From assembly GCA_049964795.1 (NCBI GenBank), contig JBMFWY010000001.1, positions 12,539 to 76,538 of the forward strand: 64,000 nucleotides of DNA, in the 5' to 3' direction. Position numbers and translations under genes: made by a program. Below are positions 1 through 64,000 of the stretch, in pieces. Position 1 is the stretch's first letter. The number at the start of each line of letters is the position of its first letter. The DNA is from Candidatus Micrarchaeia archaeon. GTDB lineage: Archaea; Micrarchaeota; Micrarchaeia; Micrarchaeales; Micrarchaeaceae. The notes under the pieces are model-generated. The model was not told the DNA's origin, did not search any database, and saw nothing but the letters and a program-made list of their open reading frames with translations.

Positions 1-417
1 CCGGTGGTAACTGCGCGGGAGGATGAAAGCGTTAAAAGCGTAGCTGCGAAAATGAAAGCGCATAACATAGGAGGTGTTGTTGTAGTTGACAAGGAAGGCT
101 TGCCAATAGGAATGATAACAGAAAGGGACATTGTAAGGAAATTGCTTGCTGGTACGAAACGCACCCTGTTTTTTGCAAAGGCAGAGCACATAATGAGCAA
201 ACCATTGCTTACCATAACAAAGGATAGGAAGCTGGAAGAAGCGGCAAAATATATGGCAGACAGTAAAGTGAAGAGATTGTGCGTGGTAGACGAGAACAGG
301 AAGCTGATAGGTATAATAACAGAAAGTGACATAACCAGAAATGCCAGCTACCTTATAGATGTGCTGAATGAAATGATAAGCACAGGCTATACAGAAGAGA
401 GGAACAAGGAAGAGTAG
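1..417 (+). CDS. CBS-pair domain protein (probably 5'-truncated by window edge)
   Basis: Two CBS repeats (VVVVDKEGLPIGMITERDI; LCVVDENRKLIGIITESDI). Confidence 0.85.
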   Translation, partial: PVVTAREDESVKSVAAKMKAHNIGGVVVVDKEGLPIGMITERDIVRKLLAGTKRTLFFAKAEHIMSKPLLTITKDRKLEEAAKYMADSKVKRLCVVDENRKLIGIITESDITRNASYLIDVLNEMISTGYTEERNKEE

Positions 418-521
418 CAGCTTGTTGAGAAGCTGCAAAATTCACATACCAAAGGTATTTAGCAGTTAGGCGAGCATTATCTTTACTTTTGGCGTTTTTC
501 AGCGCCGGAGGATGTGAAGAC

Positions 522-1163
522 ATGCTATTTAACGTATTGCTGTTAAGCCTGAATATATCATATTACTACAGCAACATTTACGCTATAATTACAGGATTTT
601 TCCATGCCTATGGGTATGCTGCTGTTTTCTTCCTCATGCTCTTAGAAAGCGCCACGATACCCGTGCCAAGCGAAATTGTGATGCCGCTTGCGGGACTCTT
701 CGCGGCAAAACATATATTCAGCTTCTACCCTGCGCTCATATCTTCCATAATAGGAAGTGGGGTTGGGATTGCAATAGATTACTATATAGGTTATTTCATA
801 GGAAAGGATTTGGTGTATAAGCACCTTAAATTCTTCCGCATAAAGCAGTCGCAGCTTGACTCTTTCGACAAATGGTTTGAGAGGAATGGAGTTGCCGCGG
901 TATTCATAACAAGGCTAGTCCCTGTCATAAGGACTGTGATGAGTTTCCCTGCAGGATTTGCAAAAATGAATCCAAAGGAGTTTTTTGCTTATTCGCTTTC
1001 AGGAGCTGCTATATGGAACACTGTGCTGATGGTGTTTGGATTTTATGCACTTTCAGGAACAAGCGCGGAGCAAATTCTTTCCGCTATTGGAATATTTGTG
1101 CTGGTGCTTTATGCAATCTATGCGCTTGCCTTAAGGCACCTCAATAGAAGAGGCGCGCACTAA
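522..1163 (+). CDS. DedA family membrane protein
   Basis: LESATIPVPSE and RLVPVIRT..SFPAG DedA motifs; ATG at 522 preferred over the ORF-track start at 489. Confidence 0.9.
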   Translation: MLFNVLLLSLNISYYYSNIYAIITGFFHAYGYAAVFFLMLLESATIPVPSEIVMPLAGLFAAKHIFSFYPALISSIIGSGVGIAIDYYIGYFIGKDLVYKHLKFFRIKQSQLDSFDKWFERNGVAAVFITRLVPVIRTVMSFPAGFAKMNPKEFFAYSLSGAAIWNTVLMVFGFYALSGTSAEQILSAIGIFVLVLYAIYALALRHLNRRGAH

Positions 1164-1285
1164 ACCTATTTATTATTTCCTTGGGCAAAAACTGCTGTGA
1201 TGAATAAGGTGATCACCGAGCAATTGCTATGACGAATGGTAGACGGGCTGATTTGTTGGACTTTGATCACGGTGTTGAAACGAAT

Positions 1286-2170
1286 ATGGAAAAAAATAGC
1301 AATGTAATGGAAAAACTCCACAAGAGTGTCATAAGAGCAACGGACATTGCGGCGCAGTTCTGGTGTGAAAAGCAGATGGAGCTGGGCTATATGTACGGCA
1401 GGAAGGAGAACCCTGAGATGCGCAGTGGCAGAGAGGCGCACAAGGAGATAGAGACCATAGTGAACATACCGCTCAAGCTCAAGCCCGAGAGCTATGCGGA
1501 TTCATTTTACAAAAATCTTTACGCTGGCTATCTTGCCTTCTCAACGCTAAAGGAAAGGGGAATTGCAAGGGAGATAAGCATATACGGCTCAATAAACGGG
1601 TTCAAAATTGCTGGTAAACTTGATGAGATAAGGCTAGAAGAAGGGAAGATTGCAGTTTATGAAGATAAAACTAAAGGCAGCGACAAAGAACCTACTGCGG
1701 CACAAATATCATCGCATGCGGTTCAAGTGCAGCTTTATGTAAAAATGCTAAAGGACATAAAGAGCGGCGCGTATTCGCTTGAAAATTTTGCGAGGAGTTA
1801 CTATATAGAAAATTTGAAGGTAACTCCAAACTTCACAAAGCAGCTTGAAGACGCAAAAATAAGCATGCGATATTATACGATAATGGAAGCGGCAAAAATG
1901 TACTTTGGGGAAATACTTAAAGCCCCAGAAATAAGTGATATTGCACACCTGCGCTATACATTTACCCCCACAGGAAAGGTAATAAAAATATCGGATGTAA
2001 AATATGAGGAGCAGGAGTTTTCCAAGAAGATTGGCTATGCTTTTGAATATTGGAGGGGAGAGAGAGAAGCAAAGCCAGTAGAGGAAAGCGAGAAATGGAA
2101 ATGCAACTACTGCCAATTTTTTGGCAAACAATGCAAGGTCTGGTATACAGAAAAGCAGAAGGTGCTTTAA
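1286..2170 (+). CDS. Exonuclease V (EXO5)-like PD-(D/E)XK nuclease with 4Fe-4S cysteines
   Basis: TDIAAQFWCE, G..AH, RE...G...GKLDE, EDKT, QVQLY, YWRGERE..WKCNYC....QC; 1+3 Cys arrangement; alternative start 1229. Confidence 0.75.
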   Translation: MEKNSNVMEKLHKSVIRATDIAAQFWCEKQMELGYMYGRKENPEMRSGREAHKEIETIVNIPLKLKPESYADSFYKNLYAGYLAFSTLKERGIAREISIYGSINGFKIAGKLDEIRLEEGKIAVYEDKTKGSDKEPTAAQISSHAVQVQLYVKMLKDIKSGAYSLENFARSYYIENLKVTPNFTKQLEDAKISMRYYTIMEAAKMYFGEILKAPEISDIAHLRYTFTPTGKVIKISDVKYEEQEFSKKIGYAFEYWRGEREAKPVEESEKWKCNYCQFFGKQCKVWYTEKQKVL

Positions 2171-2171
2171 G

Positions 2172-4856
2172 ATGCTGAGCAAGGAAGACTTAAGGAAGGA
2201 TTTTTCAAAAAATTATAAGGAGTATTATAGCACGAAGCTGTTTGAAAGCGAAGGCTTTGAAAGAAAGCAGTGCAGCATTTGCGGAAAATATTTCTGGACT
2301 ACGGACCACGATAGAAATTTGTGCGGAGACCCTTCGCATGAGCCTTATGCATTCATAAAAGATAGGCCTACAAAGGAGAGCTACTCCGGTTTTTGGAAGA
2401 AGTTCGCAGAATTCTTCAAGGAAAATGGACATGAGATAATAGAGAGTTATCCTGTAGTCAGCAGGTGGAGACCTGACTTGTATTTTGTCATTGCGGGCAT
2501 ACAGGATTTCCAGAGGCTAGAAAATGGAAGGATAAGTTTTGAATACAGTGCGAATCCGCTCCTTGTCCCGCAAATGTGCATGAGGTTTAGCGACGTCCCT
2601 AATGTAGGGGTAAGCGGAAGGCATTTCACTTCTTTCATGATGGCAAACCAGACCGCTTTCAACTATCCGAAGGAAGGCTATTGGAGGGATACCACTATAG
2701 ACCTCAACTTCAAGGCGCTCACATCTCTTCTTGGCATAAAGAAGAAAGACATAACATACGTTGAAGATGTTTGGGCCATGGGGGATTTTTCCGAATTTGG
2801 ACCTTGCCTGGAAAGCTTCTCAGGAGGCCTTGAAATAGTAAACAGCGTTTTCACACAGTTTGAGTATTCGCATGGAAAAATAAACGAGCTTGATGGGAAG
2901 GTAGTAGATGTAGGGTGGGGCTTTGAAAGGCTGCTTTGGTTTAAGACAGGGGAACAAACCGCTTATGATGCTGTTTTCCCGAAAGAGCTTGAATATATTT
3001 ATTCTAGCACGGGATTTAAGCCTGACAGAAAGCTCTATGCAAAGATAGCAGGAGCTGCGAGCGCGATAGATGTAGCTGAAGAGCACAGAAGCGACGAAGA
3101 GGAAAAACTTGCAAGAAAGCTGGGGATATCCGAGGAGGAATACCTCGAGGTAATAAAGCCCATGCAAGCAATATATGCTGTGCCAGACCACATGCGCAGC
3201 CTGCTCTTTGGAGTTAGTGGCGGCGCCCTTCCGAGCAACGTGGGAGGAGGCTATAACCTGCGCGTACTGCTCAGAAGGGTATTTGACTTTATGGCAAGAT
3301 ACAGCCTGGACATAGACCTAATGAGGATAATAGACATAGAGGTGAAAGAGCTTAATCCAATATACAAAAACATAGGAGAAGGGCTTGAGGAAATCAAAGA
3401 TATAATAGACATAGAGAAAAAGAGGTATGAGGAGACCAAGCGTTCAGCTAAGAGGATTGTTACGGATATGATAGCGAAAAAGGAACAGCCTACTGCTGAA
3501 AAGCTCAAGCTTCTTTACCAAAGCAACGGGATAACGCCCGATTTCATAAGCGCAGTTGCGAAAGAGAAAGGAGTAGACATTAAGATTTCAGAAGATGCTT
3601 ACTCTGGTATAATGGTAGGCGATTTCGTAGGAGGGAGGAAGAAAAAAGAGGAAGAAATAGGTATAGAATTGGAAGGCATAAAGCCTACTAAAAAGCTGTA
3701 TTACGAGTTTGCGGACAGCTCTATTTCAACTGTTCTGAAAAGCGAGGGCAACATGGTTGTAATAGACCAAAGCCCCTTTTATCCTGAGGGTGGAGGCCAA
3801 GAAGCAGACCATGGCACCATAAGCGGGGAAAAAGTAGTGGATGTAAAAAGCGCCAATGGTGTAATAGTACATTTTCTAGAAAAAAAGCACGCTTTCAAGA
3901 AAGGAGAGAAAGTGGAATGCAAAGTGGACATGGAGCGCAGGCTTAGGCTTATGGCGCACCATACTGCCACGCATCTTATAAGCGCTGCGGCAAGAAAAGT
4001 GTTGGGGCAGCATGCATGGCAGGAGGGCGCGAAGAAAAGCGAGGATAAGGCGCATATAGACATAGCGCATTACGAGAGGCTTACCGATAAGCAGCTGGAA
4101 GCCATAGAAGATACAGCTAACGACTACATAGTGAAAGGAATAAAGGTAAGCATGAAAGAGATGGATAGGAAAAGCGCCGAGACTAAATTCGGCTTTTCAA
4201 TATATCAAGGGCATGGAGTTCCCGCAAGCACACTCAGAATTGTAGAGATAGATGATACTAAAGGAAGGCTGATTGACGCGGAAGCGTGTGGGGGGCTCCA
4301 TCTTGCGGGCATGGAATCCAATATAGGGCTGATAAAGATAATTTCATCCTACAGGATTCATGATGGGATAGACAGGATAGAATTCGTTGCGGGCAAGGCG
4401 GCGGTTGATTACATAAAAGGCATGGAAGCGCAGATAAAGAAGATTGCAAGTATAGCTGGAGTAGAGCAAGCCAACATAGGCAAGGGAATAGAGGACAGAA
4501 TCGCCGAACTGCGCGAGATAAAGGAAAAATACGAGGCGCTGGAGCAGGAGATGGCAGGCGTGCTTGCAGAACAAATAGCCAAAGGCAGGCATGACAATGG
4601 GGTTGTAATTGCAAAATTCGATTATGACAGGAAAATGCTGAGGCGCATAGCCACTGAAGCGATAGAAAGAGACCACAAGCTTTCAGTGATTCTTTACAAT
4701 AATTCATTAGATGCAGTTGCGATTTCAGGCCCGGCTTCTGGAAAGAACGCGGCGGAGCTTCTAAAGTCCAATGCGGGTAATATAGCAGGCAAGGATGCAG
4801 TGCTTAAAGGCGGCGGCTCAGAAAGAATAGCTGAAGGCAGGATAGAAGCAAAATAG
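2172..4856 (+). CDS. alaS: Alanine--tRNA ligase, archaeal type
   Basis: N-terminal CxxC..FW, GRHFTSF, VDVGWGFERL, editing HHTATH and CGGLH, C-terminal GGG; AAGGTG RBS before ATG 2172. Confidence 0.97.
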   Translation: MLSKEDLRKDFSKNYKEYYSTKLFESEGFERKQCSICGKYFWTTDHDRNLCGDPSHEPYAFIKDRPTKESYSGFWKKFAEFFKENGHEIIESYPVVSRWRPDLYFVIAGIQDFQRLENGRISFEYSANPLLVPQMCMRFSDVPNVGVSGRHFTSFMMANQTAFNYPKEGYWRDTTIDLNFKALTSLLGIKKKDITYVEDVWAMGDFSEFGPCLESFSGGLEIVNSVFTQFEYSHGKINELDGKVVDVGWGFERLLWFKTGEQTAYDAVFPKELEYIYSSTGFKPDRKLYAKIAGAASAIDVAEEHRSDEEEKLARKLGISEEEYLEVIKPMQAIYAVPDHMRSLLFGVSGGALPSNVGGGYNLRVLLRRVFDFMARYSLDIDLMRIIDIEVKELNPIYKNIGEGLEEIKDIIDIEKKRYEETKRSAKRIVTDMIAKKEQPTAEKLKLLYQSNGITPDFISAVAKEKGVDIKISEDAYSGIMVGDFVGGRKKKEEEIGIELEGIKPTKKLYYEFADSSISTVLKSEGNMVVIDQSPFYPEGGGQEADHGTISGEKVVDVKSANGVIVHFLEKKHAFKKGEKVECKVDMERRLRLMAHHTATHLISAAARKVLGQHAWQEGAKKSEDKAHIDIAHYERLTDKQLEAIEDTANDYIVKGIKVSMKEMDRKSAETKFGFSIYQGHGVPASTLRIVEIDDTKGRLIDAEACGGLHLAGMESNIGLIKIISSYRIHDGIDRIEFVAGKAAVDYIKGMEAQIKKIASIAGVEQANIGKGIEDRIAELREIKEKYEALEQEMAGVLAEQIAKGRHDNGVVIAKFDYDRKMLRRIATEAIERDHKLSVILYNNSLDAVAISGPASGKNAAELLKSNAGNIAGKDAVLKGGGSERIAEGRIEAK

Positions 4857-4865
4857 GTGTTGGAT

Positions 4866-5372
4866 ATGCCTCTTGCTTATTATGTATACAATATCGTTGC
4901 CTACCCTGTCATATACATATTGCCTGCATATGTTGCAAACGGCGCTCCTGTGATTTTTGGGGGAGGCAAGCCATTGGACATGGGGAAAAAGCTTGGAGGG
5001 CTAAGATTGTTTGGCGACAACAAAACTATAAGGGGCACTGCGGCGGCATTGCTATCAGGAATAGCTGTTGGAGTTATAGAATTTCCATTTTTCAAGTATA
5101 TGCTTGCGATATCTATTCTGCTTTCCGCAGGCACGGTATTCGGAGACCTTCTTGGAAGCTTTCTCAAAAGGAGAATAGGTCTAAAGCCAGGAGCACCTTT
5201 TCCAGTTATGGACCAGTACGGTTTCTTCATCTTTGCAATGCTTTTCGCCGCACCGCTAGGAAATTATCCCTCTTTATATGGAATTCTGCTGCTTGTAGCC
5301 TTAACTGGAATTCTTCATGTACTTACCAATAAAGGCGCGCACAAGCTTCACCTTAAAAAAGTGCCTTGGTAA
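4866..5372 (+). CDS. carS: CDP-archaeol synthase (CarS/DUF46)
   Basis: PAYVANGAPV, FGDNKT.RG, GDLLGSFLKRR, DQ, KKVPW C-terminus. Confidence 0.9.
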   Translation: MPLAYYVYNIVAYPVIYILPAYVANGAPVIFGGGKPLDMGKKLGGLRLFGDNKTIRGTAAALLSGIAVGVIEFPFFKYMLAISILLSAGTVFGDLLGSFLKRRIGLKPGAPFPVMDQYGFFIFAMLFAAPLGNYPSLYGILLLVALTGILHVLTNKGAHKLHLKKVPW

Positions 5373-5466
5373 GTATTGCATTTTAGGGTCTTTTGGGAAA
5401 AACTAGGGGCAATTCTATAAAGGGTAGAAATAAAAATTTTCTCAAATCAACCAGTATAGGTGTAGA

Positions 5467-5943
5467 ATGTCGAATCTGTTTCCTGCGGAGGCAGGCATAA
5501 CGCAGATGAGAGGCGTGCTCAAACTTGTCAAAGACAATGGAGACAGCATGGGCATTGCCGAGCTTGCAGATGAAGCAGAAGAAGAGATAGATGACCTTTT
5601 CCCAATACTGGATGCATGCAAAATACTGGGGCTTGCGAAAGTCGAAGACGGGAAAGTGAAGCTCACGGAAGACGGCAAAAAACTAAACCTCAAGAACATG
5701 CAGAAGATAATAAAAGGGCCGCTATGCGAGGCCGAGCCGTTTAAGACTGTGCTTATGGCTGCAAAAATAGAAGGAAGCGTAACAACAGAGAAGCTTGCCG
5801 ATATACTAAAAGAGAACAATCTCGCATTCTACAGCGACAAGCTTAAATATATGGAGCAGCTGAGGAAGCTGCTCGTAAAATGGGCAGTGAGGCTAAAAAT
5901 TCTTGTATATGACCAGGAAAATGATAGCTGGAGAGCAGTATAA
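5467..5943 (+). CDS. Stand-alone AAA-associated C-terminal (winged-helix-like) domain protein
   Basis: LADE...IDDLFPILDACKILGLA..EDGKVKLT resembles the C-terminal domain fused to NitT/TauT ATPases; adjacent to such an ATPase. Confidence 0.7.
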   Translation: MSNLFPAEAGITQMRGVLKLVKDNGDSMGIAELADEAEEEIDDLFPILDACKILGLAKVEDGKVKLTEDGKKLNLKNMQKIIKGPLCEAEPFKTVLMAAKIEGSVTTEKLADILKENNLAFYSDKLKYMEQLRKLLVKWAVRLKILVYDQENDSWRAV

Positions 5944-5967
5944 TACTCATTCGCATTTTGCAGCTAT

Positions 5968-6723
5968 TCATTTAGTAAGCAATTCGTAGATTCGGTCAAC
6001 CGCCGCCATGAACGCCTTGCTGTGCCTGTTTCTTGGATAGCCGAGCTTTATAGGTATCTCCTGCTTTATCCTTGTGGGCTTGTTAGAAAGCACGAGTATA
6101 TTGTCAGACATTTCTACGGCTTCCTCTACGTTATGGGTTACCATTATTACAGAGTTTACGGAGATATCACTGCTTTTGAGCATGTAGACTACGTCTTCCC
6201 TTAGCGCATTTGCAGTTAGCTCATCGAGGGAGCTGAAAGGCTCATCCATAAGAAGCACATTTGGATTTGAAACGATTGCCCGAGCTATACCCACCCTTTG
6301 CTTCATCCCTCCGCTCAATGCATTTGGATAGTAGCTTGCAACACTTTCCAAGCCCATTTTTTCAAGCGCTTCTTCGGCGCGCCTTTTCTTTTCCTGGTCG
6401 CCTAGCGCTGAATTTGAAAGGCCGACCTCTACATTTTCTATATTGGTCAACCAAGGAAGCAATGCAAAATCCTGGAAGACAAAAGAGATTTCGCTAGTAG
6501 GGGCATAAAGAGGCTTGCCCTTGTATATAACTTCTCCAGATACCGGCATGATCAGCTTGGCAAGTATGCGTAGCAGGGTGCTTTTGCCGCATCCTGAAGG
6601 ACCTATAAGCGAAATGAACTCGCCTTTTTGTGCTTTGAAGCTGACTCCATCTATGATCTTTTGGTTGGGGCTATCGGGATAATAAAAGGTTATTCCTTTT
6701 GCCTCAAGCATTATTTCACTCAT
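5968..6723 (-). CDS. NitT/TauT-type ABC transporter ATP-binding protein
   Basis: GPSGCGKST, VFQDFALLPW, LSGGMKQR, LLMDEPFSSLD, VTH. Confidence 0.93.
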   Translation of the reverse strand: MSEIMLEAKGITFYYPDSPNQKIIDGVSFKAQKGEFISLIGPSGCGKSTLLRILAKLIMPVSGEVIYKGKPLYAPTSEISFVFQDFALLPWLTNIENVEVGLSNSALGDQEKKRRAEEALEKMGLESVASYYPNALSGGMKQRVGIARAIVSNPNVLLMDEPFSSLDELTANALREDVVYMLKSSDISVNSVIMVTHNVEEAVEMSDNILVLSNKPTRIKQEIPIKLGYPRNRHSKAFMAAVDRIYELLTK

Positions 6724-6762
6724 TCGATTACCTAATTATTAGAGCATAAAATAATCTGCCTT

Positions 6763-8370
6763 TTACTTATAGGTGTTGGAAACTTTTCTATAAAGCCTTT
6801 TCCAAATAAAAGTATTTACTAATATTATCATTGCGGTTAGGTTGAGCAAAGCCGTTATCATCAGCGCCATATTGCCGGCCCCAAGAGACACATCGAGTAG
6901 CTTGCCTATGCCAACCCCTACAGAGCTTACCACATTGGTGCCGCTTATGCCAGTAGTTGTAAAATACTCCGCCACTATGCTTGCATTCCATTCTGCGGCT
7001 ATTGCCGTTACGCTTCCGGTTACCAGGCCGGGCAGAAGCGCTTTGCTGTAAAGGTATTTCCATGCGCTTTTGCCATTTATACCGAAGAGTTTCTTTACTT
7101 CGAATATTTCTCCGGATATTGAAGAGGAGCTGGCAATTACGCTGAATATTATATACCAAATTCCGCTAAGGAAAAATATTACGAAAGCGGTAATCTCGCT
7201 GTGCAGCGGTGAGTTCCTTAAGGCTATTACTATTATAGGCAATAGGATTGTAGCGGGAATGGAAGCTACTACCTGAAAAAACAAGAGATAGAAATTGCGG
7301 TGTCTTGAAATAAAAACCAGATAGATGCAAACGGGAAATGCAATTGCCAATATGGCTGCAAAAGCGAACCAAACCCGCGCAAAGGACGCGGCTAGAGCTA
7401 ACAATGACGCATATTCATATTTTGCAAGCATTGGATAATGAAGGACAAGAGCCAGAATAAGCATTGCAAAAGCAATCGCAAAGATCCCTGCCAAGCCTTT
7501 TTTCAATCCTTTTATCTTGAGCCTTTCGCTATCGGCTGCAATTGGTTTCGGATGCGCTTTTGCTATGCGGATTTTCGCGAAATTTCGCATGCGCAGTGAG
7601 TTCGATACATTAAGCTTCTTTGCAGGCAGATGAAACAGCTTGGGCAAATAATTGAAAGCCTTGGCAAAACCGAAATGAAGCATGTGCTTCTTTGTCTCTT
7701 CAGAAATCCTGTTATACCTGCTGAAATGCATCTCTAAAGGCCTAAAAAACAGAAAGCGCGTTGCTATTACAAAAGACACGAAAACGGCTATACCTGTTGC
7801 ATAGTATAGGTAGTTGCCTGAAAAGGCGAGTTGAGCTAGAGCTACACCTATCCCATATTTTACTGCATAATTTGAGTTGCCTATTGAAAATATTTCGCTC
7901 GTTACCAAATAGAACAGACCGATGGACCATGAAAGCACTGATTGTTCGATGACCCTAGGCATTGCCGCAGGAACGAAAATCTTTCGAAGCCTTTTCCAGG
8001 GGCTCATACCGTATAGATCGGCGAGCTCTATGAATTCGTTTGGCAGAATCTTGACCGCTTCGTAAACGCCGAATATTATGTTCCATGCCATGCTTGTTAC
8101 AATCAAGAATATTACTGCTGCATTTACCCCTATGTATCCGGGAAGCAGGAACACGAACACATATATGACAAACGGGAAAAATGCAAGTATTGGAAGCGTC
8201 TGGAATATATCTATGATAGGCAGTATTATCCTTTCCGCATTCTTTGAAATGGCAGCATATATACCTATAGCAAGGCTTATCAGTATAGAAATAAAAAGCG
8301 CAGCGAACATCCTAACCCAAGAAGCGGTTGTGTCCAGAATTATAAGTGCAAGGAATGAGAAAAGGTCCAT
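6763..8370 (-). CDS. NitT/TauT-type ABC permease with two membrane domains
   Basis: Duplicated BPD permease, DIFQTLPIL, many TM helices; upstream of ATPase. Confidence 0.85.
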   Translation of the reverse strand: MDLFSFLALIILDTTASWVRMFAALFISILISLAIGIYAAISKNAERIILPIIDIFQTLPILAFFPFVIYVFVFLLPGYIGVNAAVIFLIVTSMAWNIIFGVYEAVKILPNEFIELADLYGMSPWKRLRKIFVPAAMPRVIEQSVLSWSIGLFYLVTSEIFSIGNSNYAVKYGIGVALAQLAFSGNYLYYATGIAVFVSFVIATRFLFFRPLEMHFSRYNRISEETKKHMLHFGFAKAFNYLPKLFHLPAKKLNVSNSLRMRNFAKIRIAKAHPKPIAADSERLKIKGLKKGLAGIFAIAFAMLILALVLHYPMLAKYEYASLLALAASFARVWFAFAAILAIAFPVCIYLVFISRHRNFYLLFFQVVASIPATILLPIIVIALRNSPLHSEITAFVIFFLSGIWYIIFSVIASSSSISGEIFEVKKLFGINGKSAWKYLYSKALLPGLVTGSVTAIAAEWNASIVAEYFTTTGISGTNVVSSVGVGIGKLLDVSLGAGNMALMITALLNLTAMIILVNTFIWKRLYRKVSNTYK

Positions 8371-8543
8371 GATATCAAATAAGTAAAGAGCTTAGATGAA
8401 ATTTATAAACATGTATGGAGAATATACTAATGCATTACGAGGGCAAGCTGAACAAGCTTCAATAAAAAGGATTTTTACATTGCAAAAGCGTTTGAAGTTT
8501 GCTGCAAAATAGGGCAATGCAGTAGTGCTGAAAGGTGTTCATA

Positions 8544-9107
8544 ATGATAGAAAGAACTCTAGTATTGATAAAGCCAGAGGGTGTTTACCGCGCGCTCGTA
8601 GGTAAGATAATAACAACGTTTGAAGATGCAGGGCTAAAGATCGTAGGAATAAAGATAGTAAGGCCAAATGAGGACATTGCGGGCAAGCATTATGCCGCTG
8701 ACGAGGAATGGCTTGCTTCTGTTGGCAGAAAAACGAAAGAGTCTGCACAAAAAAGAGGCATAGAGATAAAGGAAAGCGAGATAGAAATAGGAAACAGAGT
8801 GAGAAATTTGCTTCTTAAGCATTTGACAAGCGGGCCTGTAATTGCGATGGCTCTTGAAGGCAATGAGGCTATATATGTAGTAAGGAAGCTAGCAGGAAGT
8901 ACTGAGCCAAGGAGTGCTGACCCGTCTTCTATAAGAGGCAAATATGGCGTGGATTCTTACGAAATGGGAGACATGAAGGGGAGGCCCGTGCAAAATGTAG
9001 TCCATGCTTCTGAAGATGCAAAAGCTGCGAAAAAAGAGCTTGAGCTTTGGTTCGATGAATCTGAGCTCGTGGAATATCGCAGAGCAGATGAAGAGCATAT
9101 ATACTGA
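8544..9107 (+). CDS. ndk: Nucleoside diphosphate kinase
   Basis: ERTLVLIKPEG, SGPV, GSTEP, SIRG, NVVHAS; AAAGGTG RBS at 8531. Confidence 0.95.
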   Translation: MIERTLVLIKPEGVYRALVGKIITTFEDAGLKIVGIKIVRPNEDIAGKHYAADEEWLASVGRKTKESAQKRGIEIKESEIEIGNRVRNLLLKHLTSGPVIAMALEGNEAIYVVRKLAGSTEPRSADPSSIRGKYGVDSYEMGDMKGRPVQNVVHASEDAKAAKKELELWFDESELVEYRRADEEHIY

Positions 9108-9168
9108 GAGATTATTTGCGCGCACGTAGTATAATAAGTTTTGACAAGGAAAAAGCAAATCAAAAGTT

Positions 9169-9462
9169 TTAGTCCCTGTACTTGAGCGAATCGCTCATCA
9201 TATCTGGACTCCATGCGGGATCCCAGACCAGCTCTATATCCACATTGCCCCCGGATTTTAGAGCTTCAAGCCTTAGTTTTACATCTGCAAGTATTATGCT
9301 TGTAACAGGACACATTGGCGAAGTCATAGTAAGTTTAACTTTTATATTTTTGCCGTCTATAATTTTTATATCGTAAATAAGCCCGAGATCAACAATGTTG
9401 GCATTTAGTTCAGGGTCTATGCATTGTGAGAGCGCTTTTACAACGTCTTGTGTGGTAACCAT
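9169..9462 (-). CDS. DUF59/SufT metal-sulfur cluster assembly protein
   Basis: DPEL..NIVDLGLIY, TMTSPMCP, WDPAWSPDMMS. Confidence 0.92.
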   Translation of the reverse strand: MVTTQDVVKALSQCIDPELNANIVDLGLIYDIKIIDGKNIKVKLTMTSPMCPVTSIILADVKLRLEALKSGGNVDIELVWDPAWSPDMMSDSLKYRD

Positions 9463-9547
9463 TACTATCATCGAAAATATTCTCTACAATTAGCATTATA
9501 TTGTTTGCCATACAATTTATTTCATAATAGGAAATTTTACGGCGGTT

Positions 9548-10366
9548 ATGGTGGATGCAAGAGTTTATACAAAAATACTTAAAGGAATTGGATCTAGCTC
9601 TCCTGCTTATACTTGTCCTTATTGCGGAATGATCAATTACAGTCCAGTTGGAGCTTTTTTCTGTTCTGGATGCGAAGCGTTTGTGCCTTCGCCGAAGGAG
9701 ATAGGCCAGGAAAAAATTAGACGCGCCCAAGAGATAAGAGATTTTGTAAAGGGTAACAGTTTTGGCGAAGCGGAAAAGGCGTATGAATCTATTGAGGAAT
9801 ATACGACAAATCCATATTTCCCATATTCAGAGGCATTAGTATGCATTCTTGAATCAAATTATGAAGCAGGCAAAATAGATTACATGCTTAAAGGCTTTAT
9901 GGAGGACAACGTCACACACAGGAATAATTCGCTTGCCTCATTTTCAAAAGCAAAGCTTCTCTTTGCCAAGGCGATATTCACTGCAAGAAAAAACATTTCT
10001 GGAGGGGAAAATACTGCAGAGTACCTGCATGCTATGTTTATGTCTTACATAAAATCAGGAGATCTGAAAGCAGCGCACGCTACTCTCGAAAAGGTAGAAA
10101 AGCTTGGCGATGCACTCGTGTCAGAATATGAAAATATGGTATTAAAAAGCAACTTAGGTGATTATGAGGGAATGGCAAAGCACGCCGAAAAGCTGCTTTC
10201 GAAAGACATGTTTGCAGTAAATGCGGCATATTATTTAGCATATTCATTATTCAAAACAAAGAAGCTGAAGGAGGCGCTTATTCTTCTTGAATCCTTTCCT
10301 GACAGCACTGAAAATGAAGCAGTAAAGGCGCTTATAAAGGAGATAAAAAGGTGTTTGGAAGTTTAG
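9548..10366 (+). CDS. Zinc-ribbon plus TPR-like helical repeat protein
   Basis: CPYCG...CSGC N-terminus; amphipathic helical repeats (AYYLAYSLF...EALILL). Confidence 0.55.
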   Translation: MVDARVYTKILKGIGSSSPAYTCPYCGMINYSPVGAFFCSGCEAFVPSPKEIGQEKIRRAQEIRDFVKGNSFGEAEKAYESIEEYTTNPYFPYSEALVCILESNYEAGKIDYMLKGFMEDNVTHRNNSLASFSKAKLLFAKAIFTARKNISGGENTAEYLHAMFMSYIKSGDLKAAHATLEKVEKLGDALVSEYENMVLKSNLGDYEGMAKHAEKLLSKDMFAVNAAYYLAYSLFKTKKLKEALILLESFPDSTENEAVKALIKEIKRCLEV

Positions 10367-10433
10367 AAGATTATAGCAAAAGCAAAGTAGAATAAGAAAA
10401 GTAGATAACAGAAAAATAAAAAATTAGATTATT

Positions 10434-10829
10434 TTACTTGCCGAAATACGCTTTCACATTGGGTCTTGTGAAGTACCACAATATTATTATACCAACTATT
10501 GTACCGATAGGTATGTCTATAAGCTCCAGTACTCCGCCTATCAATGCGAGTATACGTGCCCAATTTTTTCCTGTGAACAACGCAATGCCGGTTATAAGGG
10601 CAAACAAACCTATTGGTACCAATATAAATAACAGTGCGCCGCCTATTAGACCTTTGAACAACGCCGAAGAAGTAAGACCTATAGCCAAATAGGCAATTCC
10701 GCCCAATATCTGTAGTATGGCCAGAATTGTCACCCCTGTAGGCCTAATCTTTGGTCCTGGCCCCATTCCAAAGTTGCCAGTCTGCGGCTGCATGCCGCTT
10801 TGCCCTATATTGCTTCCCATATCAGGCAT
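10434..10829 (-). CDS. Small multi-pass membrane protein
   Basis: RPTGVTILAIL, GKNWAR, YFTRPNVKAYF pattern; about 4 TM helices. Confidence 0.7.
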   Translation of the reverse strand: MPDMGSNIGQSGMQPQTGNFGMGPGPKIRPTGVTILAILQILGGIAYLAIGLTSSALFKGLIGGALLFILVPIGLFALITGIALFTGKNWARILALIGGVLELIDIPIGTIVGIIILWYFTRPNVKAYFGK

Positions 10830-10982
10830 TTATACGCCCTAATATATTTCAAAACGAAGGTTTAAAAACAGGTATTATAAGAGGGTTTAAAACTTCGGAC
10901 ACTTTTCTGATACAATAGGGTGATGCTTTTTTCAATAATGGAATTTGCCTAAAATTTGAAATATAAAATAAGTATATAAATA

Positions 10983-11091
10983 AGCCCCAGGAGGGAATTG
11001 AACCCTCGACCTCCTGTTTTCTTGCCTTCTTGGTTGAGTATTTTTCCAAAAAGTTTACGAGACAGGCGCTCTACCACTGAGCTACTGAGGC
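10983..11091 (-). tRNA. tRNA-Thr(CGT) with 37-nt intron (11019-11055) at canonical position 37/38; no encoded CCA
   Basis: Reverse strand folds as GCCTCAG/CTGGGGC acceptor, GCTC/GAGC D stem, CCTGT/ACAGG anticodon stem with CT-CGT-A, GAGGG-TTCAATT-CCCTC T arm; 72 nt after intron removal. Confidence 0.95.
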
Positions 11092-11301
11092 AAAAGCTAA
11101 AGGTAACGACTCTGACCAAATAAATCTTAAACATATATTTATTTATTAAATGTTTTTGATTTGATTTGGCTGGTTTTGCGCTGAAGTTATCTTTTTGTTA
11201 GAAATAGATTTCCAAAAAGTTAGCTCTTGCTCTTGCAGGGATAAGTATTAAAAGTTAAACATCGTACAAATATATGTTCATTATAAAATAGGAGCATATT
11301 T

Positions 11302-14300
11302 ATGGACCCTTCAGATAATCCAGGTCTTGATTCTTCAACCGATCAAGCCACGCCGCAAACAAATTCGCAAGACATAGCAGGAGAAGTGCAGCCTAAAAGT
11401 TCCCAAAGCTTCAAATTTGATGTAACTCCTGAAAGCCCTATCAAAATAAGTCCTAACTCAAAATCTAAACCTATCGCAAGCGGCAAAAAACCCTTTCAGA
11501 AAAGAAATATAGCAATAATTGCAATGATAATTATACTTGCAGGTTTGTTGGCATATATGTATATTGGGCCTAAACATGTATCTTCTGTAACAACCACAAT
11601 CCCTCAAACTACCACAGTAAAAACTACAACTTTTTCTAAAATAAGTACATGTACGCAAATTTCAAGCCCTGGCACTTATTACCTTTCTTCTAATGTAAAG
11701 TATGGTAAAGCTTCTGGAGCATGCATAAGCATAAACGCAAGCAACGTATCGCTAATATGCAATGGAAACTCGCTTACAGGTTCTGGCCCTTTTAGCGCAA
11801 AGCAGCCTTATACATATGGCATAGCGATAAACAAAGCAGATAACGTAGTTGTCTCCGGCTGCAACGTCGCAAACTTCTCGTACGGGATAGCAGCGTATAA
11901 TTCGAAAAGGTTGTCTGCCACCCTTGACAATCTTTCTTATAATACAATGTCAGAAGTGCTGCTGAGCAACACTTCGAGCTCAAATGTTTCAAAGAGCTTC
12001 CTCTCCAGATCCCTTAGCGCACAGGGGGCCATTATGCTAGAGAATGGATCTACGAACGACACGGTATTAAATAATACCATAGCAATAAACACCTTCTATG
12101 GCGTAAATATAAGCGCTTCTGGCAACAGGTTCGTAAACAACTATATTTACAGCTCGCCTAACTCCTTTACGTGCACTCTTGGAAATGGCTTTCTGCACAA
12201 CAATAGCGGTTATGGAAATATATGCACAAATGAGACAGGATGCAGCTTTCTCTCTTGCAAAGGCGTAAATATACCTCCAAACCTTTCAGCGATAGTGCTT
12301 CCTAAAGTGATATATTCCTGCGGGGCAATTACTTATCCCGGAAGCTACAGCTTGGGCAAAAACATATACATGAACAATCTAATAAACACTTCTAACCCTA
12401 TGTCAGCAAGCTACCCATGCATAAACATAGAATCTCCAGACGTACAGCTCAATTGCTCTGGTTATGAGATATATAATGCTACAATAGCTTTTGAAACTGA
12501 AAATAACTACAATACAAGTCTTCATGGCTGCAAAGCTTACAACTCGGCAGTGGGATTCTACGCGTTTAATTCCACAAATGCGGATGTAAATGGATTTGGC
12601 GCGTATAATACAGTTACTGCAATAAGCTATGCACTATCGAAAGGAGGTATAGCTTCAAACATTTATGCCAACAAAGGCAGTTATGGAGTATACCTTGCAA
12701 AATCCACAGGGGTGACAATTACAAACTTCACGCTCTTGAATGAGACCTATGGAGCATATGTAAGTGGCTCTGTAGGAAACGCTTTTGCTGGAGGTCTTAT
12801 CACCAACAGCACAAAGCTTTCAGTTTATGCAAGCGTAGATTCTACAAATGCGAGCGACAACTTTATGCAGACAACTTCGTGCGATTTGACAAACGCGGCC
12901 TGGGCAACATGCAAGCAGCACATCGCTCCTACAGAAACATTTATCCCTATAAGCTCATGCCAAAAGATAATAAAGCCAGGAAATTACACATTACAGCAGA
13001 ATCTCGTGGTTACAGGCCCGCAGTGCTTTGAGATAAACGCTAAAAACGTGGCAATTAATTGCGCTTACCATAGCGTAACTTTGTCTACTTCAAACCCTCA
13101 AGAGGCTGCCTTCGAATTCAATAAAGAGAACAATATTTCAATAAGCAATTGCACATTGACCAATTTCCCTTACGCGATTGCCGCATCGAATCTCTCCGGA
13201 GTGAGAATCTATAACATAAATTCTTCAGATGCAAAGACAGCTATAATGTTGTACAATGTTAGCTATGTGAACGTGCACAATACAATAATAAATGGTGCGG
13301 GCAATACAAGCATTTACATGAATGGCGTTTCAAATTCCGTAGTATATGACAACAACATTACAGGAACAGACACAAATATAGGCATATTGATAGCAAACTC
13401 TACACATAACATAATAGCAAGCAACAAAGGAATAAAGAACAGAATAGGGATTTACCTTACAGGCGACTCGCTAAACAATAATGTGTCAAATAATACGATG
13501 CAGATAAGCAGTACGAGCGACTATGCGTGCTCTGCCAAAGACAGCGCTATTGATGCAGAGCAAGGAGGTATAAATTTTGGAAGCACAAAACAGAACTGCA
13601 ATTGGCTTGCTGCAGTCTCGCCTATCTCCCCATTCCCTACGTGCACCGCAATACTTTCTCCAGAAACTGTGGAATTGACTTCGGATTATGAATATACAAC
13701 TGGCGCGCTCTGCTTTGGAGCTTACGCAAACGGGACTACCATAAACTGCAACGGACATACAATAATAGCTACTTCGAACGGCACTTTCGCACTATTCAAG
13801 AACGCGCAGAATTCGAACATAGATAACTGCTATCTCAAAGGGTTCAAGACTCCAATTAAGGTATACAATTCCAGCATAAGCGTAATCAACAATACCATAT
13901 ATTCTTACTCATCAAATTCAACTGCAATAAATGTCTCTAATTCAGAAAAACTTAAGATTGAGGATAATAAGTTGCTTGCTGATGGAATAGGCATTTCGCT
14001 TTCGAAAGACCAGTTCGGCATTTTGCAGAACAACATCGTAAATGCAAGCTCCATTTCCTATCTTTTGAACAACTCTTCGGCGATAAGTTTCAACAACAAC
14101 ACTGCACAGCCCGAAAGCGGCCTGGGGCTTATTCTTGCAAACACCACTTCGAGCACGTTCCAGAACAATATACTAAAGGGAATTGCCGGAGGTATACTAT
14201 GCAGCCACGCTTCCGAATCCAGCTACAATAATACAGATTTGGGAGGAAACATATGCTCTGCAAGCCAGAACTGCAAGTGGATCTCCGCCTCAAAGGCTAC

Positions 14301-14307
14301 ATGCTAG
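11302..14307 (+). CDS. Large membrane-anchored parallel beta-helix (NosD/CASH-like) surface protein with four tandem Cys-containing modules
   Basis: Single N-terminal TM, Thr-rich stalk, Asn-rich GI.L..S.N repeats, recurring C..I..PG.Y.L / CI.I....V.LNC.G module starts. Confidence 0.8.
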   Translation: MDPSDNPGLDSSTDQATPQTNSQDIAGEVQPKSSQSFKFDVTPESPIKISPNSKSKPIASGKKPFQKRNIAIIAMIIILAGLLAYMYIGPKHVSSVTTTIPQTTTVKTTTFSKISTCTQISSPGTYYLSSNVKYGKASGACISINASNVSLICNGNSLTGSGPFSAKQPYTYGIAINKADNVVVSGCNVANFSYGIAAYNSKRLSATLDNLSYNTMSEVLLSNTSSSNVSKSFLSRSLSAQGAIMLENGSTNDTVLNNTIAINTFYGVNISASGNRFVNNYIYSSPNSFTCTLGNGFLHNNSGYGNICTNETGCSFLSCKGVNIPPNLSAIVLPKVIYSCGAITYPGSYSLGKNIYMNNLINTSNPMSASYPCINIESPDVQLNCSGYEIYNATIAFETENNYNTSLHGCKAYNSAVGFYAFNSTNADVNGFGAYNTVTAISYALSKGGIASNIYANKGSYGVYLAKSTGVTITNFTLLNETYGAYVSGSVGNAFAGGLITNSTKLSVYASVDSTNASDNFMQTTSCDLTNAAWATCKQHIAPTETFIPISSCQKIIKPGNYTLQQNLVVTGPQCFEINAKNVAINCAYHSVTLSTSNPQEAAFEFNKENNISISNCTLTNFPYAIAASNLSGVRIYNINSSDAKTAIMLYNVSYVNVHNTIINGAGNTSIYMNGVSNSVVYDNNITGTDTNIGILIANSTHNIIASNKGIKNRIGIYLTGDSLNNNVSNNTMQISSTSDYACSAKDSAIDAEQGGINFGSTKQNCNWLAAVSPISPFPTCTAILSPETVELTSDYEYTTGALCFGAYANGTTINCNGHTIIATSNGTFALFKNAQNSNIDNCYLKGFKTPIKVYNSSISVINNTIYSYSSNSTAINVSNSEKLKIEDNKLLADGIGISLSKDQFGILQNNIVNASSISYLLNNSSAISFNNNTAQPESGLGLILANTTSSTFQNNILKGIAGGILCSHASESSYNNTDLGGNICSASQNCKWISASKATC

Positions 14308-14324
14308 AGGATTGTGCTACTGCA

Positions 14325-15371
14325 CTATTTGACTTCCATGGCGATTGCAAGCCTCTTCATTGCGCTGAGCTTCTCCCTATTTTCAATGCGTGCGCTGTCC
14401 AGTATGTCTCTCATGCCAGCTATCAAATTGTCGTAGCTTTCCTTGTTTATCCTAAAGGGTATACCGTCCTTGCCCCCAACGTTATAAGCGTATGCAACAG
14501 GATCGCGGTAGGCAAGCTCCTTTCCAAATATAAGAGAAGAGACGAAAGCAAGGGAGCGAAGAGTTTTTCTTCCGATCCCCTTTGAGAGAAGGAGCTCTTT
14601 ATAGTCTTTCGGATTCAGCTCTGAAGCATTCTTTACCGCTTCTATTCCTCTTTTTCCCAGGTCTATCTGCGGTATTATAGTGTGCCTATTGGGATATGAA
14701 ACTATGCGTACGAGTTCCCCAAGCGCGTCTGTCAAAGACAACCTTGCCTCGGCGTTGACAGAATAGGTAAGATCGAGGCTTTGCTGGCCGCCCGGTGCGG
14801 CTATTGCGGAATTGAATTCGTTGGCGATATCTTTCGCGTCAAGCAGCTCTGAATAAACTTGAAACCTTATCGCAAGACTTCTTGGAGCCTGCATTGCCTG
14901 CTGCACAACAACCCATTTTCCGTTCTTAGAAAAAGAGAAGGTATGATGGTATATACTTATATCGTCATACACCATAGACGAATCTATCTTTGCGGCAAGG
15001 CGGCTGGCTTCTGCGAATTTTTTGTCCATGGCAGGAATCGAGAGCTTGTCTACTCCTTGGATTATATCTTCTGGCGTGCGAAGGCCTGTCTTTCCTTTGC
15101 CTCCTGCTATAAAGATCTCTCCACTTTCGTTAAGCGCTTCTTTCATCGCCGCCATTGTTACTGTAGTAGTTCCGCTGCTGTGCCAGTCATAGCCTATAGT
15201 GCACGAAAGAGCCTGCAGCCAATTTGGGTCTGCAAGGCGGCGAAGCAGATCGTCAGGCCCGAATTCATCCAGTATTACTTCACCTATCGCTCCTGCAAGC
15301 TTTACCATTCGCGCATAAAGCCACCTGGGCGCCTGCCCGCCATGAAGAGGCAAATATGTGATGCTTTGCAT
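14325..15371 (-). CDS. DUF763 family protein
   Basis: LPLHGGQAPRWL, GYDWHSSGTTT, IYHHTF, AYNVGGKDGIPF. Confidence 0.88.
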   Translation of the reverse strand: MQSITYLPLHGGQAPRWLYARMVKLAGAIGEVILDEFGPDDLLRRLADPNWLQALSCTIGYDWHSSGTTTVTMAAMKEALNESGEIFIAGGKGKTGLRTPEDIIQGVDKLSIPAMDKKFAEASRLAAKIDSSMVYDDISIYHHTFSFSKNGKWVVVQQAMQAPRSLAIRFQVYSELLDAKDIANEFNSAIAAPGGQQSLDLTYSVNAEARLSLTDALGELVRIVSYPNRHTIIPQIDLGKRGIEAVKNASELNPKDYKELLLSKGIGRKTLRSLAFVSSLIFGKELAYRDPVAYAYNVGGKDGIPFRINKESYDNLIAGMRDILDSARIENREKLSAMKRLAIAMEVK

Positions 15372-15479
15372 AATTACAGCTTGCAGGATAAAGCTATTTC
15401 TTGCTTTTGCTTGTGCGCGGCTAGATGATGTGAATATGAAAATTTGGCAATGTTTTTATTTGTTGCGTGACAAATCAAA

Positions 15480-15833
15480 ATGTTGGAGCGTGAGGGTAGG
15501 GCCATGGTTTACGCTACTGTGGATAGCATAAGCAAAAAGTCAGGCAAACATTACCTTGAAGAGGCGCTGATGAGAGTAGATGCTGGTAATTCCGACATAT
15601 TTTTAACGGAACACGCTGCCGTGATGATGCAGCGAAGGGAGATAAATGACAGGGCGCTGGAAGACGTAGTATATAACTATGAAGATGCGCGGGAAAGCAA
15701 AAAAGAGCCAGGCGTCATAGAGCTTACTTCTTTTGAAGGAGGAAGAAAGGTAGAGGTAGTGTGCGTTGTAGAAAAGTACAAAGAAACAAGCAAGTATAGG
15801 ATAAAAGTTATAACAGTGCACCTACAGGAATAG
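15480..15833 (+). CDS. DUF4258 (RelE/BrnT-like fold) putative RNase
   Basis: LTEHA..MMQRREI....LEDVV and C-terminal VITVH; alternative start 15504. Confidence 0.65.
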   Translation: MLEREGRAMVYATVDSISKKSGKHYLEEALMRVDAGNSDIFLTEHAAVMMQRREINDRALEDVVYNYEDARESKKEPGVIELTSFEGGRKVEVVCVVEKYKETSKYRIKVITVHLQE

Positions 15834-15950
15834 CAATCAATCGTTGGTTTTTCTCTGTTTCTTTTTGAAAAGGCAAACGAAGAGGCGCTAGCTTTGCTGT
15901 GAATCCAAAAAATAATAAATATCTGAATGGTTTAAAAAGAAGCGAGAGGC

Positions 15951-16247
15951 ATGTCAAACTTGAATAAGATAAGGGTTTTACAGCCTAAGATAGCGGAAGG
16001 CACTTCTATCACTTTCACAGAGCACGCGCAGCTAAGGTGCATAGAAAGAGGGGTAAGCATTGATGAGGTCAACAAGGTATTGAGAATGCCAGAAAAAACG
16101 TTCATAGACAATTCAGGGGCATTTGAAAGCGTAGCGCATGTAGGAGCTAGAAGGGTAGGGGTAATTTTTAAGGGCAAAGAAAACAAAATAGTGATCATAA
16201 CGGTCATTGCACAGCATCCTAATTTGCTAAGGGGGAATGAGAAATAG
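15951..16247 (+). CDS. DUF4258 (RelE/BrnT-like fold) putative RNase
   Basis: FTEHAQLRCIERGVSIDEV..VL..P and C-terminal IVIITVI. Confidence 0.75.
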   Translation: MSNLNKIRVLQPKIAEGTSITFTEHAQLRCIERGVSIDEVNKVLRMPEKTFIDNSGAFESVAHVGARRVGVIFKGKENKIVIITVIAQHPNLLRGNEK

Positions 16248-16388
16248 CGTGTGCCAACAAGCCCGTGTTTTGCGGCGCCTTGAATTTAAACTTCAAAATA
16301 GGCATGAAGCAAGTATTATAAAGGTTTTTGTGCTAATAACCACTGCTGATTTTCCCGCAATTACTGCAAATTGCAGGAGGGATTTGCT

Positions 16389-17021
16389 ATGGAAAAAGAG
16401 ATGTTTGACAAGCTTGAAAAGCTTTTGCAAGAAGGCAAAGGAAAGCGCAAGTTCGTACAGAGCGTGGAGCTTGCGATAAATTTCAAAGGAGTAGATTTTT
16501 CAAAGCAGGAAAACAGGCTTAATACCGAAGTAATACTTCCAAACGGCAAAGGCAGTGAAAGCAAAGTAATAGTATTTGCGGACGACCAAAATCTGATAGG
16601 CACGGTAGGCAGATTGGGAGGCAAGGTAATAAGGGAAGCAGAGATCCCCAAAGTTTCAAACGACAAGGCAGCGCTGCGAGAGATGCTTGAAAGCGAGCTA
16701 CTTGCCCAGCCTAGCCTTATGCCAATCATAGCAAAGAATTTAGGTCAGTTCCTTGGACCGAGAAATAAGATGCCTAAGCCCATAATAGGAGGGGACGTCG
16801 AGAGAATTATTAAAAATGCGATAGGCTCGATATATTTGAGAAGCAAGGGAAAGTACCTTCCGACTGTGCACTGCATAGTAGGCAAGGAAACCATGGAGCT
16901 GCAGAAGCTTGCGGAAAACATTGATGCTGTATTAAACGCGCTGGCAAAAAAGCCGGGCAAACAATATGTAAAGTCGATATATGCAAAGCTTACCATGAGC
17001 GAGCCAGTAAGGCTAGCCTGA
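16389..17021 (+). CDS. rpl1: 50S ribosomal protein L1
   Basis: RKFVQSVELAINFK, LGQFLGPRNKMPKP, KLTM. Confidence 0.97.
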   Translation: MEKEMFDKLEKLLQEGKGKRKFVQSVELAINFKGVDFSKQENRLNTEVILPNGKGSESKVIVFADDQNLIGTVGRLGGKVIREAEIPKVSNDKAALREMLESELLAQPSLMPIIAKNLGQFLGPRNKMPKPIIGGDVERIIKNAIGSIYLRSKGKYLPTVHCIVGKETMELQKLAENIDAVLNALAKKPGKQYVKSIYAKLTMSEPVRLA

Positions 17022-17033
17022 AGGTGAAATGCA

Positions 17034-17867
17034 ATGCTTACAAGGCAACAGAAAATAGAGTTTGTAAACAAGGCTTCCGAAGAGCTTAAGAATTATAAGA
17101 CCGTTGGAGTAGTTTCGCTCAACGCAGTTCCAGACAGGCTGCTCCAGAGAGTAAGAAATACGCTGAAAGGGGAAGGCAGGTTTATACTTGGAAGGAAAAC
17201 TGCGCTTCAAAGAATTCTTGAAAGCAATGAGCATACGAAAAGGCTTGCAAAAGAGCTCACAGGAACAAGCGCGATAGTGCTCACGAATAAAGATCCTTTT
17301 GAACTTTATGAAATGTTCAAAAGCAATGCCATAAAGCTTGCGGCAAAGCCGAAGCAGGTGGCAAATGAAGACATAAAAATAAATGAAGGAGAAACGTCGC
17401 TGCAGCCAGGTCAGGCAGTGACAGAGCTTAAGAAAGCAGGCATAGACGTGCAGATGCAAAAGGGCAAGGTAGTAATAGCAAAAAGCAAGGTGCTGGTAAG
17501 CAAGGGAAGCGCAATAAGCACCGCAGTGGCCAATGCATTGCATATTCTTGGCATAACCCCTTTCACTGCCATGCTTGAGCCCAGGGTTATAGAAAGCCAG
17601 GGGGTAATATACACTAATGAAGTTTTCAAGATAACAAGAGAGGGCGTGCTTTCGGATATAATAGCAACATTTTCAAAGGCGAGGGCGGTTGCGCTGCAGC
17701 TTAACATAGCTACGCCGTATACAATAGCCGAGATGATAGCAAAAGCTTACAGAAATGCGGTTGCGCTTGGATTGGAAGCGAAGGCTTATGATACAGGCAT
17801 AGTGGAAAAGTTGATATCAAAAGCAGTTGGAGAAGCTGCATCTCTTGGCGCTTCACAAGCGCAGTAG
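17034..17867 (+). CDS. rpl10: 50S ribosomal protein L10 (P0)
   Basis: P0 N-domain and insertion domain (GETSLQPG); between L1 and L12. Confidence 0.95.
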   Translation: MLTRQQKIEFVNKASEELKNYKTVGVVSLNAVPDRLLQRVRNTLKGEGRFILGRKTALQRILESNEHTKRLAKELTGTSAIVLTNKDPFELYEMFKSNAIKLAAKPKQVANEDIKINEGETSLQPGQAVTELKKAGIDVQMQKGKVVIAKSKVLVSKGSAISTAVANALHILGITPFTAMLEPRVIESQGVIYTNEVFKITREGVLSDIIATFSKARAVALQLNIATPYTIAEMIAKAYRNAVALGLEAKAYDTGIVEKLISKAVGEAASLGASQAQ

Positions 17868-17907
17868 TTGCATGTTATGCGTGAAAAATGCTAAAAGGTG
17901 AAATGGA

Positions 17908-18222
17908 ATGGAATATGTGTACGCTGCTTTGCTGCTGAGCGAAGCAGGCAAGGAGATAAATGAGAAAAGCCTTATGGAGGTAGTGAAAGCGGCGGGATTT
18001 GAACCTGACGAAGCCAGGGCAAAAGCGATCGTTGCATCGCTCAAAGGGGTAGACATAAAGGATGTGATAAAGAATGCCCAGGCGCAGGCGGTAGCCGCAC
18101 CGGTTGCTGCTGCAGCGCCTCAGAAGGCCGACGAAAAGGCACAGCAAAAGCCGAAGGAAGAGAAGAAGGATGAAAAGAAAGAGGAAGAGGCAGCTGAAGG
18201 GCTTGCAAGCCTATTCGGTTGA
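17908..18222 (+). CDS. rpl12: 50S ribosomal protein L12 (archaeal P1)
   Basis: [10 protein letters not shown], Ala hinge, acidic tail [13 protein letters not shown]. Confidence 0.97.
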
Positions 18223-18257
18223 AGCTTTCTTTTGATTTTGCCTAAAAGCGCTTCCGT

Positions 18258-18920
18258 ATGGCTATTGATGCAGCCTCCAGAAAGGTAGTAATGCCCGGGG
18301 ATGTACTGGGCATGGAAGAGGAATACTTAGCGGAGCGCAACGCCTATTCCGAAAACGGCAATGTTTACGCTGCCGTCTTTGGCGAGGCGGAATTTGAAAG
18401 CGGCAAGGCAAAAGTTAAGAGCTTCGGAAGGGAGATAAAGAAGATTGAAAGAGGCATGCCGGTGCTTGGCGTAGTGGTAAGCGATATAGGTAGGGTCCTT
18501 TTCGTAAAGATAGACGAGATGCAGATGGACAAAACTCTCTACGTGCCATCAAACGATGGCAAAATAGTAAAAGAAGAAGGCAGGCAAAGACACGGCTTCG
18601 GCGGCAGGGGCAGAATGCATGCAAGGCATGACGAAGCGCTTTGCAAAGAAGGCGATGTCATACTAGCAAGGGTAGCGAGGATGGAAAATGACATGTACGA
18701 GCTTGATATGCGCGAGCCAGAAACTGGAATAATATATGCAAGGTGCACGAACTGCGGCGCTGATTTGAAGTACAAGGAGGATATGCGTGCGCTTTTCTGC
18801 GATACGTGCAAGCGGGCAGAGCATGGCAAGATAAGCACGTTATATGGAAAACCAGACATGATAAAAAGCTTCCTTGAGAAGCAATTACTAGGAAGGGAGC
18901 AGAAAATAGAAGAAAGATGA
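18258..18920 (+). CDS. csl4: Exosome RNA-binding protein Csl4
   Basis: VMPGDVLG.EEEY, S1 domain GDVILARV, GIIYARCTNCG...CDTC zinc ribbon; upstream of rpoL. Confidence 0.85.
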   Translation: MAIDAASRKVVMPGDVLGMEEEYLAERNAYSENGNVYAAVFGEAEFESGKAKVKSFGREIKKIERGMPVLGVVVSDIGRVLFVKIDEMQMDKTLYVPSNDGKIVKEEGRQRHGFGGRGRMHARHDEALCKEGDVILARVARMENDMYELDMREPETGIIYARCTNCGADLKYKEDMRALFCDTCKRAEHGKISTLYGKPDMIKSFLEKQLLGREQKIEER

Positions 18921-18924
18921 TACC

Positions 18925-19197
18925 ATGAAGCTTAATATAAAAAAAGATGAGAGCAAGGAACTCGAGATAGAGTTTGATACAGGCGATCTCACTCTTCCAG
19001 ACCTTTTGGCCGCAGAGCTGGGTAAAAATGGCGATGTCGTTTTCGCAGGAGTCTACAAGGATCACCCAGAAATAGGCAAGCCACTGCTCGTATTGAAAAC
19101 AGATAAGAAAAAGGCCAAAGACGTACTTGCTAAAACGCTTGATGGAATGGAGGAGCAGTTTGAAAAGATTAAGGACATGCTGCAGAAGAGCAAATGA
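18925..19197 (+). CDS. rpoL: RNA polymerase subunit L (Rpo11)
   Basis: VVFAG...DHP motif, 90 aa, conserved csl4-rpoL-DUF99 order. Confidence 0.85.
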   Translation: MKLNIKKDESKELEIEFDTGDLTLPDLLAAELGKNGDVVFAGVYKDHPEIGKPLLVLKTDKKKAKDVLAKTLDGMEEQFEKIKDMLQKSK

Positions 19198-19796
19198 CCG
19201 CGATCGATAATTTTTCAAATTCCAGCACTGATTCTTACAGTATTAAAAAAGGTGTGAGGATACTCGCCATTGCTTCCGGCCCCGTAGAAGGAAAAAGGAG
19301 CACCATTGCAATCGGGGTAATCCAGAATGGAAATAACATAGAGGGGATCCTTTCCACGAGAATTGCGGTGGATGGAGATGATGCTTCAGCGAAAATTGCA
19401 AAGATGGTCTTAAAATCAAAATTTGCGAGGCAGATAAGGATTGTTGCTTTTGACGGAGCGGCCATTGCAGGGCTGAATATTATTGACACCGAGTGCCTAA
19501 GAAAGAAACTAGGCGTGCACGTACTTTTCGCTACAAGGCACAAGCCAAGAAAGGAGGCGCTGAAAAATGCGATAAAGGCTTTTGGCAAGGCAGAAGGCAA
19601 GAGTACAAAACGCAAGCTTGAAGCTTATGAAAAACTCCGGTTTCTTAATGATTTCCAACTCGCAGGGTTCCGTGTGCTGTCCAGCATGAACGAGAGCTCT
19701 GCAAGATTGGTAGCTGAAAGCACAATTGGCGCATTGAGGCTTGCACACATGATTGCAAGAGGCATATCCACAGGAGAATCAAAAGGCAGGATATAA
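19194..19796 (+). CDS. DUF99 family protein (endonuclease V-like fold)
   Basis: VDGDDAS, DGAAIAGLNIID, LRLAHMIARGI..GESKGR. Confidence 0.85.
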   Translation: MTAIDNFSNSSTDSYSIKKGVRILAIASGPVEGKRSTIAIGVIQNGNNIEGILSTRIAVDGDDASAKIAKMVLKSKFARQIRIVAFDGAAIAGLNIIDTECLRKKLGVHVLFATRHKPRKEALKNAIKAFGKAEGKSTKRKLEAYEKLRFLNDFQLAGFRVLSSMNESSARLVAESTIGALRLAHMIARGISTGESKGRI

Positions 19797-19864
19797 TGAA
19801 TTAGGAAAGGCGTATATTTGTTGCCTCGCAAATTGTAATGAAAGGGATTAAAAATGGTGGTAAA

Positions 19865-20113
19865 ATGTATGAAGAAAACAAGGATTTGGATGCAAAGACC
19901 AAGGACCTTAGCAGGGCGCGGCAATCCCTCATTGAAGAGCTGCAGGCAATGATGTGGTACGATGAAAGGATAAGCGCGACAAAAGACAAGAGTTTGGCAA
20001 AGGTGCTCGCTTACAATCGTGACGACGAGAAAGAACATGCTTCCCTGCTGCTCGCATGGCTTATAAAACATGACAATGCGCTTAAGGAAGAGATGAAAAA
20101 AGCAGGAGTATAA
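19865..20113 (+). CDS. Encapsulated-ferritin-like (EncFtn) small ferritin
   Basis: RARQSLIEELQA..WYDERI and NRDDEKEHA..LL.WL ferroxidase motifs. Confidence 0.85.
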   Translation: MYEENKDLDAKTKDLSRARQSLIEELQAMMWYDERISATKDKSLAKVLAYNRDDEKEHASLLLAWLIKHDNALKEEMKKAGV

Positions 20114-20240
20114 TCCTTTGATTTACTTTGCTAAATTTTTTTATGTGAATGCCATAAATACCTTTTTCTTCCAATATAGTTTATATTTAATCTAGTTTTA
20201 AATAAAACTATCGCGTTAAATTTAGGTTGGGGTAAGGCAG

Positions 20241-20618
20241 ATGAAAAGAAGCGGTTCAGAGGCGATAAAAAAGAGGCATTGGCTCGGATATATGAGCAGG
20301 GATATGCAGCGCACCATGATAAAGATAATAATAATGGTAAAGCTGAAGGAAAAAGGGGAAATGTACGCTTATGAGATACTTAAGGACATGGAGAAGATTA
20401 AGCATCCCTTCATAAAGGGCAACCCTCAGATCAAAAATGAGGTATATAACACTTTAAAGTCCTTGACGGAGGCGGGGTACATAAAGGAGAAGGTCAAGAT
20501 GAAGGAAAGGCGTGTCAAGGTATACTATGAGCTTACTGATGAAGGCGCAAGCGTCCTGAAGTCGACGAGAGCTTTGATTAGGGATACTGCAAGGAGCATG
20601 TCGAGGATACTTAGCTGA
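20241..20618 (+). CDS. PadR family transcriptional regulator
   Basis: MYAYEI, VYNTLKSL...GYI, YYELTDEG. Confidence 0.88.
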   Translation: MKRSGSEAIKKRHWLGYMSRDMQRTMIKIIIMVKLKEKGEMYAYEILKDMEKIKHPFIKGNPQIKNEVYNTLKSLTEAGYIKEKVKMKERRVKVYYELTDEGASVLKSTRALIRDTARSMSRILS

Positions 20619-21619
20619 TGGTTATGGAGGACATTGTAGAGATAAAGGGCTTGGTTAAAAAATTTGGCGAGAAGGCGGCGGTAAACGGCATAGACTTTAA
20701 GATAAAAGAAAAGGAAATTTTTGGCATTCTTGGACCAAATGGTGCAGGCAAGACAACTACAATCAACCTTATCCTTGGCATACTTAAACCAACTGCAGGC
20801 ACGATAAAGGTTGCTGGACTTGAAGTCTCAAGGCACGAAGAAGAGATAAAAAGCATGATAGGCTTCATGACTCAAGAGACGCTTGTGGAAGCGGACCTCA
20901 CCGCCCAACAGAATTTGGAGCTCTTTTGCGAATTATACCATGTCGATAAGGAAGAGGTAAAAGGCAGGGTAGATTCGGCGTTGAAGGATGCAGGATTGGA
21001 GAACGTAGCGAACCAGAAAGCGGGCACCTTTTCAGGAGGAATGCAAAGAAGGCTTGCATTGGTAAGGTCCATGATGCACAACCCAAAGATATTGATACTT
21101 GACGAGCCGACAACAGGGCTAGACGTGCAGAACAGGGTAGAGATGTGGAGAAGAATAAGGAAACTTCAGGAAAAAGGGGTTACAATTATACTTACGACGC
21201 AGTATCTTGAGGAGGCGGATGATCTTTGCGACAGGATCGCAATAATAGACCATGGGGAAATAAAGGCACAGGGCACTCCAGCGGAATTGAAATCGGCTAT
21301 AGGAAAAGGGAATATAATCGAGATATTATCAAATTCGAAAGATGCCCCGAAAATAGCAGAGATGCTCAGGTCAAAGTTTAAGATGCAGGCAAGTGTGGTT
21401 GGCGATAAGGTAAGCGCACCCTTGCTTGAAAAAGGAGTCAAAAGATTCAATGAGATAGTAGCAGAAATATCAAAAGAGGATTATGCCGTATTCTCAATTG
21501 GCATGCACCTCCCTACTTTGGATGATGTTTTCATAAAATTGACCGGATCAAGCCTCAGGGATAGCGTAGGGGAAAATACCTCTAGCGATGCCAGAGCGCG
21601 CATGATGACAAGAAGGTAA
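20618..21619 (+). CDS. DrrA-type ABC exporter ATP-binding protein
   Basis: GPNGAGKTT, FSGGMQRR, LDEPTTGLD, PTLDDVFIKLTG. Confidence 0.93.
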   Translation: MVMEDIVEIKGLVKKFGEKAAVNGIDFKIKEKEIFGILGPNGAGKTTTINLILGILKPTAGTIKVAGLEVSRHEEEIKSMIGFMTQETLVEADLTAQQNLELFCELYHVDKEEVKGRVDSALKDAGLENVANQKAGTFSGGMQRRLALVRSMMHNPKILILDEPTTGLDVQNRVEMWRRIRKLQEKGVTIILTTQYLEEADDLCDRIAIIDHGEIKAQGTPAELKSAIGKGNIIEILSNSKDAPKIAEMLRSKFKMQASVVGDKVSAPLLEKGVKRFNEIVAEISKEDYAVFSIGMHLPTLDDVFIKLTGSSLRDSVGENTSSDARARMMTRR

Positions 21620-21623
21620 TCGC

Positions 21624-22814
21624 ATGAGTACAATAAAGGATTCATTCATAATACTTAAAAGGGAACTGCTGATATTCAGAAGCAATATCGTGCAGAACGT
21701 GGTAAGAGCAATCATGTTTCCGCTGCTCCTTCTCCTCATATTCAGTGGCATGGGAAGCGGCGTTTCCAATGTGCCGGTAGCAATAGTCAACTATGCAAAC
21801 AATATGCAGTCAATCCAATTTATAAATAAACTTGAATCCGGAAATTCCCTATCTATAGTAGGAGTCACCACCCAAACTAATGCGATGCAGATGTTCAGGG
21901 CGGGAGAAGTAGACTTGGTAATAGTTATACTTCCGCAGTTTCCAAACATGAACTCAAAGAGCCCTAGCGTGGATATCTATTACACGAACAGCCAGCTGAC
22001 AAGCCTTAGTGTTATTCCTTTTATACAAAGCATGGCAGAAAGCTTTGGAGCGCAAGCGGCAAGCGCAAAATATGAAAAGGCAGCAATGCAAAATGACCCC
22101 ACTAGACCAAGTTCTGGCTCTTCAGGCAGCATATTGGGAGCACCAGGCAGCGAATCGGCTTCTTCGGGTAGCGTAAGCGTGATTCCCGCATTTGCTGCAG
22201 AAGGAAGTTATACAACTTTCCTTGTAGCTGGAATAATAATAATGGTGGCGGCTTTCGGCGCAATGTTTTCAGGAGGAATGTCGATAATAACTGACAGGAT
22301 AGCAGGGAACTTAAAGCTTTTTCTTATCGCCCCGATAAATAGGCTTTCGATAGTTTTTGGCAAGATTTTGTCTGGAGCGACACAGGTAATGTTTACAGTG
22401 ATACTTACTATAATAATAGGGATAGCTTTTGGAGCCCAGATAGCAATGGGCTGGTATGGTTTGCTTTGGATTTTCCTGCTTGCGTTCATAGCTGCGATAG
22501 GCATGGGAGGGCTTGCAACAGCGCTTGCGGCGCGCATAAAGAGGTTTGAAATATACGCTATCGCCACCCAATCCATAACACTGCCGCTTTGGTTCGTTGC
22601 TGGGGCTTTTTTCCCAACAAGCGAGTTGCCCTCATGGCTTTATCCGCTCAGCATAGTAGATCCTTTCACTTATGCAATACAAGGCATGAGATATGTAATG
22701 ATGAATGGATTCTACCCTGTAAATGCAATGATGCTTGATCTTGGAGTCACGCTTGCGTTTGCAATTGCAATGGTGCTCCTCTCTGTCAAAATGTTTAAGC
22801 AAACTATAGAGTGA
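21624..22814 (+). CDS. ABC-2 type exporter permease
   Basis: Six-TM ABC-2 pattern, GAFFP..LPSWL, DPFTYA; extracellular loop. Confidence 0.9.
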   Translation: MSTIKDSFIILKRELLIFRSNIVQNVVRAIMFPLLLLLIFSGMGSGVSNVPVAIVNYANNMQSIQFINKLESGNSLSIVGVTTQTNAMQMFRAGEVDLVIVILPQFPNMNSKSPSVDIYYTNSQLTSLSVIPFIQSMAESFGAQAASAKYEKAAMQNDPTRPSSGSSGSILGAPGSESASSGSVSVIPAFAAEGSYTTFLVAGIIIMVAAFGAMFSGGMSIITDRIAGNLKLFLIAPINRLSIVFGKILSGATQVMFTVILTIIIGIAFGAQIAMGWYGLLWIFLLAFIAAIGMGGLATALAARIKRFEIYAIATQSITLPLWFVAGAFFPTSELPSWLYPLSIVDPFTYAIQGMRYVMMNGFYPVNAMMLDLGVTLAFAIAMVLLSVKMFKQTIE

Positions 22815-22868
22815 AGTGGTAAAATGCAAATAGCATATTCTATTAAAGAATTTAGGAATGGTGTGAAG

Positions 22869-24533
22869 ATGAAAGAAAAATCGGTGAAAAGAAAGATTGC
22901 AAAAGCTGCAATCCATGGAGGTTTTGCGGCGCTTGTTGCGGTGATGTTCATATCAATGCTTGCTATACTGGCGGGTGCGCAGGCTGCCCCTCAGGCAAAT
23001 GGCGCCGTTTCGATAGCAAACCTTAAGATATCTCCGCAGCCTGTAATTGCGGGGGAAAATATAACAGTTGAATTCCAGCTTTTCAACTCCTTTTCAAACG
23101 AGCTTCAAAACGTCAATATATATTTGGAGAGCCAAAGTCCTTTGATAAACGTATCACCAACCCAAACATTTTTGATAAGCGCAATGGGAACAGGGCTTTA
23201 TGGTGGAAGCGGCTATGATATATTCAGCTACCAGTTCCACGTGCCTGCTTCGCTTCCCGCAGGCGAATATGTAATCAATGTGGTGGCAACATATGAGGCA
23301 CAGGCAGGGGTGCAATACCCTACTCTTCCTGCCGAATCGGTAATGCCCATATACATTTACGTTTATGGGGTTCCGAACGTGCAGCTTAGCGCAAATACGC
23401 AGACGCAGATAACCCCAGGGGTGCCTTTTTCGCTTTCTCTTGATGCACTGAATTCAGGAACAGACAAGGCAAGCAATGTCTCTGTTGCGATGCTTGAAAA
23501 CGCAAACTTTACGCCTGAAGGAGCATATTCATTCTCATTGGGCTCGATCGGGCAGGGTATGCAGCAGGAAGCCGTAATGCAGCTTGTCCCTTCAGAGCAC
23601 ATTGCCAAAGGAACACACGTAATAGGATTTTTGGTCAATTACACCTCTCAGACAGGCCAAAAATTCAGCAGAATAGAGGAAGTCCCAATAAACATTGAGA
23701 TAAGCAAACCAAGTTTCATTGTCAGCGTTGTAGGGGCTAATCCGCAGCAGCTATATGCAGGCCAGAACCAAACTCTTGAAGTGGAAATAGACAATACAGG
23801 AAATGGTGAGGCGAGAAATGTGAGCGTGCAGTTCATGAGCAGCAACGGGATAGATGTTGGTAGCTCTGCCAACTATTTCAATTTAGGCAATATGATGCCA
23901 GGGCAGGGCATGCAGGAGGAGCTCTTTGTCAGTGCAAGCAGGTATGCAAATTCAACGCAATACTATATGCCCGTATTGATAAAGTACAAGAATGCAAATC
24001 TAGCGGAAAATTATTCCCAGCTTGAATATATTCCGATAAACATGGAGCCAAGCGCGATATTCAATGTTACTGCCGAGTACGGAAGTTTAAGCCCTGGTGA
24101 CACTGATGTTCCAGTTACTTTCACGATAAGAAATACGGGCAATGAAGTTGCACAGGGGGCGCTGCTTAGCATGCAAGCGATTTATCCCATAAGCACAGTA
24201 ATACCCAATGCGTATATAAGCAGCATAGCTCCTGGGCAGAGTAAAAATGTGACATTCTATGTAAGTGTGGATGTCAAAGGGGATGCAGGCTCGTATCCGG
24301 TGACATTGTACGAGCAGTGGCAGCAGCCTAATGGGGCAGCGCAGGAGCAATATTCTTACTCCAATAACTACTATGTCAACGTGAGCAAGAGCGGAGGCAG
24401 CGGGAAAGCATATGAAACGTATGCTGCAGCAATAATCGTCATTCTTATAGCGGCATACGCATTTGCTAAAAGAAGAAAGAAGGCCCCGCAGAAGAAGCAG
24501 GAAGCGCAGCAGAAAAAAAGCGCAAGGCAGTAA
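22869..24533 (+). CDS. COG1361-like S-layer domain protein with Ig-like repeats
   Basis: Signal peptide, repeated N.G...A.NV Ig/CARDB motifs, C-terminal TM with basic tail; alternative start 22824. Confidence 0.8.
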   Translation: MKEKSVKRKIAKAAIHGGFAALVAVMFISMLAILAGAQAAPQANGAVSIANLKISPQPVIAGENITVEFQLFNSFSNELQNVNIYLESQSPLINVSPTQTFLISAMGTGLYGGSGYDIFSYQFHVPASLPAGEYVINVVATYEAQAGVQYPTLPAESVMPIYIYVYGVPNVQLSANTQTQITPGVPFSLSLDALNSGTDKASNVSVAMLENANFTPEGAYSFSLGSIGQGMQQEAVMQLVPSEHIAKGTHVIGFLVNYTSQTGQKFSRIEEVPINIEISKPSFIVSVVGANPQQLYAGQNQTLEVEIDNTGNGEARNVSVQFMSSNGIDVGSSANYFNLGNMMPGQGMQEELFVSASRYANSTQYYMPVLIKYKNANLAENYSQLEYIPINMEPSAIFNVTAEYGSLSPGDTDVPVTFTIRNTGNEVAQGALLSMQAIYPISTVIPNAYISSIAPGQSKNVTFYVSVDVKGDAGSYPVTLYEQWQQPNGAAQEQYSYSNNYYVNVSKSGGSGKAYETYAAAIIVILIAAYAFAKRRKKAPQKKQEAQQKKSARQ

Positions 24534-24624
24534 TAGGCTTGAAATAAGAGGAGCGGCAGGCTAATCTTGTTGCCTGCAGGCCGGCTTGCTGCTGATGAAG
24601 CCTTGCTTGTCCTTTTGCCTATTC

Positions 24625-26313
24625 TTACGCATTTGCCGCAACGCTCCACGCTTCTATGTCATTCCTATGCATGCCTACGCCGTAGGTCTTTGCTTTTTCT
24701 ATGTCGACCCCGTATTTTCTTGCTATTCTCTCTACAAACTTGAGCATCAGGGTTCCGCCTACGCTTATCAAAGAACCCACCGAAACCTTTAGTGCAAGAT
24801 TCTTGTCATCCATTGCCGTGTATGCGTCCCTGCTTGCCATCTTCGCCAAATGCCTGTAGGAAGCGTAATAAACTGCAAGCATTGACTGTGTGAGAGGAAC
24901 ATCGAAACTCTTTGATTTTATCCTTCCAAGAGGCATATTGTACAAAGGAGTTACAGTGAACTCGAAAGGCATATGGTCAACCCTAGAATTGCTTAGCCTG
25001 TTTATAAGCGCGACAGTTTCCCAATTGTCCTCTTCTGTTTCCGAAGTTTGACCTATTTGTACGGTAAATGCCGGCCTCCAATAATTTATATTCATGTTTT
25101 TAACTCCATTCCATACTATCTCTTGCCAGCTTCCGTCAACGCCTATTTTAAGCGGTAGGGTCTTTGCAGGCATATGCTTCTTTGCGAGTGTTTCGCTTCC
25201 TGTTTCCAAGCCTACTTGTATGCCTATCCAGTTGTGCTCGGAAGCGCGCAGTATCTTCGAAAGCTTGGCGATAAGCTCGGGATATGCCGAAGGTATGGAG
25301 ATTCTGCCGTGCGTGGGATTTGAACGCTTTACGCCGTCTATTGACATTATTGTAGTGAACAGTGATATTAATGCTTCCTCATTTGGCACGTAATTCTTCT
25401 GATGTTGGTAAGCAAATATCTCGTCGGAATGCAGCCACGCATTGTTGAACCCCCCGCTTCTGATGTTTACTTTTACTTCCTCTGCAACTTTCTCTGGCGG
25501 GTAGTACCTCAGCTCCCTAAGAGTCACTTCACAAAAATCGCACCCTATCCCGCAGCCGCGCATTGTTTCATTAAGGCTTTTGGTTGAGGGATTTACTATC
25601 GAAGGTATGGACTCAAGCTTTGGAAAAGAAGGTATTCCTTTCCCCCTACCTATAAATTTTGGATCAGGCTTTAGCGATCTCATGAACTGATCATCGTAAG
25701 TTATAAACCCTTGGCTGAACATGTTTTGGTCTATATTGCCGCTAGAAATTTGCTCGAACAATTCTACCGCATAATCGTCCATCTCCCCCTGGAAAAGGTA
25801 GTCTATATTGTGCTCCTCTACATAATTCCTCAATATGGTATATTCCCATATTCCCGGGCCTCCTACTACTAGTTTCGCTTTTTTGCCTTTCCTTGCGGCG
25901 TTGACTTTGGATATAAGGCTTTCCCATTCCTGCTTGACATACGCGTTGAGGTCTTTAGACTTGAAAAGAACATAATATGACATAGTGGTTGGGCCCAAGC
26001 CAAGAGGGTCCATCGTATGCATGCCAATGATTTCAGTATCGTCCTTTATGAAAGAGCTCAGATAGTCAGGGTGGGCTACAACTACATCTTTGCTGCTATA
26101 TTTCTTGAGGAGCGCTGCTTCGATCTTCCTGAGTCCGTAAGGGGCATATTTTATCCTTCCGTCAGGAAGGGCTGGGGAAATTTTGCCCTTAAGAAAGGAA
26201 TAGATAAATTTGGGCAGGGAATTCCCTGGAGCGCCGGGCACAAAATCCAGGAGCGGAAAATTCCTGTAGTCATACACTAACGTATTGTCAGATATTAAAA
26301 CAAATTTTGCCAT
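24625..26313 (-). CDS. B12-binding radical SAM protein, GDGT ring synthase (Grs)-like
   Basis: CGIGCDFC cluster motif; APYGLRKIEA, MDPLGLGP, GIQVGLETGS motifs recalled from the Grs family. Radical SAM call is firm, Grs call is tentative. Confidence 0.6.
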   Translation of the reverse strand: MAKFVLISDNTLVYDYRNFPLLDFVPGAPGNSLPKFIYSFLKGKISPALPDGRIKYAPYGLRKIEAALLKKYSSKDVVVAHPDYLSSFIKDDTEIIGMHTMDPLGLGPTTMSYYVLFKSKDLNAYVKQEWESLISKVNAARKGKKAKLVVGGPGIWEYTILRNYVEEHNIDYLFQGEMDDYAVELFEQISSGNIDQNMFSQGFITYDDQFMRSLKPDPKFIGRGKGIPSFPKLESIPSIVNPSTKSLNETMRGCGIGCDFCEVTLRELRYYPPEKVAEEVKVNIRSGGFNNAWLHSDEIFAYQHQKNYVPNEEALISLFTTIMSIDGVKRSNPTHGRISIPSAYPELIAKLSKILRASEHNWIGIQVGLETGSETLAKKHMPAKTLPLKIGVDGSWQEIVWNGVKNMNINYWRPAFTVQIGQTSETEEDNWETVALINRLSNSRVDHMPFEFTVTPLYNMPLGRIKSKSFDVPLTQSMLAVYYASYRHLAKMASRDAYTAMDDKNLALKVSVGSLISVGGTLMLKFVERIARKYGVDIEKAKTYGVGMHRNDIEAWSVAANA

Positions 26314-26485
26314 TGCAACACCAACTTTTATAGTTACAAGCATTTACAAAATTTTTTGGCGGTATTTTATATTGCACTATACAAAAATGCAAAACAAAAA
26401 GCTAGGCACAAAGATCAGGTTAGGATTTGAGAAACCACCTAGCTTCTGCAAATTTCTCTTTGTCAAAAGATTTTTACCGTTGAAA

Positions 26486-26509
26486 AAAGTATAAACAGCA
26501 AAGTATAAA
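26486..26509 (+). promoter_or_regulatory. Tandem BRE/TATA-like elements, candidate 16S rRNA promoters
   Basis: AAAGTATAAA occurs twice (26486-26495 and 26500-26509), about 170-190 nt upstream of mature 16S. Confidence 0.45.
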
Positions 26510-26622
26510 TAGGTTTCTTAGTAAAGTAGTATTGCTTTTTTCAGCTTTTAACTTGATTGCTGCAGCACGCGCTGCGGTGTTGTGAAAAAGGCTATTGTGA
26601 AAATTCCTGCTTGGAATTGGAT

Positions 26623-26653
26623 GCAGTCCCGAGTTGTGCAAAAGAGAGATAGC
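26623..26653 (+). other. 5' arm of 16S pre-rRNA processing stem (relaxed BHB)
   Basis: GCAGTCCCGAG pairs with CTCGGGACTGC (28722-28732); TGCA/TGCA central helix; AAA bulge; GAGA.ATAGC pairs with GCTATTCTC. Confidence 0.8.
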
Positions 26654-27726
26654 TGATTGCTTTTAACTTGAAGCCGATTCCAGTCGATGCTGCTGGAGGG
26701 TACTGCTATCAGGTTCCGACAGCCATGCAAGTTTGCTCTACGGCTTCGTAGGGCGGCGTACGGCTCAGTAACACGTGGCTAATCTACCGTAAAGAGAGGG
26801 ATACCCTTGGGAAACTGAGGTTAATACCTCATATGCTAGAGCATCTGGAAGGAGCTCTAACAAAAAAGGTTGCAAATTGCAGCATTACCGCTTTACGATG
26901 AGGCCGCGGCGGATCAGGCAGATGGCGGGGTAACGGCCCACCATACCAATAACCCGTAGGGGATGTGAGAGCATGAGCCCCGAGAAGGGCACTGAGACAA
27001 GGGCCCTAGCGCTACGGCGTGCAGCAGGCGCGCAAACTCCACAATGCGCGTAAGCGTGATGGGGGGAACCTGAGTGGCTGACTAACGTCAGCCTTTTGCC
27101 AAGTATAGCAAGCTTGGAGAATAAGTGCTGGGCAAGACCGGTGGCAGCCGCCACGGTAATACCGGCAGCACAAGTGGTATCCACGATTATTGGGCTTAAA
27201 GCGCCCGTAGCTGGCTGATGCCGTCTCATGTGAAATATTGGCGTTCAACGTCAATGCGAGCACGAGATACCCATCGGCTAGGGAGTGGGTTGGGTCAGGA
27301 GTACTTATGGGGGAGGGGCTAAATCCTATAATCCTATAAGGACTAACGGTGGCGAAGGCGCCTGACCAGAACACATCCGACAGTGAGGGACGAAGGCTAG
27401 GAGAACGAATCGGATCAGATACCCGAGTAGCCCTAGCAGTAAATCATGCAGACTCTGGTGTTGCATGCATCTCGAATGCATGCAGTACCGTAGCGTAAGC
27501 GTTAAGTCTGCCGCCTGGGGAGTACGGCCGCAAGGTTGAAACTTAAAACAATTGGCGGGGGAGCACACAAGGGGTGGATGCTGCGGTTTAATTGAACCCA
27601 ACGTCGGAAATATTACCAGAAGCGACGGCAGTGTGAAGGTCAGACTAAAGATCTTACCTGACAAGCCGAGAGGTAGTGCATGGCGATCGTCAGCTCGTGG
27701 TGTGAACTGTTCGGTTAAGTCCGGTA

Positions 27727-28249
27727 AGCTGTTGAGTGAGGCTATGACTAGAAAGCTAAAACTGGATCCAGATACCTGCTACATGCTTGGCATGTACAGC
27801 TGTAGCATGCGCTCTCCGATTTCCATAAGCACAGCCAAGAGGGAGCTGGTTGAAAAGTTTACCAAGATAGCGCTTGAATTAGGCGTAGAGCCTGAAAAGG
27901 TGCGCATCGAAAGCATGCAAAATGGCATGCAAAAGGTATTTTTTTACCACTCCAAGCTCGAAAAGCTGTTCAAGAATGCGCTCGAGCGCAGAAGCGTTAT
28001 ATTCTCGCGCAAGAATGCATGCGCGCTAAGCTATGTAGCTGGCGTATTTGACAGCAACGGCGGAAAAGACCGCTTTGGGCTCTTCATAAAAAAGCTTGAT
28101 CCTGCAAACGCGGTGATCATGGAGAACCTTGGCTTGCATGTGTGGGAATCAGGAGGCAGGCATTACATATTGAATGCAAAAGTTTTCGTTACGCTTATTG
28201 CTGGATACAGCGTAATGCTTTCGTACGAGCAACATTCTTCAGCCCGGTA
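27727..28249 (+). mobile_element. 523-nt archaeal BHB-type 16S intron at about E. coli position 1101/1102
   Basis: Interrupts conserved AAGTCCGGTA^ACGAGCGAGACC; CCGGTAA at both ends (27721, 28244); terminal stem GCTGttGAGTG/CATTCttCAGC. Confidence 0.9.
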
Positions 28250-28250
28250 A
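27744..28250 (+). CDS. Intron-encoded LAGLIDADG-family protein (168 aa), catalytically degenerate
   Basis: Motifs CYMLGMYSCS and SYVAGVFDSNG; the ORF-track start at 27552 lies in rRNA exon and is spurious. Confidence 0.75.
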   Translation: MTRKLKLDPDTCYMLGMYSCSMRSPISISTAKRELVEKFTKIALELGVEPEKVRIESMQNGMQKVFFYHSKLEKLFKNALERRSVIFSRKNACALSYVAGVFDSNGGKDRFGLFIKKLDPANAVIMENLGLHVWESGGRHYILNAKVFVTLIAGYSVMLSYEQHSSAR

Positions 28251-28702
28251 CGAGCGAGACCTTCGCTAACAGTTGCCACCAGCTTAGAGATAAGTTGAGC
28301 ACTCTGTTAGGACCGCCTCCGTTTAAGGAGGAGGAAGGAGAGGGCTACGATTCGTCAGTATGCTCTGAATCTTCTGGGCTACACGCGGCATACATAGGTT
28401 GGTACAATTGGATGCAATGCCGAGAGGCAAAGCCAATCCCCTAAAACCAACCGAGGTTCGGATTGAGGGCTGAAACTCGCCCTCATGAAGCTGGAATCCC
28501 TAGTAATCGCTTGTCACTATCGAGCGGTGAATATGTCCCCGCTCCTTGCACACACCGCCTGCCAGATCACCCAAATGAGGCTCTAACGAGGCAATAGCTT
28601 TGCTGTTTTCGAGTTAGAGTTTCGTAAGGAGGGTCAAGGCATAACAAGGCATCCGTAGGGGAACCTGCGGATAGATCACCTTTACAAAAAAATGTGTGCG
28701 TG

Positions 28703-28732
28703 GCTATTCTCTGCATTAATTCTCGGGACTGC
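28703..28732 (+). other. 3' arm of 16S pre-rRNA processing stem
   Basis: Complementary to 26623-26653. Confidence 0.8.
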
Positions 28733-28790
28733 TCCTCTTCTTCTTTCTTTTTTAATATAAGCGCAAGAAAAACAGGATTAGCTGTGCATA

Positions 28791-30521
28791 TCATGCGCTT
28801 ATGTATATGAACTGCTTTACTTTGCCTTCATCCTTATCGAAAGTTGCGAATCCAAACCTCTCAAGCTGGACTACTTCGCCTTTTTTGAGGCTCTCAGCAA
28901 AAGACTCGATGTATCCATTGCTTTCCTGCAAGCTGTCCTGCAGGAAATTCTCATTATCATCGACCAGATCCTTTGGAATAAGGATCTTGCAATCGAACTT
29001 GCTTTCTTCCGGTACCCATTGTATCTTTTTTATGCTTTTTGCCTCGCCAGCGCCCATCTTTACAACTTCGGCGTGCACTGCTTCTTTTGAGATTGACAGT
29101 ACCCTCAAGTCTGCGAGCTCCTTGAGCCTTACATTAGTACCCATGTCAAGCTCATTTGCGTCCGAACCGCTTATATAAAATGTATTTCCTACTGCATAGC
29201 TCCTTGAGCCGAGATCGTTCGATGGATGAAGCTTCAACGAAACCCCTTTGGGCAGTGCTTCCACATTTTCAACGATCACCTTTACAGGATCTGCGACATA
29301 GAAAAGCCTTTTCGCTGAAGGATCGACTAGTTTCTTATTTTCGGCATAGAGCAGCGAAAGATCTACAACGCTGTTGGTCATGCTCATCCCAAAGCGCATC
29401 ACAAATTTCTTTATTGCTTCTGGCTTTATGCCGCGCCTGCGAAGCGCAGATATAGTTATGAGGCGCGGGTCGTCATAGCCGCTTATCAAACCCTTATTTA
29501 TAAGATCATTGAGCTTGCGTTTTGAGGTGAGGGAGCCTTTTACTTCTAGCCTAGCTTCATGATGCACTCTTGGAATTCTCAAATTGAGTGCTTTGAGTAT
29601 CTCTACGTATATCTCCCCCCTCAGCTCATACTCCTTGCTGCGCATCGCGTCTGTAACGCCGTGCAGGGAGTCCATTACAGGAGTATTGAAATCGTAAGTA
29701 GGCCATACAATATACTTATCCCCTTGTCTGTAGTGCATATGCTTCTTTATACGCATAATTGTAGGATCGCGCATTACCGTATTGTTTGATGACATGTCGC
29801 CTCTGAAGCGCAGTATTGCCTGACCCTCATCGTAATCGCCCTCAAGCATCTCTTGGAACATCATCATATTTTCAGATTCGGGGTTCTTTGAATGGGGGCA
29901 TGAAAGCCCTTTCATTCTGTAGCTCTTTATAGTTTCGGGAGGGCATGTGCAAACATAGGCTTTGCCCATCTTTATCAGCTGCCGCGCATATTCGTAAAGC
30001 TTCTCTATGCTGTCGCTTGCATAGTATTCCTTGTCAAACTTTATACCCAGCCAGTCAAGGTCTCTTTTAATTGCGTCAACAAATTCCTGCGATTCCTTTT
30101 CGGGGTTGGTGTCATCAAAATACAGGAAAAGCTTGCCTTCGTAGATCCTGGCAAATTCCTGCTCCATGAAAACAACTTTTGCATGACCTATGTGCATGTA
30201 TCCGCTCGGTTCAGGGGCGAATCTTGTGGAGAAGTTGCCTTTCACGGCGCCTTTCAGCTCCATCCTTGGAGCAGAGGTGTTTTTTACTTTTTCTGAATAC
30301 TCTTGTTCAAATTCCTCCTTGTATTTGCTGTATTCCTCCTCCTGAGAGGCCTTGCTCATAGCATTGACTTCTTCTACAACCTTTTGGATCTCAAGCTGAA
30401 GGCTTTTTATGTCGGCAGATTTTCCTACTTTTGAAAGCACTTTGCTGAATACGCTGCCGGGATTGGCTTTGCCTCCGTATTCCACTGCATTTTTTATTGC
30501 ATACTTTCTAGCAAGCTTCAT
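28791..30521 (-). CDS. gltX: Glutamate--tRNA ligase, archaeal type
   Basis: TRFAPEPSGYMHIGH, DDTNPEKE, WPTYDF, VQLERFGF; possible CTG start at 30536. Confidence 0.97.
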   Translation of the reverse strand: MKLARKYAIKNAVEYGGKANPGSVFSKVLSKVGKSADIKSLQLEIQKVVEEVNAMSKASQEEEYSKYKEEFEQEYSEKVKNTSAPRMELKGAVKGNFSTRFAPEPSGYMHIGHAKVVFMEQEFARIYEGKLFLYFDDTNPEKESQEFVDAIKRDLDWLGIKFDKEYYASDSIEKLYEYARQLIKMGKAYVCTCPPETIKSYRMKGLSCPHSKNPESENMMMFQEMLEGDYDEGQAILRFRGDMSSNNTVMRDPTIMRIKKHMHYRQGDKYIVWPTYDFNTPVMDSLHGVTDAMRSKEYELRGEIYVEILKALNLRIPRVHHEARLEVKGSLTSKRKLNDLINKGLISGYDDPRLITISALRRRGIKPEAIKKFVMRFGMSMTNSVVDLSLLYAENKKLVDPSAKRLFYVADPVKVIVENVEALPKGVSLKLHPSNDLGSRSYAVGNTFYISGSDANELDMGTNVRLKELADLRVLSISKEAVHAEVVKMGAGEAKSIKKIQWVPEESKFDCKILIPKDLVDDNENFLQDSLQESNGYIESFAESLKKGEVVQLERFGFATFDKDEGKVKQFIYISA

Positions 30522-30576
30522 TATTTCATCGTCCAGACAATCACCATGGCAAAATTGCTGCGCTCAAACAGGCGGT

Positions 30577-31197
30577 TCATGCAGGCGTCACCGTAGGCTG
30601 GCCATATATCATATATGTGTATCCAAGCGAACTCGAATTTTTCGGATATACAAGTGCATTGACTTTCACGGGAAGTGTGCCTCCCACATCTATGAGGTTT
30701 TTAACGGGTAAGTAATAGGATAGGTTGCCTGAAACTACGGAATACTGGTATGCACCATAACTCAAGTACATGTCTTTCGGCAAAGCAATTATCGCTGTCG
30801 CATTTATTGAAGGTTTAAAGCCTAACAGCGACGATATTGAATTGTACAATTCGAATATGCTTGAGGTTCCTGAATAGATAGAAAGGCTTTTGTTAAAGGC
30901 AAAATAGCTTTCTACCGAGCCGTTTGACTCCATCGCTGAAAGGCTTAGATTCAGCTGTGACAATTTTGTGGCGTTTGCACCTGCTACGCCTATGACAAAA
31001 TGATTGCTATAATTTAATACGGTAGCATTCACCACCCCTGAGACAAAAGTGGTTCTTCCGTCGAATATGGTAGTAGAAGCTGTAGACCCCTGCTGTGTAG
31101 AGTTGTTGCCAAATGCCAGATATGAGGTTAGAAACATGAAGGCCACTAGCAAGGAGCCTATAAATAATACTGCTTTTTTTCTTTTTTCTGAGTCCAT
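30577..31197 (-). CDS. Hypothetical membrane-anchored exported protein
   Basis: MDSEKRKK then TM helix then Asn/Ser-rich domain; AGGTG RBS before 31197. Confidence 0.65.
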   Translation of the reverse strand: MDSEKRKKAVLFIGSLLVAFMFLTSYLAFGNNSTQQGSTASTTIFDGRTTFVSGVVNATVLNYSNHFVIGVAGANATKLSQLNLSLSAMESNGSVESYFAFNKSLSIYSGTSSIFELYNSISSLLGFKPSINATAIIALPKDMYLSYGAYQYSVVSGNLSYYLPVKNLIDVGGTLPVKVNALVYPKNSSSLGYTYMIYGQPTVTPA

Positions 31198-31503
31198 TAA
31201 GTGCACCTGCCAGATACATACGTTTTTGCATAGGAATTTATTATGGAAAGTTATTTTATTTATACAGCTGCATCGCAAGGAAGGGGCAAGGCTTTCCCGA
31301 ATTGGCTGCCGCAAACTTCTCTTCCAAAGTATTGCTTTATCCCTATACCATAACTGATTCCAACATAACCATTTATTATTTTATTGCTGCTACAATTATA
31401 AGCTTGTTTTGGGCTTTTGCTTTCAGGCCTGGGCAAATATTATTTGCAATGTAGATAGCAAGCGGAGGCACAGATAGGCAATATAATACGCTAAAGTGGT
31501 AAT

Positions 31504-32211
31504 ATGGTTTTCAAAGACGGAGACTTTCTAGAAATAGAGTACAGCGCATGGAGGGCATTGGACAGCAAGCTCCTTTATACTACAGTAAAGGAGAAAGCGC
31601 AGGAAGCAGGAATTTATGACGAGCATGAGAGTTATGGCAGCGCACTTGTAATACTCGGGCAAAATGCTGTAGTGAAAGGGCTTGAGAGAGAGCTCAAGAA
31701 CATGTCGGTTGGCGAATCAAAAAAATTCGAGCTTAAGCCTGAGGAAGCTTTCGGCAACAGGGATGAAAACCTTGTGAGAGTAATGCCTTTGGCAGAATTT
31801 AAGGAGCAGAATATAAACCCCGTAGCGGGAATGACAATAAACATCGATGGTGTACCATCTACAGTAAAAAGCGTCAACTCGGGCAGAGTTGTGGTTGACC
31901 AAAACCACCCTGAAGCTGGGATGAACATAATATACGAAGTAAAAGTGCTTAAGCTGCTGGAAAACGACAAGGAGAAGATAGACATGCTGGGGAAGACATA
32001 TGGCGCTAGACCTTCCAAGGTAGACATAAAAGAAGGCGAAGTTGAACTTTATTATGATGACAAAGTCAAGAAGAATGCTGACTACTTTGTTGGCAGGGCT
32101 AATCTTGTTGCGTCCATATTCAATTACATTTCTTCAGCAGGCAAAGTCTATATACGAGAAGAGTATGTAAAGCCCAAGGCGGCAGAAATCGAACACGACG
32201 AGGAGAAATAG
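31504..32211 (+). CDS. slyD: FKBP-type peptidyl-prolyl isomerase (SlyD-like, long archaeal form)
   Basis: GDFLEIEY, PEEAFG.RD, GRVVVDQNHPEAG. Confidence 0.9.
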   Translation: MVFKDGDFLEIEYSAWRALDSKLLYTTVKEKAQEAGIYDEHESYGSALVILGQNAVVKGLERELKNMSVGESKKFELKPEEAFGNRDENLVRVMPLAEFKEQNINPVAGMTINIDGVPSTVKSVNSGRVVVDQNHPEAGMNIIYEVKVLKLLENDKEKIDMLGKTYGARPSKVDIKEGEVELYYDDKVKKNADYFVGRANLVASIFNYISSAGKVYIREEYVKPKAAEIEHDEEK

Positions 32212-32335
32212 AAATAATAAAGCAAGTAAAGCAAACCGCGGCCAAAGGCTATGAGTGAGGCATGCCAAAACCTGCATTCCTCAACTTTACTTTTTCTTTT
32301 GGTTTGGCACTTGCCTTTTTTTCCAATTTTTCTTT

Positions 32336-32524
32336 TTACTTTATGTTTAACGCAAAAGTGCCGTTGAGTTTTATTCCTAGCTTCTTTGCGATGTCCGACT
32401 TTTCAACGTTTGACATAAAAACGTAGCCGCTCCACTTTGTTGTAAGGTCGGTAGAGCCGCATATTGGACAGCTGTTGCTCTTGCTTATTATAATTCTGCA
32501 GTTCCTGCATACTTTTTCTTCCAT
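32336..32524 (-). CDS. spt4: Transcription elongation factor Spt4 (RpoE'')
   Basis: CRNC...CPICGS...WSG...SDIAKKLGI. Confidence 0.93.
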   Translation of the reverse strand: MEEKVCRNCRIIISKSNSCPICGSTDLTTKWSGYVFMSNVEKSDIAKKLGIKLNGTFALNIK

Positions 32525-32585
32525 TTTCAATGCACCTTTTAATCAATTGCACGAAAGAGTAAAGGCAAAGGCAGATATGCCAACA

Positions 32586-33182
32586 TTATTTTTGCTGCTT
32601 GGACCTGCCGCTGCCTCCGCGTGGCGTTGTTTTCTTACTTGCTTGCGCGGCTGCGGAAGCCCATTCCGGTTTGCCCAACCCTTCAGGCCTCATCGTAAGC
32701 GCAATCTTTGAATCTTTTATGGTGTTCTTCAGGCTTACTGTGGAAATTTTGGCATATACAAAATCGCCTTTCTTCAATGAGATCCCGCTTTTTCTCGAAA
32801 CAAAGGCAGGCACTTTCCTGTCGAAACTGAGGAACTCGTTTGCTATCTGTGAAACGTGGACCAACCCATCTATAGGCCCTATTTTTACAAAGGCGCCAAA
32901 TTCGGCAAGCTCTGAAACTTCGCCTGCAACTATTTCATCAGGGTATGGCATATAAGCCAAAACATCAAATTCGACTTCATGATGCGTAGCGGGATCGTTA
33001 GGATAGAGGATGCCGTCGCTTATGTTCCTTACATTAAACACTGAGAGTATTATACCCATGTCTTTGTCTATCGTGCTTTCATACCTCTTGGACAGCTCTT
33101 TCAGCGCTACCTCCTCCAGATTTTCGCCGAAACTTTCTGGTGGTACTTTGAATATGTCACTTATACTATAAATTTTGTACAT
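32586..33182 (-). CDS. rpoE1: RNA polymerase subunit E' (Rpo7)
   Basis: VPP..FG, FGAFVKIGPIDGLVHVSQI, IALTMR..GLGKPEW. Confidence 0.96.
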   Translation of the reverse strand: MYKIYSISDIFKVPPESFGENLEEVALKELSKRYESTIDKDMGIILSVFNVRNISDGILYPNDPATHHEVEFDVLAYMPYPDEIVAGEVSELAEFGAFVKIGPIDGLVHVSQIANEFLSFDRKVPAFVSRKSGISLKKGDFVYAKISTVSLKNTIKDSKIALTMRPEGLGKPEWASAAAQASKKTTPRGGSGRSKQQK

Positions 33183-33194
33183 TCTTGACACCTT

Positions 33195-33572
33195 TCATGC
33201 ATTTCTTAAAATTCCGCTTTTGCTTAGCTTAAAGACATTTGCGCCTAAAGATTTAAGCTTTTTTGCAAGTGCGCTGTCATTTGTGACTATTTTGGCGCCT
33301 TTTGACTTGCTTGCAATTCCAAGCAGCCAATCGTCACCGCTTGAATCATTGCTATCTATTTCTAGCCCCAGCGCGCCAATCTCGCGAAGGGAAGACTTCG
33401 CACATGCGCCTTTCTTTCCTTTATTATGAGATATCTTATTCAGTTCCTTTAATATACCTTTCGAAACCTTGGGAATGCACGACGGAAGCTGCGAGGCTAT
33501 GGCTCCGAAGACGCTCGACTTATTTTCGAAGCCAAATATTATGGAGCTTGTGTCTATAAACACGTTACACAT
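33195..33572 (-). CDS. PIN-domain protein (Fcf1/Utp24-like)
   Basis: IDTS, EL, GDD.L, IVTND..L; conserved position upstream of rpoE1. Confidence 0.85.
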   Translation of the reverse strand: MCNVFIDTSSIIFGFENKSSVFGAIASQLPSCIPKVSKGILKELNKISHNKGKKGACAKSSLREIGALGLEIDSNDSSGDDWLLGIASKSKGAKIVTNDSALAKKLKSLGANVFKLSKSGILRNA

Positions 33573-33697
33573 CTCATCGCCTGCAAGTGCGCTTTCAAGG
33601 AATCAAATATAGAATGCAAAATGCAGCACTTTTGGCTTTGGAGTAAGGCAAAATTTAGGCGCTGCAAGCTGAAAGGCTCAAGCGGCTGCCTTAAGGC

Positions 33698-34084
33698 TTA
33701 TGCCCCTTTTTGGCCTTTTGCTTCTTCTGATTTAAGTCTGTGCTCAAGCACCTCCTTTAGCACTATGGCATCGTTATGCTTTTCGTCTCTAGCAGCGTAT
33801 ATAAGAGTCACCAAGCCGCTGCTTTTTGCAAGATCTACAAGCTTTCCCAATGCCCTGCTGTCCTTTAGCTCTGCCTTATATCTTCTTTTGAATTCGCTCC
33901 ATTTGGATGGTTCGTGAGAAAACCATTTTCGCAACTCGGTGCTGGGCGCCACATCTTTAAACCAGAGGTCTATGTTTGCAGAAGTGTGCCTTATTCCTCT
34001 CGGCCAAAGCCTGTCGACAAGTATGCGCATTCCATCAGTAACATCATATTTTTCATAGACGCGCTTGATTTTTATTATTACCAT
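33698..34084 (-). CDS. DUF488 (YeaO-like) protein
   Basis: IKRVYE, RILVDRLWPRG, VAPSTELRKWF.H. Confidence 0.92.
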   Translation of the reverse strand: MVIIKIKRVYEKYDVTDGMRILVDRLWPRGIRHTSANIDLWFKDVAPSTELRKWFSHEPSKWSEFKRRYKAELKDSRALGKLVDLAKSSGLVTLIYAARDEKHNDAIVLKEVLEHRLKSEEAKGQKGA

Positions 34085-34164
34085 CGACCCACAGCGGCCA
34101 CCAATGGCGCTGATAGGAATTTGTTTAAAAACCATTAAATAATTTGCCGATATGGCAAAAAGGG

Positions 34165-35094
34165 TCAGCTTTCGTATGCAGCAGGATTTGCGTCGCCTCC
34201 CCCAGAAGATAGGAACTCAGAAACGAGAGTTTTGGCACGCTCTGGATCTGCTATCTTGCCGTTTAGAGAATGCTCTTTCGCACCACCATTGAAGATGCCT
34301 TCCTTTGAAAGTATAGCACCAAGCTCCTTCATATTTAGGCTGCTTGAACTGCCGCCCAAGCACATTACCTGGCTGTCTCCTATTATGCATATGTTTTCTT
34401 TAGTATTTCTTGATAGGTATTTGCGCACGCTTTCATAAATGTCTGAAATATCGAAGTTCTTGAGATAAAATACCCGCGTTCCGATCTCCAGCTCATGAAA
34501 AAGCAGCGTTTCGATCTCGCTCTTCAGCTTTTCGTTGTTTTCTGAAAGAGCGCTATACCTTTCTTCTATGGATGTTGAATCGAAGTTGTGCCTTACACTT
34601 AAACGAAGCGCAGAAGCGGCGATTTTAGACATGTAATCCAATGCGTCATTGCCTGCAAAAAACCCTATCTTTGTCTTTCCCTCTGGGTGCGATACAGATG
34701 CAAGCGAGAAGGCAATTATCTGCGAAGTGTTGCTGGCGTGCGGATGCTTGCACATGGCAAAATCATAGTCTCCTATCTGCACAAGCCTCAATTTCTCCTT
34801 TCCTTTAAGGCGCTCTTCGTTAAGCCTGAGGGAAGGAAATCTGAGCTTTGCCTCTTCTATGCTTTCGAAAAATTGCTCGCTTACTGTAAGAGCCTGCCTT
34901 ATGACCTTGTTGGCTTCCTCCTCGGCTTTTTGCAATATTTCTATTCCTATGTTTTCAGCGAATATTGCAGAGCCCAGCGCACCGCTTTCGGTGTCTACTT
35001 TTACAACATGCAAATCTATCCCCAAGTTTTGGAGAGCTCTTGCAAATATGTGCTCTGCGGTATGCAATTCCTTCTCTGACATAGACTCAGCCAT
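34165..35094 (-). CDS. AlaX-like trans-editing protein with C-terminal extension
   Basis: HTAEH and CKHPH zinc ligands, LRLVQIGDYD, C-terminal GGA..G DHHA1-like motif. Confidence 0.75.
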   Translation of the reverse strand: MAESMSEKELHTAEHIFARALQNLGIDLHVVKVDTESGALGSAIFAENIGIEILQKAEEEANKVIRQALTVSEQFFESIEEAKLRFPSLRLNEERLKGKEKLRLVQIGDYDFAMCKHPHASNTSQIIAFSLASVSHPEGKTKIGFFAGNDALDYMSKIAASALRLSVRHNFDSTSIEERYSALSENNEKLKSEIETLLFHELEIGTRVFYLKNFDISDIYESVRKYLSRNTKENICIIGDSQVMCLGGSSSSLNMKELGAILSKEGIFNGGAKEHSLNGKIADPERAKTLVSEFLSSGGGDANPAAYES

Positions 35095-35141
35095 CACAAT
35101 AAACATAAGGCATAATAAATTGTGGTAGAAAAAAATAAATT

Positions 35142-35411
35142 ATGGATTACAAGGAATTTGAGAGGCTGCTCAAAGTTTGCAGGATACGCCTCAGCGATAA
35201 AGACAAAGAAGGCATGAAAAAGGAGGTAGATGAAGTACTAAATTACTTTGACAAGATAGAAAGCGTAAAATGCGAAGAAGAGCCCGCCTATCAGCCAATA
35301 GACTTGCCGGAGCAGCTCCGCGATGACATACCGGAGCCTTTCGATGACACTGATGCTATACTTGCAAACACGAAAACATACAGATTCTATGTAATAGGTC
35401 CTAAGATATGA
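35142..35411 (+). CDS. gatC: Asp/Glu-tRNA amidotransferase subunit C
   Basis: 89 aa, LRDD, GPKI terminus; first gene of gatCAB. Confidence 0.88.
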   Translation: MDYKEFERLLKVCRIRLSDKDKEGMKKEVDEVLNYFDKIESVKCEEEPAYQPIDLPEQLRDDIPEPFDDTDAILANTKTYRFYVIGPKI

Positions 35412-36775
35412 GGAAGGAAGAGACAAGCATACAGGAGTTTATAAGCTCGCAGCCTGGAGAGGAGTACTATGCAAAGCTGGTTGAAGAGCTTGTCAAGCTG
35501 AATAAGGAGTTCGGCGCCTTCAATAACATTAACAGCGCGATAAGATCCGGCTACCCCCTTAGCGTAAAAGACAACATATGTGTCAAAGGGCTCGAAACAA
35601 CCGCTTCTTCGAAAGTGCTGAAGGGGTATGTGCCGCCTTTTGACGCTACGGCAGTGGAAAGGCTTGCCGAAAAGGGGTTTGGCGTAATAGGAAAAACGAA
35701 CATGGACGAATTTGGCTTTGGAAGCTTTGGTCTAAACTCCGAAAATCCTGCAAGGAATCCGTTTGACAAGAACAGAGTGGCGGGAGGTTCAAGCAGCGGC
35801 GCTGCCATAGCCGCTTCGATAATAGATAACCATGTTGCACTTGCCGAATCGACAGGAGGCTCTATAGCTGCGCCCGCATCGTTCTGCGGAGTGGTCGGCT
35901 TCACCCCTACTTACGGTGTCGTCTCGAGGTATGGCTTGATAGATTATGGCAACTCGCTAGACAAAATAGGCTTAATGGCAAGAAAAGCCGCTAAGGTGAA
36001 GTACGCCTTTGATATCATAAGGGGAAAGGATAGGTATGATGCAACTTGCATAGATATGCCTGAGGGAAGCGAGAAGAAGAGCGCAAGCAAAAAACTGTTC
36101 GTAATAAGGAATTTGCTTGAAAATGTTGATGAAAAGGTCAAGAAAAGCTTTGAAAGGACACTCTCAACACTTTCAGGCATGGGTTTTGAGATAGAGGAAG
36201 GCGAGCTTAAGGAGCTTGACAGTGCAATAGCAGTTTATTACATAATAGCAATGTCTGAAGCTTCAACAAACCTTGCAAAATACACGGGCTTTAAATACGG
36301 CAACAAAATCGATGATTTCTCGAAAGAGTACAATGAATTTTTTACAGAAGCAAGAGAGGCATTTGGCAAGGAAGCTAAAAGAAGGATAATATTAGGCACA
36401 TACATAAGAAGCGCAAGCGTAAGGGACAGGTATTATTACAAGGCGCTGCAGATAAGAAGGCTCATAGGAAAAAAGATATTGGAGTTGGCAAAAAGGGGAC
36501 ATATAGTGCTGCCTACTATGCCGATGCTTCCTCCAAAAATTGAAGACGCAGGCAAGATGAGCCCGTTGCAAGCTTATATGGTAGATATACTAACTGTGCC
36601 GGCAAACCTCACGGGATTGCCGCATGTGTCATTTCCAACTGATTACATTGACGGCCTGCCGGTAGGGACGCAGATTATAGGGGCACCTTACGATGATTAC
36701 GCCATATTAGACGCAGTAGACAGATGGGAAGAAGGCTTCAGCTACAAGTTTGCATATAATTTGGGGTCTTTATGA
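35408..36775 (+). CDS. gatA: Asp/Glu-tRNA amidotransferase subunit A
   Basis: Amidase signature KDN, GKTNMDEF, GGSSSG, STGGSI; EAKRRIILG. Confidence 0.95.
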   Translation: MRKEETSIQEFISSQPGEEYYAKLVEELVKLNKEFGAFNNINSAIRSGYPLSVKDNICVKGLETTASSKVLKGYVPPFDATAVERLAEKGFGVIGKTNMDEFGFGSFGLNSENPARNPFDKNRVAGGSSSGAAIAASIIDNHVALAESTGGSIAAPASFCGVVGFTPTYGVVSRYGLIDYGNSLDKIGLMARKAAKVKYAFDIIRGKDRYDATCIDMPEGSEKKSASKKLFVIRNLLENVDEKVKKSFERTLSTLSGMGFEIEEGELKELDSAIAVYYIIAMSEASTNLAKYTGFKYGNKIDDFSKEYNEFFTEAREAFGKEAKRRIILGTYIRSASVRDRYYYKALQIRRLIGKKILELAKRGHIVLPTMPMLPPKIEDAGKMSPLQAYMVDILTVPANLTGLPHVSFPTDYIDGLPVGTQIIGAPYDDYAILDAVDRWEEGFSYKFAYNLGSL

Positions 36776-38052
36776 AAATAGGGCTTGAGGTGCACGTGGC
36801 ATTGCCTACTAAGACAAAGCTTTTCTGCAGTTGCAGGACTTATGTGGAAGAGCCCAACACCTCTATCTGCCCCGTATGCATGGGCATGCCAGGCTCAAAG
36901 CCCAAACTGAACAAAGAAGCGCTAAGGATAGGGCTAAGCGTTTCTGATGCACTGCATTGCAAAATAAAAAGCAGGATAGGTTTCGTAAGGAAGGTATACT
37001 TTTATCCAGACTTGCCTAAAAGCTACCAGATATCGCAGCTATATGATCCGGTAGGTTACGAAGGCTATCTAGATATAGGAAGCAAGAAGATACGCATAAG
37101 GCGTGTGCAGCTTGAAGAGGACCCCGCAAGGATTTATAGGGAGGACGATTATACGCTGCTTGACTTCAACAGATCTGGCACCCCTCTTCTTGAGATAGTG
37201 ACAGAGCCAGACATACAAAGCGAAGAAGAGCTTAGGGAATTTTATGCGGAGCTTAGGAGCGTACTTTACTACCTTGGTATAGATATAGACCAGGAAATGA
37301 AAGCTGATCTTAACATATCACTCTCCAACTCGCGTGTTGAGATAAAAAATGTAACAGGAATAAAAAACCTTGTTGACGCGGCAAGATATGAGATCAAAAG
37401 GCAAAGTGAACTTCTTGAAAATGGAGAAGAACCGCAGATAGAAACAAGGAGCTACATCCCAGAACGCATGGTAACAGAACGCACAAGGGAAAAAGAGACT
37501 GACGAGGAATACGGATACATATTCGAACCAGACCTTACTTTCTATTCTACAGACTTTGAAAGAGCCAAGCCTATATATGCAAGCGCGATAGCAAAGGATT
37601 ATGCTGAAAAATATGGGGCGAGTGAGAAAACCCTTTTAGAGCTAATAGCTTATGACAAGAATGCACTTGAACTTTTGCAATTTAGTGCTGGAAAGCACAG
37701 CATGCAATCGATAATTTCGGCGCTTGAATCGTTGAAAAAATTCAAAATGCAGATGGATCCTGAAAAATTCGAGAAAGTCATAGCCTTGATCGAGGCGAAT
37801 GTGGCTATCAACTCAGCTAACATTGGAGCAATAGCCAAAGGAGAAGAGGTAAAAATAAATAAGGCAATAAGCGAAGAGGAAATAGAAAAACGCATAGATG
37901 AGTATATCAGCTCAAATCCTGGCATTGCAGAAGAAGCCCTAAAAAATCCAAAAAGCATAAACGCAATTGTAGGTAAGGTTGTGAAAGAAACAGGTGCCAA
38001 TGCAAAAATTGTATCTCAAAAAGTAAAAGAACGTTTAGGGTTAAAGACATAG
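36772..38052 (+). CDS. gatB: Asp/Glu-tRNA amidotransferase subunit B
   Basis: IGLEVH, CPVCMGMPG, YFYPDLPK.YQISQ, DFNRSGTPLLEIVTEPD. Confidence 0.96.
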   Translation: MKIGLEVHVALPTKTKLFCSCRTYVEEPNTSICPVCMGMPGSKPKLNKEALRIGLSVSDALHCKIKSRIGFVRKVYFYPDLPKSYQISQLYDPVGYEGYLDIGSKKIRIRRVQLEEDPARIYREDDYTLLDFNRSGTPLLEIVTEPDIQSEEELREFYAELRSVLYYLGIDIDQEMKADLNISLSNSRVEIKNVTGIKNLVDAARYEIKRQSELLENGEEPQIETRSYIPERMVTERTREKETDEEYGYIFEPDLTFYSTDFERAKPIYASAIAKDYAEKYGASEKTLLELIAYDKNALELLQFSAGKHSMQSIISALESLKKFKMQMDPEKFEKVIALIEANVAINSANIGAIAKGEEVKINKAISEEEIEKRIDEYISSNPGIAEEALKNPKSINAIVGKVVKETGANAKIVSQKVKERLGLKT

Positions 38053-38109
38053 AAGCTGGAATTAAGGAATAAAAATAAAAAGAGGTAAAAGAGGCTGCAA
38101 AAAGCTCGT

Positions 38110-39231
38110 TTATGCTATTGATGGTAATTTTTGGAGCACTAGCGTCTGCTTTGTCTCTTTATCTTTCGATCTGCTGCTGTTGTCTAGTTCACCGCTTATG
38201 TTCGTTTCCATAAACTTTCTTATTATGTCAAGGTCTTTTGTCCTTGCGAGTATATACATGAGCTTTGTATTCGCGGCTTCTGTGGTCATGCATCTTCCAT
38301 CTATTACGCCTGCTTCCTTTGCCTTCTTTCCTACTTCGTATTCGTCTAGGTCCACAGCCCCTTTGTTTACTTGTGTTACTAAGACGAGAGGTATCTTCTT
38401 TGAAATTTTAGATATTGCGTCAAACAGGTAATCTGGAATTCCTCCGCTTCCGAAGGCCTCAAGTATTATTCCGTCAAATTTTTCGCTTAAACTTAAAAGA
38501 GCGTCTGGGTTTAGGCCAGGAGTAAGATGTATTGCAAGCACTTTTTCGTCAAAGTTCTTTTCTAAGAGGGTGTTAGTCTCAATAAGCGATTCTTCGTGCG
38601 ACCGCAGCAAGGCTTTCTCCTCTTCTGGCAGTTGACTTGGGTAATTAGTTCCTCCAAGTCTACTATGAACTATACTTATTAAACCCAAGTCCGTATTATT
38701 AGATTTGAGGCCAAAAGCCTTGTCATCTTCCGTGTTGATTTTTGTTGCGTTGTTGCCAGGCAGTATGTCGCCACCAAAAGCTATGAGAACACCGCCTGAT
38801 GTAGGGATTATTCCTGCAGCTACCCTCAGAGCAAGATTAAAATTATCTCTTGCATCACTTCCTTTGTCTTTCGCAGGGTGCATGCTGCCTGTTAAAACTA
38901 TTGGCTTGCCGCTCCTGAATATAAAGCTTAAAGCAGACGCAGAGTAAGCTAGCGTATCTGTACCGTGCAGCACGACTATACCATCATACTTTTGGATGTT
39001 TTCGTTTATTGCTTTTATCATTTTTTCCCAATCTTTAGGATCAACATTGGTACTATCCTTGTTCATAAGCTGAAGCAGCTCTATTTCTATAGACTTGCGG
39101 TTTGCCGAATCTATGAGCAGGTCTGCCAACTGCTGAGCGCCTAGCTTTGGAGAGAGCCCACCGCCCTCGGAAATTTCAGAGGCAATAGTGCCGCCTGTAG
39201 CTATTATTAACACATTGGGCTTATTACCCAT
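38110..39231 (-). CDS. ansA: L-asparaginase type I
   Basis: ATGGTIAS, DSTN, HGTDT, PIVLTGS, YEVG, MTTEA; lacks the GatD N-terminal domain. Confidence 0.9.
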   Translation of the reverse strand: MGNKPNVLIIATGGTIASEISEGGGLSPKLGAQQLADLLIDSANRKSIEIELLQLMNKDSTNVDPKDWEKMIKAINENIQKYDGIVVLHGTDTLAYSASALSFIFRSGKPIVLTGSMHPAKDKGSDARDNFNLALRVAAGIIPTSGGVLIAFGGDILPGNNATKINTEDDKAFGLKSNNTDLGLISIVHSRLGGTNYPSQLPEEEKALLRSHEESLIETNTLLEKNFDEKVLAIHLTPGLNPDALLSLSEKFDGIILEAFGSGGIPDYLFDAISKISKKIPLVLVTQVNKGAVDLDEYEVGKKAKEAGVIDGRCMTTEAANTKLMYILARTKDLDIIRKFMETNISGELDNSSRSKDKETKQTLVLQKLPSIA

Positions 39232-39418
39232 CCAACCACATTAATTTTGCTGCTTTTATCATATTTAAATCTTTTCTACAGGTTCTCCACTAATAGAAGT
39301 TTTGTTACAGTTTACATGATAGTGGATTTTGTTGTATCTTTATTGGCATGTTAACGTTTGCACGAAAATGCTTTAAATTTAGTTATTTAAATAACCTGTT
39401 CATTAGGGGGGTGGGAAA

Positions 39419-40819
39419 ATGGCGGACAAAACAGTTTTGAGCAAATGGCATTCTGGATTTGTAGAGCTCCAGTTTACTGATTTAAGCGGCAGGCTCCATG
39501 GAGTAATAATAACAGGCGAAGAATTGGATTCTGAAGAACAGTCCAAAAATGGATTTGGGAAACTCGATGGAAGCAGCGTAAGAGGATTTGCTGAAATAAA
39601 TGAAAGTGATATGGTGCTCTCTCCTGTAATAAAAACCATGCAGAGGATACCTTGGGAAAAAGATACGTTTAGGGTTTTATGCAACATATACAAGGGCAAG
39701 GGAGGAGGAAGATTTGAAAAGGATCCAAGGAATGTGGCAGAGGAAGCGGAAAGGTATCAATTGTCAATAGGGTACAAAAGCTTTTTTGGGCCAGAGATAG
39801 AATTTTTCATTTTTGAAGGGCTAAATATAGATGCATCAAACCCAAGTGCAGGTATGGGTTATCGCATAGAATCGAATGAAGCGCCATGGGTGCAAGGCGG
39901 AAGTATGATACAAAAGAAAGATGCGTACTATGCTGTAAGCCCTGCGGACAGGACAGGGACAGTAAGGAAGGAGATAATACGCATGCTTAGGGATGACTTT
40001 GGATTCAACATAGAAGCGACACATCATGAAGTTGCTACTTCAGGCCAAAGTGAAATCAATTTCAGGTATTCCGAATTGACTGATGCGGCAGATAATGTGC
40101 AAACCCTGAAATATGTCTCGAAAAATGTTGCTGCTGAAATGGGCAAAAAAGCAGTTTTTATGCCGAAGCCCATGTATGGAGATAACGGAAGCGGCATGCA
40201 CGTGAATTTAAGCCTTTGGGACGTAGAGGGCAAGAAAAACATAATTTATGATCCTAACGACGCTTATGCGGAGATAAGCGAAAAGGGCAGATATGCCATA
40301 GGAGGAATATTGGAGCATGCGCATGCACTTTCTGCAATAGTATCTCCTACTACAAACAGCTATCATAGGCTTATACCGGGATTTGAAGCTCCAGTATATC
40401 TTGCCTGGAGCAAATCAAACAGAAGTGCTGTAATACGCATACCTTCATACTATCAAAAGGACGAAAAATCTAAGAGGATAGAATATAGGGCGCCAGACCC
40501 TTCTGCAAACCCTTACTTGGCATTTCCTGCGATACTAATGGCCGCGCTAGATGGAATTAAGAAAAACATAGAGCCGGGCGACCCTGTAAACAGGAACATA
40601 TACCATATGGAACCTGCTGAGAGAAAGGCGCTTGGCATAAGATCGCTGCCAAAAAGCCTTGATGAGGCATTGGATGCGTTGGAGGCAGACAATGAATTTT
40701 TAAAACCTGTTTTTGCGAAAAGCCTCGTAGATTCTTACATAGAAGTGAAAAGAGCAGAATTGAGGGAGATTGCTTCATACCCAACAGCTGTAGAGATGCT
40801 TTATTATCACGACGTGTAG
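39419..40819 (+). CDS. glnA: Glutamine synthetase type I
   Basis: [43 protein letters not shown]. Confidence 0.97.
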
Positions 40820-40929
40820 AAACAGGCAAAAAACGTGCGTTAAGGAAGCGCAAAAAGTATTTAGCTATGAGTTATCCTATTTTATATATTCTTTTGAATT
40901 TTATTTTGAATTGATCTGCATTGATTGCT

Positions 40930-42717
40930 ATGGAAACTATTGAAACGGTAAGCTGCGGAGAGATAAATAAAAGCTATATAGGAAAAAAGGTCAGGCTTTA
41001 CGGATGGTGCAGGCTTATCAGAAACCACGGTTATAAGCTCTTTGTTGACTTGGTAGACAGATATGGCAGCACGCAGCTTCTCCTCGAAGGGGAAAGTGAT
41101 ATGCGCAGCAGCATAGGCAAAGAATATGCGATAGAAGTTATAGGCACTGTGGGAAAAAGGGATGAGGAGACAGTTGACAAGTCCAACCCTACAGGGGAAG
41201 TAGAGGTAAAAGCAGAGAGCATAAACGTGCTTGGAAAATCAAAGATTCCACCCTTTGAGCTGTTTACCGAGAAAAAAAGGTTTGTCGCAGAAGAAGAGCT
41301 AAGGCTAAAGTACAGGTTTCTAGATCTTAGAAGGAGAGAAATGCTCAATAATATGATCTTTCGCGACAAGGCAACAAAGATCATAAGGAAATACTTTTGG
41401 GATAACGACTTCATCGAAGCGGAGACCCCTATACTTATGAAGGATACGTATGAAACAGGATCAAGAACATTCCTTGTGCCATCAAGAGTCAAAAAAGGGA
41501 CATTTTTTGCTTTAGCGCAATCGCCACAGATATTCAAGCAGCTTGCGATGATAGGAGGCCTTGGCAGCTACTTCCAAATAGCACGCTGCTTTAGGGACGA
41601 GGATCCTAGGGAAGACAGGCAGCCTGAGTTTACGCAGGTCGACCTTGAAGTTTCATTCAAGGATGAGGCATATATACAATCGCTTATAGAAGGGCTTATG
41701 AAAAAGCTTTTCAAAGAAATGCTGGACGTTGATATACAAACGCCTTTCAGACATATAGGATACAGGGATGCAATGCGCAGGTACGGAAGCGATAAGCCCG
41801 ACTTGCGATTCGACATGGAGCTGGAGGATGTAACTGAAGTGCTTAAGGGAACGGGCTACAAGATACTTGACAGAGTTGTGTCTCACGGTGGCAAAGCGTA
41901 TTCTTTCAAAATTGAGGCGAAATTTGATGGTGAGAACGGCACGTTCAAGGAACAGGACGCGCTCAAGCTCATAGAGGAAGCCAAAAGGCTTGGGCTAGGC
42001 GGCCTTACCTGGCTTTATGTAAGAGGAGGCAAGATCCATTCTATACCAGAGAGCATTGCAGAAAGCTTAGGCACAAAGGCGGAAGAGCTCAAAAAAGCGG
42101 TAAATGCAAGCGATGGAGACATTATTGTAATAGGAGCGGACATGTCGGAGCAGCTCTTGCTAGAAGTGATGGGTAAGCTAAGAAGAATCGCAGGAACAAA
42201 ACTGGGCGCATTTAAAGAGGATTTTGCATTCGCGTGGATTGACACTTTCCCACTTTTCGAAAAGGACGAAGTCACTGGAAAGCTAAAGCCTTCGCACAAT
42301 CCGTTTACTTCTCCAACAAAAGATACTATCGCGCTGATGGATTCGGAGCCGGAAAAGGTTATAGGCAGGCAATATGATATAGTGTTGAATGGATATGAGA
42401 TAGGAGGAGGCTCCATCCGAATAAACAATCCTGAAGTCCAAAGGAAAGTGTTTAGGATAATAGGAATGAGCGATGAGAGTATAGAGAAGAGCTTCGGATT
42501 TATGATAGAAGCCTTGTCGTATGGGGCGCCAGTCCACGGTGGCATCGCGCTTGGGCTTGACCGACTTATAGCGCTTATGAACAAAGAGGAGAACATAAGG
42601 GAATTCATCCTCTTTCCTAAAAACAAGAAGCAGGAATTGCTTATAGACGGCTCGCCGACGCCTATATCGGAAAAAAGGCTAAAAACCGATTATGGGATTG
42701 TTTCTACTGGTGAATAG
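40930..42717 (+). CDS. aspS: Aspartate--tRNA ligase, bacterial type with GAD insert, probably non-discriminating
   Basis: About 595 aa; RLKYRFLDLRR, ALAQSPQIFKQL, RQPEFTQVD, YGSDKPDLRF, HNPFTSP, HGGIALGLDR. Confidence 0.95.
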   Translation: METIETVSCGEINKSYIGKKVRLYGWCRLIRNHGYKLFVDLVDRYGSTQLLLEGESDMRSSIGKEYAIEVIGTVGKRDEETVDKSNPTGEVEVKAESINVLGKSKIPPFELFTEKKRFVAEEELRLKYRFLDLRRREMLNNMIFRDKATKIIRKYFWDNDFIEAETPILMKDTYETGSRTFLVPSRVKKGTFFALAQSPQIFKQLAMIGGLGSYFQIARCFRDEDPREDRQPEFTQVDLEVSFKDEAYIQSLIEGLMKKLFKEMLDVDIQTPFRHIGYRDAMRRYGSDKPDLRFDMELEDVTEVLKGTGYKILDRVVSHGGKAYSFKIEAKFDGENGTFKEQDALKLIEEAKRLGLGGLTWLYVRGGKIHSIPESIAESLGTKAEELKKAVNASDGDIIVIGADMSEQLLLEVMGKLRRIAGTKLGAFKEDFAFAWIDTFPLFEKDEVTGKLKPSHNPFTSPTKDTIALMDSEPEKVIGRQYDIVLNGYEIGGGSIRINNPEVQRKVFRIIGMSDESIEKSFGFMIEALSYGAPVHGGIALGLDRLIALMNKEENIREFILFPKNKKQELLIDGSPTPISEKRLKTDYGIVSTGE

Positions 42718-42828
42718 ACACACAAAAGCAGGAGTAGGTGCAATTCCACAAAAGGGTATTTAGCGAAAGAGTTAAAAAACTAATTAGCGATAGTATTATC
42801 GCTAAGGCGACGTGCAAATGGTGAAACC

Positions 42829-43203
42829 ATGGGAATTTTTGATAAACTAGGAAAGACCCTCGGAGTGTCCAAGGAACTTGACATAGAGCAGTACATGAAT
42901 TCTGCTGAAATGGAAAATGTAGACATAATGAATGAGCCTGCTGATTTTTATATAAAGCCTGTAGCGCTAAAGGAAGAAAATGATGTAAGCTTGATAGAAG
43001 ACGAGCTGCAGAAGAAGAATATAATTTTGCTCAACATCTCGGAGATGGCAAAAAGGCCGAACACACTTACAAAAATAGTAGACACCTTGAAGGATTATGT
43101 GAGCAAGACAAACGGAGATATAGCGAAGATAGACGAAGAAAAAATACTTATAACTCCGACAAAGGTAAAAATCATAAAGACCAAGAAGGCAGCCGAGAAG
43201 TAG
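42829..43203 (+). CDS. sepF: Cell division protein SepF
   Basis: N-terminal amphipathic MGIFDKLGK, NIILLNI, GDIAKI...ILITP..VKI. Confidence 0.88.
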   Translation: MGIFDKLGKTLGVSKELDIEQYMNSAEMENVDIMNEPADFYIKPVALKEENDVSLIEDELQKKNIILLNISEMAKRPNTLTKIVDTLKDYVSKTNGDIAKIDEEKILITPTKVKIIKTKKAAEK

Positions 43204-43265
43204 GCTTTAATTTTCTCTTCTTCTTGCCTTTTTTCTTATTGTTTCTTTTGTTGAATCTTTTTTCT

Positions 43266-43985
43266 TCATCGCTTTTTTTCGTTTTTTGGGGAGATGGCAA
43301 CGGCTATAGAGTTGAGTTCTTTCTTGGTAGGGTTTGATTTTTGAATTACCCTATTGAAAGATTCAGCTACTTCATCTTTGTTCTTTACCTTTTGATTTTT
43401 CATCACAAAAAGCTTGAATAAGCGCGATATTGCATCCTTATCCTTTTGCTCGGCATAGGCAGAGCCTAGGTCGCTGTAATCATCTATGAATTTGTCGGCT
43501 GAAAAAGCATACAACATTATAGCGAGAGCATGGGAAATATTTAGCACAGGGTAAGCAGGATCCGCAGGTATAAAGGAAACAATATTGCATTGCTCTATTT
43601 CTTCTTTTCTAAGGCCAGTGTCATCTCTGCCAAGTACTAGGGATAGCGTTTTTAAATTTGATTTTGACACAATCCTCAAGGCGTCTTCAAGAGTATAAAC
43701 GCTACCCGTTGCGGCTGAACCCTTGCGCCATATGCCTGTTGTGCCGATAGAAAAAGAGCCTTTTATTGCTTCTCCAAAATTATTAAGCGTTGACGCCGTT
43801 TCGAGAAGGTGCCTTCCAGCTTTTGAATATTTTACCGCAGTCTTGCCAAGGATATTGCAGCGAGGAGACACAAATTTGAGCTTTTTTATGCCGAAATTGG
43901 CGGAAATCCTTGCAATATAGCCGACGTTCTGCTGATATTTTGGCGACACTACTACTACAGTTATATTAGGTCTTTGCCTTTTCAT
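43266..43985 (-). CDS. SPOUT RNA methyltransferase TrmJ/LasT family
   Basis: PKYQQNVG.IAR...NFG, LVLGRDDTGL, YPVLNISHA. Confidence 0.9.
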   Translation of the reverse strand: MKRQRPNITVVVVSPKYQQNVGYIARISANFGIKKLKFVSPRCNILGKTAVKYSKAGRHLLETASTLNNFGEAIKGSFSIGTTGIWRKGSAATGSVYTLEDALRIVSKSNLKTLSLVLGRDDTGLRKEEIEQCNIVSFIPADPAYPVLNISHALAIMLYAFSADKFIDDYSDLGSAYAEQKDKDAISRLFKLFVMKNQKVKNKDEVAESFNRVIQKSNPTKKELNSIAVAISPKNEKKR

Positions 43986-44032
43986 GTTCACACCGCATGC
44001 ATTACGTAGTAGTCACATAGCATATTGCATAA

Positions 44033-44872
44033 CTATAAGAAAAGTACAAGTATGGTAAGCAGGTTTACCAAAGCGTGGCCGAGTATTGTGGCATAGAGCG
44101 AGTCGGTCTTTTTGAAAACGTAACCTGCAAGAAGACCAAATATGAATGCAGCCGCAAACTCAGATATGGAAAGATAACTTATATGGAATAGCGAGAAGAT
44201 CAGGGCGCTCCATATTATCCCTATTCTCGGCACCAGGAATCCCCTGAAAAGTATTTCTTCATCTATAGGCGCTACAAGGACCGAGAAGGCAATAAGATAG
44301 AAAGGCATGCCCTGAAGCAGCTGCTGCACGTTTGTTGGGAGAGGTATGTGTGTAATTGTCTGAAAGGCAGAAAGAGCGAATTCGAGCAAGAGTATCGCAA
44401 AGAATAGGAGCAAACCTGCCCCCAAAGCGCGCGTGGTTAAAGCCTGCCTGTCTAATTTAAGGCTTTTCACCGCTTCCGAAAGGCTCGCTCCTTTGTAGAA
44501 CAGGTAGGAAAATGCAAGCGAAGGAAAAAGCAGGGACAGTGCTATTGTAGAATCGGCCTCGAAATAAACTGTTGAGAGCAGACCATGAGCAAACATCCAT
44601 CCCAAAATAGGAAACATCAGGATAAGCAGAGATGTTGCAGTATAGAAGAACGCCTTTGGAAATATATTGCGATTTTCACGTACGGCTTTATTTTTTCTGG
44701 ATTTGGATGGATATTTTCTTAAAGCAGGGCGCTTTGCACGGAACGAAGGCTGCGACTTTGCTGTTTTTTTCTGATCGCTTGAGCGTGCTTTCGACTTTGA
44801 AGGCAATTCAGGCACCAGATTTCTTCTTGAATTCAGTATAGCCGCATCTTCCGCATGCGTATCTGTCTGCAT
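44033..44872 (-). CDS. CPBP (CAAX/Abi) intramembrane protease with basic N-terminal extension
   Basis: [17 protein letters not shown]; start uncertain. Confidence 0.88.
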
Positions 44873-45012
44873 GTTCGCCCATTCTTGCACCGCATTTCGG
44901 GCACATTTTTCCGGGTTTGTAAGTCTTAAAACTTTTCTTTTTGCCAGAATTCTTTTTGTCATCTGCCATAAAAACACTCATAAGGTTGCAATACTTTAAG
45001 CATTAATTGAAA

Positions 45013-45345
45013 TCACTGCTTCTTCTCTTTGTTGCCGCTTGCATCTCCCGCACCTTTTGGTGCTTCGGAGAGCAGCCCTTGTCTCTTGAGGATATATTTG
45101 GGCTCCATGCTTTCCATTGAAGCCTTGTCTTTATAGGCATAAAATATACCTGTACTTCTGCGCTCGCCGAACAGCTGCTCCACTTTCTCTACAATTGAAG
45201 TTTCGGGTTTTTCATTAAGGCGCTTGCACAGCTCCTCCTTCAACGCGGCCTTGGACATCGTAGCAGAATCGTGCAGAACTTTAAATTTCACTTCGCGCCT
45301 TTTTGTCAAAGGATTCTTCACATCGGATAATATTTCTAGTTCCAT
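45013..45345 (-). CDS. rps24e: 30S ribosomal protein S24e
   Basis: NPLTKRREV, FG, EPKYILKR. Confidence 0.93.
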   Translation of the reverse strand: MELEILSDVKNPLTKRREVKFKVLHDSATMSKAALKEELCKRLNEKPETSIVEKVEQLFGERRSTGIFYAYKDKASMESMEPKYILKRQGLLSEAPKGAGDASGNKEKKQ

Positions 45346-45449
45346 TTTACCATGCCTTTTATTGATTGAACGCGCTTTATTTTATTATGCTTCATTTTTA
45401 AATACTGATAGGTGTATAGGTGCAAGTATATTCTGACCCTGCATAGCAG

Positions 45450-45854
45450 CTACTGCTCGTTTATTACGCGCATTATTGCTTTCTTGCCCATAGTCTCCAT
45501 TACTTCCACAGTTGCTCCTGCAGAAACCGCATTTTTCAGGTCTTCGGGTACTGGAAGCTCAAAAACTTCGTAGCTTTCCGCATCCATGAGCTGTGCTGAA
45601 TCTCCTGTCACAGAGACGACTTGCGCACGTTTCTTTGTTATGATAGGTATATCGACGTAGGCATCGGAAGGCTTCAGAATTGTCCTCTTCTTACCATCAA
45701 ACACGCCTATGCCCGTAATCCTCATCTTTGCTGAACCATGCTTGCCGGGGGAGCTTACATCTATTTCGACGGCCCTGCACGGCTCGCCATCTATAAGCAA
45801 AAACCTGCCAGGCTTTATGTCCTTCATTATTACATGCTCTATTTCATCGCTCAT
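45450..45854 (-). CDS. eif5a: Translation factor aIF5A
   Basis: Hypusine-site motif SSPGKHGSAK. Confidence 0.96.
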   Translation of the reverse strand: MSDEIEHVIMKDIKPGRFLLIDGEPCRAVEIDVSSPGKHGSAKMRITGIGVFDGKKRTILKPSDAYVDIPIITKKRAQVVSVTGDSAQLMDAESYEVFELPVPEDLKNAVSAGATVEVMETMGKKAIMRVINEQ

Positions 45855-45940
45855 AAAATCCTCTGTATAAAATTCAATAGATAGAAGTTTGTAGCAAAAA
45901 TATATATTTATATAATACAGGAAGTGCATGCCTGCCGCAA

Positions 45941-46537
45941 CTACTTATGTGCTGCCGGCTTTGAAAATACAAGGCAGTAATGCTGCATTTCAAAGTCAAA
46001 CGATTTTTCAAGCGACAGGTTGTTGAAATATTTTATATAGTTATCTTCGGAAAGCTTAAGATATTGAGGCGGCCCGAAGGTAGAGTCTCTCTTCCAATCA
46101 ATTACTATAAGTTTTCCGCCTTCCACAAGTATCCTTTCTACTTCCTTTGCTGCGGCTTCTTTGTCGGCCATGTCGTGGAAGGAATTCGCCATAAAAACTA
46201 TATCTACTGAATTGCTGGGTAGATTTGTGTCCTCTCCGGAAACGTTTAAACAAACGAGCCTTTCGCTTTTTATGGACTCGCTTGCTGCAACGAGGGAGTC
46301 ATTATTTATATCTATGCAGTATACCCTACTTGCGTAGTTAAGCAGGTACTTTGAGTAAAATCCCGTACCGCAGCCTATATCTGCTATTGATTCGACGCGG
46401 TGGGGTATTAGCGAGGATAGCAATTTGCTTGGATCTTCTCTACCTTCAGCCCCATGCGTTCTAAAGCCCATGCTGTGAGGGTGTTGCATGTAATTACCAA
46501 ATCCTTCTCCTTTGCTTATATTGAAATTTTCTGACAT
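45941..46537 (-). CDS. Class I SAM-dependent methyltransferase
   Basis: ADIGCGTG, ANSFHD, RIL..GG...IDW, GPP. Confidence 0.88.
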   Translation of the reverse strand: MSENFNISKGEGFGNYMQHPHSMGFRTHGAEGREDPSKLLSSLIPHRVESIADIGCGTGFYSKYLLNYASRVYCIDINNDSLVAASESIKSERLVCLNVSGEDTNLPSNSVDIVFMANSFHDMADKEAAAKEVERILVEGGKLIVIDWKRDSTFGPPQYLKLSEDNYIKYFNNLSLEKSFDFEMQHYCLVFSKPAAHK

Positions 46538-46657
46538 AAACCCACATTGATGCTTTAGTTTTGATTGGTGCGACCTAGAGCCTTCAAATTAAAGCGCAAA
46601 CCAGAAGCCAAAGAAGTCTTAATCGATAAAAAGAAAAAGAGTATAAAAAATTAAAAT

Positions 46658-47668
46658 TCAAACGCTTTCTATGCCTTTCAGGAAGTCCAGATTTGCGCTG
46701 GAAGTGGCTGGAGCATATTTTGCGGTGCCAAATCTTGGCGTTACTCCTGTGACTATAGACATTACGCGTATCTCATCCCTCATCTCTGGTACGAGCCTTG
46801 CGCCGAAAATTACGTTTGCTTTTTCGTCAAGCCCTTCCGTAACTCCGGAACCGACTTTCGTGGCCTCGTCTATAGAAAGGGAAAGCCCTCCTGCTACATG
46901 CACCATTGCTCCTTTTGCTCCTTCATAGTCTACGTCCAGCATTGGATGAGTTATTGTAGATTTTATAGCCTTCTCGACCTTTTCATTTCCTGATCCGTAG
47001 CCCAGGTTTATTACTGCCGTGCCTGCATCGCGCAAAGTTGATCTTACATCGGCGAAATCAAGGTTTATCAAGCTTGGCAACATTATTGTGTCTGAAATCC
47101 CCTTGACTGCACTCATTGCAACATTGTCTATTAGGTCAAAGGCTTTCTCTATTTGAAGATTAGGCGCATAGCTCAGAATTCTGTCGTTCTCCAAGACTAT
47201 TGTGGTATCTGCATTCTTGTAAAGCTGCTGAAGCCCCCAGTCCGCTTTCTGCTTCCTTATCCTCTCAAGAGAAAAAGGATAAGTGACAAATGCCACGACT
47301 AGCGAGCCCTGCTCCCTTGCAATCTGCGCTATTACTGGTGCTGAGCCTGTTCCAGTTCCTCCGCCCATTCCTGCGCAGAGGAAGATCATGTCATAGCCGC
47401 TTATCGCTTCTATTATCTCGTTTCTGCTAGCATCGGCAGCCTTTGCTGCAACCTCTGGAAATCCTCCTGCGCCAAGGCCTTTTGTGATTTCCTTGCCTAT
47501 AAGGATCTTCTTGTCCGCGTTTATCATATTCAGATGCTTTGCGTCGGTGTTGACTGCTATGGTGGTGGCGCTCTTTATGCCACGGTTATACAGCTTGTTG
47601 ACCAAGTTGCTTCCTTGGCCGCCTGCTCCTACAACCGCAATCTTCGCAACAAACTCTTCTTCTGCCAT
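46658..47668 (-). CDS. ftsZ: Cell division protein FtsZ (copy B)
   Basis: GLGAGG, GMGGGTGTG, INLDFADV; alternative start 47680. Confidence 0.95.
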   Translation of the reverse strand: MAEEEFVAKIAVVGAGGQGSNLVNKLYNRGIKSATTIAVNTDAKHLNMINADKKILIGKEITKGLGAGGFPEVAAKAADASRNEIIEAISGYDMIFLCAGMGGGTGTGSAPVIAQIAREQGSLVVAFVTYPFSLERIRKQKADWGLQQLYKNADTTIVLENDRILSYAPNLQIEKAFDLIDNVAMSAVKGISDTIMLPSLINLDFADVRSTLRDAGTAVINLGYGSGNEKVEKAIKSTITHPMLDVDYEGAKGAMVHVAGGLSLSIDEATKVGSGVTEGLDEKANVIFGARLVPEMRDEIRVMSIVTGVTPRFGTAKYAPATSSANLDFLKGIESV

Positions 47669-47679
47669 TGCTCCCACCA

Positions 47680-48726
47680 TCAGATCATTTCAAGGTCGCC
47701 GTATGCCTGCTGCTTCTGCTTTGCTTCCATCCTTCCTACTATACTTGAGCCCTTGACCCCAGTAACTATTGCCACTATCTCAAGCTGGTCTTCGTATCCT
47801 GGAATTATCCTGGCGCCCCACTTTATATTTGCCTTTGGATCCATCCTTTCCGTTATTATGTCTCCCGCCTTTATTGCATCCCCTATTGTAAGCGAAGAGC
47901 CGCCTGATATGTGTATCAATGCTCCAGAAGCACCTTCATAATCTACGTCCAGCAGCTTGTTCTTCAGCACTGCATCTGCTGCAATGTTGACCTTGTCATT
48001 GCCCTTTCCAATTCCAACAGATATGAAACCCACATCGCCATTTGCCATTATTGACCTCACATCTGCAAAGTCTATGTTTATAAGGCTTGGCTGTGTTATT
48101 GTCCATACAAGACCGCCTATTGCCTTTGCAAGCACTTCATCTGCAAGCGCAAAAGCATCGTTCATTGGGAGATTTGGAACCAGCTTGACAAGCCTGTTGT
48201 TGTCAAGTATTATTACGCTGTTGCTGAACTTTCTAAGATTTTGTATTCCTTCTTCTGCCTTTACTTTTCTCACGCGCTCAAGGTCAAACGGATAAGTAAC
48301 CATAGAGATTACAATTGCTCCCTGCTCCCTTGCAATCTGCGCTGCTATTGGAGCCGAGCCTGTTCCAGTTCCTCCGCCCATTCCTGCGCAAAGAAAAACA
48401 AGTTGAGCTCCAGAAAAAACATCTTCAAGTGCCTGCCTGTCCACTTCCGCAGCTTTTTCTCCTATCTTTGGATCTCCCCCTGCGCCAAGACCCTTGGTTA
48501 TGGTTTTTCCGATAAGCACTTTCTTTATTCTATCATCTATTATCTTGAAGTGTTGTGCGTCTGTATTTACAGCAACAAAATCAGTACCTTTTACACCTGC
48601 TTTCACAAGTCTGTTCACTATGTTGCATCCAGCACCTCCAAACCCTACCGTTACAATTTTTATTTCAGAAGAGCTAAACGGCTCCTCGCTTTTCTGCCCT
48701 AAGACGTCGCTGACAAGGTCGCTCAT
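47680..48726 (-). CDS. ftsZ: Cell division protein FtsZ (copy A)
   Basis: GFGGAGCN, GLGAGG, GMGGGTGTG, INIDFADV. Confidence 0.96.
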   Translation of the reverse strand: MSDLVSDVLGQKSEEPFSSSEIKIVTVGFGGAGCNIVNRLVKAGVKGTDFVAVNTDAQHFKIIDDRIKKVLIGKTITKGLGAGGDPKIGEKAAEVDRQALEDVFSGAQLVFLCAGMGGGTGTGSAPIAAQIAREQGAIVISMVTYPFDLERVRKVKAEEGIQNLRKFSNSVIILDNNRLVKLVPNLPMNDAFALADEVLAKAIGGLVWTITQPSLINIDFADVRSIMANGDVGFISVGIGKGNDKVNIAADAVLKNKLLDVDYEGASGALIHISGGSSLTIGDAIKAGDIITERMDPKANIKWGARIIPGYEDQLEIVAIVTGVKGSSIVGRMEAKQKQQAYGDLEMI

Positions 48727-48950
48727 CTAATCGCCTAGAAATGAATACTCTAAGAAACTTTAAAAAGCTTATGCTGGTAGGCACATATATGGCAGTTTGA
48801 CAAAAGCTGCCCGAATTGCATTACAAAAAAAGAACTTTAATTTACATAGATATATTTATGTTTATTGAAGTAAATGCTTTTCCAATCGAATCGCGAAAGA
48901 AATGCCAGAAAAAACAGATAATATTATGAAAAGAGAGCTTTCTCCAATAA

Positions 48951-49586
48951 CTATTTCTGCAAGGAGAAGCTGCCGAGCTTTTTGCCCATGCTGCTAAGTA
49001 CTACATACTCAGAATAATTCGCGTCTGATGCCGTATAATTTACAAGCCACACATTGCTCAGGTTCATGTCAAGAGGAGTTGATGCTGGAGAAAGCTTGTT
49101 GAAGTATTGTGCAGTAGCATGCGTTTCATTATATCCAAAAAGGCTTGTGTATGACGCTGCTTCTGCGGATGCGTTGGTTGCAATCGCTATCGCAACAGGG
49201 GGAAGGCTTATCAAGTAAGAGGAAACGTTAGAAAAACCATGCACTATGCAGGGTATGGAGCCGCTTGTATAAGAGTCAAGCACGCTGGACATGGTTAGCG
49301 CGGGGTAATCAAACTCCCTTACCATTACTGTAGGGCATGCTCTGGTGCCGTTGTACGTTATGCTTACTACTATGTTCCAGCTCCCGCTTTCAAGCGAAGA
49401 AGGAGTTGCACTTACAATATTTATTGTAGCGTTGGAATTGCTTTGCATCAGGTCGGAGATTACGAAAGATTCGGCCTGCTGCTCTGTAACCCCTGAAGGA
49501 CCATGCTTCACCACTATTAAGAACAGTGCTATTGCAATTATTATTACCAAAATTGCAGCAAGCAATGTCTTTGCGAACAGGTTCAT
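48951..49586 (-). CDS. Hypothetical exported protein with N-terminal TM
   Basis: N-terminal hydrophobic helix; Ser/Asn-rich; CP..C. Confidence 0.7.
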   Translation of the reverse strand: MNLFAKTLLAAILVIIIAIALFLIVVKHGPSGVTEQQAESFVISDLMQSNSNATINIVSATPSSLESGSWNIVVSITYNGTRACPTVMVREFDYPALTMSSVLDSYTSGSIPCIVHGFSNVSSYLISLPPVAIAIATNASAEAASYTSLFGYNETHATAQYFNKLSPASTPLDMNLSNVWLVNYTASDANYSEYVVLSSMGKKLGSFSLQK

Positions 49587-49697
49587 GATTTAACCTTGTC
49601 GGATTAGTAATTTATATATATCGCATGGTATTATGCTAGTGAAAAATTAAGAATCACAAACCCAATGAGGCATAAGGTGCTTGCAGAGAAGCAACCT

Positions 49698-50597
49698 TCA
49701 CTCATTGTTTGAAAGATACAGCAGCACGGCTTTTGCTATGAGCTTTTTGTTCTTTGCTTGTTCCCAAACAATGCTTTGCGGACCGTCAAGCACATCGGAG
49801 GTAATTTCCTCGCCCCTGTGCGCAGGCAGGCAGTGCATCACAAGCGCATCGTTATTGGCGTAGGATAGGAGCTCTTTGTTCACTTGGTATCCGGAAAAAA
49901 GTTTTTTTCTCTCTTCGGCTTCTTGCTCCTGCCCCATGCTTACAAATGTGTCGGTGTATATGACATCGGCGCCATCAAGAGCCTCGCTGGGATCTGAATA
50001 GACTTCCACTTTTCCATATTCGCGTGCCTTTGTAAAATAGAAGCTGTTTGGGGGATAGCCCTTTGGGCCCAGCAGCGCGACATCCATGCCCAATTTTGTA
50101 GCTGTTATTATTAGGGAGTTTGCAGTATTCGCTGCTATGTCGCCTACAAACACTATCTTTACGTTCTTGAGGTTTTTCTTATGGCTGCGCACTGTATATA
50201 TATCGGTAAGGGCTTGCGTAGGATGCTCGAGATCGGTAAGCGCGTTTATAACTGGTACTGTGGAGTTGTTTGCTATTTCTATTATGTCGTTGTGGTTGTA
50301 CAGCCTCGCCGCAATGAAATCACAATAGCTGCTGAGCATGCGCGCAGTGTCAGAGAAACTTTCTCCCCTCTTGAGATGCGAGGTTTGAGTATCGATATAG
50401 ATTCCGTAGCCCCCTAACTCTGCAATCGCAGATTCGAAGGAAACTCTTGTGCGCGTCGAGGGCTTCTCGAACAAAAGCGCCAGCACTGAATGCTCTTTTA
50501 AAGTTATTTCCTCCTTTTCCTCTTTTATTGAATCGGCAATCTCAAAAATCTTAGTTATCTGGTCTTTAGACAAGTCGTCTGAACCCAATATATTCAT
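49698..50597 (-). CDS. argF: Ornithine carbamoyltransferase
   Basis: STRT, HPTQ, DTFVSMG, HCLP. Confidence 0.94.
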   Translation of the reverse strand: MNILGSDDLSKDQITKIFEIADSIKEEKEEITLKEHSVLALLFEKPSTRTRVSFESAIAELGGYGIYIDTQTSHLKRGESFSDTARMLSSYCDFIAARLYNHNDIIEIANNSTVPVINALTDLEHPTQALTDIYTVRSHKKNLKNVKIVFVGDIAANTANSLIITATKLGMDVALLGPKGYPPNSFYFTKAREYGKVEVYSDPSEALDGADVIYTDTFVSMGQEQEAEERKKLFSGYQVNKELLSYANNDALVMHCLPAHRGEEITSDVLDGPQSIVWEQAKNKKLIAKAVLLYLSNNE

Positions 50598-50975
50598 TTA
50601 ACCACCCAGTATAAGCCCTATGCCAAAATTACCCTTTGACTCGTCCTCCTCTATTATCTCTATTACCTTCTTCTCCGTCTCAGGGTCTGCCCGCTTGGAG
50701 CTTGGCACTTCCTTGTGAAGCTTCTCCTCGGCGCCGTTGAAAAAATCGTCGCTTGCTTTTAGGTACAGGTAGTATTTTTCTGGATCGAGCCCTATTGCAG
50801 ATCCAGATTTTATAGTATAGCTTTGCCTGGCAAAAATTATGTTCGCGTATTTGTCTTCGCTTATCTGCTTCAACTGCTCGGAACTTAGGCTGGAGTCCGC
50901 ATAAGGGTCGTACTCAAGAAGCTCCTTCAGCTTTTCATAATCAGATTTGTCGCATACGTATACTCTTGCGGACAT
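50598..50975 (-). CDS. Conserved hypothetical protein
   Basis: 125-aa ORF tightly packed between rps8e and argF. Confidence 0.65.
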   Translation of the reverse strand: MSARVYVCDKSDYEKLKELLEYDPYADSSLSSEQLKQISEDKYANIIFARQSYTIKSGSAIGLDPEKYYLYLKASDDFFNGAEEKLHKEVPSSKRADPETEKKVIEIIEEDESKGNFGIGLILGG

Positions 50976-50976
50976 T

Positions 50977-51375
50977 TCAACCCTCTATAATCTTGGCATT
51001 TACCGTGCCTTCCCTGCCCGGCCTATTTATTACTACAGCCTTGCCCAGCTCTGTTTCTATCAGCGCACCTTTTGTTATTATACCTTGCCTTGAGAAGTTC
51101 CTGTTGTCTTTGGATTCGATGACAGATTTTATCTTGACTTTTTTGTAACCTGCCTTTGTGAGCACGTTTGCAAACGCTACCTTATTGGCCCTTGGAGAGA
51201 CATTGCCGCCCCTCCTTCTGAAAGATTTTATATCGCTTTCTGCCGAGGTTCGAGTTGCTGAGAAGTAATTGCCGACTTCGCTTCTTCTTCTATCCCTAAA
51301 CTTGATCTTTTTCTTCCCATTTCCATTGCTCTTGGACTTTGACTTTCCGCTGAACTGTTTACCAAATTGGCTCAT
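50977..51375 (-). CDS. rps8e: 30S ribosomal protein S8e
   Basis: RRRGGN, IITKGALIETELGKA.V.NRPG.EG.VNA. Confidence 0.95.
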   Translation of the reverse strand: MSQFGKQFSGKSKSKSNGNGKKKIKFRDRRRSEVGNYFSATRTSAESDIKSFRRRGGNVSPRANKVAFANVLTKAGYKKVKIKSVIESKDNRNFSRQGIITKGALIETELGKAVVINRPGREGTVNAKIIEG

Positions 51376-51594
51376 TCTATCTCCTCTGATTTTTGCGTTA
51401 GGCAAAATATAGGCAACTGCGCTTACAAGTCGCAGCTGCGTCTTGAAATTAAACAGACAAACTATCATTAAGTTACGGGAAAAATAATATAATACTTTAC
51501 TTTTACCTTCTTTTGTATCGCGGTAGTATCATTTAATAATTTGCAAAATAATATCAAGCAGAATAGCGAAAAAGCGCAAAGGCTTATTGATTGT

Positions 51595-51891
51595 ATGGCG
51601 ATCGAGGGTGTCTCGCTGGAAGAAGAAGTGAAAAGGGAAGAGGGTAGATTTTACATAAAAACAGAGCACGGAGAAGCGGAGCTTCTATATAGAATAGACG
51701 GCAGTATAATGGAGGTATTCCATACCTTTACACCCCCACAAGACAGAGGCAAAGGGATTGCAGAAAAGCTTGCAAATGCAGCTCTCGGCTTCGCAAAATT
51801 AAAAGGAGTTAAGATAAAGCCAGAATGCACTTACATGCAGTTTTTCTTCTACAAGCACCCAGATCTCAAAATCTATGAAGAGCCGCTTTAA
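51595..51891 (+). CDS. YjdJ-like GNAT acetyltransferase
   Basis: HTFTP...RGKGIA, PEC.Y...F...HP. Confidence 0.85.
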   Translation: MAIEGVSLEEEVKREEGRFYIKTEHGEAELLYRIDGSIMEVFHTFTPPQDRGKGIAEKLANAALGFAKLKGVKIKPECTYMQFFFYKHPDLKIYEEPL

Positions 51892-52004
51892 ATAAGGCAA
51901 GAAATGTTATAATAAAAAGGAGAGCCCAGTAAATTAATTATAGTTTCGTTGGATTTGAATAAAGTGGATAAATATACAATGCATTTTGTAGAGGATGATA
52001 GCAA

Positions 52005-52334
52005 ATGGTGAATATAAGCGAGTTTTTGAATATAGATCTTAGAGTAGGAAAAATAATAGAGATAGAAGACCTTGAAGGCGCAAGGGGACCGATTTACAGG
52101 GCAAAGATAGACTTGGGGGAGCTTGGAATAAGGAATATTGCAATGGGCCTCAAAAACATATACAGCAAAGATGAGCTTCTGAACAGGCTTGTTATAGTAG
52201 TTGCAAACCTAGAGCCAAAGAAGATTGCAAACTTCATCTCTGAAGGCATGCTCCTTGCAGCCGAAGATGAAAGTGGTAAGGTTGCGCTATTGCAGCCCGA
52301 CAAGGAGCTCAAGCCTGGAAGCAGAGTAAGATAA
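52005..52334 (+). CDS. tRNA-binding OB protein (Trbp111/CsaA/MetRS C-domain-like)
   Basis: IDLRVGKI, VANLEPKKI...SEGMLLAA, PGSRV. Confidence 0.9.
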   Translation: MVNISEFLNIDLRVGKIIEIEDLEGARGPIYRAKIDLGELGIRNIAMGLKNIYSKDELLNRLVIVVANLEPKKIANFISEGMLLAAEDESGKVALLQPDKELKPGSRVR

Positions 52335-52384
52335 ATAATAGATTGGGATCGTGCGCTTTTACTGCTTTGGAGGTTGGACGCAGT

Positions 52385-54034
52385 TCATGCAGTAGAAAAT
52401 CTCTCTAGCTTTGCCTTCTCCGCTTCGGTTATCTTGTTGAACATCGGCTTGATCTCGATGCTTGTGTCAAAAGAGAGAGGCTTGCTTAGCTCTCTGAAGA
52501 TTGGAGCTTCTAAGCCAAAATAGTGCATTGCATGCTCGCTTGCGTGCGGAGAGAATGGCCAAAGCATCAGCACGCATGCCCTTGCCATGAAAAGCAAGTC
52601 TCCAATTATAGCATAAAACTCTTGCTTTTCAGATTCTACATTGCTTTTTGCGAGCTTCCATGGCTCCTTTGCGCTCATAAGCTCATTGCCTTTTGAAGCG
52701 AGCGCAATGACGTCTCGCAGCGCCTCCCTCAGCTGTATTTTCTCGAAATGCGAGTTGTATGATTCGAGATGCTTGCCTATAAGCTCTGCGGCATAATTGC
52801 TTTGCTTTATGCCAGAAAACGAAAGACCGCTCTGCTTTGCGATAGAGAGCACACGGTGAACGAAATTGCCTATATTGCCGTTCATTATCTTGTCCACTAT
52901 TTCAACAAGAAGAGCGATGGAAAATTCGCTGTCCGAAGTCTCCGGCAAGAGATAAGCCAATACAAACCTCCAGTAATCCGCGGGCAGTGTCTCAAGCGCA
53001 CCCTCTATGTTCAACCCTATGCCCTTGCTTTTCGAAAACTTTACATTCCTGCTGTTAAGAAACTCGTAGGCAAAGATTGTTGAAGGCAGCACAAATCCCA
53101 AGCCGGAGCCTATTAGCATGCCCGGCCACATGAGTGTATGAAATTCTATGTTGTCCTTGCCCATGAATTGCACTAGGCGCGTGGTTTCGGCTTTCCAGTA
53201 TGCCTCCCACTTGCTTTCGCTCCACTCCTTTGTTATGCCTATATATCCTAAAGGTGCGTCAAACCAGACATAGAATACCTTGCCTGGCATGCCTGGTACT
53301 TCGAAACCCCATTTCATGCTCCTGGTTATCGCCCTTGGTTCGAGCCCTTGCTTTATGTAGCTCGTGGATTTGTTTACTGCGTTTTTGCTCCAGTTTTTGC
53401 CACTGTTTGCCTCTATGAAAGAAGATATTTTTGGAGAGAGTTTTTTAAGGTCGAGCGCAAGATCTTCAGTCTTTACGAATGAAATTTCGGTGCTGCCGCA
53501 TATTACGCAATGAGGCTCTATAAGATCTTTTGGATTCAAAAGCCTTCCGCAGCTGTCGCATTGATCTCCGCGTGCGTCTTTGGCACCACAGTACGGGCAC
53601 GTGCCTTCTATGAACCTGTCTGTAAGGAAACGCTGGTCTACGTTGCAGTATGCCTGTTCGCCTTCTATTTTAGATATGTAGCCGTTTGCCTTAAGCCCTT
53701 CGAAAACCTTGTAAACTATTTCCTTGTTTGCTTCAGAGTGGGTTTTCCCGTAGAAGGTAAAAGTGCAGCCAAATTTTTCGAGCTGCTCCTTTATTTGCTT
53801 GTGAACGCGCTCCGCAAGCTCTTCAGGGCTTTCCTTCCTTTTGAAGGCTTGCAGCTCTATAGGGGTGCCATGTTGATCAGAGCCGCATATATATATAGCA
53901 TCCTTTTCCTGCATGAGAAGATGCTTGTAATAGATATCTGCTGGCAAAATTGAGCCTGCAAGATTGCCGAGATGCGGAAGCGCCTCGGCATAAGGCAAAG
54001 CTGAAGTAACAATAATCCTTTCTTCATTGAACAT
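52385..54034 (-). CDS. metG: Methionine--tRNA ligase lacking C-terminal dimerization domain
   Basis: TSALPY..HLGN, GSDQHG, zinc knuckles, YVWFDA, GKDN, KFSKS. Confidence 0.97.
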   Translation of the reverse strand: MFNEERIIVTSALPYAEALPHLGNLAGSILPADIYYKHLLMQEKDAIYICGSDQHGTPIELQAFKRKESPEELAERVHKQIKEQLEKFGCTFTFYGKTHSEANKEIVYKVFEGLKANGYISKIEGEQAYCNVDQRFLTDRFIEGTCPYCGAKDARGDQCDSCGRLLNPKDLIEPHCVICGSTEISFVKTEDLALDLKKLSPKISSFIEANSGKNWSKNAVNKSTSYIKQGLEPRAITRSMKWGFEVPGMPGKVFYVWFDAPLGYIGITKEWSESKWEAYWKAETTRLVQFMGKDNIEFHTLMWPGMLIGSGLGFVLPSTIFAYEFLNSRNVKFSKSKGIGLNIEGALETLPADYWRFVLAYLLPETSDSEFSIALLVEIVDKIMNGNIGNFVHRVLSIAKQSGLSFSGIKQSNYAAELIGKHLESYNSHFEKIQLREALRDVIALASKGNELMSAKEPWKLAKSNVESEKQEFYAIIGDLLFMARACVLMLWPFSPHASEHAMHYFGLEAPIFRELSKPLSFDTSIEIKPMFNKITEAEKAKLERFSTA

Positions 54035-54182
54035 TTACGCACCACTATATTTTTTATGGATACTTTTATAGAATTTGAGTACAGATAAATAAGCAGACAA
54101 ATACAATAAAAGATTTGTTATGTGTGGGCTGCCCACAAATATTATCCTTAAATAAAGCAGCTTACGGAGTAAGGAGGTGCGT

Positions 54183-56246
54183 ATGCCAGGAAACGTTGTT
54201 GAAGGGATAAAGTCAAGATTTGAGGACTTTTTCCAGAAATATTACAAGGATGCGATAAACGACATCATTGTGTCGTATCCAAATTCAAAAAGCCTCAAGG
54301 TAGACATAAAAGATCTTGAAAAATTCGATGCGCAGCTGGCAGAGGACCTTGTGGAAAGGCCCGATACTGTTCTTGAAAGCGCAAAAGAGGCGCTTGTTGG
54401 CCTGCTTGGAGATGTGGTAAACGAGGAAAATGAGGTTTACGTCAGGTTTTTTGGGCAGAACGTCAATACCCCGCTAGTAATGAACGTGGGCTCAACATAC
54501 ATAGGAAAAATGATAAATGTGGATGCGCTTGTTGTCAAAAGGTCCGAGATTATACCAAGAGTGCACATAGGAGTTTACAAATGCAGCTATTGTGGCTCCG
54601 TATATAAATTCAGGATGGACAAAGATGAAGTGCCAGAAGTTTGCCCAGAATGCAAGAGGAAATCGCTTAAAGCTTCAGAGGAGGAGTCTAGATATGTAGA
54701 CTTGCAAAAGATAGCTGTGCAGGACCCTTTGGAAAAGCTTAGGGGTAATACGCCGACCTGGCAGCTAGAGGTATGGCTTGTTGACGATTTGGTAAACAAG
54801 GTAATACCAGGAGATAGGGTAGATATAACGGGCGTGCTGCGCATAAGGAAGAGAAGGAACATGCGAGGCAAGGTCGAAAAGGACCTTTACAGCATGTACT
54901 TGGATGCTTCCTCAATTACCCCAAAGCAGAAGGAATTTGCAGAGATTTACATAAGCGAAGAGGACGAAAGGAAGATAGTAGAGCTTTCAAAAGACCCCCA
55001 AATTTTTGAGAAGATATGGAAATCCGTAGTGCCTTCAGTATATGGGCATGAAGAGGTTAAACAGTCGATAGTGTTGCAGCTATTTGGAGGCACGCAAAAT
55101 AAGACGCTTGTCGATGGAGGGGTAATAAGAAGCGATATACACATATTACTTATAGGCGATCCGGGAAGCGCAAAGACAAGGATACTGCAAACTGTCACGA
55201 AGCTTGTCCCGAAAGGGATATATGTAAGCGGAAAATCCGTTACAGGGGGAGGCATGACGGCTGTTGCTGAAAGGGACGAGTTTGCAGAAGGAGGCTGGAC
55301 ATTGAGGGCTGGAGCGCTTGTGCTCGGAAGCGGAGGAATAGTATGTATAGACGAATTTGACAAGATAGAGGACACTGACAGGGCGGCGCTTCACGAAGCC
55401 CTTGAATCCCAAAGCATAAGCGTCGCTAAAGCCGGCATAATTGCGACTTTCAATGCAAAAGCCGCAGTGCTTGCTGCAGCCAATCCAAAGTATGGTAGGT
55501 TCGATCCAAATATCTACCCCAGCGAACAATTTGATATTCCGCCTACGCTTCTTTCACGATTCGACCTCATATTCCCGATAAAGGATGTAATGGACGAAGA
55601 GCTCGACAAAAGGATTGCTGATTATATATTGATACAGCACTCTGCCGCGGGGGCGCAAATAGCTAATGTCGAGAATTACAGACAGGTGGACCTCCCCCCT
55701 ATAGATGGGGAGATGTTGAGGAAGTATATTGCTTATGCGAAAAAGAATGTATCACCAAGACTTAGCGACGAGGCCTCAAAGAGGATACAGGCATATTACG
55801 TGGAGCTAAGAAAAGCCGGAGCGAAGCAGGGCGCGGTGCCTATAACACCGAGGCAGATAGAAGGGCTTGTTAGGCTTGCGGAAGCAAGCGCAAAGACGAG
55901 GCTTGACACAATGGTAACAGCTAAGGATGCAGAACGCGCGATTTCCCTTTCAGAATTTATGCTAAAAACACTGGCGGTAGATAGAGGAGGCAGAAGGGAT
56001 ATAGACACATTGCTTACAGGAATGCCTAGGGAGAAAGTTGACAAGATAAACAGCGTGCTTAACATAATAAAAGGGCTTGAGGAGAAGGAAGGAAGCGCCA
56101 AGATGCAAGATGTAATAGCGGAAGCAGAGAAGGCAGGCATGGATTCAGGCACTACTACAAAGTATATAAATGAGCTGGAGAAAAGCGGCGACGTATTCTC
56201 TCCCAGGCCAGGAATAATAAAGACTGTAAAGAGAGAAAGCGAATAA
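54183..56246 (+). CDS. mcm: Replicative helicase MCM (no intein)
   Basis: CSYC..CPEC zinc finger, GDPGSAKT, IDEFDK, LLSRFD, ITPRQIE. Confidence 0.97.
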   Translation: MPGNVVEGIKSRFEDFFQKYYKDAINDIIVSYPNSKSLKVDIKDLEKFDAQLAEDLVERPDTVLESAKEALVGLLGDVVNEENEVYVRFFGQNVNTPLVMNVGSTYIGKMINVDALVVKRSEIIPRVHIGVYKCSYCGSVYKFRMDKDEVPEVCPECKRKSLKASEEESRYVDLQKIAVQDPLEKLRGNTPTWQLEVWLVDDLVNKVIPGDRVDITGVLRIRKRRNMRGKVEKDLYSMYLDASSITPKQKEFAEIYISEEDERKIVELSKDPQIFEKIWKSVVPSVYGHEEVKQSIVLQLFGGTQNKTLVDGGVIRSDIHILLIGDPGSAKTRILQTVTKLVPKGIYVSGKSVTGGGMTAVAERDEFAEGGWTLRAGALVLGSGGIVCIDEFDKIEDTDRAALHEALESQSISVAKAGIIATFNAKAAVLAAANPKYGRFDPNIYPSEQFDIPPTLLSRFDLIFPIKDVMDEELDKRIADYILIQHSAAGAQIANVENYRQVDLPPIDGEMLRKYIAYAKKNVSPRLSDEASKRIQAYYVELRKAGAKQGAVPITPRQIEGLVRLAEASAKTRLDTMVTAKDAERAISLSEFMLKTLAVDRGGRRDIDTLLTGMPREKVDKINSVLNIIKGLEEKEGSAKMQDVIAEAEKAGMDSGTTTKYINELEKSGDVFSPRPGIIKTVKRESE

Positions 56247-56351
56247 TGAAGATAGAGCTTGCTATTTTATGTGTGCTGCCTAGCATACACCAAGCAGTGC
56301 ATATAAATAGAGGCATATGTACAAATGCTCGAAACATGCTAAAGGGATACA

Positions 56352-57338
56352 ATGGCTAAAGAGGCGATCAGGATAAGCAGGAGCAGGCAAATGCTTAGCA
56401 TAATAACAATGTTTATGATTGTGCAGTTCTCGGGGCTTTTTCTTGCGAGTCTCGTGTTCAGCGGCCTTACGATAAATCAGGTAAGCTCAGCACATATTGC
56501 TTCCTCATTCAACAGCGTGATATTCTATATATTCTACATAGTTATAATGGCTCTTATACTTGTTTTTGTAATGAGGATATACAGAGGCGACAAGCTTTTC
56601 GTGGTGTTCGAAGGAATTGTCATATTCATTGCCTCTTTCTTTGTTTTCTTAATAGGCATAGGAGCCGCAACTCACAATATGCAAAGCGCGCTGTTTAGCA
56701 GTGGCGTTAACGAGCAGGTCATATTGGCTGCGGTGCTTGCGCTTTTGCTCGTGATTGCAAAGAACAAATGGCAAGGCCTCAGAAATACAGCGGCCATAAT
56801 AGCAAGCGTAGGCGTAGGCATCGTGCTTGGAATAAGCTTCAGCTTTTTTGAAGCTCTTCTTTTCATGGCTCTTCTTGCTGTATACGATTTCATAGCTGTG
56901 TTTATAACAAAGCATATGATAACAATAGCAAACGCTGCAGTAGACAGAAATCTGGCGCTGTTTATAGGAGCGAGCGAGATAGAAGCAGTGCCGGAGGCAG
57001 AATTCCCAAGCTCTCAGATAAAGAGATTTGAGGAGATGAAAAAAAGGGCGAAGAAGAAAATACCGGTTCTTAAAGTGCTCAGAAACAAGAAGCTGGTGCC
57101 GATAGAAGTGCCTGCAATGCTTGGCACTGGCGACCTTGCAGTGCCGCTCATGGTAAGCGTATCGGCATATTCAGCAACATTAAGCTTCACGCTTAGCCTT
57201 TTCGTCGCTTTGGGCGCAGTTTTTGGCCTTATAATTACAATGTTCATACTCCAAAAGCTCAACAGGGCGTTGCCCGCTATACCTCCTCTTCTTCTGGGGG
57301 TGCTCATATTCGTAGGGCTCTATTTGCTCATATATTGA
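56352..57338 (+). CDS. Presenilin/signal peptide peptidase-like A22 intramembrane aspartyl protease
   Basis: AVYDFIAV..TKHM, LGTGD, LPAIP. Confidence 0.9.
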   Translation: MAKEAIRISRSRQMLSIITMFMIVQFSGLFLASLVFSGLTINQVSSAHIASSFNSVIFYIFYIVIMALILVFVMRIYRGDKLFVVFEGIVIFIASFFVFLIGIGAATHNMQSALFSSGVNEQVILAAVLALLLVIAKNKWQGLRNTAAIIASVGVGIVLGISFSFFEALLFMALLAVYDFIAVFITKHMITIANAAVDRNLALFIGASEIEAVPEAEFPSSQIKRFEEMKKRAKKKIPVLKVLRNKKLVPIEVPAMLGTGDLAVPLMVSVSAYSATLSFTLSLFVALGAVFGLIITMFILQKLNRALPAIPPLLLGVLIFVGLYLLIY

Positions 57339-57483
57339 GAAATCGAAAAAATGGAAGAGGTATGTTGCTGCTTGTCTCCTGCCCATTTTGTAAAGCAAAA
57401 AGGGTTAGTTTATAATAACTTATCTGAAAAAATTAGATTGAATGGATAGCACATATTTAGCTACAATTTTGAAGGTAGAATAA

Positions 57484-59430
57484 ATGTATTTTGAAGCGAA
57501 TTCAGAGGCTTATAGGAAAAGGATTTTTGCCATTGCAATTGTGGCAATAGCAGTAGCAATGCTACTTCCTGCAAACATGGCGAATGCTCAACTTGTAGGG
57601 AGCGCCGAGATACATGCGCCTGCAGTGATAACTAGCAACAATACAGGAGTGCTTACCATAATAGAGCTAAAGGTTTACAAAGGCAACGGCACGGTAAGCG
57701 TAGGAGGACCGGCGGAGGTTGGCGCTTCCACTTTGCAGTCTGCGCAAACTGCGGCGCAATATGCCGCTTCCTACCTCGGCAAGAATTTCGGCAGTTACAA
57801 CTTCAATTACACGATATTGAACAGCGACACAGACAATGTTTCTGGGCCGAGTGCTGGTGCGGCCATGACAATGCTTGCAATTTCTGCGCTAAGCGGAAAG
57901 CCCTTGGCAAGCGATTTTACAATGACAGGCACAATAAACAGCAATGGAGCAATAGGCCTTATTGGCGGCGTTTATGACAAGGTAAGCGCAGCGAAAAGCG
58001 GAGGCATGAGGTTTGTGCTTGTGCCTGCGGCTTATGGCGACAGCAACGAAGAAATGCTTTATGCGCTTGTGCAAGACGAGTTTGGTATACCTCTTGTTCA
58101 GGTCAAAAACGTAAGCGCAGCGCTGAATTTTGCGATTTATGGAGAGAGCATGGTTGGCAAAGGCACCACTTACACTCCTTTCGTAAATTACCATGTAAAT
58201 GAAATAGGCAATGCGAGCGTAGAATGCGTGCAATCTTGCAACAGCCAAGCTTTCAACGGCCTAGTTGCTTTCACATTCAATCTTACGAGAGATGAAATAG
58301 GCACCCTTGCACCGTTCCCAAACTTTTCTGGCATTTCGGACCAGCTTTCAAAAGGGCTTAACCAAAGCATCTTGGAAGCGGAAAAAGGCTACGGCTACAC
58401 TGGAGCAGACCAATCTTTCCTGGATTATATAACGGCGTATTATTTCAGCCACCATACAATAACGAAGCAAGGGGGCATGCAGGTAATGCAGAATGTTTCA
58501 TCCTCATGCGCCGCGCTTGAGCCTCCGCAACTGACTAGCTCAAACTATCAGTATGTGCTTGGCGGCGAGCTCAGGCAGCTTTGGGCAAATTATACCATCA
58601 CACAGGACATGGGCGAGTACAACGCAACCGCGGTGGATACTGATGGAGTGCTTGACTCTATATATGAAGCAGGAGAGGCATCTGGCTGGTGCGCTGCTGC
58701 ATCATACATGTATAATGCATCTTACGCGATGGGCGGCGCATATGTTTCCGCTTCGCCTGCCCTTAAAGGCGTAGCTGAAAGCAGATTGCAAAAAGCATCG
58801 GCATATGGGCCTAGCTTATACTTCACAACTGCGGAGCAGGCTTACAGGTCAGGAAATTACCCTCTTGCAATACTTGATTCTGATTATGCTCTTGTATTCG
58901 GCAATGCCACGCTTGGAAGCGGGATAGGCACAGGCAAGCTCATCAACATGAGCAAAGCTTTGGCGTCAAACGCCACTTTCGGAGTATGGGCTACGCAATT
59001 CGCAAACGAAGCCTTATTCTATGCGCAGGAAGCTGCGCTTTCAAGCAATAGCTCGCTTGCGCTCGAATACGCTCAAGAGGCATATTCTACTGCATTACTG
59101 GCAGAAAGGATAAGCAACGATACCTCGCTAATAAGCGCCAACCTTGAAGTGCAGGCACAGCCTCCAATCACAGTCCAAAATTATGAGGGAGAATTTTCCA
59201 CATTGCTTGCAGGGATAGCCGCAATAGAGAAGGAGCTGCTTGCGATATTCATGATGCTTCTTGCGCTGCTCATAGCCTTAATAGCAATATTTATAGCACT
59301 TGTCGTGCTCATTAACAGGAGCAGGAAAATGGGAAATGCTTTGGAAACCCCAAGCGAAAGCAAGGAGGCGCTTGCAACACGCAAGACAACGCATGCGCGT
59401 GCTGAAGCAAGGAAATGGAAAAGCAGATAA
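57484..59430 (+). CDS. Exported Lon-type (S16) serine protease without ATPase, C-terminally membrane anchored
   Basis: Signal peptide, SGPSAG nucleophile, TGTI...G.IG.IGG...K dyad, C-terminal TM plus basic tail. Confidence 0.85.
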   Translation: MYFEANSEAYRKRIFAIAIVAIAVAMLLPANMANAQLVGSAEIHAPAVITSNNTGVLTIIELKVYKGNGTVSVGGPAEVGASTLQSAQTAAQYAASYLGKNFGSYNFNYTILNSDTDNVSGPSAGAAMTMLAISALSGKPLASDFTMTGTINSNGAIGLIGGVYDKVSAAKSGGMRFVLVPAAYGDSNEEMLYALVQDEFGIPLVQVKNVSAALNFAIYGESMVGKGTTYTPFVNYHVNEIGNASVECVQSCNSQAFNGLVAFTFNLTRDEIGTLAPFPNFSGISDQLSKGLNQSILEAEKGYGYTGADQSFLDYITAYYFSHHTITKQGGMQVMQNVSSSCAALEPPQLTSSNYQYVLGGELRQLWANYTITQDMGEYNATAVDTDGVLDSIYEAGEASGWCAAASYMYNASYAMGGAYVSASPALKGVAESRLQKASAYGPSLYFTTAEQAYRSGNYPLAILDSDYALVFGNATLGSGIGTGKLINMSKALASNATFGVWATQFANEALFYAQEAALSSNSSLALEYAQEAYSTALLAERISNDTSLISANLEVQAQPPITVQNYEGEFSTLLAGIAAIEKELLAIFMMLLALLIALIAIFIALVVLINRSRKMGNALETPSESKEALATRKTTHARAEARKWKSR

Positions 59431-59518
59431 AGATGCACCTGCAAAGATTCTTTTGCATTATTTTTGATTGCATGAAATTAATTGTATAAAAGTGTTATAA
59501 AAAGTAGAAAGTGAGAAA

Positions 59519-59680
59519 ATGTTGCCAGGCAAAAAATGCATATCATGCGGCAGGCTTACGCATGATTATACGGAATTCAAATGCCCCAAATGTGGCAAAG
59601 GAACGATAATAAGGTGCGAGCACTGCAGAGAGATATCTAACACCTACAAGTGCGAAGTCTGCGGATTTGAAGGACCGTGA
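59519..59680 (+). CDS. Small double zinc-ribbon protein (DUF1610), missed by the ORF track
   Basis: 53 aa: MLPGKKCISCG...FKCPKCG...IIRCEHCR...YKCEVCGFEGP; conserved position upstream of EF-1beta. Confidence 0.92.
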   Translation: MLPGKKCISCGRLTHDYTEFKCPKCGKGTIIRCEHCREISNTYKCEVCGFEGP

Positions 59681-59684
59681 TAAA

Positions 59685-59930
59685 ATGTCAAAAGTAGGAG
59701 TCGTATTCAAGGTTTATGCCGAAGAGGGAAAGCTTGAAAGTGTGGCTGCGGAAGTCAAAAAGCTTGAGCCGCAGGATATGAGACAAGAGGAGCTTGCTTT
59801 CGGAATAAAAGTGCTGAAAGTCCTATTTGTATTTGACGATTCCAAGGCAGGAAGCTCCAACATAGAGGAGAAGCTCAAAGGCATAGAGGGAGTAAGCGAG
59901 GTCGACGTAGAGGAAGAAACGCTTGTATGA
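59685..59930 (+). CDS. ef1b: Elongation factor 1-beta
   Basis: EELAFGIKVL, IEGVSEV. Confidence 0.92.
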   Translation: MSKVGVVFKVYAEEGKLESVAAEVKKLEPQDMRQEELAFGIKVLKVLFVFDDSKAGSSNIEEKLKGIEGVSEVDVEEETLV

Positions 59931-59959
59931 CCTGGATCCCGAATCCTAAAGGTGCAGCC

Positions 59960-60718
59960 ATGCATCTTGACCCTGTAATAGTAGGTGAAAAAATTCTTCC
60001 GGTAGCGCTAGTCAAGAAAAATACAAGGGTAATGAAGGGCAAGGTAGTGGAGGACACAATAGTAATAGAAGTCCCAAGCGCATGGAAAGAAAGCTATGCG
60101 ATGGAGTGTGCAGCAAGAATAAGAAAAAGAGTAGAAAAAGTGCTTATCAAAAATCCATACGCCTTTGAAAACGGCAAGCTGCCTAATTTCAAGGGCATGC
60201 GGCGCATAATCGCTATGGATGAAGCATTTTCCGTGAATAGGGAGCAGACAAAAGGCAAAAGGATAAGGGTTAGCGTAGGGGAAGGGGCAATAAGTATAAA
60301 AATTCCGGAAATGCTAAGGGAAGAAGATGAGCCAATGGTTTCTCGCGCGGTGATAAGGGCTATTTCAAAAAGGTTTTTCAAAAAATTTGTTTCCGAAGTG
60401 GAAGAAGAGAACAGCAAATTCTTCAATTCGCGGTTCAATGCGATAAGGCTCAAAAAAACTACAGGAAGGTGGGGTTCCTATTCAAGCAAAGGGAATATGA
60501 ATTTCTCTTCTTTGCTCCTTTTCATGCCAAAGGAAATACGGGAATCGGTAATAGTGCACGAGTTGGCGCATACGCGGGTCAGGGACCATTCCCCAAAATT
60601 CTGGAGCTTGGTCTATTCGATAATGCCCGATTACAAGGAAAGAAGGAAGTGGCTAAACAGATACCAAAGCTTCCCATTGGATAAGAGGCCGGAAGAATAC
60701 AGGCCGCTAGGCACGTAG
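59960..60718 (+). CDS. YgjP/DUF45 (M48-like) metallohydrolase
   Basis: RWGS.S, VHELAH...DHS..FW..V...MPDY; TAAAGGTG RBS before ATG 59960 (alternative start 59927). Confidence 0.88.
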   Translation: MHLDPVIVGEKILPVALVKKNTRVMKGKVVEDTIVIEVPSAWKESYAMECAARIRKRVEKVLIKNPYAFENGKLPNFKGMRRIIAMDEAFSVNREQTKGKRIRVSVGEGAISIKIPEMLREEDEPMVSRAVIRAISKRFFKKFVSEVEEENSKFFNSRFNAIRLKKTTGRWGSYSSKGNMNFSSLLLFMPKEIRESVIVHELAHTRVRDHSPKFWSLVYSIMPDYKERRKWLNRYQSFPLDKRPEEYRPLGT

Positions 60719-61222
60719 CTCCTTCAAAATACGCCTTGCAGTTTTCTCGACGCGCTTCCAATGGCTCCCGCGCCAATACACCTTCTTGCACTTGGGGCAA
60801 TAATAAAAATAGGGGTAGCGCAAAGAGATTTTTTTTGAAAGCCCGTGTTTTATTGCGCTATCCTTGGTTATTTTCCTAAGGTTTGAATTGCATAGAGGGC
60901 ATATCTCTTTGTCTAGGCTAGGCTTCAAGCCCAATATGTCAAACACTTCGACCAGCTGGCTCTCTAGGCCTTTTCCGGTTACCAGCACGCTTCTCACTTT
61001 TGCTTTCAAGGCTCTTGCATACAAAGCCTTGTCAGATGTCAATAGTACCGCGTGCACCCTTTTGACATAACGCAATATTCTTGCGTCCTCGATGTAAGGC
61101 GCACTTTCGACTCCTATGCCCAAAAGACGCATCCATCTTGCAAGTTTTGCAAGCATCGCGTCTGCCACTATCCTTTCGCGCTTTGGTTTGGAAGGCGGGG
61201 CGCGCGCTTTTGAGATTTGCAT
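60707..61222 (-). CDS. Mut7-C RNase (DUF82; PIN plus zinc ribbon)
   Basis: DAMLAKLARWMRLLG, LLTSD, CPLCN, CPKCKKVYWRGSH. Confidence 0.9.
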   Translation of the reverse strand: MQISKARAPPSKPKRERIVADAMLAKLARWMRLLGIGVESAPYIEDARILRYVKRVHAVLLTSDKALYARALKAKVRSVLVTGKGLESQLVEVFDILGLKPSLDKEICPLCNSNLRKITKDSAIKHGLSKKISLRYPYFYYCPKCKKVYWRGSHWKRVEKTARRILKELRA

Positions 61223-61333
61223 ATTATGCCGCTTACGCCCAGATGTAAACAGAGGATCATGCATATTATGATTTTTGAGGAAGTCTTTTTTATTTTTGTG
61301 TGAAAAGGTTAATTGCTCAACTGCGTGTTTTCG

Positions 61334-63640
61334 ATGATTGATTATATAGAGCTCAAGGGATGGAAGACCCACGCCAATACAAGGATAGAATTCAGAAAAG
61401 GCACAAATGTGCTTATCGGCATAATGGGCGCTGGCAAGAGCTCTGTGATGGATGCAATATCTTTTGCATTGTTTGGAACATTCCCTGCGCTTAAGCAGAA
61501 GAAGGTAAGCCTTGAAGGAGTAATAATGAGCAGGCCGGAGCAGAAGAAAAGCGCGGAAGTCAGGCTGGCTTTCACAATCAACGGAAACGAGTATGTAGTA
61601 ACAAGAAAAATAGAAAGAGGCGCGGGCAGCTCCGCTTCTCTAGAAAAGAACGGCAAGCATCTGCAGACGCAACCTGAAAGGGTGAATGAGGAGATAGAGA
61701 AAGCGCTAGGCATGAATTTTGATACTTTTTCAAGGGCGATATATGCGGAGCAGAACAAGCTTGACTACATGCTCGAGCTCCGCAAGGGGGACAGGAAGAA
61801 GCAGATAGATGAAATGCTGAATCTTGACAGATTTGCAAGAGCTGAAGAGAACACGACAAGCCTGATAAACAATATAAAAAATGCGATTGCGGATGAAGAG
61901 CAAATGGTGGGGAGCATAGACGTAAGCACCGCGAGAGGCCAGCTAGAGTCCATGGTGCATGAAAAGGAAAAGACGGAGAGCAGCATAAACGCCTTGGGAG
62001 AAGAGAGCAAGAAAAGCGAAAAAGAGGCCGCATTACTCAAGGCGAAGCTTGAAGGCTACAAAAAAGAGTATGAAAGGAGAAAATTGCTTAGCGAGGAGCT
62101 TAACAAAATAGGCGGCAAAATAAGCTCGCTTAAGAGCGAGATAGAGAAGATTTCTGCAATGAAGATAAGCATGCAGGAAGCAAAGGCAGAAGCGGAGAGG
62201 CTTGAAGTTGAGATTGCCAATAGCTCAAAAGAGTTTGACGCTGCTTTGAGGGAGGAAAAGGAAACAGAGAGAAAGCTTGGAGAGCTTCATGCAGCAAAGC
62301 TGCAGCAGGAGAAGAAAATTGAAGAGAAGAAAAAGCTCGCCAAAAGGCTTGAAGGCATAGATCAGCGCAAGCTTGCAGAGGAACTTGAAAGCAAGTCAAA
62401 AGAATTCAAAGTTGCAGGGAACGCCGCCGCCTCGGCTGCTAGCAGAAAAAAAGAAGAGGAAAAATGGCTGAAAGAGCTTCTCGCACATATGGATGTATGT
62501 CCGCTTTGCAGGCAGTCTTTAAGCGAAGAGCTTAGGGAGAAGCTCATACAGGACAGGAAAAGCGAGATTGCAAAGCTGGAAGCAGGAGCAAAGGAAGCTG
62601 TAGAGAAGGGAGAACTGCTTGAAAAAGAGATTTCCAAGCTGCAGGATGAGCTTAATGCGGCAAAAGCGGCAGCTGAAAGGCTCAAGGAGTATGAAGGCGT
62701 AGAGGAGGCAACTGAAAAACTTGCTATTGAAGAGGAAGCTGTAAGAAAAATGGCGGAGAGCGCCGCAAAGCAGGCGCAGGTGCTGAGCGAGGAGCTTGAG
62801 CAAAGCAGGAAAAGATATGGCGAAGCAAAGCTCAAGCTCGACTACGCGCACAGGCTCGAAGCCTACAAGAAGGAGCTCGAAGAGGAGCAGGCAAGGCAGG
62901 AAAAGCTAGGCGCCGAACTTCGGCTCATTACGATAGATGAAAAGGCGATATATGAAATACAAGAGATTCTTTCAAAAGAGTCCTCAAAGCTTAGCGAACT
63001 GCTCTCCAAGCTAGCAGGTGAAAAGAAATATCTGGAAAGCGTGCTTAAGCAGATCGACGAGAAGGCAGCAGAAATAGCAAAGTTTGAAGCGATGAAGGAG
63101 AGAATAGAGCAAAGGAAGGCAATGGTAGCTGACCTTAACAAATTCAAGAGCGCCCTTGTTGATGCAGAGGCGTTGCTGAGGAGCAGCCTTGTAGAATCGG
63201 TAAACGCCCTAATGCAAGACATATGGCCAAAGCTCTACCCTTATGGAGATTTCGGCGCGGTGAGGCTCTCAGCAGAGAAAGATGATTATGTGCTTGAAAT
63301 AAATGCACAGGCCAACGGCAGCAACAATTGGGTAGAGGTTGAGAGCATAGCAAGCGGAGGCGAGAGGAGCATAACTGCGCTTGTCCTTAGGATAGCCTTG
63401 TCTATGGTGATAGTGCCCAACCTCAGGTGGCTAATTCTCGACGAGCCGACACACAACCTTGACAAAGCAGGCATTTCTAAGCTTGTAGAAGTTTTAGGAA
63501 ATACGCTTCCTGGCGTAGTGGAGCAGGTTTTTATAATAACGCACGATGAAAGCTTAAAAGAGATAAGCCCTGCCGCTATTTATATGCTTGACAGGGATAA
63601 GGCATCCAACGGGGCAACTACTGTTGGAGAGATTGCGTAA
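61334..63640 (+). CDS. rad50: Rad50/SbcC-like SMC-family ATPase
   Basis: GIMGAGKSS, Q-loop YAEQ, coiled coil with CPLC hook, SGGE, LDEPT, ITHD. Confidence 0.85.
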   Translation: MIDYIELKGWKTHANTRIEFRKGTNVLIGIMGAGKSSVMDAISFALFGTFPALKQKKVSLEGVIMSRPEQKKSAEVRLAFTINGNEYVVTRKIERGAGSSASLEKNGKHLQTQPERVNEEIEKALGMNFDTFSRAIYAEQNKLDYMLELRKGDRKKQIDEMLNLDRFARAEENTTSLINNIKNAIADEEQMVGSIDVSTARGQLESMVHEKEKTESSINALGEESKKSEKEAALLKAKLEGYKKEYERRKLLSEELNKIGGKISSLKSEIEKISAMKISMQEAKAEAERLEVEIANSSKEFDAALREEKETERKLGELHAAKLQQEKKIEEKKKLAKRLEGIDQRKLAEELESKSKEFKVAGNAAASAASRKKEEEKWLKELLAHMDVCPLCRQSLSEELREKLIQDRKSEIAKLEAGAKEAVEKGELLEKEISKLQDELNAAKAAAERLKEYEGVEEATEKLAIEEEAVRKMAESAAKQAQVLSEELEQSRKRYGEAKLKLDYAHRLEAYKKELEEEQARQEKLGAELRLITIDEKAIYEIQEILSKESSKLSELLSKLAGEKKYLESVLKQIDEKAAEIAKFEAMKERIEQRKAMVADLNKFKSALVDAEALLRSSLVESVNALMQDIWPKLYPYGDFGAVRLSAEKDDYVLEINAQANGSNNWVEVESIASGGERSITALVLRIALSMVIVPNLRWLILDEPTHNLDKAGISKLVEVLGNTLPGVVEQVFIITHDESLKEISPAAIYMLDRDKASNGATTVGEIA

Positions 63641-63670
63641 AAAGAGGCTTAGCTGTTCTTAAATGTACAA

Positions 63671-64000
63671 TTACACCTCATCTATTTCGAATCCTTCACT
63701 GCTTCTTTTGCTTTCTCCACCTAGTATTGAAGAACTTTTTACTCCTGTTATTATAGCTATTGCTTCTATTTTTCCAGCATAGGTAGGGTCGATCCTTGCA
63801 CCCCAGATAACATTTGCTGAAGGAGAAACATGATCGGCAAGCCTTGAGCCTATTTCGTTTGCTTCACCTAAAGTCATGTCTTCGCCCCCTGTTATGTGTA
63901 TAAGCATGTTTGTTGCATCCTCATAATCTACATCCAGCAGCTTGTTCTTAAGCGTGTTTTCGACTGCTTCTTCGACTTTATTTGTACCGTGGCCTTCACC
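63671..64000 (-). CDS. ftsZ: FtsZ (copy C), C-terminal part; gene continues beyond window
   Basis: GEGHGTNKVEEAVENTLKNKLLDVDYE..MLIHITGG..NVIWGARID..IITGV. Confidence 0.9.
   Translation of the reverse strand, partial: GEGHGTNKVEEAVENTLKNKLLDVDYEDATNMLIHITGGEDMTLGEANEIGSRLADHVSPSANVIWGARIDPTYAGKIEAIAIITGVKSSSILGGESKRSSEGFEIDEV

What the first reader, a model, noticed from the sequence alone, without database searches (positions are those of the whole stretch)
27721..28250. 16S intron with a palindromic splice motif and a stop codon rebuilt by circularisation
Seen: both junctions read CCGG-TAA. The self-complementary CCGG forms the 4-bp central helix and each TAA forms a bulge or loop. Cleavage after the second bulge base (TA^A) splits the ORF stop codon at 28248-28250. 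The linear excised intron would lack a stop, while ligation to its first base (A27727) regenerates UAA. Known: archaeal rRNA introns circularise and some encode LAGLIDADG proteins; I recall a similar insertion reported for ARMAN, so the intron itself may not be new. Inference: complete translation would come from the circle or the unspliced precursor. The 7-nt direct repeat also resembles a target-site duplication.
Basis: partly seen in the sequence, partly recalled or inferred. Interest (0 to 1): 0.7.

Follow-up and report, generated by a model that had tools for sequence, protein, structure and literature searches.

The report
Spliced 16S rRNA intron in Micrarchaeota
This is an archaeal-type intron in the 16S rRNA gene of a tiny ARMAN-like archaeon, carrying a gene for a homing-endonuclease-like protein; its stop codon does straddle the splice site, but relatives show this is a local accident, not a designed feature.

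Summary
The archaeal 16S gene (26677-28684) carries a 523-nt insertion bounded by CCGGTAA at 27721-27727 and 28244-28250. A 168-codon ORF (27744-28250) ends in the second TAA.

It is a relaxed bulge-helix-bulge (HBh') intron:
- Pairing: CCGG pairs with CCGG, the 5' UAA is a closed 3-nt bulge, and a long intron helix follows. In 23 same-site introns 91% of cells pair and 11 of 19 pairs covary.
- Missing part: no exon-exon helix closes the 3' bulge.
- Enzymes: the genome encodes an ARMAN-2-type epsilon2 splicing endonuclease and RtcB.
- RNA: contigs from 3 of 3 metatranscriptomes skip exactly these 523 nt. The one DNA run does not.

A cut after the second bulge base does split the stop codon. 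But only 4 of 23 same-site introns do this: 11 stop inside the intron and 8 stop 17 nt into exon 2. So the rebuilt stop looks incidental, and the TSD idea fails.

The insertion is already in print for ARMAN-2, Mia14 and ARM-1.

New here: the protein has an I-DmoI-like fold without the canonical catalytic acids. It is a near-universal single-copy gene of the phylum, either inside the 16S gene or free-standing beside it.

The parts
26677..27726 (+). 16S rRNA exon 1, up to the second base of the 5' bulge
   Evidence: Rfam RF01959 match 26677-28684. The exon end follows from the cut rule.
27721..27724 (+). CCGG, exon strand of the 4-bp central helix H. In the mature rRNA it pairs instead with UCGG upstream.
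   Evidence: Paired with 28244-28247 in the MFE and centroid folds and in cofolds of 7 of 7 sequences. All 92 cells (4 pairs x 23 sequences) are paired.
27725..27727 (+). UAA, the 5' three-base bulge. Inferred cut between A27726 and A27727.
   Evidence: Unpaired between H and h'. UAA in 21 of 23 and UAU in 2 of 23 same-site introns.
27727..28249 (+). The intron, 523 nt under the cut-after-second-bulge-base rule
   Evidence: Insertion in the Rfam alignment. RNA contigs skip 27720 to 28244, 523 nt, with the joint movable over 7 bases.
27728..27738 (+). 5' strand of intron helix h' (GCUG, a UU mismatch, GAGUG)
   Evidence: Pairs with 28233-28243. 9 of the 11 pairs of this helix change on both sides across 23 introns.
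27734..27741 (+). GAGUGAGG, a possible Shine-Dalgarno element lying inside h'
   Evidence: Inference. GUGA is complementary to the 16S 3' tail ...GAUCACCU at 28674-28681. GAGUGAU-like in most relatives.
27744..28250 (+). ORF of 168 codons plus TAA, encoding a LAGLIDADG-fold protein (P0001)
   Evidence: Translation. AlphaFold2 pLDDT 91.9. Best Foldseek matches I-DmoI and I-Tsp061I. dN/dS 0.11-0.37.
28233..28243 (+). 3' strand of h' (CAUUC, a UU mismatch, CAGC). It also encodes the last residues of the protein.
28244..28247 (+). CCGG, intron strand of central helix H. CGG is the last sense codon (Arg168).
   Evidence: CUGG in 2 of 23 relatives keeps the pairing through G-U.
28248..28250 (+). UAA, both the 3' 'bulge' and the ORF stop codon. 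Inferred cut between A28249 and A28250. Not closed by an exon-exon helix.
   Evidence: The third base is A in 23 of 23; the first two are UA in 9, AA in 11, AU in 1 and UU in 2.
28250..28684 (+). 16S rRNA exon 2
   Evidence: Rfam match

Best explanation
The insertion is an archaeal endonuclease-dependent intron of the relaxed HBh' kind.

Structure (shown). It sits in the 16S rRNA gene of a Micrarchaeota (ARMAN-like, DPANN) genome, at E. coli 1101/1102. The boundary is ambiguous over 1095-1102, and this is probably the site published as '1093'. In the precursor, exon CCGG pairs with the CCGG at the intron's 3' end. The 5' UAA is a closed 3-nt bulge followed by a long intron helix. The 3' UAA lies in an open stretch.

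Splicing (part shown, part inferred). The genome's epsilon2-type splicing endonuclease cuts after the second base of each UAA; these cut positions are inferred. RtcB joins the exons. Joining of the exons is seen in RNA contigs. RtcB presumably also circularises the intron, which was not observed.

The ORF (shown). It encodes a two-domain LAGLIDADG-fold protein under purifying selection.

The stop codon (shown). It straddles the 3' cut only in the window's own clade. Elsewhere in the same intron family it lies upstream or in exon 2, so the split and 'rebuilt' stop is a by-product of packing the ORF against the splice motif.

Template (inferred). The protein is most likely made from the nascent unspliced pre-rRNA, before the 3' strand of the helix that buries the ribosome-binding region has been transcribed.

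The protein family (shown). It lacks the canonical catalytic acids. It is a near-universal single-copy gene in the phylum, either as this intron ORF or free-standing.
For: Host gene and insertion.

No room for a ribozyme: the ORF fills 504 of the 523 nt, and no group I or II family reached threshold in the window.

H, the 5' bulge and h':
- They appear in the MFE and centroid folds of 27690-28290 (z = -5.95).
- They appear in cofolds of 7 of 7 introns.
- Across 23 distinct same-site introns, 91.4% of 431 cells pair. Shuffles give 82.2% (0 of 500 reach the observed value) and slid controls give 33-40%.
- 11 of 19 pairs and 54 cells change on both sides.

Enzymes:
- A 389-aa ORF matches the ARMAN-2 epsilon2 endonuclease 4fz2_A over its whole length, E 1.3e-170.
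- RtcB is present at E 2.3e-171.
- The epsilon2 enzymes cleave relaxed motifs (PMC3239211 passages; PMC6379350 passages).

Cut position: for the ARMAN-2 enzyme the bulge is A13-U14-A15 and cleavage falls between 14 and 15 (PMC12397907 passages).

Splicing:
- Contigs in 3 of 3 RNA runs (X2, X3, X5) join 27720 to 28244. The 1 DNA run (X1) has no such contig and instead has a contig running through the intron.
- The best RNA contig (X3 record 19, 278 nt) differs from the window's exons at 3 bases.
- All 13 held loci at 92% identity or more over those 278 nt carry the intron in DNA. The nearest intron-less locus is 91.7%.

Stop position in 23 same-site introns: straddling the cut in 4; 10 to 41 nt upstream in 11; 17 nt into exon 2 in 8. 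Four of those 8 would be endless ORFs in a circle.

Protein:
- pLDDT 91.9. I-DmoI is the best match at TM 0.61-0.66, probability 1.00.
- dN/dS 0.11-0.37.
- The canonical acid positions hold S21 and N105 here, and are acidic in 0 of 60 and 3 of 60 distinct relatives. D103 is kept as D or E in 60 of 60.

Distribution:
- 230 of 301 phylum genomes match, 142 of 177 among high-quality ones, nearly all with one copy.
- One copy in the window's own genome.
- One copy in each of 4 other intron-bearing genomes.
Against: - No exon-exon helix closes the 3' bulge (0 of 7). In the MFE the 3' UAA pairs with exon UUA instead. The 3' cut position therefore rests on the symmetry of the enzyme, not on a predicted bulge.
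- The RNA evidence comes from assembled contigs of other samples, with no matched DNA. An intron-less strain 99% identical in its exons cannot be strictly excluded.
- No read ends, no circle junction and no intron cover were seen in RNA. Circularisation is assumed from the known pathway.
- Translation from the nascent precursor is an argument from structure and stop positions. It was not observed.
- The mapping of catalytic positions is by motif register and predicted helices, not by residue-level superposition.
- The 23 introns were not sampled at random. Part of the second batch was chosen for long open frames.
Confidence: 0.8

Rival explanations
1. One reading: the excised circle is the working mRNA, and the stop codon completed by ligation is a selected device that makes full translation depend on circularisation.
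For: The arithmetic holds for the window and for 3 close relatives (L001, L002, L023). Archaeal rRNA introns are known to circularise (established knowledge; recalled, not read here). RtcB is present. In the circle the UAA would sit in the 7-nt loop that closes h'.
Against: Only 4 of 23 same-site introns, all in one starred clade, have the split stop. Three introns with a UAA 3' bulge do not use it and stop 10 nt upstream (L051, L052, L057). Eight read on into exon 2, and 4 of those have no stop at all in the circle. The unspliced precursor supplies the same UAA. The SD-like element lies within the 11- to 15-bp h' helix, which persists in the circle. No circle junction was seen, though the intron had no RNA cover at all.
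Confidence: 0.1
2. The ORF is an active, selfish homing endonuclease. It cuts intron-less 16S rDNA at this site, and the free-standing copies beside 16S are the same selfish gene at another stage of its life cycle, as in intron-less or collaborative homing in phages.
For: The fold matches the archaeal intron endonucleases I-DmoI and I-Tsp061I. Intron-borne and free-standing copies are interleaved on the protein tree: at least 6 changes of state on 71 rows, 2 of them forced by starred branches. Free-standing copies lie next to the 16S gene in 13 of the 20 genome-contig loci scanned and in 12 of 40 fetched regions. That is where a free-standing endonuclease gene aimed at 16S would be expected. 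Purifying selection is also compatible with recurrent invasion.
Against: The canonical metal-binding acid is absent from both motifs: 0 of 60 at position 21 and 3 of 60 at position 105. The family is single-copy in 142 of 177 high-quality genomes of the phylum, far more even than the patchy spread usual for homing genes. In families other than the window's order, copies are not near 16S in 8 of 8 regions (L069-L076). The Pfam LAGLIDADG_3 score is below the cut-off (17.1 against 22.5 bits).
Confidence: 0.3
3. The insertion is an intervening sequence that is retained, or removed without ligation to leave a fragmented 16S rRNA.
For: A 2022 paper on ARM-1 states that whether its 522-bp insertion is spliced is uncertain (PMC8784108 passage).
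Against: RNA contigs join the exons exactly across 523 nt in 3 of 3 RNA runs, and the intron has no cover in them. The splice motif covaries. The endonuclease and the ligase are both present.
Confidence: 0.03
4. The 7-nt direct repeat is a target-site duplication left by a transposition-like insertion.
For: A perfect CCGGTAA repeat flanks the insertion in the window.
Against: The repeat is perfect in only 9 of 23 same-site introns. The 3' copies read CCGGAAA, CUGGAAA, CCGGAUA and CCGGUUA. The CCGG identity follows from pairing with a palindromic exon tetramer. No transposase, terminal inverted repeats or other element parts are present, since the ORF fills the insertion.
Confidence: 0.02

Closest known systems
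The 16S rRNA gene insertions already reported in Micrarchaeota: ARMAN-2 (protein UNLARM2_0643), Mia14 and ARM-1 (522 bp at 'E. coli 1093')
   Same: Same phylum, same gene and the same region of it. Almost the same length (522 against 523 nt). A single ORF fills the insertion. Sources: PMC8784108 passage and PMC5498576 passage.
   Different: Those papers call the product a hypothetical protein and leave its function and splicing open. Here the splice motif, its covariation, joined RNA, the fold of the protein and the spread of its family are worked out. Identity with UNLARM2_0643 is therefore not shown.
Crenarchaeal 16S and 23S rRNA introns with LAGLIDADG ORFs (I-DmoI of Desulfurococcus mobilis 23S, I-Tsp061I of Thermoproteus 16S, and Thermoproteales locus 1093)
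   Same: A bulge-helix-bulge type junction cut by the tRNA splicing endonuclease. The ORF has a monomeric two-domain LAGLIDADG fold. A locus numbered 1093 is listed for Pyrobaculum, Thermoproteus and Desulfurococcales (PMC4496867 passages).
   Different: The protein is shorter (168 aa against 172-204 residues in the matched chains). It has no sequence-level match to any solved structure beyond one stray hit at E 0.67. It lacks the canonical acids. The motif is relaxed (HBh'). The host enzyme is the epsilon2 type. Homologues also occur as free-standing single-copy genes.
Relaxed (HBh'/hBH) tRNA introns of ARMAN-2 cut by the epsilon2 endonuclease
   Same: The same enzyme type is encoded here (E 1.3e-170 to 4fz2_A). 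One bulge is not closed by a helix.
   Different: The substrate here is pre-rRNA with a 523-nt protein-coding intron, not a 13- to 25-nt tRNA intron (PMC3239211 passages).
Host-type protein genes housed in rRNA introns, such as rps3 in the fungal mitochondrial LSU group I intron (recalled, not read here)
   Same: A conserved single-copy protein gene lives inside an rRNA intron and elsewhere occurs free-standing.
   Different: A different intron class and a different protein. A host function for the Micrarchaeota protein is only inferred.

Membership tests
Archaeal bulge-helix-bulge intron | Interrupts an otherwise continuous, conserved rRNA or tRNA sequence | tested here: met
   524 bases stand against 1 model position in RF01959. 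14 held relatives have the uninterrupted site.
Archaeal bulge-helix-bulge intron | A 4-bp central helix, with a 3-nt bulge closed by an intron helix h' | tested here: met
   H is paired in all 92 cells (4 pairs x 23 sequences). 92.1% of h' cells are paired, and 9 of its 11 pairs change on both sides.
Archaeal bulge-helix-bulge intron (strict hBHBh' form) | The second 3-nt bulge is closed by an exon-exon helix h | tested here: not met
   No run of pairs next to the bulge in the canonical register in 7 of 7 sequences. It is therefore filed as the relaxed HBh' form.
Archaeal bulge-helix-bulge intron | Splicing endonuclease and RtcB ligase are encoded by the host | tested here: met
   EndA of 389 aa matches 4fz2_A at E 1.3e-170. 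RtcB at E 2.3e-171.
Archaeal bulge-helix-bulge intron | The exons are joined exactly in RNA | tested here: met
   A 523-nt skip in contigs of 3 of 3 RNA runs and 0 of 1 DNA run. The best contig is 98.9% identical to the window's exons. Caveat: these are contigs from other samples, without matched DNA.
Archaeal bulge-helix-bulge intron | The excised intron is circular | tested here: inconclusive
   No back-joint and no intron cover in the RNA contigs. Contigs drop rare forms.
Archaeal bulge-helix-bulge intron | Cuts fall after the second base of each bulge | not testable with these tools
   The joint is movable over 7 bases. Relatives with AUA, AAA or UUA bulges allow a cut after the second or the third base only. 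The rule itself is taken from PMC12397907.
LAGLIDADG homing endonuclease | A two-domain alpha-beta-beta-alpha-beta-beta-alpha fold | tested here: met
   pLDDT 91.9. I-DmoI at TM 0.61-0.66 and I-Tsp061I at TM 0.56, both probability 1.00.
LAGLIDADG homing endonuclease | Pfam family score above the curated cut-off | tested here: not met
   LAGLIDADG_3 scores 17.1 bits against a cut-off of 22.5. 5 of 25 family members reach E 0.01 or better.
LAGLIDADG homing endonuclease | An acidic metal-binding residue at the end of each LAGLIDADG helix | tested here: not met
   Positions 21 and 105 are S and N here. They are acidic in 0 of 60 and 3 of 60 distinct relatives. The register is set by motif and predicted helices, so this is an inference.
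LAGLIDADG homing endonuclease | Cleaves the intron-less allele | not testable with these tools
   Needs an enzyme assay.
Group I or group II self-splicing intron | A ribozyme core | tested here: not met
   No intron family reached threshold in the window. Only 19 of the 523 nt lie outside the ORF.
Transposable element with a target-site duplication | Identical flanking repeats wherever the element occurs | tested here: not met
   A perfect 7-nt repeat in 9 of 23 same-site introns.

The most novel reading that the evidence does not exclude
The intron ORF is not a selfish nuclease. It is a domesticated LAGLIDADG-fold protein that the whole phylum keeps as one copy and ties to 16S transcription, either inside the gene as this intron or just downstream of it. 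It is translated from the nascent pre-16S rRNA before the splice helix can form, so translation and splicing are ordered in time. Where the stop sits (inside the intron, across the cut, or in exon 2) sets when the ribosome leaves and the endonuclease can act. In the four lineages with endless circle ORFs, any circle translation would be rolling-circle.
Probability: 0.2. Interest if true: 0.7.

Novelty: new member of a known kind. Interest (0 to 1): 0.4.

Why it matters
The 2022 ARM-1 paper left open whether the Micrarchaeota 16S insertion is spliced and what its protein is (PMC8784108). Three things here bear on that:
- The covarying splice motif, the matching epsilon2 enzyme and the joined RNA contigs answer the splicing question at the level computation allows.
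- The fold answers what kind of protein it is.
- The comparative series of stop positions shows that the attractive 'stop rebuilt by circularisation' idea is a local accident.

The same series points to a sharper test. Lineages whose ORF ends in exon 2 can reveal, from one C-terminal peptide, whether an rRNA precursor is translated.

The spread of the protein raises the possibility of a host function. It is near-universal, single-copy, without the canonical catalytic acids, and sits inside or beside the 16S gene.

Practically, the intron lies in a conserved stretch of 16S and lengthens amplicons by about 0.5 kb in part of this phylum.

Tried and rejected
Searches and checks that led nowhere:
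- ARAGORN found no tRNA in the window, although Rfam finds one with an intron. I tried to use that tRNA to calibrate the cut position. Runs of A at both junctions make it as ambiguous as the 16S case, so I took the rule from the ARMAN-2 structure paper instead.
- A profile search of the family against PDB sequences gave only a stray hit at E 0.67. The link to I-DmoI is therefore by fold only.
- The frequency of CCGGTAA in the window is not above chance. I dropped frequency as an argument.
- No 23S rRNA gene was found in the assembly, so 23S introns could not be compared.
- RNA contigs gave no cover of the intron and no back-joint. This says nothing either way about circles.
- The group I/II intron, fragmented-rRNA and TSD readings were considered and rejected (see the rival explanations).
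- Literature searches for a stop codon completed by circularisation of an archaeal intron found nothing relevant (listings and abstracts only). PMC4238349 was searched for terms and had none. Subscription papers of the 1980s and 1990s on D. mobilis and Pyrobaculum introns are not in the library, so the idea may be in print there. Supplements were closed, and they may hold the ARM-1 insertion structure (its SI Fig. S12).
- I could not obtain DNA for P0004 to P0006. Their reading into exon 2 was first inferred from the C-terminal PGNERDLR, then seen directly in other loci.
Full report
WHAT IS THERE

The window holds a complete archaeal 16S rRNA gene at 26677-28684 on the + strand (Rfam RF01959, 1313 bits).

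In the model alignment, 524 bases stand where the model has one position, between ...GGUUAAG and CCGGUAACGAGCG. That is a 523-nt insertion.

The sequence reads CCGGTAA at 27721-27727 and again at 28244-28250. These are the only two copies in the window. The count is not above chance; their placement at the two boundaries is the point.

An ORF begins at ATG 27744 and ends at TAA 28248-28250, 168 codons.

By alignment to an E. coli 16S gene, the repeated block corresponds to E. coli 1096-1102 and the inferred cut to 1101/1102. Published work numbers what is probably the same site '1093'. I did not check that equivalence on the published sequences.

WHOSE GENOME

The assembly has 724,721 bases in 34 contigs and is 91.6% complete. 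Of 22 genome loci that encode a relative of the ORF, 20 carry Micrarchaeota, Micrarchaeia or Micrarchaeaceae in their record titles.

THE SPLICE MOTIF

Folding 27690-28290 gives four elements in both the MFE and the centroid structures (z = -5.95):
- CCGG 27721-27724 paired with CCGG 28244-28247.
- UAA 27725-27727 as a three-base bulge.
- GCUG 27728-27731 paired with CAGC 28240-28243.
- After a U-U/U-U mismatch, GAGUG paired with CAUUC.

This is the geometry of the archaeal bulge-helix-bulge motif: on each strand, the central helix is followed by the bulge.

I collected 23 distinct introns at this same site: the window, 4 genome loci, 2 metagenome loci and 16 regions fetched from genome handles. 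On their alignment:
- 91.4% of 431 cells form standard pairs. Shuffles give 82.2% (0 of 500 reach the observed value) and slid controls give 33-40%.
- 11 of 19 pairs, and 54 cells, change on both sides.
- The central helix is CCGG:CCGG in 21 introns and CCGG:CUGG (a G-U pair) in 2.

That last point shows that pairing, not repeat identity, is what is kept.

The second bulge is not canonical. In the register where an exon-exon helix should close the 3' UAA, there is no run of pairs in any of 7 sequences tested. In the minimum-energy fold the 3' UAA pairs with exon UUA instead. The motif is therefore the relaxed HBh' form.

THE ENZYMES

The genome encodes a 389-aa splicing endonuclease. It matches the solved ARMAN-2 epsilon2 enzyme (4fz2_A, 395 aa) from end to end at E 1.3e-170.

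This three-unit type cleaves relaxed motifs (PMC3239211 passages; PMC6379350 passages). In its complex with a BHB RNA the bulge is A13-U14-A15, and the bond between 14 and 15 is cut (PMC12397907 passages). That is a cut after the second bulge base.

RtcB is present at E 2.3e-171.

Relatives whose 3' bulge reads AUA, AAA or UUA restore the uninterrupted UAA only if both cuts fall after the second or the third base. With the enzyme's rule, the intron is A27727-A28249.

IS IT SPLICED

Laid on 27300-28684, contigs of 3 of 3 metatranscriptome runs (X2, X3, X5) join 27720 to 28244, skipping 523 nt, with the joint movable over 7 bases. They have no cover inside the intron.

The one DNA run (X1) has no such joint. 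It has a 628-nt contig running through the intron.

The best RNA contig (X3 record 19, 278 nt) differs from the window's exons at 3 bases. Among held loci, the 13 that are 92% or more identical over those 278 nt all carry the intron in DNA. The nearest intron-less locus is 91.7%.

This supports exact excision and exon ligation. The limits are that these are assembled contigs, from other samples, without matched DNA. No circle junction was seen, which with zero intron cover says nothing.

THE STOP CODON

Given the cut, the linear intron ends ...CGG-UA and has no stop. The circle and the unspliced precursor both read UAA.

Across the 23 same-site introns, however, the stop lies in three places:
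- It straddles the cut in only 4: the window, L001, L002 and L023, which form one starred clade.
- It lies 10 or 11 nt upstream in 9, 30 nt upstream in 1 and 41 nt upstream in 1.
- It lies 17 nt into exon 2 in 8, giving tails such as ...PGNERDLR.

That exon-encoded tail was first noticed in database proteins P0004 and P0005.

Five introns with a UAA 3' bulge do not use it as the stop: L051, L052, L057, L063 and L067.

Of the 8 that read into exon 2, 4 would have an endless frame in a circle (L053, L055, L059, L060). The other 4 meet a stop soon after the junction.

So the split stop is one of several outcomes of an ORF packed against the splice motif. It is not a conserved device.

The 7-nt repeat is perfect in only 9 of 23, which removes the target-site-duplication idea.

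WHICH RNA IS TRANSLATED (INFERENCE)

The SD-like GAGUGA(G/U) lies in the 5' strand of h', and the AUG lies a few bases after it. That helix survives excision.

In the nascent precursor, this region is free until the 3' strand is transcribed about 490 nt later. For the 8 introns that end in exon 2, only the precursor supplies the annotated stop.

I therefore favour translation from the nascent unspliced pre-rRNA. This was not observed.

THE PROTEIN

Pfam gives only a sub-threshold LAGLIDADG_3 match: 17.1 bits against a cut-off of 22.5. Five of 25 relatives reach E 0.01 or better.

An AlphaFold2 model built on a 25-sequence alignment has pLDDT 91.9 and pTM 0.88. Its best PDB matches are I-DmoI (TM 0.61-0.66, probability 1.00) and the archaeal 16S-intron enzyme I-Tsp061I. 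The fold is a monomeric two-domain LAGLIDADG.

By motif register and the predicted helices, the two canonical metal-binding positions are S21 and N105. Among 60 distinct family members, these columns are acidic in 0 and 3 members. D103 (D in 57, E in 3) and G106 (60 of 60) are kept. A canonical nuclease site is therefore probably absent. This rests on register, not on superposition.

The ORF is under purifying selection: pairwise dN/dS is 0.11-0.37 among four close introns.

THE FAMILY

The window's genome has one copy. Four other intron-bearing genomes and one genome with a free-standing copy have one each.

A profile search of 301 genomes of the phylum finds a match in 230, and in 142 of 177 high-quality ones. 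The copy is single in nearly all. This tally includes the unpublished genomes G034 and G203.

Of 20 genome loci scanned for rRNA:
- 5 have the gene inside 16S at this site.
- 13 have it free-standing on the same strand, about 0.1 to 2 kb downstream of the 16S gene.
- 1 has it free-standing beside a 16S gene on the opposite strand.
- 1 has no 16S in the locus.

Of 40 further regions:
- 17 are in 16S at this site.
- 12 are downstream of 16S.
- 11 have no 16S within about 2.6 kb. These include all 8 regions from other families of the class (L069-L076).

These 40 partly overlap the earlier loci, and part of them was chosen for long open frames. They are not a random sample.

On a quick tree of 71 rows (60 different), the intron and free-standing states need at least 6 changes, 2 of them forced by starred branches. 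For that tree I left out the two endonuclease loci, the copy of the window's own region, and three exact duplicates.

Two readings remain open:
- A selfish endonuclease gene that moves between a free-standing place beside its target and the intron.
- A domesticated protein tied to 16S expression.

The missing acids and the even, single-copy spread favour the second. The interleaved tree and the position beside 16S fit the first.

WHAT IS KNOWN

Introns in the 16S genes of ARMAN-2 and Mia14 are mentioned in PMC5498576 (passage).

PMC8784108 describes a 522-bp insertion at 'E. coli 1093' in ARM-1. It encodes a hypothetical protein 25% similar to the ARMAN-2 insertion protein, and the paper states that its function and splicing are uncertain (passage).

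Locus 1093 is one of 13 intron loci in Thermoproteales and relatives (PMC4496867 passages).

The intron as such is therefore known. This one is a new member.
- the motif and its covariation
- the RNA evidence
- the fold
- the spread of stop positions
- the phylum-wide family

I found nothing in print about a stop completed by circularisation of an archaeal intron. The older subscription literature and all supplements were out of reach.

VERDICT

This is an ordinary archaeal rRNA intron in mechanism. The split stop is real but incidental. There is a moderately interesting side result about the protein family. Interest 0.4.

Noticed in passing
window 10983-11091 (- strand): A tRNA (anticodon CGU by my reading) with a 37-nt intron at the canonical 37/38 position. 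Rfam finds it at 61.7 bits, but ARAGORN in its default mode finds no tRNA in the whole window. Its central helix has a C-A mismatch.
   Followed up: partly
whole assembly G000: No archaeal 23S rRNA match in the 725-kb, 91.6%-complete assembly. The 16S gene stands alone, with a protein gene on the opposite strand directly downstream.
   Followed up: no
L005, L007-L011, L013, L014, L016-L018, L020, L021 and L037-L061: In intron-less relatives the homologous LAGLIDADG-fold gene stands free, usually on the same strand 0.1 to 2 kb downstream of the 16S gene and preceded by AT-rich sequence. Whether it is co-transcribed with 16S is unknown.
   Followed up: partly
L017/L044 and L037 (about window position 27541); L041, L052, L060, L064 (about window position 28519): Relatives carry further insertions of about 0.7 to 0.85 kb at two other 16S places. 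One is near E. coli 908-919, a known intron region. The other is near E. coli 1360, which is not among the 13 loci listed in PMC4496867. L068 has several interruptions.
   Followed up: no
L053, L055, L059, L060 (same-site introns): Intron length is a multiple of three and the ORF has no in-frame stop within the intron. A circular form would therefore carry an endless reading frame.
   Followed up: partly
L004 and L014 record titles: Two loci with Micrarchaeota-type 16S and the family gene sit in bins titled Marsarchaeota and Acidoferrum. These are probably binning or labelling errors.
   Followed up: no
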